From: Candidatus Bathyarchaeota archaeon
GTDB lineage: Archaea > Thermoproteota > Bathyarchaeia > 40CM-2-53-6
Reading direction: 5' to 3'
Assembly (NCBI GenBank): GCA_963726255.1
Contig: CAVSBL010000002.1
Span: 928,001 to 992,000 of the forward strand
DNA length: 64,000 nt
The notes beneath the pieces are model-generated. The model made no database searches, was not told the origin of the DNA, and worked only from the letters and a program-made list of their open reading frames with translations. Below are positions 1 to 64,000 of this stretch, in pieces (within the stretch, counting starts at the first letter, position 1; each line of letters begins with the position of its first letter). A program made the translations under genes and the position numbers.

Positions 1-1
1 A

Positions 2-841
2 CAGGCGTATGCCCAAGCAAAGAAGCAATTGGAATACTATCTCTCGCTTTCGAAAGACCCACGTATCCAACTGATAACCGCTCACGAAGACATTGAAGCC
101 GTGATTAATGCAGGCGGCGGAAGGTTAGGATTGGTGTTGTCCATTGAGGGAGGCGATTCAATCCCCACACCCCAGCACGTTCACGAATGGTGGGCCAGCG
201 GAGTACGCATTATCGGCCCAGCTCACCGGAGAACGCAGTACGCTGGCGGCACAGGTCAACCAGGTCCGCTCACCCCAGCAGGCCGACAACTGCTTTCGGA
301 AATGGCTCGCAGGTCAATGATTCTTGACGTATCACATATGGCTGAAGAGAGTTTCTTTCAAGCCCTGGACCAGTTTCAAGGCCCTGTGATCGCCAGCCAT
401 TCCAACTGCCGCGCTTATCTGCCAACCGACCGGCAGCTCAGCGATGAGATGATTCAGCTTTTGGTCAAACGCGGCGGGGTAATTGGTGTGGTGCCTTACA
501 ACGACTTCTTGCTCGCGGACTGGAAGAAGAACCACAGACCAAAGACAGACGTTACCCTAGCTGCACTCGTCAAGCATATTCGGCACATGTGCGACGTGGC
601 GGGGGACACGATGCACGTGGGCATAGGGTCGGATTTCGACGGGGGCTTGGGTATGGAAAGCATTCCACTCGAAATGGATACCGCGGCCGACCTTCCAAAG
701 ATAGCTGACGCACTTGCACAAGCTCATTTTGCCGACAAAGAGATCGACAACATATTGGCCGGCAATTGGTTAAGATTCATTCAAGAATCGCTGCAGCCTC
801 GAACCTCCCGTCAGAACGAAAGTCACGTTCGACTAACGTAG
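2..841 (+). CDS. Membrane dipeptidase (peptidase M19 / renal dipeptidase family), 5'-truncated by window edge
   Basis: SIEG, DVSH, IASHSN and HVGIGSDFDG motifs; frame is open back to position 2. Confidence 0.9.
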   Translation, partial: QAYAQAKKQLEYYLSLSKDPRIQLITAHEDIEAVINAGGGRLGLVLSIEGGDSIPTPQHVHEWWASGVRIIGPAHRRTQYAGGTGQPGPLTPAGRQLLSEMARRSMILDVSHMAEESFFQALDQFQGPVIASHSNCRAYLPTDRQLSDEMIQLLVKRGGVIGVVPYNDFLLADWKKNHRPKTDVTLAALVKHIRHMCDVAGDTMHVGIGSDFDGGLGMESIPLEMDTAADLPKIADALAQAHFADKEIDNILAGNWLRFIQESLQPRTSRQNESHVRLT

Positions 842-967
842 CCAACGAGCCGAGTCCGAATCCCGGCGGTCGCACCACTTCTCTAGAGACTGATTGTGCA
901 CAATGGAAACAGAATTTTCAGCAACTCTTATCTATGCTCCCTCGCTTCAACAATCGCCGTGAGTTCT

Positions 968-1360
968 ATGGTGACCGAGAAAGTCATGCGATTTCAAGGA
1001 AAGAACAAAGATCTAAGTCAACTGTCGCAGCAAATTGCCCAAAACCTTCAGAACGAAGGGTACAAAGTACAAAGCACTTCTTCGGTGAGTCCTCCGGGGT
1101 TTGTAATTCAAGCACAGAAGGCCGGGATTCTGCGCGATATCATAACCGCTGATAGATGTTTCACAATTGCAATGAACGGGCAGCCAAACGATTTCACGGT
1201 GAAAATCGGGATAGGAAAGTGGGTGCAGAACCTAGCGGTTGCAGCCGCTGAGGCGATTCTGCTATCAGCCCTGTTCCTAGCCGTCGATGTCCCTGAAATG
1301 CTTTGGACCGTGCACATTGAAAACGGAATCGCAAAGAAAATAACCGAAACGATCGGCTAG
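968..1360 (+). CDS. Conserved hypothetical protein with a hydrophobic C-terminal segment
   Basis: ORF 896..1360; ATG at 968 (MVTEKVMRFQG) is the more plausible start; protein-like composition. Confidence 0.65.
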   Translation: MVTEKVMRFQGKNKDLSQLSQQIAQNLQNEGYKVQSTSSVSPPGFVIQAQKAGILRDIITADRCFTIAMNGQPNDFTVKIGIGKWVQNLAVAAAEAILLSALFLAVDVPEMLWTVHIENGIAKKITETIG

Positions 1361-1427
1361 CGCCCTCGCAAAGACAGCGCTGTTAACGGAGAGAGCGCTG
1401 TGTAAAATGGCGCTGGTGCCCTAACAG

Positions 1428-2045
1428 ATGAAGCATATTCTTGTAGTCAACCTCTTCCTCGACCGTAAACGTAAGTTAAGCTTCAACAAACTCGTTGCGA
1501 GAGTTAGGGAAGCGGGTGGGGAGGTCTCAACTGCTGACCAGGGAGCCTTGTCTAGCTCAGACCTGTCGGTTCTCAGCAGGTCCTGCGATGGCATTATCCT
1601 TAGCGGCACCGAAGCCTTGCTCACCCGTACGGCTGACCGAAAACAGTTCGAGAATCTCTTCGAATTCTTACCAAGGGTCGATGTCCCAATTTTGGGAATA
1701 TGCGGCGGCCATCAAGCAGTTGCGATTGCGTACGGTGGCGAAGTGGCAAAGTCGGCGCGCCATGTTGATAGCTTTCGGACGGTTGAACTCGAAGATAAGG
1801 ACCATCTGCTAGCCGGCCTGACGGCGAAGATCAGGGTAATGCAGAGTCACTATGAAGAAGTAAAGCGCCTACCGCCGAAGTTCGTGCGAATTGCAAAATC
1901 AAAGGACACGAAAATCGAAGCAATGAAACATGAGGAGAAACTTGTGTACGGCGTGCAATTTCACCCAGAGAGATGGAACGAAGAGAACCAAGCGGGCAAG
2001 CGAATTCTAGAGAACTTCATTGAAAAAATAGCTGCAAAACAGTAG
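1428..2045 (+). CDS. Class I glutamine amidotransferase (GMP synthase subunit A-like)
   Basis: PILGICGGHQ nucleophile and GVQFHPE catalytic motifs. Confidence 0.9.
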   Translation: MKHILVVNLFLDRKRKLSFNKLVARVREAGGEVSTADQGALSSSDLSVLSRSCDGIILSGTEALLTRTADRKQFENLFEFLPRVDVPILGICGGHQAVAIAYGGEVAKSARHVDSFRTVELEDKDHLLAGLTAKIRVMQSHYEEVKRLPPKFVRIAKSKDTKIEAMKHEEKLVYGVQFHPERWNEENQAGKRILENFIEKIAAKQ

Positions 2046-2142
2046 GTCGTTTATCAGAAGTGGAAGGCAGGCTAAGCGCCTGGGTCTTAGAACATAAAGC
2101 CTCTTCGGAAAAAAGTTGTGGGCGTGAGTCAGGGTGCAACCT

Positions 2143-3453
2143 TCACGCAATATCCTCATGGAGGTAAGGGTTCGAAGGGCTAAGTAAGTATGTGAAGCCT
2201 GCCCCACTCGCCATGAATAGACCGGCGACAATGAAGGTTACGTAGAATCCTAGGTAGAAGGAGATGAACCCTGAGATGAATGAGCCTACCATTGTTGCGA
2301 AACCAACGAATGCGCTGTAGATCCCCAAAGCGGACCCCTGCCCACTCCGGCCGAGCGTGTTGAAGACCATCACATTGGAAGCCGCGTAGTAGACCGCGTA
2401 CGCAAGCCCCGCGGCCAATGTATAGAACACTGTCGTATACGCGAAGAACGGAAGTCCTACGAAGAAGAAAGCGGCGACTCCAATCGCCAGATAACTGAGT
2501 GAGCGTAACACGAGCCCTCCGACGGCGCTCTGCCTCAAGTTTTGCTCATTCATACGTTTCCCATAGTAAATGAACGAGATTGTTTGGACGATCATGGAAA
2601 CTAGGGATACGAGGAAGACTTCGCTCTTCGAAACATTGGCTTTGTACAAGGATGGAACGAGGGACGTGTTGAATATCCCGCTGGCAAAGTAAAATGCTGC
2701 AATAGAACTGTAGAGCAGTACGGGTTCCCTTGTCAAGGGAGATTTTCCGCCCTTGAAGAATCGCCTGAAATCCATCAAGCTCGGTAATTTCAAGAAAAAC
2801 AGCGGCAACGCTAAGAGCCGGTGGAAGAAACTCCGGCTGAACATCACGATCATTTCGCGTTCAAAGACAAAGCCAGGCTCCTTGATCATAACGGCCGACA
2901 TTGCAGCCGAAAGCACTGAGAGCGCGCTCAACGGGATGACGAGAAGGGTGAACGGTAGGAAATCACCCCAAGCAACACCGAGCAGCAACCCAACGACAAC
3001 GCCGACACTTGACATCATCGACAAGCGAGCGAAAACCAAGGCCCATCGTGATTTCGGCTGAGTCTCCATTATCAGTAAGTTCAACGGCGTCGCGGCCGCA
3101 GATGACACAAGTGAGAAGATTGAGTAAAGGACGTCCACCCCATAGATCGTCCGGGCTGTGAGAAATAGAATCAGGGTTCCCCCAACAGCAGCGTAGCTCA
3201 GAACTATGATCGGTTTCCTTCGCTCAGAACGGTCTGTTGCGAACCCCCAGATTATTGCGGCTGGGATTGTCACCGCATTGAATAGTGTAGTTGCAAGGGC
3301 AATGTCGATCACTGACCCATGAAGTGTCAAGATGTACAATTGAACGAACGTCGATACCGGACCAAGTGCGATGTTGATGGGTAAAGTGGAATAGATCCAA
3401 TCGGCCTTCATCTCGCTTGGTTTCGAGTTATCAGTTGAGGAAACCACTTTCAA
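2143..3453 (-). CDS. MFS transporter
   Basis: About 12 hydrophobic helices; WGFATDRSERRK resembles MFS motif A. Confidence 0.85.
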   Translation of the reverse strand: MKVVSSTDNSKPSEMKADWIYSTLPINIALGPVSTFVQLYILTLHGSVIDIALATTLFNAVTIPAAIIWGFATDRSERRKPIIVLSYAAVGGTLILFLTARTIYGVDVLYSIFSLVSSAAATPLNLLIMETQPKSRWALVFARLSMMSSVGVVVGLLLGVAWGDFLPFTLLVIPLSALSVLSAAMSAVMIKEPGFVFEREMIVMFSRSFFHRLLALPLFFLKLPSLMDFRRFFKGGKSPLTREPVLLYSSIAAFYFASGIFNTSLVPSLYKANVSKSEVFLVSLVSMIVQTISFIYYGKRMNEQNLRQSAVGGLVLRSLSYLAIGVAAFFFVGLPFFAYTTVFYTLAAGLAYAVYYAASNVMVFNTLGRSGQGSALGIYSAFVGFATMVGSFISGFISFYLGFYVTFIVAGLFMASGAGFTYLLSPSNPYLHEDIA

Positions 3454-3549
3454 TCCCCATGGCCGGCGCCACCAGGCTGATGGCTAGTTAGGCAATGAGC
3501 CCAAACGCTACGTCTAGCTCTTTACTGTGTTGTTTCCAATTTGCGATAG

Positions 3550-3669
3550 TTAGCGAACTATTCCGTGGATTGTTTTCTCATGGGCCCTAAGCTCCTCCAA
3601 CGTTTCGAAGAATCGCTTGCACGCGGGACAGATGTAAGTTCCCACAAATACTGGTTTATCCGTCGCCAT
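3550..3669 (-). CDS. C2H2 zinc-finger microprotein (39 aa)
   Basis: Manual translation MATDKPVFVGTYICPACKRFFETLEELRAHEKTIHGIVR fits Y-x-C-x2-C-x3-F-x5-L-x2-H-x4-H; not in ORF track. Confidence 0.75.
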   Translation of the reverse strand: MATDKPVFVGTYICPACKRFFETLEELRAHEKTIHGIVR

Positions 3670-3913
3670 GGGCTCCATCTACTGGTGGTCTGGTGTTCTT
3701 GCGCAACCATAAATGCGTATACTAGATTCAGACCCGAGAGTCGCCGCCTGTCACTTATACGAGAACTCCAAGGCATTGCACTGAATTCACGTCGCGCGTT
3801 GGTCTGTTATTTCAAAGTGTCGTGAGTCACCGGAGCACACGATACATCGTGATATCTTCCATTCCGATTTGCGCCTGAAAGGATTATACACACGTTTCGA
3901 TAACGCGCCATTT

Positions 3914-4705
3914 ATGGCACTGACGATTTTCCATGTGGACGCATTCACAGAGAAGCCCTTCGCTGGGAACCCTGCCGCAGTCTGCATTCTACCGGAACCG
4001 CGTGAAGATGGTTGGATGCAAAATGTAGCCCGGGAAATGAACCTGTCCGAGACCGCTTTTCTTCAGAGGCGGGGAAACGGGTTTAACCTCCGCTGGTTCA
4101 CGCCGGCTGTCGAAGTGGACCTTTGTGGGCATGCGACCCTCGCAAGCGCTCACATCCTTTGGGAGCAGGAAATTCTGAAGTCGGACGAGGCGGCTCGGTT
4201 TCACACTCGCAGTGGCCTTCTATTGGCGCAGCGCCAAGGTGAGTGGATTGAACTCAATTTCCCATCCCTCCCGGACAAGCGGACAAAAGTCCCCCGCGGC
4301 CTTCCTAAGGCTCTTGGGGCAAAGCCAAGGTACGTTGGCAGAAGTCGGTTTGATTACATTGTTGAAGTGGGATCGGAGAAAACTGTCAGGGGATTGAGGC
4401 CTGACTTCACCCGCCTTTCGGCTCTACCAATCCGCGGGCTTATCGTGACCGCCAAGGCAACAACCAAGCCATATGATTTCGTTAGTCGCTTCTTTGCGCC
4501 TAGGGCCGGAGTCAACGAGGACCCCGTAACGGGCTCAGCACACTGTGTCCTAGGCCCTTTCTGGTGCGACCGGCTAGGCAAGAACGAGCTACTGGCCTAC
4601 CAAGCCTCGGCTCGCGGCGGCGTAGTACGCGTTCGGGTCGGCGATAAACGGGTGTACATCGGCGGCCAAGCCGTCACTGTTTTACGAGCAGAATTCCGCG
4701 AATAA
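3914..4705 (+). CDS. PhzF family isomerase/epimerase
   Basis: VDAFT..GNPAAV, EMNLSETAF, EVDLCGHAT and EDPVTGSAH motifs. Confidence 0.95.
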   Translation: MALTIFHVDAFTEKPFAGNPAAVCILPEPREDGWMQNVAREMNLSETAFLQRRGNGFNLRWFTPAVEVDLCGHATLASAHILWEQEILKSDEAARFHTRSGLLLAQRQGEWIELNFPSLPDKRTKVPRGLPKALGAKPRYVGRSRFDYIVEVGSEKTVRGLRPDFTRLSALPIRGLIVTAKATTKPYDFVSRFFAPRAGVNEDPVTGSAHCVLGPFWCDRLGKNELLAYQASARGGVVRVRVGDKRVYIGGQAVTVLRAEFRE

Positions 4706-4871
4706 TTCCCTAGAGAGACAATACGCGAGGCCTCTTGCCCACTTATCACGACGATTCGTTTCAACCGACCTGCCGTTCTTTCCATTCTCTCCACCACCAA
4801 CTATATTGCTTAACACGGGCACGTATGCTTCAAGAAACGCTGGTTCAAACAGGGTCTTGGAGGTGAATTGA

Positions 4872-4991
4872 ATGACAGTAAACATAACAGTAGCCAATTT
4901 ACCGACTTGTAGGAAGTGTTCTGAGGGTACTCTGCTCCCGGTTGCGGATACCTGGAAATGCTCCAATCCCGACTGTGACTTCGAATTGTAG
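4872..4991 (+). CDS. Zinc-ribbon microprotein (39 aa)
   Basis: MTVNITVANLPTCRKCSEGTLLPVADTWKCSNPDCDFEL (CxxC...CxxxxC), preceded by strong SD GGAGGTGA at about 4859-4866; not in ORF track. Confidence 0.75.
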   Translation: MTVNITVANLPTCRKCSEGTLLPVADTWKCSNPDCDFEL

Positions 4992-5047
4992 TGCATCGGC
5001 GATGGAACGGCAAAAAACCCGGTGGCGCCCCTCTGCGATTGGGGCGT

Positions 5048-5488
5048 TTACTTGTTTGCTTTCTTGGCAATGAGCCCGTCAATGCTTAGTAGGGAGCTTC
5101 CATTCGCGAGTAACACAAGTGCCCCAGCCATCAGGCCGTAGTCCTTGGTTAGTGCGCCTATTCCCCCCATGAGGCCTACGCTGCCAGTGATGGCGAATTC
5201 TACGACCGGCCATACAGCTGTTAACCTTGTGAGTAGACCCAGGATCAGGGCGATCGCTCCAAGAGTTTCAAGGGTTGTGAAAAGATAGGAGAGGGGCACT
5301 ACCATGCTTGGCCCAAATAGGTTTCGAACAAGCCCGTTTGCTTGCGGATTTCCCGCGGCCAACGCAATCCAGCGTGGAATGTCGGAGTTGAGCCAAAACC
5401 CAGCTATGGCAAGTCGAAGGGCGACAAACGCGTACTGGCCCCGACCAGTGGGCTTAGGAAACAGAAATGAAGCTAACTTGGAATTCAA
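5048..5488 (-). CDS. DoxX family membrane protein
   Basis: LRLAIA, ETLGAIALILGLLTR and G.SLLSID pattern; 4 TM. Confidence 0.8.
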   Translation of the reverse strand: MNSKLASFLFPKPTGRGQYAFVALRLAIAGFWLNSDIPRWIALAAGNPQANGLVRNLFGPSMVVPLSYLFTTLETLGAIALILGLLTRLTAVWPVVEFAITGSVGLMGGIGALTKDYGLMAGALVLLANGSSLLSIDGLIAKKANK

Positions 5489-5539
5489 CGAAAAACCAGT
5501 CTGGCTTCATTTAGGCGACCGGATTTAAGCCTAACCCTT

Positions 5540-6037
5540 TCATTCGCGTAGTTCTTCAATTGTGTCACCTTGCGCGGCTTCGCCTTCCTCTTCTACGCTC
5601 GCGTACCAGCCCCTCCGCTGGTAGAGGGCTTTCACAATATCATTGTCCTTTCCAGCGTATGAAAGCACGTATAGGTTTGAGCACGGGTCGCAAGGCTTGG
5701 TGATCTTAATCACAGCTCGCCCAATTTTGTATCGCTTCCCCGGAGCGAAGCTGCTGTATGGGATTCGTGACGTTGTGAAATTTTCGCCAATATCTCCCGG
5801 TTTGATCGGCCAGCCTTCCCTGTTGAGTTCTTGAATTGTCTCGATGGGCATGAGAAGCACAGCCATCGCAGGGTCATCGTGCGCTTCCTCATGCCGCCAT
5901 CTGTTGAAGTCGCCTACAAGCCCATTCCGTTTCACTAACACACGATCAACCGGCCTCTTCGGGAGTCCTCTTTCACCATGCGCCTCCGCTTTGACATTGA
6001 TTTGGCGCACTTCACCTATGGCCCGTTCAGAATTCAT
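5540..6037 (-). CDS. MOSC domain protein
   Basis: GLVGD, GENFTT, PCDPC and RGWYASV motifs. Confidence 0.9.
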
Positions 6038-6620
6038 GATGCTCAGCCGAGCTTTTGCGTCTTGAGTGAGATTTAATGATTGACTGGGCGCTTACGCCGA
6101 CCGGCGACGCCCCCTCTAGGTTCAGAGCCTTCTCGTAAACTTCGTAGTCGGATTGCGAGAAGCAGACAAAGATAATCTTCTCGATGCTCTTCGTATTCTC
6201 GATGGCCTCGCTCACAGTTCGGGCGGCGATCGGTGCAGCTCTTTCGATCGGGAAGCCGTAGGCGCCTGTGCTAATAGAGGGGAAAGCGGTTGTTTTGACT
6301 CCATTATCTTCTGCCAAGTTCAATGAGTTTCTGTAGCAGTTTCGAAGGAGCTCGTCTTCACCTGCTTTTCCGCCTCGCCAAACCGGGCCCACCGTATGGA
6401 TCACGTGTTTTGCTTGTAGATGGTACGCTTTGGTGATTCTTGCTTCTCCGGTGGGGCAGCCGCCGATTCTGCGGCATTCCTCCAAGATTCCAGGGCCAGC
6501 GGCCCGGTGAATGGCACCGTCCACTCCACCACCACCTAGCAGAGTCGTGTTGGCAGCGTTCACAATTGCGCCAACCTTTTGCTTCGTAATATCGCCGAGC
6601 ACTAGCTCAATCTTCGCCAA
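6027..6620 (-). CDS. Macro domain O-acetyl-ADP-ribose deacetylase (YmdB-like)
   Basis: [19 protein letters not shown] and [12 protein letters not shown] motifs. Confidence 0.95.
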
Positions 6621-6667
6621 CCCGCTGTCCCCAATACGATCTTCTTCGCCTGTTATTCGGTTCTACC

Positions 6668-7174
6668 CTAGTCTAATCCGTAGGGCTTAAGGAACGTGAC
6701 CACACGCTCCTTTACGGCAAAGTACAAAATCGAACCGAGTATGCCTATGGCTATAATGCTCCCCAGCATGACTTCAGCCCAACCGGTTACGATGGGAATT
6801 GCAAAAAGGTAGCTAAGGTAACTGCCTACAATCAGGCTGACTACGAGGATCTCGACAGCTACCCCAACCATTCCCCATGATTTGGATTTGTGGCGTGCTA
6901 TACGCCATGCAATGAAGGTTGCCAGAAAGTTAGCGATCGCTCCGCCCACCATGTCAACGGGCCCCAAGCCTCCGAAAATATTGGCGACCAAGGCACCAAG
7001 CGACAAACCCACAACGGCTGGCCAACCAAAAAGCATGGCGAGCGGCAGAAGTGCGTCTGCTACTCTCACTTGGAATGGCAGGAAACTAATTTGTGCGAGA
7101 ACCACTACGCCCACTGCGTAAACGGCTGCGAACACCGCCGTCAAAGTGACAGATACCGATTTCTTGCTTTTCAC
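6668..7174 (-). CDS. queT: QueT family transporter (7-deazaguanine precursor uptake)
   Basis: ISFLPFQVRVADAL, GLSLGALVAN..G.LGPVD.VGG signature; SD GGGAGG upstream. Confidence 0.85.
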   Translation of the reverse strand: MKSKKSVSVTLTAVFAAVYAVGVVVLAQISFLPFQVRVADALLPLAMLFGWPAVVGLSLGALVANIFGGLGPVDMVGGAIANFLATFIAWRIARHKSKSWGMVGVAVEILVVSLIVGSYLSYLFAIPIVTGWAEVMLGSIIAIGILGSILYFAVKERVVTFLKPYGLD

Positions 7175-7177
7175 TAC

Positions 7178-7254
7178 GTAACCTCCCTACTCCGGGGTTT
7201 TGTTCGGCGCAACGGGTGGGAGGCCCCACTCATGCGCCTCTATGGCGCAAACAA
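7178..7254 (-). promoter_or_regulatory. Structured 5' leader of queT, candidate riboswitch/translational switch
   Basis: Alternative pairings of GGCGCA with two UGCGCC copies, GUGGG/CCCAC hairpin, AACAAAAC tail, and anti-SD CCUCCC complementary to SD GGGAGG. Confidence 0.45.
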
Positions 7255-7338
7255 GGTCAAATCAGAATTAAGTCTTTCCGACACTGCGGGAAGGTTAAGA
7301 AAAATGTAGGAAAGGCCGCTAGGCCTTTCAGAAGTCGT

Positions 7339-7488
7339 CTACGCGACGGCTGCGCGGTTCTGTAGTTTTTTGCTCGCTTCTAGCAGCTTCTCGCGTGTCT
7401 TCGAGTTGCCGAGGACACCGGCTACGACTGCGCCGATTGCGAAGGATGCGAGGGCTAGGGCGAAGCTTCGTCTGGATTCTGCACTCAT
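7339..7488 (-). CDS. Small single-pass membrane protein (49 aa, YtxH-like architecture)
   Basis: MSAESRRSFALALASFAIGAVVAGVLGNSKTREKLLEASKKLQNRAAVA with SD GGAGGT; not in ORF track. Confidence 0.75.
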   Translation of the reverse strand: MSAESRRSFALALASFAIGAVVAGVLGNSKTREKLLEASKKLQNRAAVA

Positions 7489-7721
7489 TTGTTTTCTTAC
7501 CTCCTGTGATTGCGATTCGAGAGTGCAGTTAGTGTTTGAGGTATATTAATGTACCATAAATGAAACATTCATATACCAACAACCATGTAAGGTCTGGTCA
7601 TGGCAACCCGCCCGGTTGGACATGGTGGAATAGTCATAAGCCCGAAATCCTCCTCAACCCCACCAACCCATTTCTCCATGCCCACCGTCGGGCCGCCAAT
7701 GCGCGAAGAGGTGAAATTCTC

Positions 7722-7883
7722 TTGGTGAAATGTCTCAAATGCGGCGGCGAAGTTGCAGGACCAGCGAAAGAATGGGATATGCATCCCAAAGATGGACGAG
7801 GACCGGCGCTACACATCAAGCACTTCTCCTGCCCCCAATGCGGGAAGAAATTCAGGCTGGCAACGAAGTTAGCAGGCGCCTGA
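7722..7883 (+). CDS. Cren7-like chromatin protein with zinc-ribbon cysteines
   Basis: MVKCLKCGGEVAGPAKEWDMHPKDGRGPALHIKHFSCPQCGKKFR resembles the Cren7 K.W...PK..G...I..F..P..GK.FR pattern; SD GAGGTGA. Confidence 0.65.
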   Translation: MVKCLKCGGEVAGPAKEWDMHPKDGRGPALHIKHFSCPQCGKKFRLATKLAGA

Positions 7884-7929
7884 CATGGAGTCCCCGCCCC
7901 CATCCTTTTTCCCGACTTCACTTGTTCGC

Positions 7930-8904
7930 TTAGACAGGTGGCGCCTGTAGCCTTCGTTTCTCACGTGGAAGCTCCGTCCATTTCACAAACTCCCGCGATG
8001 GCGGATCTTCTTCATACAGGCGTTCTCGTTGAGATTCAAGCAACTTTGGGCGGTCGCCCAAGTACCCGGCTGCGGTAACCAATTCATGCCCGGCTTCTGA
8101 GCTGGCCTGAAGCACGGATTTCGCTTCGTCCTCCCACTTCTCAGAGCGTAGCACATGATGTTCGAATATTATCTTCGGGGTTTTCCCAGCTATTCTAGAG
8201 GCGTTCTCTAACCCCTTGTGGATGGAAGCTTTGTCGACTCGGACGCCTTCCAAGTACAACGGCGGCCCTCCTAGGATTAGGGTGCCGGGTTTCTCTTTCA
8301 ATATCAGCCGAGTGGTCAGCTTAGACATAGGACCCTGAACGTCCGACGCGTGAAGCACCTTCTCCCCCTGAGATTCAATCGTCGTCATGAGAACCCACCC
8401 GAGTTCCGTTTCGTCTTCCCCGTGCGGGACCGGTTGAGAAATCTTCACCGTCGTGGCGCCAAATTCATAATCCCTGCCATCAGCCACCTCGCATTTGCTC
8501 CCGATCCGCTTCACAAACCGCTGGAACATCCATCCCCTCCTGCGCTGGTTGAAGTTGATAGCGTTCCGAATATCCTTCACAAGAACAAGCTTGTCCCGAT
8601 AGATTTGCTCAGATTCTTCAGCACTGCTCCCAAGCCAGACAGGTTCGGTGTAGTTCGGTGTGTGGTGGTCGTTGTGGTAGTGGGAGATGACTACGACATT
8701 AGCCTTCGCCGCATATTCCCTGATCCGCTTACGACATTGGTCCCGCGCACGATACTCCTGCGGGTGGGGTAGTTTTCGGAAACGTGGGCCCAACGCGACG
8801 CCTGCGTCGACCAAGATTCTCACGTCGGGCGTCTCGATGAAAGTGCACATCGACCTGACGCCTAGACTTTCAAACCCGACGGGCACTATTCGCACCGCAG
8901 GCAA
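7930..8904 (-). CDS. Metallo-beta-lactamase-fold hydrolase (UPF0282 family)
   Basis: ESLGVRSM, SHYHNDH, VPHG, ASDVQG and EHH.LR motifs. Confidence 0.9.
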   Translation of the reverse strand: MPAVRIVPVGFESLGVRSMCTFIETPDVRILVDAGVALGPRFRKLPHPQEYRARDQCRKRIREYAAKANVVVISHYHNDHHTPNYTEPVWLGSSAEESEQIYRDKLVLVKDIRNAINFNQRRRGWMFQRFVKRIGSKCEVADGRDYEFGATTVKISQPVPHGEDETELGWVLMTTIESQGEKVLHASDVQGPMSKLTTRLILKEKPGTLILGGPPLYLEGVRVDKASIHKGLENASRIAGKTPKIIFEHHVLRSEKWEDEAKSVLQASSEAGHELVTAAGYLGDRPKLLESQRERLYEEDPPSREFVKWTELPREKRRLQAPPV

Positions 8905-9023
8905 TTTTTCGCATCAACCTTCATTCAGAGATTCTAGGTGCGACTACTGGCCGCGTTGAACATAAGCTTGCAAATTGCTTGTGTTAGATATGCAAATTAG
9001 CGGGTGTTATGCTAGCTCTATTG

Positions 9024-9089
9024 GCGGGCGATGACGAGTCTGGCCCAATTGATCGTAAAGTGAGATGGATCTTGAGTGCGGGAGCCCGC
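9024..9089 (+). ncRNA. Candidate box C/D guide sRNA (putative tRNA-Leu(CAA) anticodon-loop guide)
   Basis: Terminal stem GCGGGC/GCCCGC, C-like ATGACGA, D' TTGA, C'-like GTGAGA, D-like CGGGA; guide TGGATCTTGAGT is complementary to ACUCAAGAUCCA. Confidence 0.5.
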
Positions 9090-9122
9090 AGTTACTGCTA
9101 TCCTGAAGTGTAAAGCGGCGTG

Positions 9123-9599
9123 CTATTTTCCTATCATCGCTTCAGTTTCTCGAATCTGATCCTCGTAGATTTTTCTGTCTTCTTCGTCCAGTCCGGTCAA
9201 TCGGTCGAGCTGTTCGCGAGCTTTATCGAGGTGGTTCTGGGCAGCTTTGCAATCCCTGCCAATTGCATATGCCCTCGCGATAGCCTCGTACGCCGTATGC
9301 AGAGTGTCTGACAGGCCCTTTTTCTCGCAGATTTCTAGGGAGGATTTGGCGAAATGGAGGGCGAGTCGCGGTTCGTTGAGGGCTGCGTAGATTCGGGAAA
9401 TCTGCCAGTCACTAACGGCCAGGTTTCGGGGGGTTCCGACGAACGTCCAATGGTAGCGGAAGGCATGTGCCAGATGTAGCATTTGCTGCTCGTCATTAGC
9501 GTCTCTATGTTTCTTGTCCATGTAGTCCCAAGCCGCGTTGAAGCATTCCTTGGCCATCTTTCGATGAAAGTCAAGTTCACTTTTCGACATGCTGGACAC
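9123..9599 (-). CDS. Conserved hypothetical alpha-helical (TPR-like) protein
   Basis: HRK.A..CFN.AW, H.AH..RYHW and W.ISR.YA pattern. Confidence 0.75.
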   Translation of the reverse strand: MSSMSKSELDFHRKMAKECFNAAWDYMDKKHRDANDEQQMLHLAHAFRYHWTFVGTPRNLAVSDWQISRIYAALNEPRLALHFAKSSLEICEKKGLSDTLHTAYEAIARAYAIGRDCKAAQNHLDKAREQLDRLTGLDEEDRKIYEDQIRETEAMIGK

Positions 9600-9680
9600 T
9601 GCCTTTCGCAGCCCGCGCAGGAAGAGTCGAAAACTATTGGAAAGTTAGGCAGACAGTTTCGTGAGTGAAGCGCTCTTGCA

Positions 9681-10022
9681 CTATTCCCCGAAAAGCCAGA
9701 ATTCGTTTCCGTCGGGGTCCTTGAACATCGCGTGGTAACCCCATTCCTCTTTCTTCGGTTTCACTGTGAACTCGACCCCTTTACCGCTCATCTCCTTGTA
9801 GGCCTTGTCCAAGTCGTCCACCTGAAACGCGATGCCAGTGTTCCCCGGCTCGAGCGGCTTTGTCTCGCAGAGGTGAAGAACCGGATCGTAGCCCTTTGGG
9901 GCGACCGTAACCCAGTGGCCTTGCTTGTCGCGTATTTCTAGACCCAGTTTTTCCTTGTACCAATCAGCAGATTTGTTTGCGTCGGACACGATAACGGCTA
10001 TGTCAATTATCGACTTAATCAT
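9681..10022 (-). CDS. VOC / glyoxalase family protein
   Basis: IAVIVSD...S..WY...LG, IAFQVDD and FKDPDGN motifs. Confidence 0.9.
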   Translation of the reverse strand: MIKSIIDIAVIVSDANKSADWYKEKLGLEIRDKQGHWVTVAPKGYDPVLHLCETKPLEPGNTGIAFQVDDLDKAYKEMSGKGVEFTVKPKKEEWGYHAMFKDPDGNEFWLFGE

Positions 10023-10096
10023 TCAACAATCCTCAACGCACACTTATTGAGAGTGATTACTTAAAGGATGACGTGCCTTCCAGAGCTTGGTAGAAG

Positions 10097-11119
10097 ATGC
10101 CGCGTTTCAGGACTGGAAAGATTCCAACTGAGGTTCTCGTACATAATGTGTTTCGTTACAGGGGCGTCAGAGACCGCGCGGTGATCATGGGCTCCTCCGT
10201 AGGCGAGGACGCTGCGCTAGTCTCGCTGGGAAACAACGTACTCGTCTTGACAACGGATCCGGTCACGGGGACGGCGTCTGATATCGGATGGCTCGCGGTC
10301 CACGTTAACGCGAACGATGTGGCCTGTAGAGGTGCTAGGCCAAGATGGTTTCTGTGCGACCTCCTGCTCCCTGAAAAGTCTGGCGTCACTTTGGTGAGCA
10401 AGATTATGCGACAGGTCGACAAGGCTGCGAAACAGGTGGGCGTCGCCGTTGTCGGAGGACATACCGAGGTCACTCCTGGCCTGAAACGCCCGATTGTGGT
10501 AGGCTACATGGTTGGTGTCGTCCCGAGAAATCGTTTCGTAACATCGAGCGGTGCGCGGCCAGGCGACCAGCTCATCATGACGAAGACAGTAGGCATCGAA
10601 GGAACCGCTGTGCTAGCCTCGGACTTCGCTCACAAACTTAGGCCGAAGATAGGTGGGAAACTACTCCAGCGGGCAAAACTCATGAAGAGCTCGATTGGCG
10701 TTGTTGAAGATGCTCTAGTCGCTGTCCGGGCGGGGGGAGTTAGGGCAATGCACGACCCCACGGAAGGCGGCTTGCTTCAGGGGGTCTGGGAACTTGCGGA
10801 AGCATCCGGCGTTGGTTTCCTGATTCACGAGTCACGTATCGCAATTCGTCCGGAAACGAAACGAATATGCTCCGCATTGAAAGTGGATCCGCTGCGGCTG
10901 ATGAGCTCGGGTTGTCTACTCATATCTGCCGACAAACGGAGGAGCTGTCTGATCTTACGTCGTTTGAAGGCGAATGGGATTCAGGCTTCTATCATCGGAG
11001 TGATGATGCAACGCAGGCGAGGGAGGAAGCTGATCTTACATAACGGGAAGGCTAAGGGGATTCGTGCGTCTGAGCGGGATGAACTCTACAGGGTTATCGA
11101 ATCTGACCGAACCAAATGA
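10097..11119 (+). CDS. AIR synthase family protein (HypE/PurM-like)
   Basis: GEDAA, TTDP, NDVA, GGHTE and MHDPTEGG motifs. Confidence 0.9.
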   Translation: MPRFRTGKIPTEVLVHNVFRYRGVRDRAVIMGSSVGEDAALVSLGNNVLVLTTDPVTGTASDIGWLAVHVNANDVACRGARPRWFLCDLLLPEKSGVTLVSKIMRQVDKAAKQVGVAVVGGHTEVTPGLKRPIVVGYMVGVVPRNRFVTSSGARPGDQLIMTKTVGIEGTAVLASDFAHKLRPKIGGKLLQRAKLMKSSIGVVEDALVAVRAGGVRAMHDPTEGGLLQGVWELAEASGVGFLIHESRIAIRPETKRICSALKVDPLRLMSSGCLLISADKRRSCLILRRLKANGIQASIIGVMMQRRRGRKLILHNGKAKGIRASERDELYRVIESDRTK

Positions 11120-11206
11120 TGAATTGTAGTCAATCAGTTTCACCCGGCTCTCCTGTTTTTATCGCATCGGAGAACAAAAGCAGATAAGATGGGGGTAGGC
11201 TAAGCC

Positions 11207-12457
11207 ATGTCGAGAGTAGGGGCTCTCGTTCAATTGTCTTCAGATATTGTTAAGGAGACTTTGGAAAGGCCCACAGTCTTCAAAGACGAAGCGCCCCTCT
11301 CACTGGAATACATACCCCGAAAACTTCCCCACCGCGACGAGCAAATGCGTTTTCTCACCCAACTCTTCCGCTTCACGCTCGACAGCCCCTTCTCCACAAG
11401 CCAACGCGTCCTCATCACGGGCGACGTAGGAACCGGCAAGACTGTACTCGCCCAACGTTTCGGAACAGACCTTGTCAAGGCTGCGAGAAACCGCAAGGTC
11501 AACCTTCACTATGTTCACGTGAACTGCCGCGAAGCGAAAGGCAGCCTCTTCATGATCATAAAACGCGTCCTAACCCAATTCGAACCTGAATTTCCGAAAC
11601 GCGGCTTCGCACCTGAGGAACTGCTCCACACCCTCATGGACATGCTCGACGACAAGAACATACACCTCATACTCGCACTCGACGAACTCGAGCACCTAAT
11701 CAGAGTGGAAGAATCCACCCCAATCTACAACCTAACCCGCATCCAAGAGGAAAGGGTTGGCAAACCAATACGGCTCTCACTAATCTTCATACTCCGCGAA
11801 ATTGAATACCTCCAAAAACTCGACAAGAGCACCATCGACACGCTGCAACGGAATATCGTTAAACTCGACAAGTACAATTCCCGACAACTAATCGACATCC
11901 TCAAAGACCGTATTGGGTTAGCTTTCAAAGAGAACACCGTGGCCGACGAGGCGCTTCAACTCGTCGCCGACATAAGCGGCCAGAGCGGTGACGCCAGGTA
12001 CTCAATCGAACTACTCTGGCGCGCCGGAAAATACGCCGACTCCGAAAACGCGAAACACATTCTAGCCGACCATGTGCGGAAGGCTGCCGGAAGCGTTTAC
12101 CCGATGCTCCGCGGCGAATACATAGCCGCCCTATCACCACACGAAAAATACATGCTCCTCGCCCTAGCCAGGGTTCTCGGGGAATCACAGGAAGCCTACG
12201 CTACCATAGGCGTCGTTGAACGCGAGTACAAGGCCGTTTGTGAAGAATATAATGACCAACCCAGAAAGCACACTCAAATCTGGAAGTACGCGCGCGGCCT
12301 AGGCGCCATTGGCGTAATAACGGCCGAAAAATCAGGCGAAGGCGTACGCGGAAAAACAACATTACTCGGCCTACAAAACATACCAGCCTCAACCATGCGC
12401 GAGCAACTAGAAGCCGCCCTAACCACAACACGAAAGAAACGTATACCACGAAAGTAA
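11207..12457 (+). CDS. cdc6: Orc1/Cdc6 replication initiator
   Basis: YIP..LPHR, Walker A GDVGTGKT, VNC, Walker B LDE, GDAR sensor; C-terminal winged helix. Confidence 0.95.
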   Translation: MSRVGALVQLSSDIVKETLERPTVFKDEAPLSLEYIPRKLPHRDEQMRFLTQLFRFTLDSPFSTSQRVLITGDVGTGKTVLAQRFGTDLVKAARNRKVNLHYVHVNCREAKGSLFMIIKRVLTQFEPEFPKRGFAPEELLHTLMDMLDDKNIHLILALDELEHLIRVEESTPIYNLTRIQEERVGKPIRLSLIFILREIEYLQKLDKSTIDTLQRNIVKLDKYNSRQLIDILKDRIGLAFKENTVADEALQLVADISGQSGDARYSIELLWRAGKYADSENAKHILADHVRKAAGSVYPMLRGEYIAALSPHEKYMLLALARVLGESQEAYATIGVVEREYKAVCEEYNDQPRKHTQIWKYARGLGAIGVITAEKSGEGVRGKTTLLGLQNIPASTMREQLEAALTTTRKKRIPRK

Positions 12458-12820
12458 ACCCGCTCCCAGTGACCGGCTAGAATCATGCCTGTAGTCGTCA
12501 AGGCTCGATTCGAGTATCACAAAGTTTCAAGGTTTCAATGCTACCGGGGCGTCATTAGAACCCACAGTGCGGATGCAAATGGCGGCAGGCGCGTGACTCA
12601 TTGGCTAAGCGGCGTGGACACACTACTACGGGAGCAAGGTTGCAGTTGTGTTCATGTAGATCCACATGGCTTCGCCAGGAAACCACCCCCACAGATAGTC
12701 ATGAGCCGAAATCGGGTTAAACGCCAGGACTCGGAGTCGTGATTTGCGGCAACAATAGCCCCGGACACGGCACAAGGGCTAATTTGCCCGCACGGTCTTA
12801 ATGTCAGGCGTGAGGTTTGT

Positions 12821-13270
12821 TTGCAAATGCGCCGTTTCTCCATGGTAGACATCTCACCGAAGGACGCAATAGTTAGAGAGGCAACAGCGGTCGGCGAGAT
12901 TGTGCTGAAAACAAGCACAATTTCACGCATTAAACGCGGCCGAATCGCGAAGGGCGACCCAATTGCCGCCGCAGAGGTCGCGGCAATAATGGCCGCGAAG
13001 CGCACGCCCAATCTACTTCCTTTCTGCCACTCGATTCCGATAACAGCAGTGCGAACCGAGCACTCTTTGGCGGGCAATGTGCTAAGGGTGGAATCGTACG
13101 TGAAGGGACTGGCGAAAACCGGGGTTGAGATGGAAGCGCTAACAGCTGCCGCAACCTATCTTCTCACGATTTGGGACATGGTGAAACAATACGAGAAAGA
13201 CCCCAAGGGCCAATACCCGACAACCACCATCACAAACCTCAAAGTAACAAAGAAAATCAAGCGAACATAA
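12821..13270 (+). CDS. moaC: Cyclic pyranopterin monophosphate synthase
   Basis: MVDIS.K, KGD, AAKRT..LLPFCH, TGVEMEAL and WDMVK motifs. Confidence 0.95.
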   Translation: MQMRRFSMVDISPKDAIVREATAVGEIVLKTSTISRIKRGRIAKGDPIAAAEVAAIMAAKRTPNLLPFCHSIPITAVRTEHSLAGNVLRVESYVKGLAKTGVEMEALTAAATYLLTIWDMVKQYEKDPKGQYPTTTITNLKVTKKIKRT

Positions 13271-13804
13271 ATGACCGAAGTCCCGGAACTTCACAAGTCA
13301 TCCGCACCGAAATCGGTCGGAATCTACATCATCACCTGTAGCACATCAAAATTCAAAGAACTCAACGCTGGCCAAGAACCCAACGACACCTCTGGAGACA
13401 TAATCGAGAAGCTTGCCCGAGGCGCAGGCCATAGAATTGAAGGACGCCAATTGATTTCCGACTCTAAACCAATGATAACCAAAAGAACAAAACACGCCCT
13501 CAGGACCCATGGGGTTGACGCGGTGATCATAACCGGCGGGACAGGCTTGTCCCCGAGGGACGTTACCCCTGAGAGCATCATACCCCTAGTTGATAGGGAG
13601 ATTCCTGGTTTTGGGGAACTCTTCAGAAAAATCAGCTTCGAGACTATCGGTCCCCCTGCCCTTCTCAGCCGCGCATTCGCGGGAACGAGTAAGGGGAAAG
13701 CGATATTCTGTCTTCCCGGCTCACCGGACGCCGTTCAAACGGCCATGGAGAAGTTGATTCTTCCAGAACTTGGACACATCATCGGCGTAGCTCACGAGCA
13801 TTAA
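13271..13804 (+). CDS. moaB: Molybdopterin adenylyltransferase MoaB/MogA family
   Basis: D.SG, TGGTG.SPRDVTPE, PGFGELFR and LPGS motifs. Confidence 0.95.
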   Translation: MTEVPELHKSSAPKSVGIYIITCSTSKFKELNAGQEPNDTSGDIIEKLARGAGHRIEGRQLISDSKPMITKRTKHALRTHGVDAVIITGGTGLSPRDVTPESIIPLVDREIPGFGELFRKISFETIGPPALLSRAFAGTSKGKAIFCLPGSPDAVQTAMEKLILPELGHIIGVAHEH

Positions 13805-15597
13805 CGCTTCTTACGGGCAGGTGCCCGCTTAGCTGTCCTAGCCGGTCTACCAGGCTTAACCTTCGCTGGCGGGGCAGCGGGGCTGCTCTTTGCTACGTAC
13901 TTCTCGTAAGCTTTCGGATCTGCGAGTGTTTGATTGCATATGCAGAATTTCAGAGAGGGGATTAGATGGCTGGGGCAGTTCTCAACAAACTCACATTCTT
14001 CACATGTGATCTTCTGCCCGTCCACGTAGCATTCCTTAATGATCTTACCCTCCACTTCAGCCGCAGCTTGCTCAGGGCGCCGGAATTTGATAGGCCTCGC
14101 CATTATGTCCGATAGCCTTTCTTCAACCGAGTCTAGGTTATCGAGCCGGCGGACAGCAAATTTGCCGCCGCTCCGATCGTAACTAATGCCCGCCCGCATG
14201 ATTTGGATGAACTTGTCCTTGCCCATGTAAGGCAACTTGAAACCTGTCGGGTCAAGAACCGCTTCAGGGCCTTTCACGGCTGGTTGCGCCTTAGATTCCG
14301 AAACCAGGAAATCTATGTCCCGTTCCTCCGCTTCCAGGCTCAGGGCAATTTCCCGCCCACGTTCCCCATCAGAGCTGAAAATGGCCACTAGGAACGGGAC
14401 AACTTCATACAACGCCTTACGTTTCGACATGTGGCATGTCCTGGCTATCCTGCGGCACAGGTGGTCCAACGCCCAAAGTCGGTACTGATAACGATCCACG
14501 ATTTTCCTCGAGAGCAATGGGGCTACATCCATCGCATGCTCTATGTCGTTATCGACCGGCTCCGTTCCCACTGAGGCCAATTCGTTCAACGCGACGGGGA
14601 GTAGACTCCATTCCGGCACAGCATCCCTGCGCGGCTGGTTGAAAGGAGGCGGCATCATCCCACGAGAACGGCTTGCACCAACTCTCCCATACCCGATATC
14701 TGCGCGGGACAAGCTGTCGTAGGCTTTCGCCAATTTGCTAGGCGTGGTGTACAGGTAGGGGAGCAAATCGTGAATGAGCAATAGCAACTCGTCGCGGTAG
14801 AGTGGAATCTCAGTCTCGTTGAGGGCCTTTCGAGCTTCGCCGAATCCGCGTGAAGCGAACAGGCCCCTTATGGTTCCTTTTTCATCCAGCTCCCTCGTCC
14901 GTTCCGGACGCAGGGTTGCTGCGCCACTGGTTGCGATGGTTTGAATATCATTGACGGCGGACCTTATGTCCCCGTGACTCTCGCTGGCAACTCGTTTCCT
15001 TACTTTCTCAGGAACTGAGCGCTCCTCTTCGGCGAGGATATGATTAGTCAGCATGAGTAGCAGGCGGGGGCGAATTTCAACAAGCGGGACGACGATGCAG
15101 GCCTTCTTGAGGTCGTCAAATTTTTCGTCGTCTACGTTGTTAGCCGTTAGGACTATTGGTACGGGCGACTGCTTGATTACTGCAAGAATTGCTCCCAATC
15201 CTCCGCGGTCTTCTCGCCCGAAGACGCCGTCCACCTCGTCCATGAGAATCATATTTCCTCGACCATCGGCGGTGAAGCTGTCGAGCGTTGAAGAGGACCT
15301 TGCGGGGGCAAGCAGGTTCTTGATGGCTTTTTCAGTCCGAATGTCGCTTGCATTCATCTCAAGCACTCGGAAGTGGAAATCGTTCGCGGCGGCTCTAGCG
15401 AGCGTTGTTTTCCCGACCCCAGGCGGCCCGACTAGGAGGCATGCCTTCGTGGGTTTCTTCTTCAAGGTCCATTGCTTCATCCAAGCCTTGAATGCTTCGA
15501 CTGATTCCTCGTTGCCTAGAAGCGTTGCTGTGGACAGGGGACGGTACTTCTCAGTCCAAGCAACTGTCTGGAGCGTTTGCACTCTACTTTCTTCCAA
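13801..15597 (-). CDS. rfcL: Replication factor C large subunit with a Cys-rich C-terminal extension
   Basis: WTEKYRP, GPPGVGKT, EMNASD, DEVDG and GDIR motifs; adjacent to rfcS. Confidence 0.92.
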   Translation of the reverse strand: MEESRVQTLQTVAWTEKYRPLSTATLLGNEESVEAFKAWMKQWTLKKKPTKACLLVGPPGVGKTTLARAAANDFHFRVLEMNASDIRTEKAIKNLLAPARSSSTLDSFTADGRGNMILMDEVDGVFGREDRGGLGAILAVIKQSPVPIVLTANNVDDEKFDDLKKACIVVPLVEIRPRLLLMLTNHILAEEERSVPEKVRKRVASESHGDIRSAVNDIQTIATSGAATLRPERTRELDEKGTIRGLFASRGFGEARKALNETEIPLYRDELLLLIHDLLPYLYTTPSKLAKAYDSLSRADIGYGRVGASRSRGMMPPPFNQPRRDAVPEWSLLPVALNELASVGTEPVDNDIEHAMDVAPLLSRKIVDRYQYRLWALDHLCRRIARTCHMSKRKALYEVVPFLVAIFSSDGERGREIALSLEAEERDIDFLVSESKAQPAVKGPEAVLDPTGFKLPYMGKDKFIQIMRAGISYDRSGGKFAVRRLDNLDSVEERLSDIMARPIKFRRPEQAAAEVEGKIIKECYVDGQKITCEECEFVENCPSHLIPSLKFCICNQTLADPKAYEKYVAKSSPAAPPAKVKPGRPARTAKRAPARKKR

Positions 15598-16564
15598 TCA
15601 CGCTCAACTGGGCCAGCATGGCACTGAGCTGAATATCCTCATTTGCACCTTGCGTCAACCTGAAATCACATTCACCGAGTGCACGCACAACCTCCGCCTG
15701 CTTGTCACCCTTAACCTCTGAGACGCGGCTAATCTCCCGGTTCGCTCCGCGGATAATCTCTCTGCCGCTCACACCATGCTTGCCCATCAACTCGTACATG
15801 GCATCTCGTGCCTTCATGAAATCCCCTTGAAGTGCAAGCTTCAGCATTTCACGAATGAGTTCACCCTGGGCTTCTGGCATGACCCTCTCGAGGGTCGCCA
15901 GGTCTAACTTTCCGCCCTTCGTGCTTGTGGCCCCAACCTGGAGGTAGTTAATCGCCCTACGAAGGTCACCTTCTGAGAGTTCGAAGACTCGTTCAACAAC
16001 TTTGGGACCTGCGTCGATTTTTTCAGATTTGCATATCTTTGCCAAGTATTCGATAGCTTCGGCTTCTTCCAATCGCCTGAATCGGAAGACTGAGCATCGG
16101 CTTTGGATGGGCTCTATGATGCCGCTTTGATAGTTGCAAATGAGAATGAAGCGGCAGGTTCTGGATGACGTTTCCATTATTCTCCTAAGCGCGGTTTGGG
16201 CGTCTCTTGTCATCTCGTCGCATTCGTCGAGGATCACAAGCCCAAACTGAACGCCCGATGGGGTGGTTTGGATTATCTGGGAGAACCCTTTGATTCTCTC
16301 GCGAACGACGCCGATACCACGTTCATCGGACGCGTTCAACTCCAACACTAGGCTGCGAAAACTTTCACCCATCAATTGACGGGCTATGCAAAGGGCAACT
16401 GTACTCTTCCCAGTCCCAGGCGGGCCCGCGAAGAGGAAGTGGGGCATCGTTGCAGGCGTTTTGAGCAACGCTTTGATTCCGTAAACTGTTTCCTTTTGAT
16501 TGACGACCTCATCGAGAGACCGAGGTCTATACTTCTCGATCCACATGACGTTGGCTTGGCTCAA
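15584..16564 (-). CDS. rfcS: Replication factor C small subunit
   Basis: WIEKYRP, GPPGTGKS, LELNASDERG, DECD, SRC and GDLR motifs. Confidence 0.97.
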   Translation of the reverse strand: MSQANVMWIEKYRPRSLDEVVNQKETVYGIKALLKTPATMPHFLFAGPPGTGKSTVALCIARQLMGESFRSLVLELNASDERGIGVVRERIKGFSQIIQTTPSGVQFGLVILDECDEMTRDAQTALRRIMETSSRTCRFILICNYQSGIIEPIQSRCSVFRFRRLEEAEAIEYLAKICKSEKIDAGPKVVERVFELSEGDLRRAINYLQVGATSTKGGKLDLATLERVMPEAQGELIREMLKLALQGDFMKARDAMYELMGKHGVSGREIIRGANREISRVSEVKGDKQAEVVRALGECDFRLTQGANEDIQLSAMLAQLSVIGRK

Positions 16565-16825
16565 TGCTTCTCCACCGCGCGCAATTGCACGTTCGATTTC
16601 CAGTGCAGCTGAGTTTACGAACCACATTCAAAAGCCTTGGCCCAAGCAGAGCTGCGGGTACTCGCTGCACGCGAAAACGCCCTTCATACTTTCATCCTTC
16701 TCTCCCGATGCGCAAGTCGCTCCAATGGAAATCTCGACTGAATGGAAAAAAGAATTCGAGTTAAAGCATTTAACTTGGAAAAGGGCGGTTACCGGTTTGG
16801 TGTTTCATTCTTGGCGGAAGCCTTG

Positions 16826-17371
16826 ATGTCAGTCGGCGACATAGACTTTGACTTTGAAAACTCTCAGATCCGGGTAGTTGTGACCCGGGAGTTGCCTGAA
16901 ACGTCCAGGATGCCGAAATTATCCTCGGCGAAAGTCGGGCAGGAACTTGAAGTTCCTTATTGGACAGCCAAGGAACTTGTGCAGCTTGGGTACGCTAGGT
17001 TCAGGGAGGAGGATGTCCTCAACTATAACTCGATTTCAAAAATACATTGGCGAGAAACCATTCCTGCGTCGAGACAATTACCTGCGCTCCAACCGAATTT
17101 CTACTGCATGCTCAGGCGGCACCTAGGTGAACTTCGTCAAAAGAGCAAACAGGACCAGGTGAAGCTTCGGGAACTTGAGAGGACCGAAAGCTTAGTGCGC
17201 GACATTGTTAACTGTAGAGTTCGAAAGATCGTCTCCATCGCCGCATCCCCAACGCCCTCAGAGGAACTCATTCAAGGTTTGACGTACGAAGAGCGAACCC
17301 TCTATTCAACTCTCAACAGGACCATTGAGGATTGGAAGTCGAAGCTCCTTGGACAGGAATTAAACGCTTGA
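16826..17371 (+). CDS. GINS complex subunit (Gins23 / Psf2-like)
   Basis: EVPYW.A..L, L..NFY and R.RKI motifs; its stop overlaps the mcm start. Confidence 0.85.
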   Translation: MSVGDIDFDFENSQIRVVVTRELPETSRMPKLSSAKVGQELEVPYWTAKELVQLGYARFREEDVLNYNSISKIHWRETIPASRQLPALQPNFYCMLRRHLGELRQKSKQDQVKLRELERTESLVRDIVNCRVRKIVSIAASPTPSEELIQGLTYEERTLYSTLNRTIEDWKSKLLGQELNA

Positions 17372-19407
17372 CCACGCTACAGAACCCCGAGGAACGTTTC
17401 CAGGACTTCCTCAGGTCTTTCCTGGCTGAAGACGAATACAAATATCGAAAACGCCTTGGCCACGTTGCCCTGACTGGCTCAAGGTCTATCGTGGTCGACT
17501 TCGAAGACCTGATAGCTCACGACGCAGACCTAGCGCGTTCGATTCTTGACAAGCCAGACGAATACCTCGAGTATATGGACCGCAGTGCGTGGGCCCAACT
17601 GAAAATTGAGGACCCAGAATATGCCGAAGTCATAAAACGGCTTCGCGTCAGGTTCAGGAAACTTCCGGAGAAACACTTACTCCGCAAGATTGGCGCGGAG
17701 AACATTGGCAGGTTACTCTCGATCGACGGAATAATTGTGAGGTCAACGTCGGTCAAGCCCCTTCTCATTAAGGCCGCGTTTCAATGCCGCAAATGCAACG
17801 CGATGACTTACGTCGAGCAGGCAGGAACTCTGATGCGCGGGCCGGAGTCTGCCCACATTGCCGAAGCAAAGTGTTCGAATTCATGGAAAAACAGTCCACC
17901 TTCATGAACTCACAGGATATCCGAATCCAAGAACGGCCTGAAGACCTCCCTCCAGGCCAACTGCCCAGGGCCATCGACATCAAACTCGCTGAAGACCTGG
18001 TCGATATCGCACGGCCAGGCGACCGTGTATCCATAACTGGGATAGCGAGGGGCCAGCAGGAATACGTTGGGAGAAAAGCTAGGCTTCGCACCTTCGAACT
18101 GCTCCTCGACGCAAATTACGTTGACGTCGTCGGGAAGGAGGTTGAGGTTGTTGAGATCACGCCTGAGGATGAGAGGGCGATAAAAGAGCTAGCGAAAGAT
18201 CCGTTCATCCACCGCAAACTCATAGCCTCGCTCGCGCCGTCCATTTACGGTTACGGCGACATCAAAGAGGCCGTCCTCTACCTCCTATTCGGAGGCGTCC
18301 CCAAACGACTGCCTGATGGCGTCACAATACGAAGTGAGATCAACGTCCTCCTCGTTGGAGACCCAGGAGTCGCTAAGAGCCAACTACTCCAATATGTTGC
18401 AAGGATCGCCCCGCGAGGGCTTTACACAAGCGGCCGCGGAACAACAGCCGCCGGCCTGACTGCCGCAGTAGTCCGAAAAAACTGGGGGCATGGTACTAGA
18501 AGCGGGAGCCCTAGTTTTGGCTGACAAAGGTGTAGCTTGCATCGACGAGGTGGATAAAATGCGCCCGGAGGATCGGGTGGCTATTCACGAGGCTCTTGAG
18601 CAACACACCGTCAGCGTGGCCAAGGGAGGAATTGTTGCAACCCTAAATGCTAGGGCCGCCGTCCTCGCGGCTGCCAACCCCAGTTTGGGTAGGTATGACC
18701 CTTACCGGAACATCACGGATAACATTAGTTTGCCCGTAACATTGTTGTCACGTTTCGACCTCCTCTTCATCATGAAGGACGTCCCCGAAGCTGATTCGGA
18801 CAGTAGGATGTCGGAGCACATACTCACACTCCACCGGTTGAAGACTACCCCGGAGGAACCACCACTTCTACCGGAGCTTCTACGCAAGTATATTGCGTAT
18901 GCCAAACGCATCGAACCGGCCTTGTCGGATGAGTCTGTGAACGAGATTAGGCAGTATTATCTGAAGATGCGTTCAATGTCCGGCTCTAGCGAGTCGCCCA
19001 TAGTCATAACCCCGAGGCAGCTTGAGGGATTGGTTAGGTTATCTGAAGCTAGGGCGAAGAGCTTTTTGCGTGACCGGGTCGAGGCGGAAGACGCTCGTGC
19101 AATAATTCGCCTAATGACATTGTCCCTGCAGGATGTGGGCATCGACACGACGACTGGGAAGATGGACATTGACGTCATAATGACGGGCAAGCCAAAGAGC
19201 CTGAGAGACAAAATGCAGGTCGTGCTGAGCACTTTCGCTGATTTGGAGAAGCAACTGGGAATCGTCGAAGACTCGACACTATACCAGGCTTTGTCACGGA
19301 AAGTTGACATTACCGACGAAGATGCGAGAAGGCTAGTCGACCAGCTTGTCAAGGAAGGAATCCTTTATTCGCCTAAGCCTGGGCACTTGAAGCGAACAGC
19401 AGCCTGA
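17368..19407 (+). CDS. mcm: MCM replicative helicase; two apparent frameshifts (about 17841 and 18478), likely sequencing errors
   Basis: Three consecutive ORFs give the N-domain, CxxC..CxxC zinc finger, GDPGVAKSQ, IDEVDKM and SRFD motifs. Confidence 0.93.
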
Positions 19408-19421
19408 CAGGCGCAATTTCG

Positions 19422-21689
19422 TTGCGGATCGACGAACTCCCCATCCCAGACGCTGTTAAGGCTGTTCTAGCTAAGGCCGGGTACGATGTACTATACCCTC
19501 CCCAAGAGGACGCTATCAAAGCCGGCGCCTTGGACGGGAAGAACATCGTTCTCGCAAGCCCAACGGCATCAGGCAAGACGCTTGTCGCAGAAATGGCAAT
19601 TCTCAAGTCGATACTTGAGAAGGGCGGAAAAGCACTCTACCTTACCCCGCTCCGGGCACTAGCGAGCGAGAAGTACGAAGACTTCCAAAAGTACACATCA
19701 GTCGAAAAGACGCCGGGCCGAAACGTTCGAGTCGCCGTCACTAGCGGAGATTACGACAGGTCCAACATCTATCTCGCCAACTATGATGTCATCATCTCCA
19801 CGAACGAGAAAGCCGATTCGCTCCTGAGACACCGCTCGCCATGGATTGCAGATATCTCGGTTGTTGTCGCTGATGAAATTCACCTTATCACCGAAGCAGA
19901 CAGGGGGCCAACCCTTGAGGTCGTTCTGACCCGCTTACTGAAAATCAACCCACGAATTCAAGTCATCGCACTGAGCGCCACCATCAAGAATGCTGCGGAG
20001 ATCGGCGAGTGGCTCAAAGGCATCCCCATCACTACCGAGTGGCGGCCCGTCCCGCTTAGAGAAGGCGTCTATTACGACGGTCAAATCCAATTCAAGGACG
20101 GGGCCTCTCGCTTCATCCCGCACACCGATACGAACCCGATTTTTGACACCGCACTCGACGTTGTGCGCGAGGGGGGCCAGGTCCTAATCTTCGCTGAAAC
20201 TCGGCGCACAGCTGTGGAGATGGGAAAGAAAGCTGCGGGAGTTCTCAGAAGATACCTGCCCAAGCCGGACCGTAGGGGTTTGGAGAACATAGCCCAAAGA
20301 ATCCTCGCAACCGGCGAAAGAACTCGACTAGGAGAAGTGTTGGCGGAACAGACACTGAACGGCGTTGCCTTCCACCACGCAGGTTTACCTGGAGGACACC
20401 GCAAAATCATCGAAGACGCATTCAAAGCTGGGCGGTTGAAGATTTTGTCCGCGACTCCGACCCTCGCGGCCGGCGTTAACCTCCCCGCCCGTACGGTCAT
20501 CATAAGCAGCTACGAAAGGTACGAACCTGGGTACGGACGTTACCCGATCTCCGTTTTGGAGTATAAGCAGTTTTGTGGTCGGGCGGGGAGGCCGAAGTAC
20601 GACAAGTACGGTGAAGCCATCCTCATAGCTCGAACCGAAGATGAGCAAGACTATCTTCTGAAGAACTACGCCCTCGCGGAACCTGAAAGAATCTGGTCCA
20701 AACTCGGTGCAGAGAAAGTTCTCAGGCCGCATGTGCTAGCGACCATTGCCACGCGGTTTGCTACCACTGAAGATGGGTTGACCAGGTTTTTCGCGAAGAC
20801 CTTCTATGCCTTCCAATACGACCCCAAGATGATCAAAGGAAAACTCGGCGACATACTTTCCTTCCTCCACAGAGAGCAGATGGTTGAATTCGAGGGCGAA
20901 GAGCTGAAGGCTACGAGGTTCGGCCGGCGTGTCTCCGAACTCTACATAGACCCAGTATCCGCAGTTGTCCTACGGGACGGGTTATACACACGGGCCAAAC
21001 ACGTGACCGAGACCAGCTTCCTGCATCTGATCTCGAGAACGCCCGACATTTCACCCAAATTGTACCCACGCCGCGGGGAAGATGAAATGCTCGACCTCTT
21101 CGCCAAAGAGCACCAAGACGAATTCATGTGTGAGACCCCTGAATACTACGGCGACACCAACGGCGTGACCTATGAGGAATTCCTAGCCGAAATCAAATGC
21201 GCAAGGGTTCTGTACGAATGGATCAATGAAACCAGCGAAGACGGCATACTCGAAGTTCACAAAGTTGAACCAGGCGACATACTCAGGATGGTGGACACTG
21301 CAAGATGGCTCTTGCACGCGACCTACCAGCTCGCTGAACTGTTCGGCCACAAGGACCTTCTCGCGCAGGCGTACGAACTGCAAATCCGGTGCGCTAAGGG
21401 TGTCAAAGCCGAACTAGTTCCTCTAGTCGAACTTGAAGGCGTAGGGCGCGTCAGGGCTCGTTCCCTGTTCAGCGCAGGATACAGAAACCTTGACGACCTG
21501 AAGCGCGCCTCGGTAACGGATCTGATGAACGTCCCACTGATCGGCCCGTCGCTAGCAAAGAAAATCAAGGAACAGGTAGGCGGCCTCATCAAGGCCGAGG
21601 AATGGGAAAGATTGAACTCGAAGACCGCTGAAACAACTGAACAAAGCCTGCTAACCGACTATAGAGAGGGCGATAGCGAAAGCATCTAG
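19422..21689 (+). CDS. hel308: Hel308/Hjm Ski2-like SF2 helicase
   Basis: PTASGKT, DEIH, SAT, AGVNLPAR and GRAGRP motifs; C-terminal HhH. Confidence 0.95.
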   Translation: MRIDELPIPDAVKAVLAKAGYDVLYPPQEDAIKAGALDGKNIVLASPTASGKTLVAEMAILKSILEKGGKALYLTPLRALASEKYEDFQKYTSVEKTPGRNVRVAVTSGDYDRSNIYLANYDVIISTNEKADSLLRHRSPWIADISVVVADEIHLITEADRGPTLEVVLTRLLKINPRIQVIALSATIKNAAEIGEWLKGIPITTEWRPVPLREGVYYDGQIQFKDGASRFIPHTDTNPIFDTALDVVREGGQVLIFAETRRTAVEMGKKAAGVLRRYLPKPDRRGLENIAQRILATGERTRLGEVLAEQTLNGVAFHHAGLPGGHRKIIEDAFKAGRLKILSATPTLAAGVNLPARTVIISSYERYEPGYGRYPISVLEYKQFCGRAGRPKYDKYGEAILIARTEDEQDYLLKNYALAEPERIWSKLGAEKVLRPHVLATIATRFATTEDGLTRFFAKTFYAFQYDPKMIKGKLGDILSFLHREQMVEFEGEELKATRFGRRVSELYIDPVSAVVLRDGLYTRAKHVTETSFLHLISRTPDISPKLYPRRGEDEMLDLFAKEHQDEFMCETPEYYGDTNGVTYEEFLAEIKCARVLYEWINETSEDGILEVHKVEPGDILRMVDTARWLLHATYQLAELFGHKDLLAQAYELQIRCAKGVKAELVPLVELEGVGRVRARSLFSAGYRNLDDLKRASVTDLMNVPLIGPSLAKKIKEQVGGLIKAEEWERLNSKTAETTEQSLLTDYREGDSESI

Positions 21690-23055
21690 TCCGAAAGGCC
21701 ACGCCCTTTCCGTTCGGCCACTGTCTTCCCCACCGCAGCGTCCACAAGCTCGCCCGACAAGCCCAGGTAAGACTTGGGATTCAAAGCGGATTTGATATCC
21801 TCCTTCGTCAGATACTTTGCAATCGCTGGGTTGGCCTCCAACACTTCGGCGAAGCCTTTGTTTTTCTCCTGGCTATCGAATACGAGTTGCTGCAAGAGCT
21901 TGTGAGCTTCTAGCCGCGGCATCCCCTTGTTTACGAGGGCTATCATAACTGCCTCGGACATCATTGGGTCTTTGAATTTCTTCAAGTTCTCAAGCATTTG
22001 GCGCTCGTTGACTCGCAGCCCGCCAAGAATCCGAACCATCGAATCCAACATATGATCCACTAGTATGAAGGATTCTGGGATCACAAAGCGCTCGGAAGCT
22101 GATTGGGATAGGTCACGCTCGTGCCACGTTACAATTCCCTCCAATGCCGGGGCGACCAGGCTTCGCTCGATTTTGGCCAGGCTTGAAACACTTTCGCTTC
22201 TCCAAGGATTTCTTTTCTGAGGCATTGTGGAACTTCCCACCTGCTTGCCCACTTCAAACGGCTCACCCAACTCGTCAATCTCGGGCCTCTGCAGGTTCCT
22301 GATTTCAACGGCAAATTTGTCCAAGGAACTGGCTATGATAGCGAAAACGCAGACTAGTTCGGCGTACCTGTCGCGTTGAACAATCTGACTGGTAACCTCC
22401 GCCGCCCTAAGCCCGAGGCGTTTCATTACCAGCTCCTGAATCTTTAGAGCGTTCTTGCCGAGGCCAGCCATGGTGCCCACCGCCCCGCTCAATTTACCGA
22501 CGAGAACGCGTTCCTTGCACTGGTTCAGGCGGTCGATATGTCTGGCAACTTCACGCAACCAAACCGCAAATTTGAGCCCGAGAGTCATGGGTAACGCGTG
22601 TTGGCCATGCGTGCGGCCAATGACCATTGTGTCCCTGTACTTTCTCGACAGGGCGATGAGGCCCTCTTCCAGCCTGTCCAGCCTAGCCTGAACTATTTCC
22701 AACCCTTCCTTCATTTGCAAGGCCAATGCGGTATCAAGAATGTCGGAGGACGTTGCTCCAAGGTGAACATACGCTCCGCCCTTCCCGGAAACCTCGGAAA
22801 GAGCTTCGACTAAGGCCGCCGTTTCATGAGCGACGACTTTCTCAATCTGACGAATCCTCTCCAACTTAACATGCTTCATAGTCGCGTGGCGTTCGATTTC
22901 CTCAGCTGCTTCTTTCGGTATTTCACCCAGCTGCCCTCTCGCCCACGCTAAAGCTGCCTCAACATCAAGCATCCTCTGGAAACGCGCCTCCTCCTCGAAC
23001 ACTGCCCGCATCTCCGGGACCCGTAACGGCCGGTATCAATGGGCAATATTGGCAA
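21686..23055 (-). CDS. purB: Adenylosuccinate lyase (apparent 1-nt frameshift near 23016)
   Basis: H.GATSSD, GRTHGQHA and GSSTMPQKRNP motifs; N-terminus MPILPIDTGRYGS lies in another frame upstream of 23011. Confidence 0.93.
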
Positions 23056-23138
23056 TTCTCAGCCCGAGGCCAACGTAGCGTTCGTACGTAATATAAACTC
23101 GGGTGGTTTAACGCAAATATACTCCTTCGGATGCGTGA

Positions 23139-24617
23139 TTGATGATTCGCATGCGGCGCAGCATAGTCTTCGCAATTTTGATCGCTCTTGTTCTCGCCTA
23201 TTCGCCGCATCAAGTCAAAGCAACACTGGGGCCGTGTTGCGAGTATACGTTCGTAGTCAGTGATTTGCAACCGAAACCTGGGGAACGAGTCGATTTCACG
23301 GGCGTGGTCACCGACCAATATGGTGGCGGGGATGCCAATGTGACTGTTCAGTATCAGGACACTGCGGTCAGAAATGGAACCAGCTTGAGCAATTCTACAA
23401 CAGACGCCAATGGAGCATTCTATCTGAACATCAACATGCCGGTGATCCCTAATCCAAACACGATAAGGTACACGTTGACTATGACTGATCCCGCCATTAA
23501 TTGGACCACAACCGTCGCGGGCAGCTATCCCCCGCCATCGGGTTCCCCATCAGGGGATTTTCCTGCATTGTACAATAGCCAATTGGGTGGGCGCACGAAT
23601 GCCTACCTCAACATTCAATCAGCCGGCTTTCCCGGGATCATATACATTAGTGAAGGATACGACCAGCCAATCTTGCATGGCGTTAGTTCCCTCGATCAGG
23701 GGACAACAGACCTTTTGACCGGCCTTGCAAACAAGGGGTTCAATGTGATCGCACCGATTTCGTGGTTCGTCACAGACGTCCCAGTTTTCCCCTACGAACT
23801 GGCAGCCATGCTCAAGTTCGCGTTCCACATCAGCCAAGTCTACATAATTGGCTGGAGCGCCGGCGGCACAGTGGCTGCTTGGGTCCTCACGCATGACCTA
23901 TACGGCATATTCAATCTCGGAGTCGTGATGGACGCGGAGGTGGCTGGGACATCAAATCAAACCGATACCAAGTCGTCAGTTTTCAATACCGCCCAATCCT
24001 CGGAGAGCGTCAAGATCCCGCATTTGCTCATCTGGGGCATTAGCGATGGTGGCACGACAAGCATTCAATCAGCATTCTTGTGGGCGAAGCATGTTCAAAA
24101 CAATCTTGCCCGTATCGACGCCTTCACTTATGGGCATCAATGGATCGGAACCGATGTCGAAGGCAGAATCCTGGCCGACATCCTTGCCTTCTTCAACACT
24201 CAATCTGTGGGAACCATCAGCACCCTCCAGTCAGATTATGGAACTGCACAGTTCTTGACAGACAGCCAGGTCCTTAGCGGCAACCCGTATGACGCGCAAA
24301 GCAAGGAGTATGTCTTCCAAATCACGGGCCAGAACGGCACGGTAGGTTCAATGAACCTAGCCATTCCCATCGCATCCATTGACGGACAGCCGGTCGTCTT
24401 ATTTGACCAAAATGCCCTTCCAACTGCCTACACCTCAGACGCCAACAACTATTACATCTGCTTCACCTACACGCACAGTACGCACACGATACTCGTCGTC
24501 GGGCAAAATGACATTCCAGAATTTCCAGTCAACGCGAGCATCGTGCTGGTCGCACTCTTGCTATGTATGTTCATGATGATTGGGGCTTTTGGCAGAAAAA
24601 GAACTAGGCGAACCTGA
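23139..24617 (+). CDS. Secreted alpha/beta hydrolase with Ig-like domain and PEF-CTERM-type sorting signal
   Basis: Signal peptide; GWSAGG nucleophile elbow; IPEFP + TM + RKRTRR tail. Confidence 0.8.
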   Translation: MMIRMRRSIVFAILIALVLAYSPHQVKATLGPCCEYTFVVSDLQPKPGERVDFTGVVTDQYGGGDANVTVQYQDTAVRNGTSLSNSTTDANGAFYLNINMPVIPNPNTIRYTLTMTDPAINWTTTVAGSYPPPSGSPSGDFPALYNSQLGGRTNAYLNIQSAGFPGIIYISEGYDQPILHGVSSLDQGTTDLLTGLANKGFNVIAPISWFVTDVPVFPYELAAMLKFAFHISQVYIIGWSAGGTVAAWVLTHDLYGIFNLGVVMDAEVAGTSNQTDTKSSVFNTAQSSESVKIPHLLIWGISDGGTTSIQSAFLWAKHVQNNLARIDAFTYGHQWIGTDVEGRILADILAFFNTQSVGTISTLQSDYGTAQFLTDSQVLSGNPYDAQSKEYVFQITGQNGTVGSMNLAIPIASIDGQPVVLFDQNALPTAYTSDANNYYICFTYTHSTHTILVVGQNDIPEFPVNASIVLVALLLCMFMMIGAFGRKRTRRT

Positions 24618-24703
24618 GGTCTACATACCCATCATGACCGGTTCTTGTTTGTCACTGCAGCGTACCTGATATACGACGAGTGGAAAAACCGAAGCGACAA
24701 AGC

Positions 24704-26109
24704 TTGGGTGCAATTGCCGCAGCGTTCGCCAGAAACGGGACTGATACTCAGGCGCTCGTCGAGAATATGCTCCGTTCCTTGAGCCACCGGGGAGCTAACT
24801 CGAAGACCCTGAAGATGACTGACGACGGAAACGTCAACCTGTCGGCCGGATACTCCTCTGGAAGCGCGCTTGAAGTGCATGTTTTTGAAGCTAACGGGGC
24901 TGCCACTATGCTCGACGGTTCAATCTTCCGAATTCGGCACGCGGCTCGATTCGCCCACAAACGCCTAACGAGAAGAATGTCGGTAGCCAAGGCTGCAAGT
25001 TCGCTCCTTGAGGAACCTGGCGCCTTCGCCTGCACATTTCTACAGAAAGGAAAGTTGTGTGCTTTCAGAGACCTAAACGGACTAAAACCATTGTATTATG
25101 CGAGGAGCAGAAATCTGACCGTTTTCGCTTCGGAGAGAAAAGCCCTCTGGCGGATCGGTTTGAGTCATGTTAAGAGAGTAAATCCAGGATATCTTTACTC
25201 AACTACGGACCGCAGGTTCAGCGAAACCCGCCTAGCGCATATTCCCCGGCCTGCCGTGAGAAAGATGGACATTCACCAAGCATCATCACGACTCTCTCTC
25301 CTGCTGAAGAGATCCATTCGAAAGATAACGCATGGTGTTGACAAGGTTGCCGTTGCCTTTTCAGGCGGCCTCGACAGCGCCATAACTGCACTACTTGCCA
25401 ACCAGACGCGGTCTAACGTGGAAGCAGTCAGCGTGGGCCTCCCCGCGTCCCCAGAACTCGCTGTCGTTGAACATTTCGCGCGGGAACTTGATTTGCCCAT
25501 TACAATAGAATCATTCAGTCTTGATTCGCTCGAAGAATATGTTCGGCGTGTGGTCTGGCTTATAGAGGAGCCGAACTTGATGAAGGTTAGTGTGGCTGTG
25601 CCCCTTCACTGGGCAGCGATTGTCGCCGCCAAACGCCGGTGCTCCATCATGCTTTGCGGGCAAGGCAGCGACGAACTCTACGGCGGTTATTACAAGTACG
25701 CGAGAACGCTGGATAAGAGAGGACGAAAGGCACTCGTTGCCGAGCTCTACCGCAGCGTCGTGGATTCGGCTCAAGTGAACTATGAGAGGGATGACCAGGC
25801 CACTGCCCCGCTTGGCGTAGAGCTGCGCACACCTTTCGCCGACTTGGATGTAATCAGATTTTCGTTGTCAATTCCTTCCGAATTCAAAGTTAGGCCCGGG
25901 AATGACCTTACGAGGAAGTGGGTTCTGCGGAGCGCGGCGAAAAAGATGGGGTTGCCAGAGGACATGGTATGGCGCCGCAAGAAGGCAATTCAGCATGGGA
26001 CCGGAGTAGAGAACGCCATCCGCAAGCTCGCAAAAAGCGGGGCTTAACGGCGGAAGGGTACCTTTTGAAGGTGCATGAAGAAGTCATAAGAATGGAATCA
26101 ATGCCTTGA
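24704..26109 (+). CDS. Asparagine synthase-like protein (AsnB family; apparent frameshift near 26035)
   Basis: HRG, RD..G.KPLYY, FASE, AFSGGLDS, GQGSDELYGGY and R.K.AIQ.G motifs; C-terminus continues in ORF 25918..26109. Confidence 0.88.
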
Positions 26110-26112
26110 GTA

Positions 26113-26284
26113 ATGCCGTTTGGAGGATTAAGGTTCGCAAACTGAAGCTAAGGTCAGCTTAATCGTAACGTTGATTCTCATACTTGCCGCACTGTTCGTG
26201 TCTCTACAAGTTGCCGCGGTGCTGGCTACAACCTACCTCATAGTATACGCCGTTCGCAGGTTGAGAAAACAAAGAAAGAGCTGA
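26113..26284 (+). CDS. Possible small membrane protein (needs a 1-nt correction)
   Basis: Hydrophobic frame AKVSLIVTLILILAALFVSLQVAAVLATTYLIVYAVRRLRKQRKS; nearest ATG (26113) is out of frame. Confidence 0.35.
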
Positions 26285-26316
26285 CCGACCGGTCTCATAA
26301 CGGGGCCGACTCTAAT

Positions 26317-26886
26317 TTGCCCTTGCACATTGCGGTCGATTTGGACGGTGTCCTAGCAGACACCATGGTAGCCTTTTGCAGAATCCTAAACCAACGCCAC
26401 TCGACACAATTCACGGTGAACTCCTTCGTTCAATGGAACGCATGGAAGGTAGCTCACATCACAAAGGAGGAGTTCTTTCGGACTCTCGACGAAGCATGGT
26501 TTGATTGGGAGAGCATTCCGCCCGTAGAGGAGAATATTGGGGCGCGGGTCAGCCGAATACATGGGCTCGGGCGTGTCGATGTGGTTACAGGGCGTAGTCA
26601 AGCGACGGTTCAGGCTGCGAAATCGTGGCTCGAAAAACAGAAAGTGCCGTATGACACCTTCGTCCGAACGGCCAGCACCAGAGCAAAGGCGAATCTGAGT
26701 TACGATGTCTTCATAGACGATTCTGCTGAGCTCACGTCTCTAGTAGCTTCCAGCTTCGATAGGTGGGGTGTCCTCTACACACAACCGTGGAACCGAGCCG
26801 CCAAAGAAATGCCGAGAATCTTCAGGGTCGAAAGTTGGGAACAGATACCAGCTTTATTGGAGCAGGTCTCGGCGACGAAGAAATAA
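26317..26886 (+). CDS. HAD-family 5'(3')-deoxyribonucleotidase-like protein
   Basis: DLDGVLAD, VTGR and FIDD motifs. Confidence 0.88.
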   Translation: MPLHIAVDLDGVLADTMVAFCRILNQRHSTQFTVNSFVQWNAWKVAHITKEEFFRTLDEAWFDWESIPPVEENIGARVSRIHGLGRVDVVTGRSQATVQAAKSWLEKQKVPYDTFVRTASTRAKANLSYDVFIDDSAELTSLVASSFDRWGVLYTQPWNRAAKEMPRIFRVESWEQIPALLEQVSATKK

Positions 26887-26901
26887 CGGCGCTTATGCGT
26901 T

Positions 26902-27558
26902 CTACCCTCTGAACTGGGAGATGAAGGTTAGCGTTTTTCCCCAAGCGTCTTTCGCGGCTTCAGCGTTATGGCCTTCCCAGTTCGGCCGATGGAAGGCATG
27001 CTGCGCGTTCGGGTAGAGGTGTACATCGACTCTTTTCTTATACTTGGTTGCGGCGGGGAGGAAATGCTGGTACGCCCACGGCGTTACTCTTTCATCCTCT
27101 GAAGCCAGCATGAGTTGAACGGGCCCTTTAGCACCCTTAACTTGCTCCACATTTTCGACCATGCCATAGTAGTCTACACAAAAGGCCATGTTCAAGTTGC
27201 AGGCGCCCAAGAGCGCAAAAGCTCCACCCATGCAGAACCCCATTGAACCGACCTTCGCGTCCTGGCCGAACTTCTGCACAAGAAGTTGAAGGCCTGAACC
27301 TAAGGCATCTAAGACTTCTTGCTCTTTCAAAACCGACCTGAACTTGAACCCCTCCTCAAGGGATGACGCAAGCTTTCCGCGGTAAAGATCCACTGCCGCA
27401 ACCGAGAAACCTGCTTGCGCAAGCTGCGCTGCCACGGAATCTGCATATTGGTCGAAGCCGAATATCTCGTGCACCAAGACGACTCCAACCTTAGAGCTCG
27501 CGGGATGCAGCCGAAAATCCCAGCCCCCGGAAGTGACCTTGGTTGACTGTTCTTGCAT
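26902..27558 (-). CDS. Dienelactone hydrolase family protein
   Basis: HEIFG, GFCMGG and HAF motifs. Confidence 0.93.
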   Translation of the reverse strand: MQEQSTKVTSGGWDFRLHPASSKVGVVLVHEIFGFDQYADSVAAQLAQAGFSVAAVDLYRGKLASSLEEGFKFRSVLKEQEVLDALGSGLQLLVQKFGQDAKVGSMGFCMGGAFALLGACNLNMAFCVDYYGMVENVEQVKGAKGPVQLMLASEDERVTPWAYQHFLPAATKYKKRVDVHLYPNAQHAFHRPNWEGHNAEAAKDAWGKTLTFISQFRG

Positions 27559-27680
27559 ACTGAATCACTGAGCCACCTAAGATAGCTCTAATTTCCATCT
27601 TTCACAAGTGGCTAGTTGAGCCAGCCGCCCTTGAAGCCTAATTACGCTTGACCATCCGTCGTGTTTGCATGGCGGTTTAG

Positions 27681-28358
27681 ATGGATAGGAATGATGTCTT
27701 GAAACGACTCAAGTCCCACTCGAATCCTGAAGCGGTCAAGGGAATGGCCCGATTCGGAATCAACCCAAACAATACGTACGGCGTATCCATTCCCACCCTC
27801 AGAAAGATAGCAAGAGAGCTTGGTAGGAATCACTCCCTCAGCCTGGAACTCTGGGAATCCGGAATCCACGAAGCCCGCATACTCGCCTCAATGATTGACA
27901 TTCCAGAAAAAGTCACGGCAACCCAGATGGATAAGTGGGTTAGGGATTTCGACTCGTGGGACGTTTGCGACCAAACCTGCAGCAACCTGTTCGACAAAAC
28001 GAAAGCAGCCTACCAAAAAGCATTCGAATGGAGTTTACGGGACGAAGAGTTCACCAAGAGGGCAGGATTCGCTCTGATGGCTGCGCTAGCATTTCATGAC
28101 AAGAAAGCGCCGAATGCAAAATTCCTGAAATTCCTGAAAGCAATTACAAGAGAAGCCACCGATGAGCGAAACTTCGTTAGGAAGGCGGTTAACTGGGCCC
28201 TCAGGCAGATTGGAAAACGGAACCTTGAGCTCAATCGAGCAGCTGTAAGGACCGCTAAACAAATCCGGAAAATGCCCTCCAAGAACGCGCGGTGGATCGC
28301 TTCAGATGCACTGCGCGAATTGACAAGAAGTTCAGTGCAGAAGAGGCTGAGAGAGTGA
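27681..28358 (+). CDS. DNA alkylation repair protein (AlkD-like)
   Basis: GVSIP.LR, SWDVCD and FVRKAVNWALRQIGKRN motifs. Confidence 0.9.
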   Translation: MDRNDVLKRLKSHSNPEAVKGMARFGINPNNTYGVSIPTLRKIARELGRNHSLSLELWESGIHEARILASMIDIPEKVTATQMDKWVRDFDSWDVCDQTCSNLFDKTKAAYQKAFEWSLRDEEFTKRAGFALMAALAFHDKKAPNAKFLKFLKAITREATDERNFVRKAVNWALRQIGKRNLELNRAAVRTAKQIRKMPSKNARWIASDALRELTRSSVQKRLRE

Positions 28359-28369
28359 GAGCGCCGCAA

Positions 28370-28912
28370 TCATTTCCATTTGATTGTGCAGCCGACAGGC
28401 TTGGTCTCAGCGGTTACCGGCGTTCTCCCCGCCAGCACCGCGTCGAGGGCGTCCCGCAGAAACTTCACCTTGACAGCCGCCGGGTCATCATAGTTGTCAT
28501 CGATCACGCCATGATACCGTAGCCCACCCGCCTTATCGAACAAGAAGACCTCGGGCGTTCGCTCAGCTCCATAAGCCCGTGCTACCTCCTGGCTCTCGTC
28601 ACGCAAATATGGAAAGTTGAAATGCTTCTCCCGTGCCCGCGCCTTCATCTTCTCGAAGCTATCATCAGGATACTTCGAGGCGTCATTCGCGTTCACCGCG
28701 ACTAATTGTACACCCTTCACGCCATAACCTGCCTGTATCTGGACCATACGGTCCTCCCAAGCGCGAACATACGGACAATGGTTGCAACTGAAAATAACCA
28801 CCACCGCATTCTTTCCAGAATACTGCGCGAACGAGTGGCTCTTACCATCGACGTCGGGTAAGGTGAAAGGTAAGGCCGTATCCCCAATCTTCAAGTTCGC
28901 CATTTTCCTCAT
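28370..28912 (-). CDS. Thioredoxin-fold AhpC/TSA family protein
   Basis: CNHCPYV, YGA.RTPE and GCTIKWK motifs. Confidence 0.9.
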   Translation of the reverse strand: MRKMANLKIGDTALPFTLPDVDGKSHSFAQYSGKNAVVVIFSCNHCPYVRAWEDRMVQIQAGYGVKGVQLVAVNANDASKYPDDSFEKMKARAREKHFNFPYLRDESQEVARAYGAERTPEVFLFDKAGGLRYHGVIDDNYDDPAAVKVKFLRDALDAVLAGRTPVTAETKPVGCTIKWK

Positions 28913-28931
28913 CGCTTCATATCGTTTAGGG

Positions 28932-29261
28932 CTAGGTTCTACTCTTAAGATTCTCCTTAGCAGTACGAACGGCCTTCCGAATCATTGAGACCGATGGCAA
29001 TGGAGAGATACGCCCATCTTCAAGGGTGTAGGCTCTGCAGGCTAGAGCAAATTCAAGGCTGGGAATCGGATCGATATCATGCCCATCAATCAGAATCGTG
29101 GGCGAACCAGGAAAATGATACCGCTTCGCATCCTCGAAGGTCTCAACTCTGATAACTTCAATCTCTGCAGCTACGCCCTCCTCTTCAAGGACCTTGCGTA
29201 ACCGTTGAATCGCTTCGTCATGTGAGGGGCATTGCTCTGAATAGAGGAAACGAATCTCCAC
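28932..29261 (-). CDS. Thioredoxin-like protein (DUF2703-like)
   Basis: LY...CP, F.GSPTI.IDG.D and ACR.Y motifs. Confidence 0.75.
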   Translation of the reverse strand: MEIRFLYSEQCPSHDEAIQRLRKVLEEEGVAAEIEVIRVETFEDAKRYHFPGSPTILIDGHDIDPIPSLEFALACRAYTLEDGRISPLPSVSMIRKAVRTAKENLKSRT

Positions 29262-29437
29262 AGCTTCTCACTCAGCCTCATTGATGCTTATCGAACCGCG
29301 TCATCACTGTTGCGCATCGCAGGACATTGCCTTCGTCAACCCTCTGGTAATCTCCGGTCAAGAGAACCCATCCAAATGCGTAAGTACCTGAGTTTGTCGT
29401 CCCGAATTCGCAGTAGAAATGCTTGTGGTGTGTTCTA

Positions 29438-30880
29438 ATGTCCATCAAATTGTCTTCGGGAAAAGAAATTCCAATTGAGATGCACAAGACGCGAATGGTG
29501 CAGAAGATTACACTCGTACCCGTCGAAGAACGGCTCAAGGCGATTGGAGAAGCTGGCTACAATACCTTCCTGCTCAAGACGAAGGACATATTCTTAGACA
29601 TGCTCACCGACAGCGGAGTCAACGCTATGAGCGATAACCAGTTCGCAGCGTTCATGAGAGCGGACGACGCCTACGCCGGCAGCATGACTTTCTACGAATT
29701 CGCCGACGCAGTGCGAGATGTTCTAGGCTACAAATATGTCATGAACACTCACCAAGGCAGAGCAGCGGAACATCTGGTGTCCAAGGTTTTCATCAAACCT
29801 GGCGATGTGGTTCCGACGAACTATCATTTTACGACCACTAGGGCGCACATCGAACTTTTTGGCGCTTCAGTTCTAGAGATATACTATGATGACGCCCTGA
29901 AGACAGAGAGTACGAATCCCTTCAAGGGGAACATGGACCCACAGAAACTGAAGAACGTGATAAAGAAGTACGGGAAAGATAAGGTCGCATTTGTTCGTAT
30001 GGAAGCGACCACCAATCTGATTGGTGGACAGCCGTTTTCCATGGCGAATTTGAAAGAGATTCGTCAGATCTGCAATGAACACGGCTTAATCCTCGTTATA
30101 GATGGAAGCCTCATCTGCGAGAACGCTTACATGATCATGCAGCGTGAGAAAGGATACCAAGCCAAGACTGTTGCTGAAATAGTCCGCGAGATTTCCAGCA
30201 TACCTGACCTCTTCTACATGAGCGGCAGAAAGAACACGTCTGTTAGAGGGGGCATGATAGCGACCAACAACAAGGAACTGTTTGACAAGATCAGGCCCTG
30301 GCTGCCCGTGTATGAAGGGTTCTACACCTACGGGGGCATGTCGATGCGAGAAGTAGGTGCCATGGCTGTTGGAGTTCGAGAAATGGTGGACCCCTCGGTC
30401 GCAGGTTGTTCGGTCGAACAGATCAAGTATTTCGTGAACAGGCTTCGTGAAACCGGCGTCCCAGTCGTTACACCCCCAGGCGGGCTGGCGTGCCATCTAG
30501 ATGCCATGAAGTTTCTACCGCACATACCTCAATCCCAGTATCCAGCTGGCGCCCTTTCAGCCGCCCTTTACATAGCCTCGGGAATCAGAAGCATGGAAAG
30601 AGGAAGCGTCTCGATGGATAGAGACAAGGAAGGAAAGGAGGTCCCGGCTGACGTTGAACTAACTAGGATTGCACTTCCAAGAAGAGTCTACTCGATATCC
30701 CATATAGAATACGCTATTGACAGGATAAATTGGCTCTACAAGCACCGAGACCTTGTCAAAGGGCTGAAGTTCGTGTGGGAGCCTCCAGTTCTCCGGTTCT
30801 TCGACGGAAGACTCGAACCAATCGGCGATTGGGGAAGAAACCTATCTGACGCCTTCAAGAAGGAAGTAGGAAACAACTAG
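29438..30880 (+). CDS. tnaA: Tryptophanase (beta-eliminating PLP lyase; tyrosine phenol-lyase not excluded)
   Basis: AGYNTFLL, DMLTDSG, HQGRAAE, HFTTT, SGRK (PLP Lys) and RIALPRRVY motifs. Confidence 0.85.
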   Translation: MSIKLSSGKEIPIEMHKTRMVQKITLVPVEERLKAIGEAGYNTFLLKTKDIFLDMLTDSGVNAMSDNQFAAFMRADDAYAGSMTFYEFADAVRDVLGYKYVMNTHQGRAAEHLVSKVFIKPGDVVPTNYHFTTTRAHIELFGASVLEIYYDDALKTESTNPFKGNMDPQKLKNVIKKYGKDKVAFVRMEATTNLIGGQPFSMANLKEIRQICNEHGLILVIDGSLICENAYMIMQREKGYQAKTVAEIVREISSIPDLFYMSGRKNTSVRGGMIATNNKELFDKIRPWLPVYEGFYTYGGMSMREVGAMAVGVREMVDPSVAGCSVEQIKYFVNRLRETGVPVVTPPGGLACHLDAMKFLPHIPQSQYPAGALSAALYIASGIRSMERGSVSMDRDKEGKEVPADVELTRIALPRRVYSISHIEYAIDRINWLYKHRDLVKGLKFVWEPPVLRFFDGRLEPIGDWGRNLSDAFKKEVGNN

Positions 30881-30911
30881 CTTCTCCAAGCAGCAATTAC
30901 TTCGGCGTCCT

Positions 30912-30935
30912 CTACGCAGCTTACTCGCTGCGTAG
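30912..30935 (+). terminator. GC-rich hairpin downstream of tnaA
   Basis: CTACGCAGC-ttactc-GCTGCGTAG, perfect 9-bp stem; function not established. Confidence 0.35.
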
Positions 30936-31020
30936 GCTTGTCCAATGATTCACAAATGCGACTCGTGCCGAGTATGTTCAAGTATCTCACCCACCGACGA
31001 ACAACAGACGCGAACCAGCC

Positions 31021-31794
31021 ATGAGCGATCTAGTCGGGTTGATTGGCCTATTTCTTGCCGGCATGCTTGCCGGCGGCATCAACTCCGTGGCTGGTGGTGG
31101 AACTCTGATCTCCTTCCCTTCCCTTGTAGCCTTCGGTGAACCAGAGATCGTCTCCAACGCTACGAACACAGCCGCGTTGTGGCCTGGCTCCCTTAGTGGT
31201 GCTCTCGGATACCGAAAGGATACACCAGTCGAGCGCGGCTTGTTCATAATGCTCGCCATCCCCAGCCTTATCGGGGGACTCGCGGGAGCGGCGGTTCTTG
31301 TGCTTACGGCGCCTGAGCTTTTCAGACGCGTCGTCCCATTCCTGGTTCTCTTCGCGACCTTAATGCTTGCCTCACAGGACCTGATTTCCAGGAGACTTCG
31401 ACACACCTCCGCTGACGTCGAGCGTGTGACGAAGATAGGGCGCATATGGGGCGTCGTCTTTCAACTGTTCGTGGCCGCATACGGCGGTTACTTTGGGGCG
31501 GGGATAGGGATTTTGATGCTGGGCTCATTCAGCCTCATGGGCCTACGCGACATACATAAAATGAATGCGATGAAAACGCCCCTTGCTGCAATCATAAACG
31601 TAACAGCGTTCGTTTTCTTCGCGTTCAAAGGACTGGTGGTCTGGTACTTGGCGTTTCTCATGATGGCAGGCGCGATTATCGGCGGATACGCAGGCGCACG
31701 CCTTGCGAAACGCGTTAACCCACGCCTTCTGCACCTGACTGTCGTTGCAATCGGCTTGGTTGTATCAGCTTGGTTCTTCACCAAATCTTTCTGA
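31021..31794 (+). CDS. TauE/SafE family exporter
   Basis: AGGINSVAGGG and YGGYFGAGIG motifs; about 8 TM. Confidence 0.92.
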   Translation: MSDLVGLIGLFLAGMLAGGINSVAGGGTLISFPSLVAFGEPEIVSNATNTAALWPGSLSGALGYRKDTPVERGLFIMLAIPSLIGGLAGAAVLVLTAPELFRRVVPFLVLFATLMLASQDLISRRLRHTSADVERVTKIGRIWGVVFQLFVAAYGGYFGAGIGILMLGSFSLMGLRDIHKMNAMKTPLAAIINVTAFVFFAFKGLVVWYLAFLMMAGAIIGGYAGARLAKRVNPRLLHLTVVAIGLVVSAWFFTKSF

Positions 31795-31870
31795 CGAAAT
31801 TCCTCCATCGTTGAGTAGTCAATAAATAGCTAGAACCCGGCTCTCTCCGCTTAACAAGCGAGGCACGGCC

Positions 31871-32518
31871 ATGAAACTCGGAGTCTTGGGAACTGGGATG
31901 GTTGGGAACACAATTGCTACGAAACTGATTCAATTGGGCCACGAAGTGAAAATGGGTTCTCGCACGTCAGGAAACGAGAAAGCTGTCCAATGGGCCAAAG
32001 CAAACGGCCCAAAGGCCTCGAACGGCCCGTTCGCTGAGGCCGCAGAATTCGCCGAGATAATCTTCAACTGCACGGCTGGCGCAGCTTCACTCGAAGCCTT
32101 GAAATTGGCTGGCGCGAAAAACCTGAAAGGAAAGATTCTGGTCGACATATCCAACCCCTTGGATTTCTCTAAAGGCATGCCACCTACATTGACGGTTTGC
32201 AATACAGATTCGCTCGGCGAGCAAATACAGCGAACCTTCCCCGAAGCCAAGGTTGTCAAAGCACTCAACACCATCAACTGCAACGTAATGGTAACGCCAC
32301 ACATCATCCCTGGAACCCACGACATCTTCATGAGCGGAAATGATCCAAACGCCAAATCCAAGGTTCGCGAGATCCTTACAGATTGGTTTGGTTGGAAGTC
32401 TGTCATTGACCTCGGTGACATAAGCACAGCCAGAGGAACAGAAATGTATCTGGCGCTCTGGGTGCGGTTGATGACAGTCAACCAGACCCCCAACTTCAAC
32501 ATCAAGGTCACGAAATAA
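31871..32518 (+). CDS. NADP-dependent oxidoreductase, F420-dependent family
   Basis: GTGMVG Rossmann motif, DISNPL and VVKALNT. Confidence 0.88.
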   Translation: MKLGVLGTGMVGNTIATKLIQLGHEVKMGSRTSGNEKAVQWAKANGPKASNGPFAEAAEFAEIIFNCTAGAASLEALKLAGAKNLKGKILVDISNPLDFSKGMPPTLTVCNTDSLGEQIQRTFPEAKVVKALNTINCNVMVTPHIIPGTHDIFMSGNDPNAKSKVREILTDWFGWKSVIDLGDISTARGTEMYLALWVRLMTVNQTPNFNIKVTK

Positions 32519-32680
32519 GAATGACGATAGACTCTACGGAGCCAACAGAATCCCGGCTCTGATCAGGATTTGACATAGCTCGCAGCCCTCAACGCAGTCG
32601 CACTTATTCCAACGTTAGCCGGTGTAACTCGGAAAAGGAAAATCCGTCTTTCAGAACGAAGCAGTAGAACACGACTCCGA

Positions 32681-33142
32681 CTATAGGTCGAGTTCAAGAA
32701 ACAGAGCTCCTGCCATAGGGTTGTAGCGATAGGGCTGAATTTCTTTGAAACCTAAACTACGGTAGAGTCGGGTAGCTTCTTCCATTGAGCCAACAGTATC
32801 CAAGCGCATACGAGAGTATCCACGCTTCCTTGCTTGTTCGATGATCGCCATTGACAGGGCTCTGCCGATTCCCTTTCGCCTGAATGCTGGGCGCACATAC
32901 AACCTCTTCATCTCACAAACGTCATTAGCCAATTTTCGCAAAGCCACGCAACCAGCGACAGCATCTCGGTCAAAAGCGAGCAATAGCGCCCCCGTCGGGT
33001 GGGAATATTCTCCGGGTAGATTTGCCAACTCCTCCTCAAAATTCTGGAAGGATAGGTCGAACCCAACCGAGGAAGCATATTCCAAGAAAAGCGATTTGAC
33101 CTCTTGAAGGTGCTCTTGAGAGTCCGCCTGCCTTATTTTCAA
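32681..33142 (-). CDS. GNAT N-acetyltransferase
   Basis: [16 protein letters not shown] and LY.SLGF motifs. Confidence 0.92.
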
Positions 33143-33237
33143 GGAACTTCAGGCCCCTTCGATATAGGACATACGCCTACAACGCAGGTTAATCAATCGG
33201 TGCTTGAATGCTTGCTCAAATCGAGGATGCCCCTGGG

Positions 33238-33492
33238 ATGACCGTCAAGGGAAGGTTCGAAGGGGCAATGACTCTACGAAAGCTCCGGGAATTCATCGTC
33301 GATCCGACCAGATTCGGAAAGTGCCTCCCAGAACCAGCAGAGCCAACCACGGAACCACCTCAGTCCATAGGGAGAAGTTTATGGCCGTATACACGTTTGC
33401 AATACTCCAAGCCGTCTGTAGCCTTAGTCGTTGACACCTATTTCACAAGGGCTCTTTCCGGCGACCGAGAACTTGCCAATCCTTGCATCTGA
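33238..33492 (+). pseudogene. Possible CoxG/SRPBCC N-terminal remnant
   Basis: FIVDPTRFGKCLP resembles the CoxG N-terminus; similarity then collapses. Confidence 0.3.
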
Positions 33493-33672
33493 AGTCGAAG
33501 CAATAAGACTGTATTCCATCGAAAGACCCCGAAACTCCAAGTAGACTCCTCAGCCCACTTTGCATTTCCAAAGCAACACTTCCAAGTTTTCCATACTCTC
33601 GTTGCCACAGGAGTTGCATCTTCCGGGTAATGGTTAAGTTTCGGATTTGAATCAGTTCCTACGTGGTTTCAA

Positions 33673-34689
33673 GTGTCCATAGGTGATTTACGATTGGCGA
33701 GCTCACAAACGGGGCAGCGCAAAGTCTGCTCTTTCTGTCACAACTTCATAGACAGCAACGCCCTATTCTGTGACGTGTGCGGTACTCCTCAAGATATGGG
33801 TCGAGTTCTTCAGGTTCGATCTGAGATGCAGAGGAATATTGACAACCTAACCGCTTCTACACGCTCCTTGGAGAGCCGAAAGGCCGCCCTGGAAAGTGAG
33901 ATTAGGGAATTACAGAATTCCTCCGAGAAGGCAAAGTTGACTCAAAAAATAGAGCTTGAATCATTAGATGACAAGATAAAGACGCTGACGGATGCTCTGC
34001 AACCTTTAGCACGTGAGGTTGAATCACTGCGGAGCAGGAAAGAAGCACTTACAAGTGAAATCGACGTGCTTGCCACTAAGAAGCAGGAATTAGAGAAGGC
34101 TACCAGATCGGAAGCAGAGACTATCGAATCTCTACACAGAGAGAGGCTCGGGATGCAGCATCAGATCAGACGACGATCCGACAAGGCACGCGTACGTAGC
34201 CAAGCGTCAAAACCAAGAGAAATGCGTGCTGCGAATAAGCAGACTACTCACACGTTTGTTTGCAAATACGAAGGGACCGCAGACTGGAATACGGAACTTT
34301 CTAGGCTAATTGCTCAGTTTGAACTTTCACTGGACCAGCCGAAGTATTCTTTCTCGCCTGACAAAATCGTTCTCCCGGTCACAGGATCGAGAGAGAATAT
34401 CGAAAAACTGGCTACGGCGCTTAATAGCTTGGAGGGTTTCGTCAACTTGCGCTCGAAGCTCGCGGCAACGAAGAACACCCTGCGGGAATATGTCAAGGCG
34501 AGAACCATTCACAAGCAAGAACTCGATGAGCTTAACAACGTTCCCTGGTACAAGCAGAACCGAAGTCTGAATAAGCGGAAGATTGAACTTAGCCAAAGAC
34601 TGGCAGAGGATGACTCGAAGGTAAATGCTATCTCAGAAGATTTGAAGGTCTTAGAGAGCTTAGTTGGTTCTGATGTGCCTAAGAATTGA
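33673..34689 (+). CDS. Zinc-ribbon plus long coiled-coil protein
   Basis: CSFC..FCDVCG N-terminus, then heptad repeats and a small alpha/beta insertion. Confidence 0.8.
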   Translation: MSIGDLRLASSQTGQRKVCSFCHNFIDSNALFCDVCGTPQDMGRVLQVRSEMQRNIDNLTASTRSLESRKAALESEIRELQNSSEKAKLTQKIELESLDDKIKTLTDALQPLAREVESLRSRKEALTSEIDVLATKKQELEKATRSEAETIESLHRERLGMQHQIRRRSDKARVRSQASKPREMRAANKQTTHTFVCKYEGTADWNTELSRLIAQFELSLDQPKYSFSPDKIVLPVTGSRENIEKLATALNSLEGFVNLRSKLAATKNTLREYVKARTIHKQELDELNNVPWYKQNRSLNKRKIELSQRLAEDDSKVNAISEDLKVLESLVGSDVPKN

Positions 34690-34761
34690 GCTGTCCCTGA
34701 TGGGTTTCGACTTTAAGTTTATTGGAAGCGATTGCCAATGATTGCCATGCGGATGATTTAA

Positions 34762-35397
34762 TTGAGCAGACGCACGCCGGCTAAACGCGAGTCAATATTA
34801 GAGATTTACATGCCAATCGGGATGCGAATTCTCGTTGTGCTTTACTGGGTAGGCGGATTATCCGGCATAATGATCGGTATTCTGGCGATAAACCAGGGAT
34901 TCTATGAAACATTTTTCGACATTCAATACTTGCTCATTGGACAGGGAGTAGCGTTGCTCTCCCTTGGCAGCATCATCTTTCTCGTCGCCATCGGAATGGT
35001 CACCGGAGCAAAATGGAGCATACCCATTGCAAAACGGCTTTCTGCAGTCCTAGTTGGTTGGGCAGCAGTCGGAACTGTACTGGGCGTGTACACAGCTTAT
35101 GCCGTAACTGCCTTGGACTCCACATTTGTGCTATACGGCATGGTCGCGTGGCTACTCATCTTCGGAATAGGGGCTGGATTGCTTGGATTAAGCTACCTGA
35201 TGACTCACGGAACAACTGTAAGAAAATACTCCGAATACGTTACCACTGAAACATATGCACCACAACCCTACTCTGCCGAACCTAAACGACTTCCCGCAAC
35301 GGCAAAACGCGCTGTCATTCGTTGTCTAGATTGCGGAGCCGAACTGAAACCGGGAACATCCTACTGCCCGGCGTGCGGAGCACCCCAGGGTGTTTAA
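34762..35397 (+). CDS. 4-TM membrane protein with C-terminal zinc ribbon
   Basis: Four hydrophobic helices; CLDCG...YCPACG. Confidence 0.8.
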   Translation: MSRRTPAKRESILEIYMPIGMRILVVLYWVGGLSGIMIGILAINQGFYETFFDIQYLLIGQGVALLSLGSIIFLVAIGMVTGAKWSIPIAKRLSAVLVGWAAVGTVLGVYTAYAVTALDSTFVLYGMVAWLLIFGIGAGLLGLSYLMTHGTTVRKYSEYVTTETYAPQPYSAEPKRLPATAKRAVIRCLDCGAELKPGTSYCPACGAPQGV

Positions 35398-37024
35398 GAT
35401 GAGAAACATCAAGCTACTACTAATACTGGCCTTAGTCATCGTCGGTATCAGCCTCATTCCCGCCATCGCGGTCAAAGCCCAGACGGGAGACTTTCAAGTC
35501 AGCGCGCAACCGTCCCACGCAACGATAGGTACGGACGGAACAGCACGCTTCGTCATTAAAGTCACTTCAATAAACGGGTTCTCTGGATCAGTTCAGTTGG
35601 CTGTAACAGGCCTCTCTCAGACGGGCCAATCGCGGTCTTACGCCTCATTTCAACCTGGCACGCTCCAACTGGCATCTAACGGTCAAGCTTACGCAGTGCT
35701 CACACTAACGATTAGCACACAGTACGTTACTCTTGCCACGAACACAATCAGCACGATCAACTTCAACGTCGCCGCAACCGCGAATGGCATCACGACATCG
35801 GTACCGCTGGCAGCAGACATTTTCTATGGCACGCAATCAACCATTCAATTAGCTGACACTGCACTAACCCTTCAGCCGAACACAATTCAAACTACAGCCA
35901 CCATAACACAATCCCAGAGCGCCACCGTCCAACTAACTTTAACATCGGGCGCGACTACAAATCTTGGACAAACAGTCCTCACGGCGACCATAGTAGGATA
36001 TGATATTCCGAGTGGGCTACTTTTCACAATCACGCCCACGACCACGAACATAGTTGCAGGTCAGACTACGACTGTGACAATCAATCTCCTAATGACCCCG
36101 CAATTTCTCCAGGCAGGGGGAACCTACATATTTGCGATTGGAATAAACGCCTTGATGCAGGGTCCTCTAATTAACGCCTATACGTCATACCAGAACTACT
36201 TCGTCAGCAAAGCGGTGCCCCTAACCATCATTATCCCGCCGGCATTCAGCGTCGCAGCTAACCCAACAATTTTCAACGTGTTGGTCGGCGGGCCTTCTCA
36301 ACAATTGGGTATAATTGTTACGCCGATAACATCAGGCTTAACCGACCCCATAGTTCTATCAGTCCAAGGCCTACCTGCCGGACTGATCGCAACATTCCAG
36401 AATAATCCCCTCACCCCGAACGGCCTCCAACCATTATCTACGAACCTTGTGATTCAGGCACCTGGGAGCACATTCCCCACGACTGCTACTATAACGATCT
36501 CGGCTACGGCTGCTGGCGTAACCAACACCGCTACAGTATCATTGACACTTCAACCGCAGGGGGACTATAGCATACAGGCAGATCAGACTATACTGTCATT
36601 CACGGGAGCCGGCGAATCAAAGACTATTACGCTGACGATCACTCCGCAGAACGGTTTCAAATCGAACATCAACCTCACGACTTTGAATCTGCCAACCGGT
36701 TTCACAGATTCATTCAGCCCATCAAATCTCCAAGTACAACAATCGGGCCCTATCACAGTGATCGCAACGATCGTTGCTGGGCCTAATATTCAACCAGGCA
36801 CTTACTCTGTATCAATCGTAAGCAGTACCGGCGTTTCCGCAGCGAAAACCATACCGATTACGGTGCTTGTACGAGCCGGTGTAGGTCAAATATGGCCAAT
36901 TGTCTTGATTATGGTCATCCTGATTGCGGTGATAAGCATCATTGCCTTCATTGGCATACCAAGGGGAAGAGAAGTACGACGGATACCTGAACAACAAACC
37001 GGCGTTCCCAGCCTACCGCCATAG
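35390..37024 (+). CDS. Cell-surface Ig-like repeat protein with C-terminal membrane anchor
   Basis: Signal peptide; repeated F/Y-S-x-x-A-x-P...GLP.G..A.F beta-rich modules; Thr-rich; C-terminal TM. Confidence 0.8.
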   Translation: MFKMRNIKLLLILALVIVGISLIPAIAVKAQTGDFQVSAQPSHATIGTDGTARFVIKVTSINGFSGSVQLAVTGLSQTGQSRSYASFQPGTLQLASNGQAYAVLTLTISTQYVTLATNTISTINFNVAATANGITTSVPLAADIFYGTQSTIQLADTALTLQPNTIQTTATITQSQSATVQLTLTSGATTNLGQTVLTATIVGYDIPSGLLFTITPTTTNIVAGQTTTVTINLLMTPQFLQAGGTYIFAIGINALMQGPLINAYTSYQNYFVSKAVPLTIIIPPAFSVAANPTIFNVLVGGPSQQLGIIVTPITSGLTDPIVLSVQGLPAGLIATFQNNPLTPNGLQPLSTNLVIQAPGSTFPTTATITISATAAGVTNTATVSLTLQPQGDYSIQADQTILSFTGAGESKTITLTITPQNGFKSNINLTTLNLPTGFTDSFSPSNLQVQQSGPITVIATIVAGPNIQPGTYSVSIVSSTGVSAAKTIPITVLVRAGVGQIWPIVLIMVILIAVISIIAFIGIPRGREVRRIPEQQTGVPSLPP

Positions 37025-37042
37025 AACGGGGAGACACTTTCG

Positions 37043-37240
37043 ATGGCCCACGTGGCACCCATTAGGATTAGGAAGTCAAAAACCAAGACCGGAAAAATTG
37101 TTCGCTTAACAATCCCCAAGATTTTACTTGATGACGCTGAGTTTCCACTCGACCTCCGAGAGCAGGTCTACATCCGAATAGTGCCCGATGGTCTATTACT
37201 AACTCATAATTCAAAAGGAAACGGTACGTGGAAAGTGTGA
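37043..37240 (+). CDS. AbrB/MazE-like swapped-hairpin small protein
   Basis: RLTIPK.L......L...V.I pattern. Confidence 0.55.
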
Positions 37241-38058
37241 CTGGGACCGGAGCCAATAGAGACTATTATCAAGTCTTGGGCGTTCCGGAAAATGCTACAA
37301 AAGAACAAGTGAAAGCCGCCTACAGGCAACTTGCGCTGCGATACCATCCTGACAGGAATAAGAACCCCAAAGCGCAAGAGAAGTTCAAGGAAATATCACA
37401 AGCCTACCGAGACGCATGCGAAGCCCTAGAGCATCAACGCTTTGCCATAGAACAAGAAACAACAGATTGGACACCTGGCCCAATCTTAGTACGTGAAGAA
37501 TTCATTCCTGACCTGCGCGAAGGTAGAAGAACCCTCAGCGTGGAAGGAGGAGTGAGGGGGAACGTCAACTACGCGTTGTGGGTTTCCCTGAAAGAAGTTG
37601 CAATAGGAACAAGAAAAACAATCTCGATAAGTCGAAGAATCGTCTGCAGTTTCTGTGAAGGGCTCGGCCAGAAAACTGGATGCAGACACTGCCAAGGAAC
37701 CGGGATCAGAAAGGAAGTACGATTTGTTCCGCTTACAATCCCTGCCGGAGTCGAAGAGGGCATGCAATTCAAATTGACAGGAGGCGGAAACTTCGGCGGC
37801 GACATCTTCGTTGAAATCAACGTTAAACCACATCGACTATTTCGAAGAGACGTGGATAACATCTACTGTGAAGTGCCTGTATCAACCGCTCAACTAAGAA
37901 ACGGAACCGAAATACAGATCAGGACTTTGGATGGTTCTACGGCTTTCCTACGTGTTCCGCCCAAGACGCGTAAGGGCACATTATTCGTCTTGCAGGAAAG
38001 AGGCCTACCTAGGTGGGGGTCGTCGAGAAGAGGCGACCTCATGGCCAAAATAGTTTGA
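37228..38058 (+). CDS. DnaJ family co-chaperone (J domain, partial zinc finger, C-terminal domain)
   Basis: [24 protein letters not shown] and IPAGV motifs. Confidence 0.88.
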
Positions 38059-38086
38059 CGAATGCTCGCGCACCCTTGACCTTAAG

Positions 38087-38278
38087 GTGCAGGCGAGATT
38101 GAACAGATTAGGCGCATCTAAGACGGTTCTAATCTGGCTGCTCCAAGAAGCCCAGCCTTCGATCCGATATCTCACACTTACGCAGTTGCTTGAAAAATCT
38201 GACGACGACGCACAGGTTGGATCGGCGAAGGCGATGCGAGTACTGAGCAGGATTGAGCAAAGTGGAACAAATCACTGA
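38087..38278 (+). pseudogene. Internally deleted remnant of a prenyltransferase/squalene-cyclase-repeat-like protein
   Basis: WLL...QPSIRY.TL..LL N-terminal motif joined directly to AMRVL.R, which resembles a C-terminus. Confidence 0.4.
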
Positions 38279-38355
38279 CGAGATTCGCCCTGAAATCCGG
38301 ATGTTCCAGAATGCGAAAAGTCTTATCTGAAGAACCTTAACGACTGATTGAAACT

Positions 38356-39327
38356 ATGTCGGCACAAAGCCCGAAGCAGGCAGATGTTGAAATCATAGTT
38401 CGTCCGCTTCGAGAGAATGACCTTCCGGAGGCTGACCGCGTCTGCCGCCTAGCTTACGGTACGTTTCTTGAATTGCCCGACCCGATGACGGTCTTTGGAG
38501 ATGCTGAATATGTACGGACCCGTTGGCTAGCTGATTCGGACGCCGCCTTAGGCGCCGAGGTTAAAGGCGAACTTGTAGGTTCGATTTTCGCAACGAGTTG
38601 GGGCAGTTTCGGATTCTTCGGACCGCTCTCAGTGCGCCCTGACCTATGGGACAAAGGCATTGCCAAACGCCTGCTTGAAAGGACGATGGAGCTCTTCGAC
38701 AAGTGGGGAACAAAGCACATCGCTCTTCTCACCTTTGCAAACAGCGGAAAACACATTGCTCTCTACCAGAAGTTTGGCTTCTGGCCACGATTCCTCACTC
38801 CCATAATGTCCAAGGCTGTAGAGAAAAAGCCGCAATTCGTGGAACGGTCGAAGTTTTCCGAAGTGCAGGAGAAGAAACGGGCGCAGTACCTCGATGCCTG
38901 CAGCGACCTTACTGGCAAGATCTACGAAGGACTCGATGTGAGGCGGGAGATTCAGGCGGTCGCCGCTCAGAAACTTGGTGAAACGCTGTTGCTGTCGGTT
39001 AGGAAGGAACTCGTTGGCTTGGCGGTGTGCCACTGTGGTGTGGGTTCAGAGGCGGGCAGCGGTAACTGCTACGTGAAGTTCGGGGCAGTTCGACCCAGCG
39101 GGAACGTTAGGCTAAATTTCGGTTTACTGCTAGACGCATGCGAAATGCTTGCAACCGAAAGAGGGATGTCGCGACTTGTCGCTGGTATGAATGTGGCACG
39201 CCATGAAGCTTATCGCGTAATGATTGAACGTGGTTTCCACATGGATTTTCAAGGTGTGGCGATGCAAAAACCTAACGAGCCTGGGTACAATCGACCCGAC
39301 GTCTTTGTCATCGACGACTTGCGATAA
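38356..39327 (+). CDS. GNAT family acetyltransferase (two-domain)
   Basis: GPLSVRPD.W.KGIAK.L and LYQKFGF motifs. Confidence 0.85.
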   Translation: MSAQSPKQADVEIIVRPLRENDLPEADRVCRLAYGTFLELPDPMTVFGDAEYVRTRWLADSDAALGAEVKGELVGSIFATSWGSFGFFGPLSVRPDLWDKGIAKRLLERTMELFDKWGTKHIALLTFANSGKHIALYQKFGFWPRFLTPIMSKAVEKKPQFVERSKFSEVQEKKRAQYLDACSDLTGKIYEGLDVRREIQAVAAQKLGETLLLSVRKELVGLAVCHCGVGSEAGSGNCYVKFGAVRPSGNVRLNFGLLLDACEMLATERGMSRLVAGMNVARHEAYRVMIERGFHMDFQGVAMQKPNEPGYNRPDVFVIDDLR

Positions 39328-39595
39328 GAGTGCACGGGGCCTTGGGAGCGGCAGGGTGTGCTCCTTAGAGATGAGTTTGCTCTTGACTGTTTAGGTCACG
39401 TTTAGCCCCGAGTGATCTGAAGACCTCCGCGGCTTGCAAGTATCTTTTTCGATTCGTCTGGGCTCCTCTGCCGTGCTTGAAACAAAGTGGAATGGCTAGT
39501 GACTGTACAGCCCCTTCGGGAGTCTCTCTGTCCGTCGATTAGTCAGCGTCATGAGACGAGATCTGTGCCGCCTGTCCCAATCTTTATCGTCCGAG

Positions 39596-40075
39596 TCACT
39601 CCTTCTTTACCGTCTTTGAGGTGTCGAATCCCTCTGTCTCTAGCTCCTTGAAACGGGTTTCCACGAATTGAGCTACCTTCTGCTGACTGTATTCTTTTTC
39701 CCGTTTCTGCTTGTCGAGGTGTTCTCTGATGACCCTTAGCAGTTCGTCTGTGTTTACGGGTTTGATTAGGTAGTAGTCTACTCCCTTGTTGATCGCCTTG
39801 ACGGCATTCTGCAATGCGGGGTAACCGGTCAGTATGATCTTGACCATTTTCGGTGTTGTTTCCTTCAGAGCGGTTAAGAGTTCGGTGCCTTCGATATCCG
39901 GGAGGCGAATGTCGATTAGTGCGAGATTGTAGAAGTTCACCTTAGCCTTCTCGATGGCCTGTTTCCCGTTCTCTGCGGTGTCCACCACGTAGCCTGCACG
40001 CATCAAGGTGATTGAGATAGTCTTCCTGATGCTTTCCTCGTCATCGATTACAAGGATCCGGGCTGATTCCGTCAT
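39596..40075 (-). CDS. Response regulator (receiver domain with short helical tail)
   Basis: ILVIDDE, phosphoacceptor D in LIDIRLPD, LTG and YLIKP. Confidence 0.95.
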   Translation of the reverse strand: MTESARILVIDDEESIRKTISITLMRAGYVVDTAENGKQAIEKAKVNFYNLALIDIRLPDIEGTELLTALKETTPKMVKIILTGYPALQNAVKAINKGVDYYLIKPVNTDELLRVIREHLDKQKREKEYSQQKVAQFVETRFKELETEGFDTSKTVKKE

Positions 40076-43000
40076 TCTTGCGTCACCTCCGCTGCGTCAG
40101 GTCTGATTGGAAGGCGTATTGTTACGGTTGTGCCTTCACCAGGTCTGCTTTTCACGGATATGCTTCCTCCATGAGCGTCCACAACGCGTTTGCAAATCGC
40201 CAACCCCAAACCCAACCCCTTCGCTTTAGTGGTTTGGAGTGGCTTCCAGAGATTCTTCATAACCTTCTCTGGCATGCCCGATCCGGTATCTGAGAACTCG
40301 ATTTCCACGCTGCCGTCGGATCGCTTACCACTTATCGTGAGTATGCCACCTTGCGGCATCGCGTCGATCGCGTTATCCACAAGGTTGATGAAGACTCTGG
40401 TCATCCTGTCCGAATCAACTTTTATTGTCGGGCGCTCTTCCGACCTGTCATGTACTGTAACCACCCGTGGAACACTGACCTTTCCTAATGCTTCTCTTAC
40501 GATTGCTTTCGGAGTCGTCTCGATCAGATTCAATTTGATTTCTGCCGAATATTCCGTGAGGTCTCCTACGATGGCGTCTGAATAACCAACGCTGTCCTCG
40601 ATCAGTCGAAGCATCTCATCTCTCTCCTTCGCCGTCAACGCTTCTTGTTTCAGGAGGTGGACCGCTCCAGCTATTCCTTGCAACGGGTTGCGAAGGTCGT
40701 GTCCAACCATGGCCGCTGTTTCGCCTACGGCAGCCAGCCGATCAGCTTGCTGAAGGCGCTGCTCCATTTCCTTTCGCTCGGTGAGATCAATTGTAGAGAC
40801 CAAAACCTTCGAAAGCGTATCCTCGTAGCCTGGAATCACGCTCACAATCAAGCTAACGTGCTTTGTGTCGCCGGTCAAAGTTTGATTGTCAAATTCGCTC
40901 GAAAATTGTGTCTTTCCCTCACCCAAAGCGACGAGTTCTTCTCTGAATTTGTCGTGGAACTCGTGGGTGAAAATCCTGCCTAATTCACCCCTTAATTCTT
41001 CAACTGTTTTCGCGCCGTACAGCCTGAGCGTGGCTTCGTTGACATCAAGGATCTTCACCATAGTTGCACACTTGGCAAGTTCCTCCGGATGTTCAGTGAA
41101 GTATCTTCTAAGATTCTTAACCCCTCTATTTCGCAGATCGTCGAAGTATTTCTTGACTTCAGAGAAATCTTCTTCCCAAAGGGAGATTGGGCTGCTTTCG
41201 AAGAGGCGACGGTATCGTGCTTCGCTCTCAGCTAGCTTGCCAGACCTCTCCTTAACCAGCTCCTCTAGATGCGCAGAGTACTGTTTCAGTTCCTCCTCCA
41301 ATCGCTTGCGTTGGGTAACGTCGCGGAGTATTCCTTCATGGAAGATGACATTTCCCTGTTCGTTGTGAATGTATCGACCGTGGTCTTCAACCCAGACCTC
41401 GGATCCGCCCTTTTGACGCATACGGTAAACTTCAACTTCTTCCTGACCTGTATCTAGAATGTGGCTCCCCCGTTCTTCGGGTGAGAAATAGAGTTCCTTC
41501 TTGATGTCCGCAATGTCCAAGATTTCCTGCTTGCTCGAATACCCGAACATCCTCACAAAAGCAGGATTGACGTCAACAAACCGACCCTCGTGAGTGCTGA
41601 GGTATATTCCATCCAGCATCCGATCGAAGAGGGAGCGATATCGTTCTTCCGATTGACGAAGTTCATCTTCAGCCCGTTTGCGTTCGGTGATGTCGTCGAA
41701 AACGAACTCAATCGCGGCTCTCTGGTGGTAAGTGATCTTCGCCGCTCTAACCATGACGGGGACTTCAGAGCCATCCCTCTTTGTCAGGCTTATCTCATAA
41801 GGAGCTACGCGTTCGCCTCGTAGCCTCCTGGTCATGTTTTCCTTGAGCACACTTCTGGATTTTTCTGACACAGAGTTCTCTATTGGGTCAAAAGAAGGCG
41901 ATAGGAGTTCTTCGCGGGTCCAACCCAAATCTAGGACTGCTACGCTGTTGACGTATTTCAAAACTCCATCTTGGAGAATCCCGATGAAGTTCGGCGAATT
42001 CTCCACCATCGCCCGGTATCTTTCCTCGCTCTCTCGCAGTGCCTCTAAGCTTCGTTGATTCTCAAGGGCGATGGCTGCATGGTTGGCGAACAAAGCTAGC
42101 AGTTCGAGGTCCGCCTGCGTGAAGTGTCTGGCCTCCTTATTGTCTAGAACGTGGATCACCCCCGTAACTTTGCCCTGCCAGATCATCGGTGCGCTGAGGA
42201 CGGAGCTGAACGGCTGATCCTTCTCGTAGACAGCTGCACGGCCTGGCCAAGTTCGATAATCGTCAATGATCAACGGTTTCCCAGTCGTCGCCACCACACC
42301 AGCTGCACCTTCGCCATACTTCATCACCGTTCCCACAATATTCATGGGAGTATTGCGACTAACCACACAACGTACTTCTTGCTTCTCGGAATCGCAGAGG
42401 TACATTCCTCCGCTGGTCGCGCCTAGCAGCCGGGCCGCTCGTTCCACAATACTGTTCAGCAATTCTGGCAAGTCATGCCTGCCAGTAATGTCAAGCACCG
42501 TTTCTTGGAGCGCAGCCAGCTCTCCTACCCGGTGGCGTAGCGCCTCCCCGACCCGCTTGCGATTACTGACATTTTCAAAAACCGCAACGAAATTTCCCCT
42601 CGCCGGGCTGGAAACTGAGATGGCCAGACTTATCCCCAAAGATTTCAAGTCAACTTCAAAGCTCTCTGGTTTGCCCGTCAAAGCAACTCTCCCATAGATC
42701 TCAAACAACTCTGGGTTTTCCTCTTTGATCCCGGGAATCACTTCGGTGACTCTCTTGCCCACCACGTTTCTCAGACCGGTCAACCGACTAAATGCGCTGT
42801 TAACATCAAGATAGACGAAATCCTCTGGACGGCCATCGTCGTCAAGAATCATCTTGCAGTAAGCGAAACCCTCCAACATACTCTGGAATAGTGAACGGTA
42901 ACGCTCCTCGCTCTCTCGCAACAGGGCCTCGTCTTTTAGGCGTCTCAGCGCTGAGGCTGCGTGAGTGGCCAGCGTTTCGAGGAGTTTTTGGTCATTATCA

Positions 43001-43533
43001 ACGAAGGCATTAGGGAGATTGTTTTCGACATTTAGGACGGCAACAACTGTCTCGTCGATGACCACGGGTACTGCTAGCTCGGATAGCTTTGCTGGGGATG
43101 CCTCTTTCCCTGCACGTCCTTCATCGTCAACGTATGCTTCCTTTCTTCTTGTGTCTGAGACGGTCACGGTTCTTCCTGTGTTCGCAGCCATCACGGTAAC
43201 TCCAGGACCGTCTAAGGGCAACTCTAAGAAAGACGGAGTTGTCCCCCGCTTTCCCTTGAAACAAAGGCATCTTCTATCCGCATCGACCAACGAGAAGTCA
43301 GCCGAGCTGAATCCAAGTGTGAATTCCATAGCGTCAAGCGTGTACTTCACTACCTCGTCAACGTTCGTGGCGGCGCTAAGTTGCGATGCGTGTCGATGTA
43401 GCGCCATCAATTTCTCTTCGTATTCGTTGCGCTTGCTTTTGCGCTCACCGTTGCTCTTGGTCGTCAAAGCTTTCGCCTTCACGACCTTTCGTTTTCTTTT
43501 CTTCAAATATCTCAGCTCAACTTGTCCATTCAA
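40072..43533 (-). CDS. Soluble multi-sensor histidine kinase (GAF-PAS-GAF-PAS-PAS-PAS-HisKA-HATPase)
   Basis: HDLRNPL H-box, NAIDAM, DTGSG and GLGLGL; repeated ESEERYR / DITERK PAS linkers. Confidence 0.95.
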   Translation of the reverse strand: MNGQVELRYLKKRKRKVVKAKALTTKSNGERKSKRNEYEEKLMALHRHASQLSAATNVDEVVKYTLDAMEFTLGFSSADFSLVDADRRCLCFKGKRGTTPSFLELPLDGPGVTVMAANTGRTVTVSDTRRKEAYVDDEGRAGKEASPAKLSELAVPVVIDETVVAVLNVENNLPNAFVDNDQKLLETLATHAASALRRLKDEALLRESEERYRSLFQSMLEGFAYCKMILDDDGRPEDFVYLDVNSAFSRLTGLRNVVGKRVTEVIPGIKEENPELFEIYGRVALTGKPESFEVDLKSLGISLAISVSSPARGNFVAVFENVSNRKRVGEALRHRVGELAALQETVLDITGRHDLPELLNSIVERAARLLGATSGGMYLCDSEKQEVRCVVSRNTPMNIVGTVMKYGEGAAGVVATTGKPLIIDDYRTWPGRAAVYEKDQPFSSVLSAPMIWQGKVTGVIHVLDNKEARHFTQADLELLALFANHAAIALENQRSLEALRESEERYRAMVENSPNFIGILQDGVLKYVNSVAVLDLGWTREELLSPSFDPIENSVSEKSRSVLKENMTRRLRGERVAPYEISLTKRDGSEVPVMVRAAKITYHQRAAIEFVFDDITERKRAEDELRQSEERYRSLFDRMLDGIYLSTHEGRFVDVNPAFVRMFGYSSKQEILDIADIKKELYFSPEERGSHILDTGQEEVEVYRMRQKGGSEVWVEDHGRYIHNEQGNVIFHEGILRDVTQRKRLEEELKQYSAHLEELVKERSGKLAESEARYRRLFESSPISLWEEDFSEVKKYFDDLRNRGVKNLRRYFTEHPEELAKCATMVKILDVNEATLRLYGAKTVEELRGELGRIFTHEFHDKFREELVALGEGKTQFSSEFDNQTLTGDTKHVSLIVSVIPGYEDTLSKVLVSTIDLTERKEMEQRLQQADRLAAVGETAAMVGHDLRNPLQGIAGAVHLLKQEALTAKERDEMLRLIEDSVGYSDAIVGDLTEYSAEIKLNLIETTPKAIVREALGKVSVPRVVTVHDRSEERPTIKVDSDRMTRVFINLVDNAIDAMPQGGILTISGKRSDGSVEIEFSDTGSGMPEKVMKNLWKPLQTTKAKGLGLGLAICKRVVDAHGGSISVKSRPGEGTTVTIRLPIRPDAAEVTQE

Positions 43534-43871
43534 TTACGGGGAGGTAAGGTCTGTAGCTTTCTCTTCGCTTCTTCAACGTACTCCAGGAGGCTGTGGTTTG
43601 CCTTCTCATCGAACTCAAGCTGGAGCTTGGAGTAGAATCTCTTGGCGATGGCTTTGCCTATGGTTTTCCCGCTTGAACCGAGTGTCTTCTCTAGAATGGA
43701 GAAGAAAACCTCTAGGCGGTTGGGTAACTCATCCTTAGTGATAGCGCAGAATCTCTCCAGATGCAAATATAACGAATCTAGCACGCCCTTGCCTAGAAGT
43801 GCAGTCATGGCCTCGTCTATGGATTCGAGTAGAGCATCATTGAACTCTTTGCTGGTTTGTGGCTGCTCCAA
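43530..43871 (-). CDS. DUF3227-like archaeal signalling accessory protein
   Basis: LLE.IDE....LLG....D.LY.HLE...LEK.LG pattern; translationally coupled to the kinase. Confidence 0.65.
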   Translation of the reverse strand: MEQPQTSKEFNDALLESIDEAMTALLGKGVLDSLYLHLERFCAITKDELPNRLEVFFSILEKTLGSSGKTIGKAIAKRFYSKLQLEFDEKANHSLLEYVEEAKRKLQTLPPRN

Positions 43872-43919
43872 CGCAATCAGCGGATCTTCAAGGGATTGAT
43901 GCGTCAGCGCTTGAGAGAT

Positions 43920-44081
43920 TCATTCCTCGATCTTCACTGTTCCTCGTTTTACCAGAATCTTATCGTGGTCTTTGACAAACACTATTAGATCGCCGTTGTC
44001 AGCTCTCAGGAATTCTCTTACCGATTTCGGGAGGGTCAGTTGGTACTTTCCCGTAATAGTAGACCTACCCACGACCTCCAT
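43920..44081 (-). CDS. AbrB/MazE/SpoVT family DNA-binding protein
   Basis: STITGKYQLTLPKSVREFL...GD.IVF. Confidence 0.88.
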   Translation of the reverse strand: MEVVGRSTITGKYQLTLPKSVREFLRADNGDLIVFVKDHDKILVKRGTVKIEE

Positions 44082-44204
44082 GGAATCACACCTGCATGGA
44101 AACAAGGAATACTTGGTCAAAGGTAGTTCGTCACCGGCAACGGGGTTGTCTGGTAACAACGGATAGGCGTAGGAATCTGGACTTTTGGAGGGGAAAAAAT
44201 CGCA

Positions 44205-44324
44205 TTGGACGCGGTTTTGGTGGCGTTGGTGATGATGCGGTTGATCGCTTTCGTCGGTACCTCCATCGGAAATGCTTGGATATGGATTTTCTTACAACCA
44301 AAAGAACGAGGAAAAGGCCATTAA
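44205..44324 (+). CDS. Possible small membrane peptide (39 aa)
   Basis: MDAVLVALVMMRLIAFVGTSIGNAWIWIFLQPKERGKGH from TTG, with a GGAGG-like site upstream. Confidence 0.35.
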   Translation: MDAVLVALVMMRLIAFVGTSIGNAWIWIFLQPKERGKGH

Positions 44325-44371
44325 TGATAGAGCAAGAAGTGAACCAGACAGGAACTTGCTGAGGAGACATA

Positions 44372-44593
44372 TTGTTGAGTGAAGAGTCTAACGAGGAAGA
44401 GGAAAAGCAGCGTGAGGAATCGCAAGAGGAAGATCAGCGGGAGCAGGAAGACGAGGAAGAGCTGAAACGGGAAGGAGCTGACGAGAGCGCCGAAAAGGAA
44501 AGGGATGAGGACAGGCGGGAACAGGATGAGGAAGAACGTGAACACGATAAGGGACGGCGGAAGCGACCACCACAAGCGGCATACTCGGCCTAG
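44372..44593 (+). CDS. Small Glu/Arg-rich low-complexity protein
   Basis: SD GAGGAG upstream; E/R/D-rich 73 aa. Confidence 0.5.
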   Translation: MLSEESNEEEEKQREESQEEDQREQEDEEELKREGADESAEKERDEDRREQDEEEREHDKGRRKRPPQAAYSA

Positions 44594-44836
44594 TATCAAA
44601 GTACATCTAATCGAACGGTCAAAAGCGCATGATACCTACGCAGGAACGTAACATGTGCGTCCCTGTTTTCGCTCTTGGGCCGTCTTCCAATGTAAAAATA
44701 ACAAACTATTCTCAAAAAGTGAGAAAGGACAGAGTGCTGCAACTAAGTAACAACACTAAGCGCTAACAAAGAAGCTGGTAAAAACGAAAGAAACATAATA
44801 AAAAGAAATAGATTATAATCGTTCGGCGTCATGGCA

Positions 44837-45118
44837 TTAGGAAGTTATCCGAGACGCTTCTCCTGCTGCCCGGATTTTCGCCTTCTTCCTTCCTTCGATA
44901 AGCTGTTTATGAACTGCCGATGGACGCCAGCCGCCCGACGGAATACCTTTGATAATCCGTCGCGCTTCCTCTAAACCCGCAACGTAGCCTTGCATGTATT
45001 GTGCGGTCGTTTTGTATTCTTCATACGGCAGGTTATCCTTCTCTGCTTCCCTCTTGGCGATAAGGTCTTCAATCTTCGTCAGCAGATTTCTCTTTCGAAA
45101 ACTTTCTCTCTCGCGCAT
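44837..45118 (-). CDS. Hypothetical helical protein
   Basis: MRERESF...YMQGYVAGLEEARRII; protein-like composition. Confidence 0.55.
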   Translation of the reverse strand: MRERESFRKRNLLTKIEDLIAKREAEKDNLPYEEYKTTAQYMQGYVAGLEEARRIIKGIPSGGWRPSAVHKQLIEGRKKAKIRAAGEASRITS

Positions 45119-45587
45119 GATCCACACGAATGAATGAGATATCAATCCGATATGAAAACGCTCGCTCCAAATCGAATTCACTCTTGACCTTCCTTCCAGG
45201 TAGTTTCGGGAGCGGAAAGCGCCTTGGAGGCTGGAAACATCAAGGATGCATTAGACCTCCTGAAGCTGCTGAATCTACCCTGGCGTGCCATCTCCTATGC
45301 CGAAATCTAAATCTAGGATGCTTGCCTATTGGTCGTGAACCATCTTGGGATGGAAAGAAAGTAAAGTTAGCCGCAAGAGAAGAGAGAAGGTTGACTTTGA
45401 CCTTACCTTGCTTCAAGGCAGAGCGAAACGGGCGGGCATTGGTCTAACCCCTGTCAGGAACAAGAGCAAGAAGAACGAGAAAAAGACCTTGGCGAAAAAA
45501 GGATGACGGTCGTGAAGTTGTCCGACCTTAATCTGTAGTGTCGCAAGACTCCTCTTAGAAGCTCCGTATTGCCCCAGCGAGAATTTG

Positions 45588-45615
45588 TGGTGGGGCCGGT
45601 GGGATACGAACCCAC
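45588..45615 (-). repeat. Displaced copy of tRNA-Pro 3' end (att-like), 26/28 identical
   Basis: TGGTGGGGCCGGTGGGATACGAACCCAC vs TGGTGGGGCCGGTGGGATTTGAACCCAC at 51121-51148. Confidence 0.9.
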
Positions 45616-45735
45616 CAATATCGTGGGTTCCATGAGGGTTCCACCTCGATCGACTACGATGTTAGCCGCGGCCTTGTTTCAATGTGGTGGTGGGTCTAGT
45701 GGTGCCGACCAAACCTCATTCCGTTGACCTTGGGT

Positions 45736-46131
45736 TCAAATCTTCCACTTGACGGCAGTCACTCTAGTCCCCTGGTCGTTTACTCGCTCAATTCTGAATT
45801 CACTCATCAATCGTTCGACGGCTCCGAGACCTATGCCTAGGCCGGTTGCCGAAGAATTAGGTTTGTGGAGGGCTCGGTCGATGTCTATGATTCCTGGTCC
45901 CTTGTCTTCGGCGATCACGATAATGCCTACCCTGCCACGTTCTGTGACTGCATCAATTGCTATGTTCCCTTTTCCTCGGGCGTGGTCAAGAATGTTGTTG
46001 GCGAGTTCAGAGACCGCTATTTGCACCTTGCTCTGGTCAGCCTCCGATAGACCTATCCTCTTTGCCAAGTCTCCTGCCCTCTGCGTCGCTTTCAGTATTT
46101 CAGTGCGGGTCGTAATTTCTATCTTTGCCAT
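45736..46131 (-). CDS. Second RsbT-like Ser/Thr kinase (GHKL)
   Basis: IAVSELANNI, EDKGPGI and GLGIGLGAV.RLM motifs. Confidence 0.88.
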   Translation of the reverse strand: MAKIEITTRTEILKATQRAGDLAKRIGLSEADQSKVQIAVSELANNILDHARGKGNIAIDAVTERGRVGIIVIAEDKGPGIIDIDRALHKPNSSATGLGIGLGAVERLMSEFRIERVNDQGTRVTAVKWKI

Positions 46132-46155
46132 CGCTCGGTTCTCTCTTATGGTATG

Positions 46156-46725
46156 TCAATCGTTCACCGCAATTGCTACGGTTGCGTCGTCATACTCTTT
46201 GCTCCATTTGGTCATGATCGCGTCAGCGGCCATTTGAGGATGCTCATAGATTGAAGGATAGTCTGATAGATCGAACCTACCTGAAATTCCATCTGAGTGC
46301 ATCACTACAGCCCTAAGTGAACGGTATGGATATTCAAACGCCGTGACCTTTCTCAAGTTAACCCCGAGAATACCGTCCATGGAGGCGGGATGCATAGGCG
46401 GCTCGCTAACTATGCGTACGTCAGTGTTGCCAACCCCACAGAAGCGAAGCTTACGCTCCCTCGAGTCGATTCTGACCAACTCCGCGACAACTCCTCTTGT
46501 CTTGCTCAGATGCGTGTGAAGATCTAGGATGGTCTGTTTAAGGTCCGCTGAGGGCTTCGTCGCTATGAACTCTTTTGACATCTTGGCCACAACAGATGCC
46601 TCTTCGCCGTGGCCGAGTCCGTCTATCAAAGCCATGAGCGTATGATCATCGTGCTCATCCACGAGGTAAGCGTCGCCATTGGCACGCATTCCTCGTGCAG
46701 GCCTCGACGCGATTCCGAACCTCAT
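46156..46725 (-). CDS. rsbX: PP2C/SpoIIE phosphatase, RsbX-like
   Basis: NGD, IDGLGHG, GVGN, HSDG and DDAT motifs. Confidence 0.88.
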   Translation of the reverse strand: MRFGIASRPARGMRANGDAYLVDEHDDHTLMALIDGLGHGEEASVVAKMSKEFIATKPSADLKQTILDLHTHLSKTRGVVAELVRIDSRERKLRFCGVGNTDVRIVSEPPMHPASMDGILGVNLRKVTAFEYPYRSLRAVVMHSDGISGRFDLSDYPSIYEHPQMAADAIMTKWSKEYDDATVAIAVND

Positions 46726-46731
46726 ATCGCG

Positions 46732-47124
46732 TCACAGCCACTTTCTTACCGTAACCGTAGTGCCTTCTCCAACCTTGGTCCTGATCTCGAAATCATCCAT
46801 GAGCCTCTTGGAGCCTGACAGACCTAGTCCCAGACCACCTCCTGTGCTATGGCCTCCTTTCAACACCAATTCAAGTTCCCGAATTCCTGGTCCGTGGTCT
46901 TCAACCACGATCTCTATTCCTCTCTTTCCTTCTTTGTTCACCGATTTCATGACCACCTTTCCTCGGCTACAATATTGGAAAGCGTTTCTAGCTAATTCTG
47001 AAACGGCTGTGGCGATTCTGGTTTGGTCCATGTAGCCGAAGCCTAAGGCTTCCGCTTTCGCTTTCGCTTGAACGCGGGCATTAACTATGTCCGCCTCGTT
47101 CTTCACTTCTACTACATCACTCAA
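46732..47124 (-). CDS. rsbT: Stressosome kinase RsbT
   Basis: DIV.AR, GF..DQTRIATAVSELARN, D.GPGI and GLGLGLSGSKRLMDDF motifs. Confidence 0.95.
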   Translation of the reverse strand: MSDVVEVKNEADIVNARVQAKAKAEALGFGYMDQTRIATAVSELARNAFQYCSRGKVVMKSVNKEGKRGIEIVVEDHGPGIRELELVLKGGHSTGGGLGLGLSGSKRLMDDFEIRTKVGEGTTVTVRKWL

Positions 47125-47128
47125 TAAC

Positions 47129-47500
47129 TCAGCCAGAACGATTCCCAGCTTTGCGGAGTATTTCCAAACCTCTCTCGAGATTGCGTGCTGTGTGAATTCC
47201 TCCCATCGAAAAACCCATTTCAACGAGAGTCATGGCGACCTCGGGTCTCAAGCCTACCACGACGACGTCGGCCCCCATCACCTTTGCAGCTAAGGTAATT
47301 TCGGCTATCTGTCTCACCAAAAAGCTGTCCACTACGTCTATTGCGCTTACATCAAAAACAAGTCCTTTCGCTCTCGCTTCTAGGACTCGCTTGAGTATCT
47401 CGTTCTTGAATTCGACAGCCATTCGGTCGTGCATGGCTACTTGGGGCGAAGTAATCAAATAGTCTCCTGTCTTCAAGATTGGAATAGAGATCTTATTCAA
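47129..47500 (-). CDS. rsbS: Stressosome STAS protein RsbS
   Basis: IPILK, DVSAIDVVDSF (phospho-Ser) and G.RPEVA.TLVEMG motifs. Confidence 0.95.
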   Translation of the reverse strand: MNKISIPILKTGDYLITSPQVAMHDRMAVEFKNEILKRVLEARAKGLVFDVSAIDVVDSFLVRQIAEITLAAKVMGADVVVVGLRPEVAMTLVEMGFSMGGIHTARNLERGLEILRKAGNRSG

Positions 47501-47520
47501 ATCCGTTCACTCCACGATTC

Positions 47521-47960
47521 TTAATTTGTCGCTATCTTGGTTACCTTCCAGCCCAGCTTGGCGAATGAATACTCAAGTCCCTCGTGCAATGTGGCACGAG
47601 TCACGATGCCCGACATGTCCACGCCGAGACTCACAAGAGTAGTTGCAACATCTGGCCTGATGCCAGTTATCACAAACTCTGACCCCATCAACTTGACGGC
47701 CTGCGCAGTGCGGAGAATGTGGCTGGCAGCCTTCGTGTCGATAGCTGCAATGCCTCCAATGCTCAAGATTACGATCTCGACCTTAGTCTGCGCTATATGC
47801 TCGAGGATTGACTCGTGATTTGTTTTGCGCGAGCTGAGTCAAGGACACCGATGAGTGGGAGCATCATTATGCCCTCCCAAACCTCGACGAGTGGCGTAGA
47901 GAGCTTTCTCAGCATCTCGTCCTTTTCCGCCGATATTTCAGAGTCCGTTGCTCTTTTCAT
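47521..47960 (-). CDS. rsbR: RsbR-like STAS protein lacking an N-terminal sensor domain (apparent 1-nt frameshift near 47814)
   Basis: SD GGAGGTGA then MKRATDSEISAEKDEMLRKLSTPLVEVWEGIMMLPLIGVLDSARAKQI, continuing in the next frame with IDT...ITGIRPDVA.TLV.LG. Confidence 0.88.
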
Positions 47961-48049
47961 ATATGCTCACCTCCTGAATCATGATTACCCGATTGCGATC
48001 CAAGAAAACACGTGCATTCGATCTTGTTTCTTTCCTCAAGATTGTTTCC

Positions 48050-48628
48050 TCATAATTTGATGCTCATGTCGCAAAAATGGCGAATTGCAGAGAGCGTTTT
48101 CTCCTCTACGGAGCCTTCCTGGCTAAGGACTAGGCCGGTCATTTGCAGAACTCTTAGACGCCCTGTGAGAAAGTGAAAGAATTGTAGGACTGATCCCGTG
48201 CTGTTGTATATCAGCAGCGTTGAGATTGAGTCTGATAATACCCACGAGTGTCCTGGAGTAATGTCCGTGCTCTCCAAGGCTTTCTCGATGGCGAGTTGAG
48301 TGGCTGAAAGGTCTTCAGGTGAATGGACGAACAGCACGTTCTTGGCCTGCAAATTGGCGCCGAAACTCTTCGAAACGAGATCGACTATGATTATCTTCGC
48401 CGTCTCAAGCGCTGTCCTCAAGTCAAATCCATTTTGTCCAAAACGGTCTAAGAGATCTGTGGCAGGCCTACTAGAGGAAACATATACTCCACCAGAGCTT
48501 GCGTGAGTTTTCAGGAAGCGAGCCAGCAAGCTGATCTCATCTGTTTCCGCAGAGATCTGAATAAGCGCGATAGACTTCGGTGGAATATTGCTGAGCAGAT
48601 CAACTCCGGCCTGCGTGAGTGTGTTCAA
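48050..48628 (-). CDS. Inactivated KaiC/RecA-like ATPase-fold protein
   Basis: YVS..RP, IIVD, DSISTLLIYN and CD..IKL pattern; Walker A absent. Confidence 0.7.
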   Translation of the reverse strand: MNTLTQAGVDLLSNIPPKSIALIQISAETDEISLLARFLKTHASSGGVYVSSSRPATDLLDRFGQNGFDLRTALETAKIIIVDLVSKSFGANLQAKNVLFVHSPEDLSATQLAIEKALESTDITPGHSWVLSDSISTLLIYNSTGSVLQFFHFLTGRLRVLQMTGLVLSQEGSVEEKTLSAIRHFCDMSIKL

Positions 48629-48901
48629 GGTGATCTCTTGCCATTGTCAGTTTGCATTTTCCTAGGAGAGCCTGTGACAATTCCTTCAAATCCAACGAAC
48701 GGCGGTTAATGAAATTGAATACAGGCGACCTCCTTGTGTTCGTTGCACGGAGGCAAGAGATCGTGTTGAAAAAGGGCGAAGTTAAGATCAACGACTGACA
48801 TGATTGACTACACCTAAGCTTGGAACCCTGCGTTCTCTCTCTGCCAAAACGGCTCAAAATGAGGAGAATGGTGTGCAAAACTGGCTGTTGAACCCATGGT
48901 A

Positions 48902-48929
48902 TGGCGGGGCCGGCGGGATCTGCACCCAC
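48902..48929 (-). repeat. Second displaced copy of tRNA-Pro 3' end, 24/28 identical
   Basis: TGGCGGGGCCGGCGGGATCTGCACCCAC vs 51121-51148. Confidence 0.8.
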
Positions 48930-48954
48930 AATTCGTGTGACTAATGCCTTCATC

Positions 48955-49119
48955 TCATATCTTACGCATGACATACAGCAGTCTTGAGGCACGCATTTCA
49001 GATTCCATATGCCTTGCGTCCTCAATGAAGTTGGCGGTGAGCATGTCGAAGATGAATAACCCGTTCTCTTTCAGATCCCCATGAACGGTTGCGAAAGTCT
49101 GCTCCCTAGGAGATGTCAA
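48955..49119 (-). pseudogene. Class I SAM methyltransferase remnant
   Basis: Manual translation ...EQTFATVHGDLKENGLFIFDM...SRLLYVMRKI. Confidence 0.4.
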
Positions 49120-49171
49120 GGAGACGGGAGAGTACTATAGTACTGTAGAGGAGTTAATTTAGAAACATGTT

Positions 49172-50710
49172 TCATTCCAGGGAACCTATAACTTTCTCCA
49201 CTTCCACAAGGATTTCACATGATTTCACGAGCTCCTTCATCTTGTTGTGATCAGGATAAAGCGGGCGGTCGATTTCAAGATACTCGACGTGTTTACGGAT
49301 TACATTATGAGCAATTTGGGTTCCCTTTCCGAATTCATATGGTGTTTCATATTTTCTGCGCAAGTCAAGGGCTTGAGCAGCAGCCATGAATTCAATTCCC
49401 AAAATGCCATATGCATTGTCTAAAATCTGGAAATTCTTCAGGGCGGTGTTCATGCCCATGGAAACAAAGTCTTCCTGGTCGGCAGCAGCGGGAATTGACT
49501 GCATGGAAGCCGGCATACAAAGGATTCGCTGTTCTACGATCTGCATATCAGCGGTATATTGGCTTAGCATTAGCCCGGAGAACATGCCGGCGCCCTTGAT
49601 CAGGAAGGGCGGAAGCCCCACGCTGAGTGCCGGGTTATTCAGGCGGTTCATGCGGCGTTCAGAAAGTACACTTACCATCGTTACTGCAACACCTATCATA
49701 TCCATAGGCAAAGCAATGGGCGAGCCCTGGAAATTGGCACCTGAAAGCACCAGGTTTTCATCCGGGAAGAAAAGAGGATTATCCCCTACACCATTGAGTT
49801 CAGTCTCTACCTGAGCTCGGGCGAATGCAAGTGCATCATGTGCTGCACCAATCACCTGGGGTGTGGAACGCATCGAATAAGCATCCTGCACCTTCACCTT
49901 CAAACGGCCCTCAGCTAGGTCGCCTCCAGCTGTTACCTTACGGATTGATTTTGCACTGCGGACGCCACCGGGGAACCCGCGAACTCGAAGAATCAATTCA
50001 TGATACGGTTTAAGGTTGGCTTTCAGCGCCTCCAGCGACATGGCGCAGGCTATTTCAGCCTGTTTGAGCCAGTTGTTGGTATCATATATCATCAGGGCCG
50101 ACATGGCGGCAAGCACATTGGAACCATTAATCACAGCCAGACCATCACGCGCTTCCAGTCCGGGAATGGGGATACTTGCACGTTCCATCGCCACATGGCC
50201 TTCCAAAAATTCACCCTTGTAATAGGCATGCCCTTCACCCATCATAAGCAAAGCAATCTGCGCCATAGGTGCTAAATCACCGCAAGCACCTACCGATCCT
50301 TTCGTGCACACGTAAGGCGTAACACCCTTGTTCAACATATCCACCAAAGTCTGGGTAATCGCCAGGCGGCAGCCGGAATTTCCGTGGGCATGCACATTGA
50401 TGCGCCCGAGCATGGCACCACGTACCCAGTCAATGGGCATGGGATCGCCCATACCTGCAGCATGATTGTAAATCAAATATCTCTGAAAATCCTTTACCTG
50501 ATCGTCATTGAGCACGACCTCCGACAATTCACCTATTCCGGTATTAACGCCGTACATGATCTCATGGGCTTCAACTTTCTTCTCAAGCATGGCACGGCAT
50601 GAATTGATCTTTTTAATGGAATCGGCATGCAGTTCCACTTTTTCGCCATGACGTGCAACGCGTACAACATCTTCAACGGTCAATCCTGAACCGCGAATTA
50701 TCAGTGTCAT
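49172..50710 (-). CDS. hutH: Histidine ammonia-lyase family (MIO-dependent) with Ala-Cys-Gly motif
   Basis: YGVNTG, NHAAG, GSVGACGDLAP, QDAYSMR, DNP, ANFQG and QEDFVSM motifs. Confidence 0.88.
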   Translation of the reverse strand: MTLIIRGSGLTVEDVVRVARHGEKVELHADSIKKINSCRAMLEKKVEAHEIMYGVNTGIGELSEVVLNDDQVKDFQRYLIYNHAAGMGDPMPIDWVRGAMLGRINVHAHGNSGCRLAITQTLVDMLNKGVTPYVCTKGSVGACGDLAPMAQIALLMMGEGHAYYKGEFLEGHVAMERASIPIPGLEARDGLAVINGSNVLAAMSALMIYDTNNWLKQAEIACAMSLEALKANLKPYHELILRVRGFPGGVRSAKSIRKVTAGGDLAEGRLKVKVQDAYSMRSTPQVIGAAHDALAFARAQVETELNGVGDNPLFFPDENLVLSGANFQGSPIALPMDMIGVAVTMVSVLSERRMNRLNNPALSVGLPPFLIKGAGMFSGLMLSQYTADMQIVEQRILCMPASMQSIPAAADQEDFVSMGMNTALKNFQILDNAYGILGIEFMAAAQALDLRRKYETPYEFGKGTQIAHNVIRKHVEYLEIDRPLYPDHNKMKELVKSCEILVEVEKVIGSLE

Positions 50711-50874
50711 ATTACATCTCCCGATTTCCTTATTCCCTTCACCATTTGAACAGCACTCATGATTCTCACCTCGTGTATTATGAGTACTTAGGTGCGGGTC
50801 TCGTAGTTTGAACCGTCATTTTAGCATGTGTGGCTCTGGTGATGCGGGCAACCGAATTTGAACTCTGATTGTTG

Positions 50875-51069
50875 TTATGGATGAGGCTGGTGGTGCGCAC
50901 AAGCAAGAAGCTTTGAGATGTGGGTAGTCAGCGCGTATCCGCCTGTTAGAGTACTTTTTGTGAGCTGTGATTTCTGTGGTTTCTTCTCAAGCCAAGTCAG
51001 GAACTGGGACAGAGGCTCAATTCCCTTGTCTATTGATTGCTGCCAGCCTCTCATTTTGAAAGCGGTCAT
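50875..51069 (-). pseudogene. Possible integrase N-terminal (SAM-like) remnant
   Basis: QFLTWLEKK...LTKST...Y...ISKL pattern, immediately 3' of the tRNA on the same strand. Confidence 0.3.
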
Positions 51070-51120
51070 GGTGTGTTAGGTTAACTCATTTCAAGGATGT
51101 TGTGGCCCATTGCATTATCG

Positions 51121-51301
51121 TGGTGGGGCCGGTGGGATTTGAACCCACGACCTCTGGCCCTGAGACTTTTCATTCTTAGGGACGCCAGCGCCCCAGGTTC
51201 ACCGCACGCAACTGCGCTCTGGTATCCTGTTGGCGGAATCGTGTTCCCAGACCAAGCTGTCCAGAGAGTTGCTCTAGCAATCTCTTCTAGACGACGGCCC
51301 C
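51121..51301 (-). tRNA. tRNA-Pro(GGG) with four BHB introns and encoded CCA
   Basis: Exons 51301-51287, 51256-51249, 51228-51219, 51197-51183 and 51151-51121 splice to GGGGCCG UC GUCU AGCUUGGUCUA GGAU A CCAGC CUGGGGC GCUGG CGGUC GUGGG UUCAAAU CCCAC CGGCCCC ACCA (79 nt). Confidence 0.93.
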
Positions 51302-51340
51302 GTCCGTCGCAGAGAGCAATTGAGCGCTCATAAGAACTTT

Positions 51341-52099
51341 TCATAACAAGCCAAGGGTGTCCAAGACGCGTTCCAAATTCTTAACTGAACTCTCTCGTTT
51401 GTATTCGCCTAGGGCTTTCACTATGTTCCCTTTGTTTGGGAAGACTCGTGTTGCTTGAAGCGTTCTCGACAGTCTTCCGAACAGGAAGTATTGTAGGATG
51501 GATGTGACGTTTGCGACGCGCCTTGTCGTGCTTGCACTCTCGAAGTCAACGATGCAGGGTTGGCCGGTGCTGTTGACGAGCACATTCTTGGGAGCATGGC
51601 TCAATTCTCCATGGTCGAGGCCGATCGAGTCAAGCGTGAAGCAACACTTGACGAGGCTTAAGACGAGCTTCTTCACCAATCTTCCCTTGGCGCCTGGGCC
51701 CTCGGCCCATCGGAACAAAGGCATGCCACGGAAGAGTTCCATTGCAAGGAAGTTTTTCGTTGCAGAAATAAAACGCGGTCCAGCGTCGACGCTGTTTGCC
51801 AGCCGCAACAGCCTGGACTCGTCGTTCATCGACGGGCGGTCGGCGTCCAGGCGCCGGATTTTCAAAGCTACCAGTTTCCCGTCAAGACGTGCCTGCGTCA
51901 CGACACCTACGCAGCCCTTTCCAAGAACGGGGACACCGCCAATCCGGGTAACTCCCTCGAAACGAAGAGCAAGAACCCCCATTTGGGAGAGTTCCTCTAT
52001 CCTTCCCTTTGCCGCCTTGGGATCTGTGCCTGGGTAGGTTAGTATGCGCACGTATTGGGGTTCCAGAAGCCCCTGCAGTGGAATTTCATTTTCATGCAA
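51341..52099 (-). CDS. Archaeal Ser/Thr protein kinase (RIO/Bud32-related)
   Basis: LGKG..GVV, VALK, HGELS...KNVLV and IVDFE motifs. Confidence 0.88.
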   Translation of the reverse strand: MHENEIPLQGLLEPQYVRILTYPGTDPKAAKGRIEELSQMGVLALRFEGVTRIGGVPVLGKGCVGVVTQARLDGKLVALKIRRLDADRPSMNDESRLLRLANSVDAGPRFISATKNFLAMELFRGMPLFRWAEGPGAKGRLVKKLVLSLVKCCFTLDSIGLDHGELSHAPKNVLVNSTGQPCIVDFESASTTRRVANVTSILQYFLFGRLSRTLQATRVFPNKGNIVKALGEYKRESSVKNLERVLDTLGLL

Positions 52100-53522
52100 A
52101 CCATACTGGCCTTCCAGAGAGGTAGGTTCTCATGGCCTTCGCAAACTCCTTATTCGAGGCGATAAGCATTCCAACATTTTCGTTTTCAAGAATTCGCATA
52201 TTCTTCCTGAAGGACTTGGCCAGCAAACCAGCAACGCCGACATCTCCTCCTCCAGAATGGAGTGTCAATGTGAGCAAGGTTTTTGCGGAAACAAACCTTC
52301 GCTTCTTTTGTACTACCCATCGAGCGTTGTCAATCCAGGGACCGGAGACTGTGCTCGCGCTCTTCGAATGCTTTGACAGGAATGAAGCACTTTCATTAAA
52401 CTTGGAAACTGGGGGGCCAATATGGTGCCGCGCACCTGGTAACTGTCCTAGCTCCAGTTCGAACAAGATCAGATTTAGTGACTTCTCATCGCTCCACGCC
52501 CACGATCGCACCATTTGGAAGTCATTATTCTTGAGAAGACTAAAGAGCGCTCTCTCCGTGCGGTAGAGCTGACTCCATAGAATGTCGACGACTGCACTTA
52601 TTTTCCCGAGCACTAAGCACAGGATTGTCGACCCACGAGCTAGAACAAGTCTCCGGTACTCGGTCCGGGTAAGCGGTTTAACTTTTGGTTCAGTGAAGAG
52701 GGCAGTGGTTGGTTTTGAGTTGACCTGCCTAGATGCAGCAACAAAATTCCACAGCTGGTCCTGTCGTACTGCGGCGGCCAAGTTACGCCCCTTGTCCACG
52801 GGATCAACGACAATTAACGGTTCCCTAAAGATTCGATGCGCTTCCTCGCGTCTTCCTTCATAGTAGTTTTCGACGTCTATGAAATCGTCCTCTTGCCATT
52901 GCGTGAAATCTCGGATAACCTGCTGGAATTTTCCGCGCGAAACAATGAGCGTTTCGCATAGCATTCCGCTGAAGCCACCAGTTTTGATATCCGCTCCATA
53001 ACTCCCTATGCCCCTCATGAAGGCCTTTAGCAGGCGAACTTCGTCGCGCTGCGCCTCGGTGAGGTGTTGCCGTATGTATTCGGTGTGGTATGGACTCCTG
53101 TCGGTGGCGCTCAACCAGTTGCCCTTCTCTACTTTGTAACAAGGGACAACGTTAACCCGAAGCTCGCGCCGCTCATCTAATTCTACAGTCGATTCTATGT
53201 ACGGATGCTCCGCATACCGTTCGACGATTTTGTGAGGTCGGAGTGCCTTGCGGGCGGGTGGCAGGCACACGTCTCGGAGCTGCGTTTTGCTCAGCTGCGG
53301 AGAGACTCTCATGAAGATGTCGACGTCAGCATAATCCCGTATCCACGTATCCTTCGCAACGGATCCATCCAGGCGGACCTCGGCTTCGAGCCCCGTCTTA
53401 ATGCACTCTTGTTCAACAGCAACCCTAACCTCTTCGGCCCGTGCCTCGACCGCGCTTTTCAATTTTGGCGGCGGGACAATCTTCTTCTTAACAGTCTCAG
53501 AAACTTCTGCGAACTCGTGCAA
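52092..53522 (-). CDS. cca: Class I CCA-adding enzyme
   Basis: GS.AKDTW...DVDIF, YAEHPY, DRSPYH, GFSG and DPVD..RN motifs. Confidence 0.95.
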   Translation of the reverse strand: MHEFAEVSETVKKKIVPPPKLKSAVEARAEEVRVAVEQECIKTGLEAEVRLDGSVAKDTWIRDYADVDIFMRVSPQLSKTQLRDVCLPPARKALRPHKIVERYAEHPYIESTVELDERRELRVNVVPCYKVEKGNWLSATDRSPYHTEYIRQHLTEAQRDEVRLLKAFMRGIGSYGADIKTGGFSGMLCETLIVSRGKFQQVIRDFTQWQEDDFIDVENYYEGRREEAHRIFREPLIVVDPVDKGRNLAAAVRQDQLWNFVAASRQVNSKPTTALFTEPKVKPLTRTEYRRLVLARGSTILCLVLGKISAVVDILWSQLYRTERALFSLLKNNDFQMVRSWAWSDEKSLNLILFELELGQLPGARHHIGPPVSKFNESASFLSKHSKSASTVSGPWIDNARWVVQKKRRFVSAKTLLTLTLHSGGGDVGVAGLLAKSFRKNMRILENENVGMLIASNKEFAKAMRTYLSGRPVWFA

Positions 53523-53540
53523 GGAAGTGCACTTAATCCG

Positions 53541-54113
53541 TCAGGACGATGCGGCTACCTCGTGAATCGTCGTGTATATTGGTCCCCTTGTGGTCAGGGT
53601 GCTCTTTTTCAGACGGACAGCGTTAACGGCCATCTTCCCGAACTCTTCACTTTTCATGCTTTCTACGTACGCTGCCAGTGCATCTCGGTTCACAGGGGAT
53701 CTAACGCGAGCGATGGTCATGTGTGGGCTGAAGCCCTTATCGTCCGGAGGCAGCCCGATTTGCCTAAGCTTTGGTTCTAGTTGCTGGAAAATGTGACTTA
53801 ATTCTTCCCCACCTTGTCTTATTCCCACCCAGACAACGTTGATTCGCCTAGGGTTAGGGAAAACGCCGAGGCCAGTGAACTCGGCTTCGAAGGGCGGAAA
53901 TTGAATGGAATCCATTGCTTCCTTGACTCTCTCCACGGTTGCCATTGGGACCTCCCCAAGAAAGCGAAGCGTCAAATGCATTATTTGCGGCTCCACGATC
54001 TTCAGTTGCGCACGTGTCTGCTCCAACCCCTTCTGAGCCGCGACTAATCGTTCGCGTATCGAGGGCTCATCCAAGTCCACCGCGATGAAGCTCCGTATCC
54101 GTTCTTGTGACAA
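53541..54113 (-). CDS. thpR: RNA 2',3'-cyclic phosphodiesterase (2H family)
   Basis: HLTLRFLG and PHMTIAR motifs. Confidence 0.95.
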   Translation of the reverse strand: MSQERIRSFIAVDLDEPSIRERLVAAQKGLEQTRAQLKIVEPQIMHLTLRFLGEVPMATVERVKEAMDSIQFPPFEAEFTGLGVFPNPRRINVVWVGIRQGGEELSHIFQQLEPKLRQIGLPPDDKGFSPHMTIARVRSPVNRDALAAYVESMKSEEFGKMAVNAVRLKKSTLTTRGPIYTTIHEVAASS

Positions 54114-54204
54114 GCGGTTTCCACCAGCGAAGCCTAATATTGAATGACCTAATTTAACGGTTCACGGGCATCGGGCAGAAGGCCTCGGAGACGTTTGCCG
54201 GCAA

Positions 54205-54756
54205 ATGCAGGTAAGAAGGAAAGTTATCGCGATTTCAGGCATGCCCGGTGCTGGGAAAGGGGTTGCGTCCGAAGCGGCGAAACAACTTGGCTTAGAAGTT
54301 CTCGTGCTCGGCGATGTGATCAGAGAGGAGACACAGCGAAGGGGCCTGGACCCAACACCCCAGAACATGGGTGAAGTTATGTTGAAAGTTAGGAATGAAG
54401 AGGGTCCTGCCGCTGTGGCGAGAAGACTACTCCCGAAGGTTGAAGAACGGCAGTCCAAAGTCGTCGTTGTTGAGGGGGTCAGAGGGCCTGAGGAACTTGC
54501 CGAACTCAAATCAAAATTCGAGGTTGTTACCATCGCGATTCATGCCTCACCAAAGACGCGGTTTCAGCGGCTTCTATCCCGAGGCAGAAGCGACGACCCA
54601 AAGACTTGGGAGACATTCCACGAGCGCGATAATCGGGAACTGAAAGTTGGGCTAGGCCATGTCATCGCGTTAGCGGACGCCATGGTAGTAAATGAAGGCA
54701 CGATTACAGAACTGCAGTCCTCCCTGAAAGGCATCTTAGCCAAGTTGAAAGCTTGA
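54205..54756 (+). CDS. UPF0200 nucleotide kinase-like protein (dephospho-CoA kinase-like)
   Basis: GMPGAGK, GDVIREE and RGRSDD motifs. Confidence 0.85.
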   Translation: MQVRRKVIAISGMPGAGKGVASEAAKQLGLEVLVLGDVIREETQRRGLDPTPQNMGEVMLKVRNEEGPAAVARRLLPKVEERQSKVVVVEGVRGPEELAELKSKFEVVTIAIHASPKTRFQRLLSRGRSDDPKTWETFHERDNRELKVGLGHVIALADAMVVNEGTITELQSSLKGILAKLKA

Positions 54757-55196
54757 TGGACCTAAGTGTCACCGTTGAAACGGTTGTTCGTCCGACCGAG
54801 GACGAAGCGAAGGTGGAACGAGCGTTGCATAACATCTTCCCATCCGAGCGAATTCAGAAAGTAGGAACGAGTGGAGCTGAGGTCGTTCTTAGAATTCATG
54901 GAGGCGAGTTTGACTTCCTGTCCAATCTGCGCAACCTCATAAAGCAGGAAGCAATCCGTAGCGCCGCAAGGTCAATTCTAATGAGTAGGACACGCGGGCA
55001 GCAGATTCTAATTCACCTTAACAAGCAAGCTGCCTTCGCTGGACGGGTTTCATTCTGTGGGCCTGAGGGCGAATCTCCCAATGGACCAATCTCAATTGAA
55101 ATAGAGTCGTCTGCCCCCGAATCCGTAGTCGACTATCTTGCAACGAACCCGTGGCAGGGTTTCAGCCGCGAGGCTGCGGGGCGACGCAGACGGTAG
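54753..55196 (+). CDS. UPF0201 (DUF54) RNA-binding protein
   Basis: PTED..KV..A..NIFP and LNKQAAF.G.VSF motifs. Confidence 0.88.
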   Translation: MMDLSVTVETVVRPTEDEAKVERALHNIFPSERIQKVGTSGAEVVLRIHGGEFDFLSNLRNLIKQEAIRSAARSILMSRTRGQQILIHLNKQAAFAGRVSFCGPEGESPNGPISIEIESSAPESVVDYLATNPWQGFSREAAGRRRR

Positions 55197-56082
55197 CCAT
55201 GTCACTAGGGAGAAACGTGTGGCGGAATATTCTCTTGGCCTGTGCTAAGAGTGGCGCAGGGTCCTCGTACATTGCGCTGATGTGAAATAGTGCTAATTTC
55301 TTGGATTTACTTTTCTTTGCAACCCAGGCGGCCTCGCCCGCGGTTGAGTGACCATACTCCTTCGCCTTTGTTGAAGCAGCTTCCGCGAAACAACTGTCAT
55401 GAATCAAAAGGTCTGATTTGGCTGCCAATTTGACAATTGACTCGCACGGTCGAGTGTCAACCGCGTAAGTGATCTTTACTCCGCGTCTCGCTGGCCCCAC
55501 CACAAGCCCAGCAGAAACTACTTTCTTTCCGACCCTCACAGACTTCGCGGTTTGCAGCCTCTTCCATAGTGGGCCCTCTGGAATGCCTAGCTTCCGGGCT
55601 TTGGAAGGGTCAAACCGTCCTGGTCGCGGTTTTTCCACCAACGCGTAGGATAGGCAGGGCATGCCATGTTCTCCCGGAGCAGCGTGCACCTCGTACTCCT
55701 TGTCATCGACAACCCTGCCATAACGTACTTCCTTGATTCGCATTGGAAATCGTGAGTATAACTTCACGACCCGGTTAACGGACGTCACAAAGTCTTTGAT
55801 GCCTTGCGGGCCGATTATTTCCAGTTCGCTTGTTCTGCCCATGAAGGATAGTGAGTGAAGTAACCCAGGTAGGCCGAACACGTGGTCGCCGTGCATGTGG
55901 CTGATGAAGATGCGCATCTTGCGGTTGGTGCCCGCCCTGGCTTGGAGAAATTGCTTTTGTGTACCCTCTCCACAATCGAAAAGCATCACTTCCGGGCCCC
56001 TCCGTACCAAGACGCTTGGGAGGTTCCGAAACTTGCTTGGGACGCTTCCTCCCGTCCCCAGAAAAGTTACTGATACAGACAT
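55162..56082 (-). CDS. rnz: Ribonuclease Z
   Basis: FLGTGG..P, DCGEGTQ, SHMHGDH, GP flexible arm and HST motifs. Confidence 0.95.
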   Translation of the reverse strand: MSVSVTFLGTGGSVPSKFRNLPSVLVRRGPEVMLFDCGEGTQKQFLQARAGTNRKMRIFISHMHGDHVFGLPGLLHSLSFMGRTSELEIIGPQGIKDFVTSVNRVVKLYSRFPMRIKEVRYGRVVDDKEYEVHAAPGEHGMPCLSYALVEKPRPGRFDPSKARKLGIPEGPLWKRLQTAKSVRVGKKVVSAGLVVGPARRGVKITYAVDTRPCESIVKLAAKSDLLIHDSCFAEAASTKAKEYGHSTAGEAAWVAKKSKSKKLALFHISAMYEDPAPLLAQAKRIFRHTFLPSDMATVCVAPQPRG

Positions 56083-56096
56083 CTTTCCAAGCCATT

Positions 56097-57173
56097 CTAT
56101 GAGTTTTGCAAGACGACGAACTGTCTTGTTAAACTGCGGTGAACCCTTGCAAGATGTTTTTCCTTCAACGCGAAACCCGCATGCTGTGCGTATCCTTCGA
56201 CATCAACCTCGACCGGGGCAGATATGCAGATATGGGCATCTTTCTTCAGCGAACTCTTCGCTCCCTCTATGAATTCATTGACCAGGGTTGTTACCTTTTT
56301 TCCCATCGTGGACGAGCCCCGGCCATACGGTGGGTCCGTCGCAATGGCGTCTAGGTCATGTCCAGGAAGGAATCGTGCATCCGCATTGAGAAAACCTTCC
56401 GCCGCAAGTTCAAAATGTTTCAAGTTTCTGCGAGCGCCCCTGAGCATTCGTAAGTCCGCATCCAGCCCCAGAACCCTGCAGCCTATCACAGCCGCCTCAA
56501 TTACTATACCGCCCACTCCGGAGAATGGGTCTGCAAAAGTTGCGCCGGGAACTGCTCGCGCCAAGTTAACCATGCATCTAGCTATCTTCGGCGGCATTGT
56601 GGAAGGGTGAAAGACAGGGCGCTTGCGGGGCCGCCGAGGCGCGATCAGCCCGGACGGCTTCGAGTAACCTGACACTCCTAGTAGAAACCTGTCCTCGTAA
56701 AGCACGCAAGCAAAGGTCAGGTCAGGGTTCTGAAGCCGCACCTGCATCCTTGGAACCATATCTTTCACCATAGACCCGACCTTACGTTCCAAGTCAACCC
56801 GCCGAATCGATTTGTTTACCCCACCCAACCGTACCGACCGAACGGCAAAGTTTTGGGCATCCCTTGCTACCTGCCCAATCGGTTGACTCCTTACGAAATC
56901 CTCAATCTGCCTCTCGTCAGACGCGCATTCGCCCAAGCTGAGACCACACCAATCGTACATCAGGCTTCTTTCAGAAACTGCCTTGAGGGCGGCGAAAGGA
57001 GCGTTTAGTGTTAGCAGCCTGTAACTCTGAGTTGGTGCGTTGAAATCTACGCCACTCGATTCCAGAATTGCTTCTACTTCTGCTGCGGGCAGTGAGGCAT
57101 GCTCGCCTGAAAGCACGAAAAAGAGTCTGTTGGCTCGAGTTGGTTCTTGGAGCGACTCCGTTAGCGAGGTCAT
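56097..57173 (-). CDS. trm11: tRNA (guanine-10-N2) methyltransferase, THUMP + MTase
   Basis: LSGEH..LP.AE, RP.FHP.....ARCMVNL, DPF.G.GG and TDPPYG motifs. Confidence 0.88.
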   Translation of the reverse strand: MTSLTESLQEPTRANRLFFVLSGEHASLPAAEVEAILESSGVDFNAPTQSYRLLTLNAPFAALKAVSERSLMYDWCGLSLGECASDERQIEDFVRSQPIGQVARDAQNFAVRSVRLGGVNKSIRRVDLERKVGSMVKDMVPRMQVRLQNPDLTFACVLYEDRFLLGVSGYSKPSGLIAPRRPRKRPVFHPSTMPPKIARCMVNLARAVPGATFADPFSGVGGIVIEAAVIGCRVLGLDADLRMLRGARRNLKHFELAAEGFLNADARFLPGHDLDAIATDPPYGRGSSTMGKKVTTLVNEFIEGAKSSLKKDAHICISAPVEVDVEGYAQHAGFALKEKHLARVHRSLTRQFVVLQNS

Positions 57174-57205
57174 CGCAGAACGAGCTAAAGGAACGCGGGT
57201 CTTGG

Positions 57206-58831
57206 TTAAGTTTGATGCTTCTTGTGGCCGAGTTTTTCGCCGCAATTCGTGCAGAACTTCAGGCCTGCAGGGTTTTCCGTTCCGCAGGAAGCGCATTTCA
57301 GGCTTTCAGAAGCCCCCGCCTTATCTGCTCCCGGCGTAGGTTTCGTCTCCGGTGCCGGCCCCTTCCGTTTTCGCCAGAACAGGAAAGCAGCCACGGCCGC
57401 AAGGGCGATTACGGCTATTGCTATGAGTGGGATGTAGCTCGTTGACCAGACTGCATGTATCACCTTCGGGTTATCCATCGTAATTGAGCCTTGCGACGAA
57501 GTGCCTGTGTAATCACCCTCCCACCGAACAAAGATCTGTTGCACAGGGAAGCCCGAAGGTGTCGTTACTGAAAATGTCGCCGTGGACCCGGCCGCGTAGT
57601 AGCCTTGCCCATGCGGGTTTCCGTACGGCGAGTCGATTAACAACTGGTACTGCGTCTCATACTTCGCGACAACTGTGTGGGGTTTGTCCATGGTTAATGA
57701 AATTCCGTTCCCCGACTGGGCGGCGCCGTCCACTTCCCAGCCCTTGAAGGCGTATTGTGTCCCGGATGATCCAGGCACCGTGGTAGGAACTTGGTTTGTT
57801 TGGACGCTTGTCCCGGCCTTGTACCAACCCCCGCCAGTCACATCGGTAATTCCGGCTGGGTCCGTTACAACCGTCAACAAGTATTGAGTTTCATATTCGA
57901 AGGTATGACTGCCCGCTGAACTGACTGTCCAACTGTTCTGGGCTGCAAAGTAACGCACACCCGCGTCGCCCTGAACATACTGATCGACCGCGACGGTGTG
58001 GGTTGTGTCAACTTTGAAGGAAAGCTTCTTGATTTCAGCGCCCCCAATCGTCCCCTGTGCCTGATTGTCAATCGTTACTTGGGACGAGTATTGCGCCGGG
58101 ACTCCGTTCAACGATAGAGAGGTGTCGTAGGTATCCGGCGTCACGTCAAAGGCAGCTGACGCACTACTAAACCCTGAACAGAAGTCGTCGGCTTGAAAGT
58201 TTACGGTCCACCGCCCAATCGCAGTGACGGTGAGGGTTTTCGTTAACGAGTAAGTTGGACCTATGAAAGTGTAGAGGAAAGTCGCTGGAGAACCAGACGG
58301 GGATGAAATAATGAGTTGGCCTTCCGAGGGCCGATTCGCGCCGATCACGATCGTCGCCACGTCACCCGTTCTATACGCCGACTTGTCAGTTGAAACAGTA
58401 ATGGCCAGTGGAGGACCTACTTGAACCACCGTGAGACTAGCACTTGCACTGCCTGAATCAGCGGGATTTCCGGGCGTCGGGGCCGAGGACGAGTTGCTAG
58501 CGGAGACTGTAAACGAGTAGATTCCAGGGCAGTATAGCGGGGTGCTGCTCGTAACGATGCTGAGGCTGCTGCTCCCCGAGCCTGCTGGCGTGGAAACTGG
58601 GTTCGATGAGAACGAGTACGAGGCTCCGGACACTAGCCCAGAAAGGCTAAGCCTGTACGCTGCCTTGGTCCCGCTTGCTAGGCCGATCGAGTAGGATGCT
58701 GTGGAAGTCTGGGGCACAGCTTGCGTCGTGGGCGATATGGTTACAGTAACAGGCGATGCATAGGCGCCCGGCAGAAGCACGAAGGCTAGGACCATAACGG
58801 CGAGCAACAATACGGGCTTGGAATTACTCAT
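57206..58831 (-). CDS. Cell-surface protein with Ig-like and InlB-B-like repeats, TM anchor and cytoplasmic zinc ribbon
   Basis: Signal peptide; QY.L.V....G...G.G.Y..G repeats; TM+RKRK; CASCG...FCTNCG. Confidence 0.82.
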   Translation of the reverse strand: MSNSKPVLLLAVMVLAFVLLPGAYASPVTVTISPTTQAVPQTSTASYSIGLASGTKAAYRLSLSGLVSGASYSFSSNPVSTPAGSGSSSLSIVTSSTPLYCPGIYSFTVSASNSSSAPTPGNPADSGSASASLTVVQVGPPLAITVSTDKSAYRTGDVATIVIGANRPSEGQLIISSPSGSPATFLYTFIGPTYSLTKTLTVTAIGRWTVNFQADDFCSGFSSASAAFDVTPDTYDTSLSLNGVPAQYSSQVTIDNQAQGTIGGAEIKKLSFKVDTTHTVAVDQYVQGDAGVRYFAAQNSWTVSSAGSHTFEYETQYLLTVVTDPAGITDVTGGGWYKAGTSVQTNQVPTTVPGSSGTQYAFKGWEVDGAAQSGNGISLTMDKPHTVVAKYETQYQLLIDSPYGNPHGQGYYAAGSTATFSVTTPSGFPVQQIFVRWEGDYTGTSSQGSITMDNPKVIHAVWSTSYIPLIAIAVIALAAVAAFLFWRKRKGPAPETKPTPGADKAGASESLKCASCGTENPAGLKFCTNCGEKLGHKKHQT

Positions 58832-59009
58832 GCTGAAATCACGCTAGCTGTATTCGTATGCGATGGCAGACGATATAAAAGATAGGTGCCCCTCACGAAC
58901 TGAGCTTCAGCTGGCTACGCGTAGCTCACAGCATATGTCTACGGTGCGCTCCAGTTTGGGAGTGTTCAGTGCACTCGCTCTCATAGCAGATGGCGGATGC
59001 GGGGTGGAA

Positions 59010-59252
59010 CTATTCCGTGCGGATTCTGTAGTGGCTGACGAATTTTCGAAAATCTTCCATAGAGGCTTCATCTAGGTGTGCTTCCAGTGTCTGTTCGAGA
59101 TGCTTGATTAGGGATTGTTGAAGCTGTAGGAACGCTTGAGCTTCGTCCTCGTCCACAGCGTCTTTGGCTCCGACGGTTACCCAGAAATTCGCTAAGGTAC
59201 CGTACGCGTAGAGCTTCAGTAGGTCTTTCTCTACCTTCGTTCCGTTCGACAT
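59010..59252 (-). CDS. Small hypothetical helical protein
   Basis: Tightly follows the upstream surface protein gene; SD-like GGGAG. Confidence 0.6.
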   Translation of the reverse strand: MSNGTKVEKDLLKLYAYGTLANFWVTVGAKDAVDEDEAQAFLQLQQSLIKHLEQTLEAHLDEASMEDFRKFVSHYRIRTE

Positions 59253-59263
59253 AACCATTCTCC

Positions 59264-60802
59264 CTAAGTCTCAGTTTCCGATTTGCCCATACGCAGGCTG
59301 GTTCCCTTCCGCTTGGCAGGCTTAGCTTTCGCGCCCCCCTTTCCTCGCCTCATCATCAGGATGGCTACAGCGACTATCGCAACCACCGCGATACCCGCGG
59401 CTAGGTAGGCTTGTGTGTAGCTAGTTGTCCATACTGCGTGTACTGTCTTCGGCTTGTCCATTGTAACTGACCCTTGCGGGCCCGTCCCGGCGTAGTCACC
59501 CTGCCACTGGGTGAACACTTGTTGCACTAAGAAGCCGACTGGCGAAGTCACAGAGAACGTTGCGGTGGAACCTGCGTCGTAATAGCCCGATCCCTGAGGG
59601 TTGCCAAGTCCTCCGGGTGAATCGACTACAAGCTGGTACTGAGTGGAGTATTTCGCCACGGCCGTATGAGGCTTGTCCATCGTAACGCTTAGTTGGCTGC
59701 CGCTCTGAGGTGACCCATCCAGTTCCCAACCCTTGAAAGTGTACTGAGTGCCGGTTGGGCCGGGGACGCTCTGAGGAGCTTGGTTCGTTTGTACAGATGC
59801 CCCCTCGTTGTACCACCCTCCACCCGTGGTTGACGTCACGCCGCTTGGGTCGGTGACTACGTTGAACTGATACTGGGTTTGGTAGGTGAATGTGTGGGTG
59901 TCTGCGGAAGAAACGGACCAAGAGTTTTGTGAGCAATAGTACCTGACTCCTGACTCCCCCGTAACGTACTCATCCATCAAAATGGTATGCGAGGAACCGA
60001 TCGGGAAGCTCAGCTTCTTCATCTGGGAACCTTGCACTGTTCCTTGTTGTTGCCCATCGATTTGTAGTGTCGAGGAATACTGAGAAGGCACACCAGACAC
60101 GGAGAGCGAGACATCATAGGTATTGGGGTTCACATCGAAGTAGGCCACTGCACTGGTATATTCTGAGCAGACTGAAGCCTCAAAAGTGGCAGACCATCTC
60201 CCAACCGTATCAGCGGTCAGCGTCTTGGAGGCTTGGCCATAAATGGCGGACGGGCCGTAAACCTTGGATGAACCTGAAGGCGGCTGAACTGTCAAACGTC
60301 CTGCCGCGGCTTTATTCACATTCATTAGAATTGTGACCTTGTCATTGAGAGTGTAAGTTGGTCTGTCGGTCGTGACAGTGACCTGAAGCGGAGGCCCAGC
60401 AGAGGTTACTGTCAGTGAAAAGGAAGAACTCGTCCCAGTATCTGCACCTGCTTGAACGTGCGTAGCAATGACGGCAAAGGGATACGTGCCAGGACAGAGG
60501 TTGTTGACCCCTGCGTCTATCGTGAGCGTGCTCGTCGCTCCCGGTACAATCGGGACACTTACAGGGTTGGGGCTAAACAGACCCTCACTGCCTGAATATC
60601 CACTCAGGCTGAGAGAATAATCATCCCCCGGGAAAGCTGGGCCAGAGACTGTGACAGTATACGAAACCGCGCCGTACTGCGACACGACCTGGGACGCAGG
60701 TGTTACGGTCACGGTGACAGGTGACGCACCTACATGCGGATAACTCAGGAGAGAGAATAGGACAATGACGCCGGAGAGAAAGGCAAGTTTCGAATATCTC
60801 AA
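59264..60802 (-). CDS. Cell-surface protein, paralog of 57206..58831 without zinc ribbon
   Basis: Collinear motifs (ASPVTVT, CPG.Y.F, TYD.SLS, QY.FKGWE.DG, MDKPHT); basic tail. Confidence 0.82.
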   Translation of the reverse strand: MRYSKLAFLSGVIVLFSLLSYPHVGASPVTVTVTPASQVVSQYGAVSYTVTVSGPAFPGDDYSLSLSGYSGSEGLFSPNPVSVPIVPGATSTLTIDAGVNNLCPGTYPFAVIATHVQAGADTGTSSSFSLTVTSAGPPLQVTVTTDRPTYTLNDKVTILMNVNKAAAGRLTVQPPSGSSKVYGPSAIYGQASKTLTADTVGRWSATFEASVCSEYTSAVAYFDVNPNTYDVSLSVSGVPSQYSSTLQIDGQQQGTVQGSQMKKLSFPIGSSHTILMDEYVTGESGVRYYCSQNSWSVSSADTHTFTYQTQYQFNVVTDPSGVTSTTGGGWYNEGASVQTNQAPQSVPGPTGTQYTFKGWELDGSPQSGSQLSVTMDKPHTAVAKYSTQYQLVVDSPGGLGNPQGSGYYDAGSTATFSVTSPVGFLVQQVFTQWQGDYAGTGPQGSVTMDKPKTVHAVWTTSYTQAYLAAGIAVVAIVAVAILMMRRGKGGAKAKPAKRKGTSLRMGKSETET

Positions 60803-60981
60803 AGGTAATCGAAACCTTAGCTCGAGTCAATTCGGCCTAGAATGTATTTAAGTTAGACTGGTTCACCCGGCTTTGAAGGATCAAAAACCTCCCGCGGAGA
60901 AAGGTTGGTTCAAGCCACCTCCACATAAGTCGACTGTATAGTGGATTACAGAATGTTTAACTGAAATATACTCCCTATTTC

Positions 60982-61055
60982 AGTTGCGACGATGAGGGAA
61001 TCAGAGTTAACCTGAACATTTTGTGTTGATAAGGCATTTACCCTGAGTCGCAACT
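60982..61055 (+). ncRNA. Candidate dual-guide box C/D sRNA (putative 23S rRNA H68-H69 targets)
   Basis: 9-bp terminal stem AGTTGCGAC/GTCGCAACT; C ACGATGA 60989, D' CTGA 61012, C' TTGATAA 61026, D CTGA 61043. Confidence 0.65.
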
Positions 61056-61291
61056 TGCCGAACCAGAACCTCCTAACGATGTCGCCGTACAGGTGGACTC
61101 AAGCTCCCCCGAACGACGAGGCCTACGCCGAACCGTAACGATTGCTTGCTTTGATCGATATTCTTGCGCTTGGGGCACCCTTACATTCGCTGAATGTATT
61201 TGGTTTAGTTGCGATTCTCCTTCAATGAAAGTGGGCTGGATTCGAAGTATTAATAACGGTTCGGTACCTATCGCGTTCCTTAGTGGATGCG

Positions 61292-61528
61292 ATGCCTTTC
61301 TATCTCTGCGAAAACTGTGCCCGGGACAAAATCAGACTTGACCTTACTTACGCTGGGATAAACCAGCTCTGGCTTCGGGTGTCACCAACGCCCGAAGGGT
61401 TCGGGCCACCATGCGAATTCTGTAACGCACCTAAAGCCATCTACCAAATTCAGATAGTCGGAACGAAGTTCGACACTGAGAACCAACATCTAGAGAAAAT
61501 GAAAACCGAGATGCAACAGAAAACATAG
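61292..61528 (+). CDS. Small CxxC...CxxC metal-binding protein
   Basis: LCENC and PCEFC pairs. Confidence 0.6.
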   Translation: MPFYLCENCARDKIRLDLTYAGINQLWLRVSPTPEGFGPPCEFCNAPKAIYQIQIVGTKFDTENQHLEKMKTEMQQKT

Positions 61529-61597
61529 TAGGCAAGATCAGCCCCGTTAGTAGGCTGCGGAGTATTTTTCATTCCGTGTGACAAACTAATGGTCTAG

Positions 61598-62053
61598 GTG
61601 ACGTCTTCGTTGGACATTATCGGGCTTCACAAGAAGGGTGAGGTTGACCTAAACCGAATGATGGCCGACCTTTCGAAGCTCCCTAACTACCATGAAGCCG
61701 GGGCAGTGGCCTGCTTTGTCGGCGTAGTTCGCGAAGACCCTGTGCGGGGATCCGACGCGAAGGTAGTTCGCCTCGAATATGAAGCCTATACGGAAGTCGC
61801 CCTCAAACGGATGCAGGCGATTCGGGATGTCGTCAAAGCACGCCCAGGAATAATTGAAGTCTCAATTCATCATGTCATAGACAGTCTGAACGTGGGTGAA
61901 CCCAGCCTCTTTGTCGCAGTTCTAGGCAAACATCGCCAAGACATCTTCTCGGCCCTTTCTGAAACTGTTGACAAGGTAAAGAAAGAAGTCCCAATTTGGA
62001 AGAAGGAGCTCACGACGAAGGACTCTTATTGGGTTACAACTGAGCCGAAATGA
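61598..62053 (+). CDS. moaE: Molybdopterin synthase catalytic subunit
   Basis: GAV..FVG.VR, LEYEAY, HR and VPIWKKE motifs. Confidence 0.95.
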   Translation: MTSSLDIIGLHKKGEVDLNRMMADLSKLPNYHEAGAVACFVGVVREDPVRGSDAKVVRLEYEAYTEVALKRMQAIRDVVKARPGIIEVSIHHVIDSLNVGEPSLFVAVLGKHRQDIFSALSETVDKVKKEVPIWKKELTTKDSYWVTTEPK

Positions 62054-62251
62054 AATGCGGGTGTATAACATATGCTAGACATCATTTTTTCCAGAATGAC
62101 ACCGCGGTGCCCAGCAACTTCATAGGCCTTTCTGCGGGTCGACGCGCCTTCTTCTGTACCCATTTAACCGTTAACCACTTTCAGTAGTGAAATCTTATAT
62201 TCAAACCCAAGCGAGAAAACCACAGACGCACGCTTCGGATGGTGGACGGCA

Positions 62252-63034
62252 TTGCCCATAAGCGATAGAACGAGACGATCACTGCAAGAATTCGGGCTAA
62301 CAGATTACGAGATCCGCTCATACGCCTCTCTGCTTGAAATCGGCCCCGCGACAGCTAGTGAGCTTAGCCAAGCCTCAGAGGTGCCCTATTCTAAAATCTA
62401 CGAGGTCCTGGGCTCGCTGGAGAAGAAAGGCTGGATTGAAATGGAACATGGCCGTCCGAGCAAATACTACCCCAAACCGCCTTCAGTGGCCCTTGAAATC
62501 ACGAAATCCCACCTTGAGAACTCGCTGAAGACAAACGAAGGCGTAATCCTGGATGAACTTCAGCCCATCTATGAGAAGAAGGGTGTGAGGGAACACCCAG
62601 ACATTTGGATTGTACGGGGAAACCTTAACGTTCTCTCTAAGATCAGAGAAACCGTTGAACACGTTCAGAAAGAAATTCTAGTTGCAGTTCCTGGTATACC
62701 GGACGCCACCGCGGAAATGCTCATCCCACTCGTCAGAACGATCGTAGAAAGAGGCGTCAAAGTCCAGATAATGACCATGAGGAACCCTATGACTGAAACT
62801 ATGGCCAGATTGATGAAGTTCTGTGATGTGCGCGTGCGCGAGCAAATGTTCGGCGGCGGAATAATCGCAGATGGCCACGAAGTCATCTTGCTCCTAGGGC
62901 AGGAAGGAGATGAGGCGATCGGCTTGGCCATATGGTCCGACCACATTGGCCTCGCAAAGTTCGCGAAGAACTATTTCGAGTATTTGTGGGCCGATAGTAC
63001 TCCTAACCAGAAAACGGCCAAAGGCAAACCATAG
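62252..63034 (+). CDS. TrmB family transcriptional regulator
   Basis: GLT.YE..Y..LL, VP.SKIYEVL..LE.KG wHTH and PLD-like effector domain. Confidence 0.92.
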   Translation: MPISDRTRRSLQEFGLTDYEIRSYASLLEIGPATASELSQASEVPYSKIYEVLGSLEKKGWIEMEHGRPSKYYPKPPSVALEITKSHLENSLKTNEGVILDELQPIYEKKGVREHPDIWIVRGNLNVLSKIRETVEHVQKEILVAVPGIPDATAEMLIPLVRTIVERGVKVQIMTMRNPMTETMARLMKFCDVRVREQMFGGGIIADGHEVILLLGQEGDEAIGLAIWSDHIGLAKFAKNYFEYLWADSTPNQKTAKGKP

Positions 63035-63070
63035 AGAGCTTAACCTGTTTCAGGACTTCCGCCCCTGGTC

Positions 63071-63456
63071 TCATGAGGCTAGGACCGAATGCCTAAGCTT
63101 CAGCAGCGGGATGACTTGGTCGACGCGGTCGCTCGATTTTATTTCGACCGTCGCCCATTTGACGTCGCCAGTCTCCTCGGCTTCTTTCACGCAGTCGATG
63201 ACCTCTGAATCGAGGTTCTCATCTTGGAGCACTTTCTTCTCGAAGTTTGGTTCGACTGGGAAGTTGATCCACAAGTGCTCGTCGAAGTGGACCCAAACTA
63301 AGTCTGAGCCCTTTACGCGGTAAGCCGGGCACCATTCCCCTGAGACCTCGTCGATTTCAATGGACTCTTCAGTCTCGGGGAGTTCCGGAGTGCCGTTCGT
63401 AATTGCGTGAAATACTTCTTCTGTTTTGGATTGACCTTGGCAAGAAATTCCTGCAT
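63071..63456 (-). CDS. DUF3788-like protein (apparent 1-nt frameshift near 63378)
   Basis: MQEFLAKVNPKQKKYFTQLRTALRNSP in one frame joins EESIE...W.PAYR..G...KW..VEIKS in the next. Confidence 0.55.
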
Positions 63457-63568
63457 TTCTCTTCGAAGCGCTCCAGTGCCTGTTTCTCGTCAACTCTTGC
63501 CCTATTTGAATTTAATGCGTGTACTCTTTGGGAGAGTGTCCTCGCCGACTCTCTAGGCATCATTGATC

Positions 63569-64000
63569 CTAAGAGAAGCGTGCGTAGGCCTCGCGCAATT
63601 CCGCCATGAGCTTATCATGCCATTCCGGAAAGCCATCTGGCGATTTCGGGTAGTTCATGTAGTGTTGAATTAGCTTCCTGCTCTTTTCCGCTGTGTACCG
63701 CAACCCTCTTGCTAAAGCGAGGCGCGGAAGCGCCCAGAGGATCTTTGCGGGGCTCCCAAAGCCGACTTGTTTGAATTCGGGATGCTCCCTCCGAATGATG
63801 CTGTCGACGTCATCTTGTCCGAGGAAATGTTTCATCCCGTAATTGAGGTCATCGTTGCTCAATATCTGCAAGAAGCGCCTAAGAACCTCGGAGCTGGCCA
63901 TTCTGTAGCCGTACGTCCGAACGTATTCCGTGTTGAACTTCCAAAGACCCGTCTCGGAAGTATCATTCGCTTGCAAAGCTTCAGCAACCACTTTGCCACC
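63569..64000 (-). CDS. Geranylgeranyl reductase family FAD oxidoreductase, C-terminal part (truncated by window edge)
   Basis: G.VVAEAL...D.S...LW.FN..Y...YG and Y..YP.SP.GF..W pattern. Confidence 0.7.
   Translation of the reverse strand, partial: GGKVVAEALQANDTSETGLWKFNTEYVRTYGYRMASSEVLRRFLQILSNDDLNYGMKHFLGQDDVDSIIRREHPEFKQVGFGSPAKILWALPRLALARGLRYTAEKSRKLIQHYMNYPKSPDGFPEWHDKLMAELREAYARFS

Follow-up and report, generated by a model that had tools for sequence, protein, structure and literature searches.

The closest described systems to the leader reported here are the preQ1 riboswitches of classes I, II and III. Class I (preQ1-I) is a small H-type pseudoknot, built from a short G+C-rich stem, an A-rich linker and a 3' strand that overlaps with the Shine-Dalgarno sequence (SD) and pairs into the loop of the stem; its ligand, preQ1 or preQ0, is contacted by a conserved C in the loop, an A in the tail and a U in L1. 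Class II (preQ1-II, the COG4708 or queT motif) is located upstream of queT in Lactobacillales, and has the SD in a pseudoknot helix together with an embedded hairpin. Class III (preQ1-III) is associated with queT and has a pseudoknotted aptamer, with a length of ~100 nt and a separate SD-sequestering platform. In the part of PMC5372724 that treats these genes, preQ1-I is linked to 7-deazaguanine genes, which it controls at the level of translation, and bacterial queT genes are often found behind preQ1 riboswitches. According to the archaeal part of a 2017 review (PMC5473149), few riboswitch classes are known in archaea, all of them bacterial classes, and only TPP, fluoride, rare FMN, Mg2+-I and guanidine-II riboswitches are named there. 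No archaeal queT leader or preQ0 riboswitch was found described in the full texts searched, the supplementary motif lists of which could contain one.

We analysed a stretch of 64,000 nucleotides from a Candidatus Bathyarchaeota archaeon (assembly GCA_963726255.1, contig CAVSBL010000002.1, positions 928,001 to 992,000 of the forward strand), hereafter the window, to which all plain coordinates refer. A preliminary description had proposed a riboswitch-like leader with an anti-SD upstream of an archaeal queT in this window. We found that this leader belongs to a conserved motif, and we describe its helices, its distribution and the genes associated with it.

The queT locus and its leader

The letters of the minus strand from 7172 to 7254 were identical to the transcript in the preliminary description, and the gene downstream is indeed an archaeal queT: ORF 6668-7174(-) matched the QueT family (PF06177, E = 3.7e-28), with 99.1 bits against a gathering threshold of 33.7. 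The NCBIfam search returned no equivalog for this protein, so the substrate of QueT in archaea is taken from the name of the Pfam family. The features of the locus are listed below, with the conservation counts referring to the 124 leaders described in the next section.

6668..7174, minus strand: queT coding sequence, 168 aa, ECF-type S component, PF06177
7172..7174, minus strand: queT start codon GUG, from the ORF list; in relatives the start codon lies a few nt 3' of the SD
7182..7193, minus strand: 3' strand of the pseudoknot, GG-A-GU-A-GGGAGG, with the SD within it
7194..7205, minus strand: A-rich linker and C run, GAACAAAA CCCC (L3 of the pseudoknot)
7206..7211, minus strand: 3' strand of stem P1, UGCGCC, pairing with the P1 5' strand
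7211..7213, minus strand: invariant junction GUU, the last U of which closes P1; G in 124/124, U in 120/124 and U in 124/124 leaders
7214..7223, minus strand: C-rich strand CCUCCCACCC, which is the loop and 3' arm of hairpin P2 and also the anti-SD strand of the pseudoknot
7225..7231, minus strand: 5' arm of P2, GAGUGGG (anti-anti-SD), competing for the C-rich strand
7232, minus strand: invariant junction U (L1), U in 122/124 leaders
7233..7238, minus strand: 5' strand of P1, GGCGCA, pairing with 7206-7211
7244..7249, minus strand: upstream UGCGCC arm of the preliminary description, outside the conserved element
7266..7278, minus strand: BRE/TATA-like promoter element GAAAG ACTTAATT, from the leader alignment

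The single-sequence fold of the leader was not significant alone (z -1.43), and the region 6900-7600 of the window gave no relevant match in Rfam 15 at E <= 10, including RF00522, RF01054 and RF02680. The case for the leader thus rests on comparison with its relatives. Alignment of 123 leaders on the first base of P1 revealed the consensus aaaAaatTTtTataa at -39 to -25, and the TATA centre was mostly located 26-33 nt upstream of P1. Archaeal TATA elements lie ~26-27 nt upstream of the transcription start; this usual spacing and the position of the BRE/TATA element would place the start ~0-5 nt before P1.

Further upstream of queT, a small ORF at 7339-7486 encodes 49 aa with one hydrophobic stretch. 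Past this ORF, at 7297-7329(-), a perfect hairpin, GAAAGGCC-UAGC-GGCCUUUC, is followed by a U-rich run and looks like a terminator, in which case queT would be its own transcription unit; the hairpin is kept in the closest relatives with its loop changed. On the other side, a Macro-domain gene (6027-6620, minus strand) is located 47 nt 3' of queT, and the MOSC-domain gene that comes next (5540-6037, minus strand) begins within its 3' end. The Macro-domain gene has no obvious link to 7-deazaguanine. Elsewhere, the genome of the window encodes QueC, QueD, an arcTGT-type TGT and four EcfT genes. It also contains a second, distant QueT-like gene outside the window (G000:C2:168502-168906; 31.5 bits, below the Pfam cut-off), at which no copy of the motif was found.

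Distribution of the motif and the genes behind it

When 61 related genomes were searched at the protein level, 43 of them proved to encode QueT and 30 loci were obtained, and the motif was located directly upstream of the queT start codon in 30/30. A covariance model of 62 positions (R1) was used for wider searches; it contained P1 and P2 only, with the pseudoknot not included. Its single match in the genome of the window (2.42 Mb) was the queT leader itself (79.6 bits, E = 1e-21). At E <= 0.01, R1 matched in 91/151 genomes of a sample of the class and in 30/151 genomes of a sample of the phylum that covered several other classes, three of the latter matches (19-24 bits) being judged false. 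Matches were also obtained in 10/121 genomes sampled from the phylum of an Asgard-labelled MAG, and four of these sit 0.4-1.4 Mb into their contigs.

Scanning one genome from each GTDB species for an exact pattern gave at least 120 loci. Among the exact-pattern matches listed, 89 loci were labelled Bathyarchaeia or Bathyarchaeota, on the pattern only and with no R1 score. The 31 other listed loci were scored with R1, and 24 reached 26-83 bits, with labels of Nitrososphaerota, Methanomethylicota, three Asgard, unnamed archaea and three bacterial MAG contigs. The remaining 7, all labelled as bacteria, failed R1, which is consistent with the ~14 chance matches estimated for the pattern. The three bacteria-labelled MAG contigs (L249, L257 and L259, labelled Methylomirabilota, Acidiferrales and Krumholzibacteriaceae) scored 83, 58 and 39 bits; QueT was found directly downstream in the two that were checked, and these may be archaeal contigs binned with bacteria.

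QueT was found in 112/151 genomes of the class sample, so that ~27 have QueT without a detected motif. Inspection of 20 motif-less queT leaders from this sample revealed nothing similar in 17-18 of them, a divergent form of the motif in two (L288 and L289) and an AU-rich possible analogue in one (L290, 5.5 bits). In a family of the same sample (f19; L279, L281 and L282), motif-less queT starts ~40-50 nt past a tRNA gene (57 bits) whose variable arm is long. In Rfam 15, preQ1-I, -II and -III were unmatched at E <= 5 in 20 further archaeal queT leaders without the motif, and the Rfam scans as a whole gave only chance matches and real tRNAs upstream of some queT genes.

We collected 129 R1 matches with their flanks. 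Five at 19-24 bits (L086, L087, L088, L140 and L141), with no QueT or no ORF downstream, were judged false, leaving 124 real instances. QueT was located downstream in 119/124. Pfam identified 111 (out of 120 callable downstream ORFs, one below the cut-off), and an HMM built from those proteins added 8, namely 7 with starts missed by the ORF rule and a frameshifted copy in L119. In this last locus (G105:C89), queT is spread across three reading frames and must be either pseudogenised or misassembled; a second, intact motif-queT pair is present in this genome. One motif of the 124 (L105) was followed by a contig edge. The other 4/124 (L040, L044, L058 and L091) precede a multi-pass membrane protein of 229-234 aa, the ORFs of which are as follows.

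L040:811-1497, minus strand: membrane protein ORF
L044:1566-2261, plus strand: membrane protein ORF
L058:1569-2270, plus strand: membrane protein ORF
L091:169-870, plus strand: membrane protein ORF

This protein had no match in Pfam or NCBIfam and no BLASTP similarity to QueT. Its nearest cluster in the ESM Atlas was 'ECF transporter S component' (0.95), which we take as no more than a lead; the protein may represent a new family of 7-deazaguanine transporters.

The next gene on the same strand was examined in the loci of one of the alignments described below (A3), where 65 segments were obtained, 4 that were part of the first gene were dropped, and 61 were scanned. This next gene encoded QueC in 17/61 loci, a Macro domain in 7/61 (the window included; all from the search of 61 related genomes) and DUF998 in 5/61. 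PreQ0 (7-cyano-7-deazaguanine) is the product of QueC and a free precursor of archaeosine. As the maker of preQ0 is the next gene in 17/61 loci, the motif heads a queT-queC unit in many lineages.

These gene associations bear on what the leader might sense. A real SD-sequestering switch could respond to something other than a 7-deazaguanine, such as a different small molecule that the QueT-like S component transports, a protein regulator, arcTGT, or a tRNA that is uncharged or unmodified. Such an effector would agree with the lack of an NCBIfam equivalog for QueT, whose archaeal substrate follows from a Pfam name, and with the four genomes in which the motif precedes a membrane protein of no known family that has only the ESM Atlas lead. 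However, we regard it as unlikely, given that the motif is tied to queT in 119/124 instances and to queT-queC operons in 17/61 loci. Because QueC makes preQ0, feedback by preQ0 is the simplest logic, and the small size and the invariant unpaired junction bases of the motif are typical of small-molecule aptamers.

Helices and invariant bases

Pairing was counted in two model-made alignments, A3 (76 rows) and A4 (53 rows), with the five false matches counted in. For P1 and P2 together, 96.6% (A3) and 94.0% (A4) of the cells were paired, with 7 and 7 pairs changed on both sides; for P1 and the pseudoknot, 94.8% and 92.0% were paired, with 10 and 7 such pairs. P1 was paired in 99.5% of its cells. 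One of its inner pairs was G-C in 46 sequences and C-G in 27, the swap from G-C to C-G being found in 27 (A3) and 4 (A4) sequences, and its closing pair was G.U in 73 sequences and A-U in the window. P2 was 95.2% (A3) and 88.9% (A4) paired, with 3 and 5 pairs changed on both sides, counts that lean towards P2 because P2 was included in R1. The two pseudoknot helices were 92.8-92.9% (A3) and 86.3-91.1% (A4) paired, with both-side changes in 6 and 5 pairs, and all of the 10/10 pseudoknot pairs checked in the window were standard.

Shuffle controls, which overstate significance as the sequences are related, reached the observed paired cells and covariation score in 0/500 cases; the A4 shuffles reached the observed numbers of pairs changed on both sides in 66/500 cases for the pseudoknot and 11/500 for P2. 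When the partner columns of the pseudoknot were slid along A3, pairing fell to 42-60%. Both the SD and the anti-SD are tied to the 3' end of 16S rRNA, and part of their complementarity would therefore be expected without a pseudoknot. Several leaders carried compensating changes between the two strands. CCUACC was found with AAGGAGG, giving U-A in 5 and 4 sequences where P2 has only G.U; UUUCCGAC with GUCGGAAA (L079 and L081); CCUUCC with GGAAGG (L029, L093 and L112); and GCCCCCU with AGGGGGC (L289). Where the 3' arm has no AC, the tail has no GU either.

In an alignment-free duplex test, the pseudoknot strands had a mean energy of -13.26 kcal/mol with their own partners versus -11.99+/-0.14 with shuffled partners, a value reached in 0/200 shuffles. 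That cognate strands beat shuffled partners supports co-evolution. The same crude test was weak for P2 (-7.31 versus -7.0+/-0.16, reached by some shuffles). In the window, P2 has a calculated energy of -8.0 kcal/mol and the pseudoknot helix -13.1 kcal/mol when nested or -19.1 kcal/mol as a free duplex, which are of comparable size.

The preliminary description had suggested a covariation check on archaeal queT leaders, and the pair counts support P1, P2 and the helix between anti-SD and SD. The GGCGCA/UGCGCC stem (7233-7238 with 7206-7211) and the inner hairpin, both noted there, are conserved and covary in relatives, far above chance in each case. The same is true of the internal CCUCCCAC and its complementarity to the SD region GU(A)GGGAGG. 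Taken together, covariation supports three predicted helices: P1, P2 and a 10-bp pseudoknot formed by the C-rich strand and GG-GU-GGGAGG. The C-rich strand (7214..7223, minus strand) has either 7225-7231 (P2) or 7182-7193 (pseudoknot) as its partner, and because the two helices share the strand 7214-7220 they are mutually exclusive. The conserved motif and its helices are almost certainly real. MFE folds contained a local hairpin in which CCCC pairs with the GGG of the SD; it was set aside since, by eye, the SD sequence varies but the C run does not.

Two other pairings had been proposed for this leader, in which GGCGCA toggles between an upstream and the downstream UGCGCC, and GGGG forms a pseudoknot with CCCC. 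Both complementarities are present in the window sequence, but their behaviour in relatives makes this mechanism hardly credible. A 6-nt Watson-Crick counterpart of the upstream arm was found in 1/124 leaders, that of the window, which equals the level in shuffled upstream sequence; with G.U allowed, the count was 27/124 leaders against ~19 expected. None of the closest relatives has the arm, and its position is probably upstream of the transcription start. The GGGG:CCCC helix was 83.4% (A3) and 77.5% (A4) paired, and two of its pairs had 14 and 23 (A3) or 16 and 18 (A4) unpaired cells. Compensation was lacking for changes in the G strand and for most departures from pairing.

The most conserved bases are largely outside the helices. 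In the 124 leaders, the P1 core, G9, U10, G29, U30, U31, A39, A41-A43, C45-C47 and G48 are each at least 97% conserved. Among them, A39, A41, A42, A43, C45, C46 and C47 reach at least 98% and are unpaired in both folds. The A-rich tail that had been pointed out in the window is thus conserved in relatives, again far above chance, with A39 and A41-43 invariant. Most of the invariant bases belong to the unpaired junction and the tail (GU, GUU and A-AAA-CCC-G), and these bases, mainly unpaired in both folds, would be placed around the point where P1 and the pseudoknot meet.

Minimal forms of the motif help to order its parts. A 51-nt form (L269) keeps P1, the junction, the tail and the pseudoknot and has little or no P2 competitor; the same parts are kept, with little or no competing arm, in forms of the type 'CCCC-AAAA-GGGAGG'. 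As the minimal forms keep the pseudoknot and largely lose P2, the pseudoknot appears to be the core fold and the P2 arm an added competitor, and because some variants have no P2 competitor, competition between two states is not universal. By eye, the loop before the pseudoknot strand lengthens with the pseudoknot helix, from 3 nt with 7 bp to 9 nt with 10 bp.

The stability of the SD-masking helix (-13 to -19 kcal/mol) and the variants without a competing P2 could also be explained by a leader that acts without a ligand, as a constitutive attenuator, an RNA thermometer or an mRNA-stabilising 5' structure masking the SD. We consider this improbable, more so than a switch with another effector. 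A generic attenuator would not be restricted to a single gene family in several classes and two phyla, ~10 unpaired bases are 97-100% identical while the helices vary, and the P2 arm is kept by compensating changes in most lineages, which argues for two selected states.

A candidate preQ0 switch and its relation to known riboswitches

The proposal of a structured, riboswitch-like anti-SD leader of an archaeal queT has strong comparative support from conservation in several classes and phyla, covariation, the presence of queT behind 119/124 motifs and the queT-queC operons. The leader probably acts on queT translation through a 7-deazaguanine precursor. From the comparative data we infer the transcription start, the direction of switching, the binding pocket, and the existence and identity of a ligand. 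The queT mRNA would start at, or a few bases before, 7238, and would carry a cis-acting translational riboswitch of ~57 nt. P1 (GGCGCA/UGCGCC) would enclose the C-rich strand CCUCCCACCC and offer it two alternative partners. In the ON state, expected without ligand, GAGUGGG would hold the C-rich strand as P2 and leave the SD free. In the OFF state, GG-GU-GGGAGG would form the 10-bp helix with the C-rich strand, giving an H-type pseudoknot with P1 in which the SD is buried and the A-rich linker (L3) runs along P1. The pocket would be composed of the unpaired invariant bases at the junction of P1 and the pseudoknot, namely the U after P1, the GUU before the P1 3' strand, and AAA-CCC.

The ligand would most likely be preQ0 (7-cyano-7-deazaguanine) or a close 7-deazaguanine. 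PreQ0 is the likeliest candidate because it is the free archaeal 7-deazaguanine, is made by the co-regulated QueC and is presumably what QueT carries. Its binding would stabilise the pseudoknot and so repress translation of queT, the importer gene, together with that of queC in the many lineages where the two are co-transcribed. We give a probability of roughly 0.6 to this reading as a whole, that is, to a ~57-nt SD-hiding pseudoknot riboswitch that is switched OFF by binding of preQ0 or a close 7-deazaguanine. Judged from the sequences, a preQ0-type riboswitch is also what the motif in general would probably be.

If this is true, the motif would add an archaeal class to the catalogue of riboswitches, provide a handle on how archaea regulate the supply of the archaeosine precursor, and exemplify, in these lineages, control of translation by a metabolite through the SD. 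The compact RNA motif is absent from Rfam and is carried by a large part of the genomes in several uncultured archaeal lineages, as well as by some from Asgard archaea, and it would annotate the regulation of queT and queC across hundreds of metagenome-assembled genomes. The four leaders before the 229-234-aa membrane protein would predict a new 7-deazaguanine transporter family.

The preliminary description had likened the leader to the class I preQ1 pseudoknot. The analogy holds, since both have a stem, an A-rich tail and a 3' strand that enters the loop, but membership does not, as no Rfam match was found. The motif shares with preQ1-I (RF00522) the H-type pseudoknot, the A-rich L3 and the 3' strand overlapping the SD. 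The second helix is 3-4 bp in preQ1-I, whereas it is 7-10 bp in the archaeal motif, the loop of which accommodates an anti-SD strand of 10 nt and, in most cases, the arm of a competing hairpin. The archaeal motif also differs in its GU/GUU junction, its tail ending in CCC and its archaeal hosts, and it has GUU just before the P1 3' strand in contrast to the loop C of preQ1-I.

With preQ1-II (RF01054), the motif has in common its place in the queT (COG4708) leader and the SD inside a pseudoknot helix. It is much shorter, its embedded hairpin shares the 3' arm with the pseudoknot so that the two are mutually exclusive, and it is found in archaea rather than Lactobacillales. PreQ1-III (RF02680) resembles it in the association with queT and the pseudoknot, but is ~100 nt with a separate SD platform, compared with ~57 nt and an SD within the knot. 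The motif might be a divergent member of one of these three classes, given that its queT context is that of bacterial preQ1-II and -III and its general design (a stem, an A-rich linker and an SD-bearing 3' strand entering the loop) is that of preQ1-I and -II. This is very improbable, as RF00522, RF01054 and RF02680 were unmatched in Rfam 15 at E <= 10 both in the window and in 20 diverse homologous leaders, and the junction bases (GU ... GUU ... AAA-CCC-GG) and the 10-bp second helix are unlike those of the known classes.

Like the fluoride and TPP riboswitches, which respond to an ion or a small molecule and are the classes common in archaea, the motif would represent ligand control in this domain. 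Those are bacterial classes that are also found in archaea, whereas the queT motif is, among the matches listed, archaea-labelled save for three bacterial MAG contigs, and it has no Rfam model. As in riboswitches generally, it combines a conserved structured 5' leader, covarying helices and invariant unpaired bases with a single pathway. At slightly better than even odds, it would be a fourth, structurally distinct preQ class and the first native to archaea, a pseudoknot of ~51-62 nt in Bathyarchaeia-labelled, other Thermoproteota and Asgard genomes that senses preQ0 and controls import by queT and synthesis by queC. Our reading of the aligned leaders is that the motif would constitute a new structural class of riboswitch, an H-type pseudoknot that sequesters the SD.
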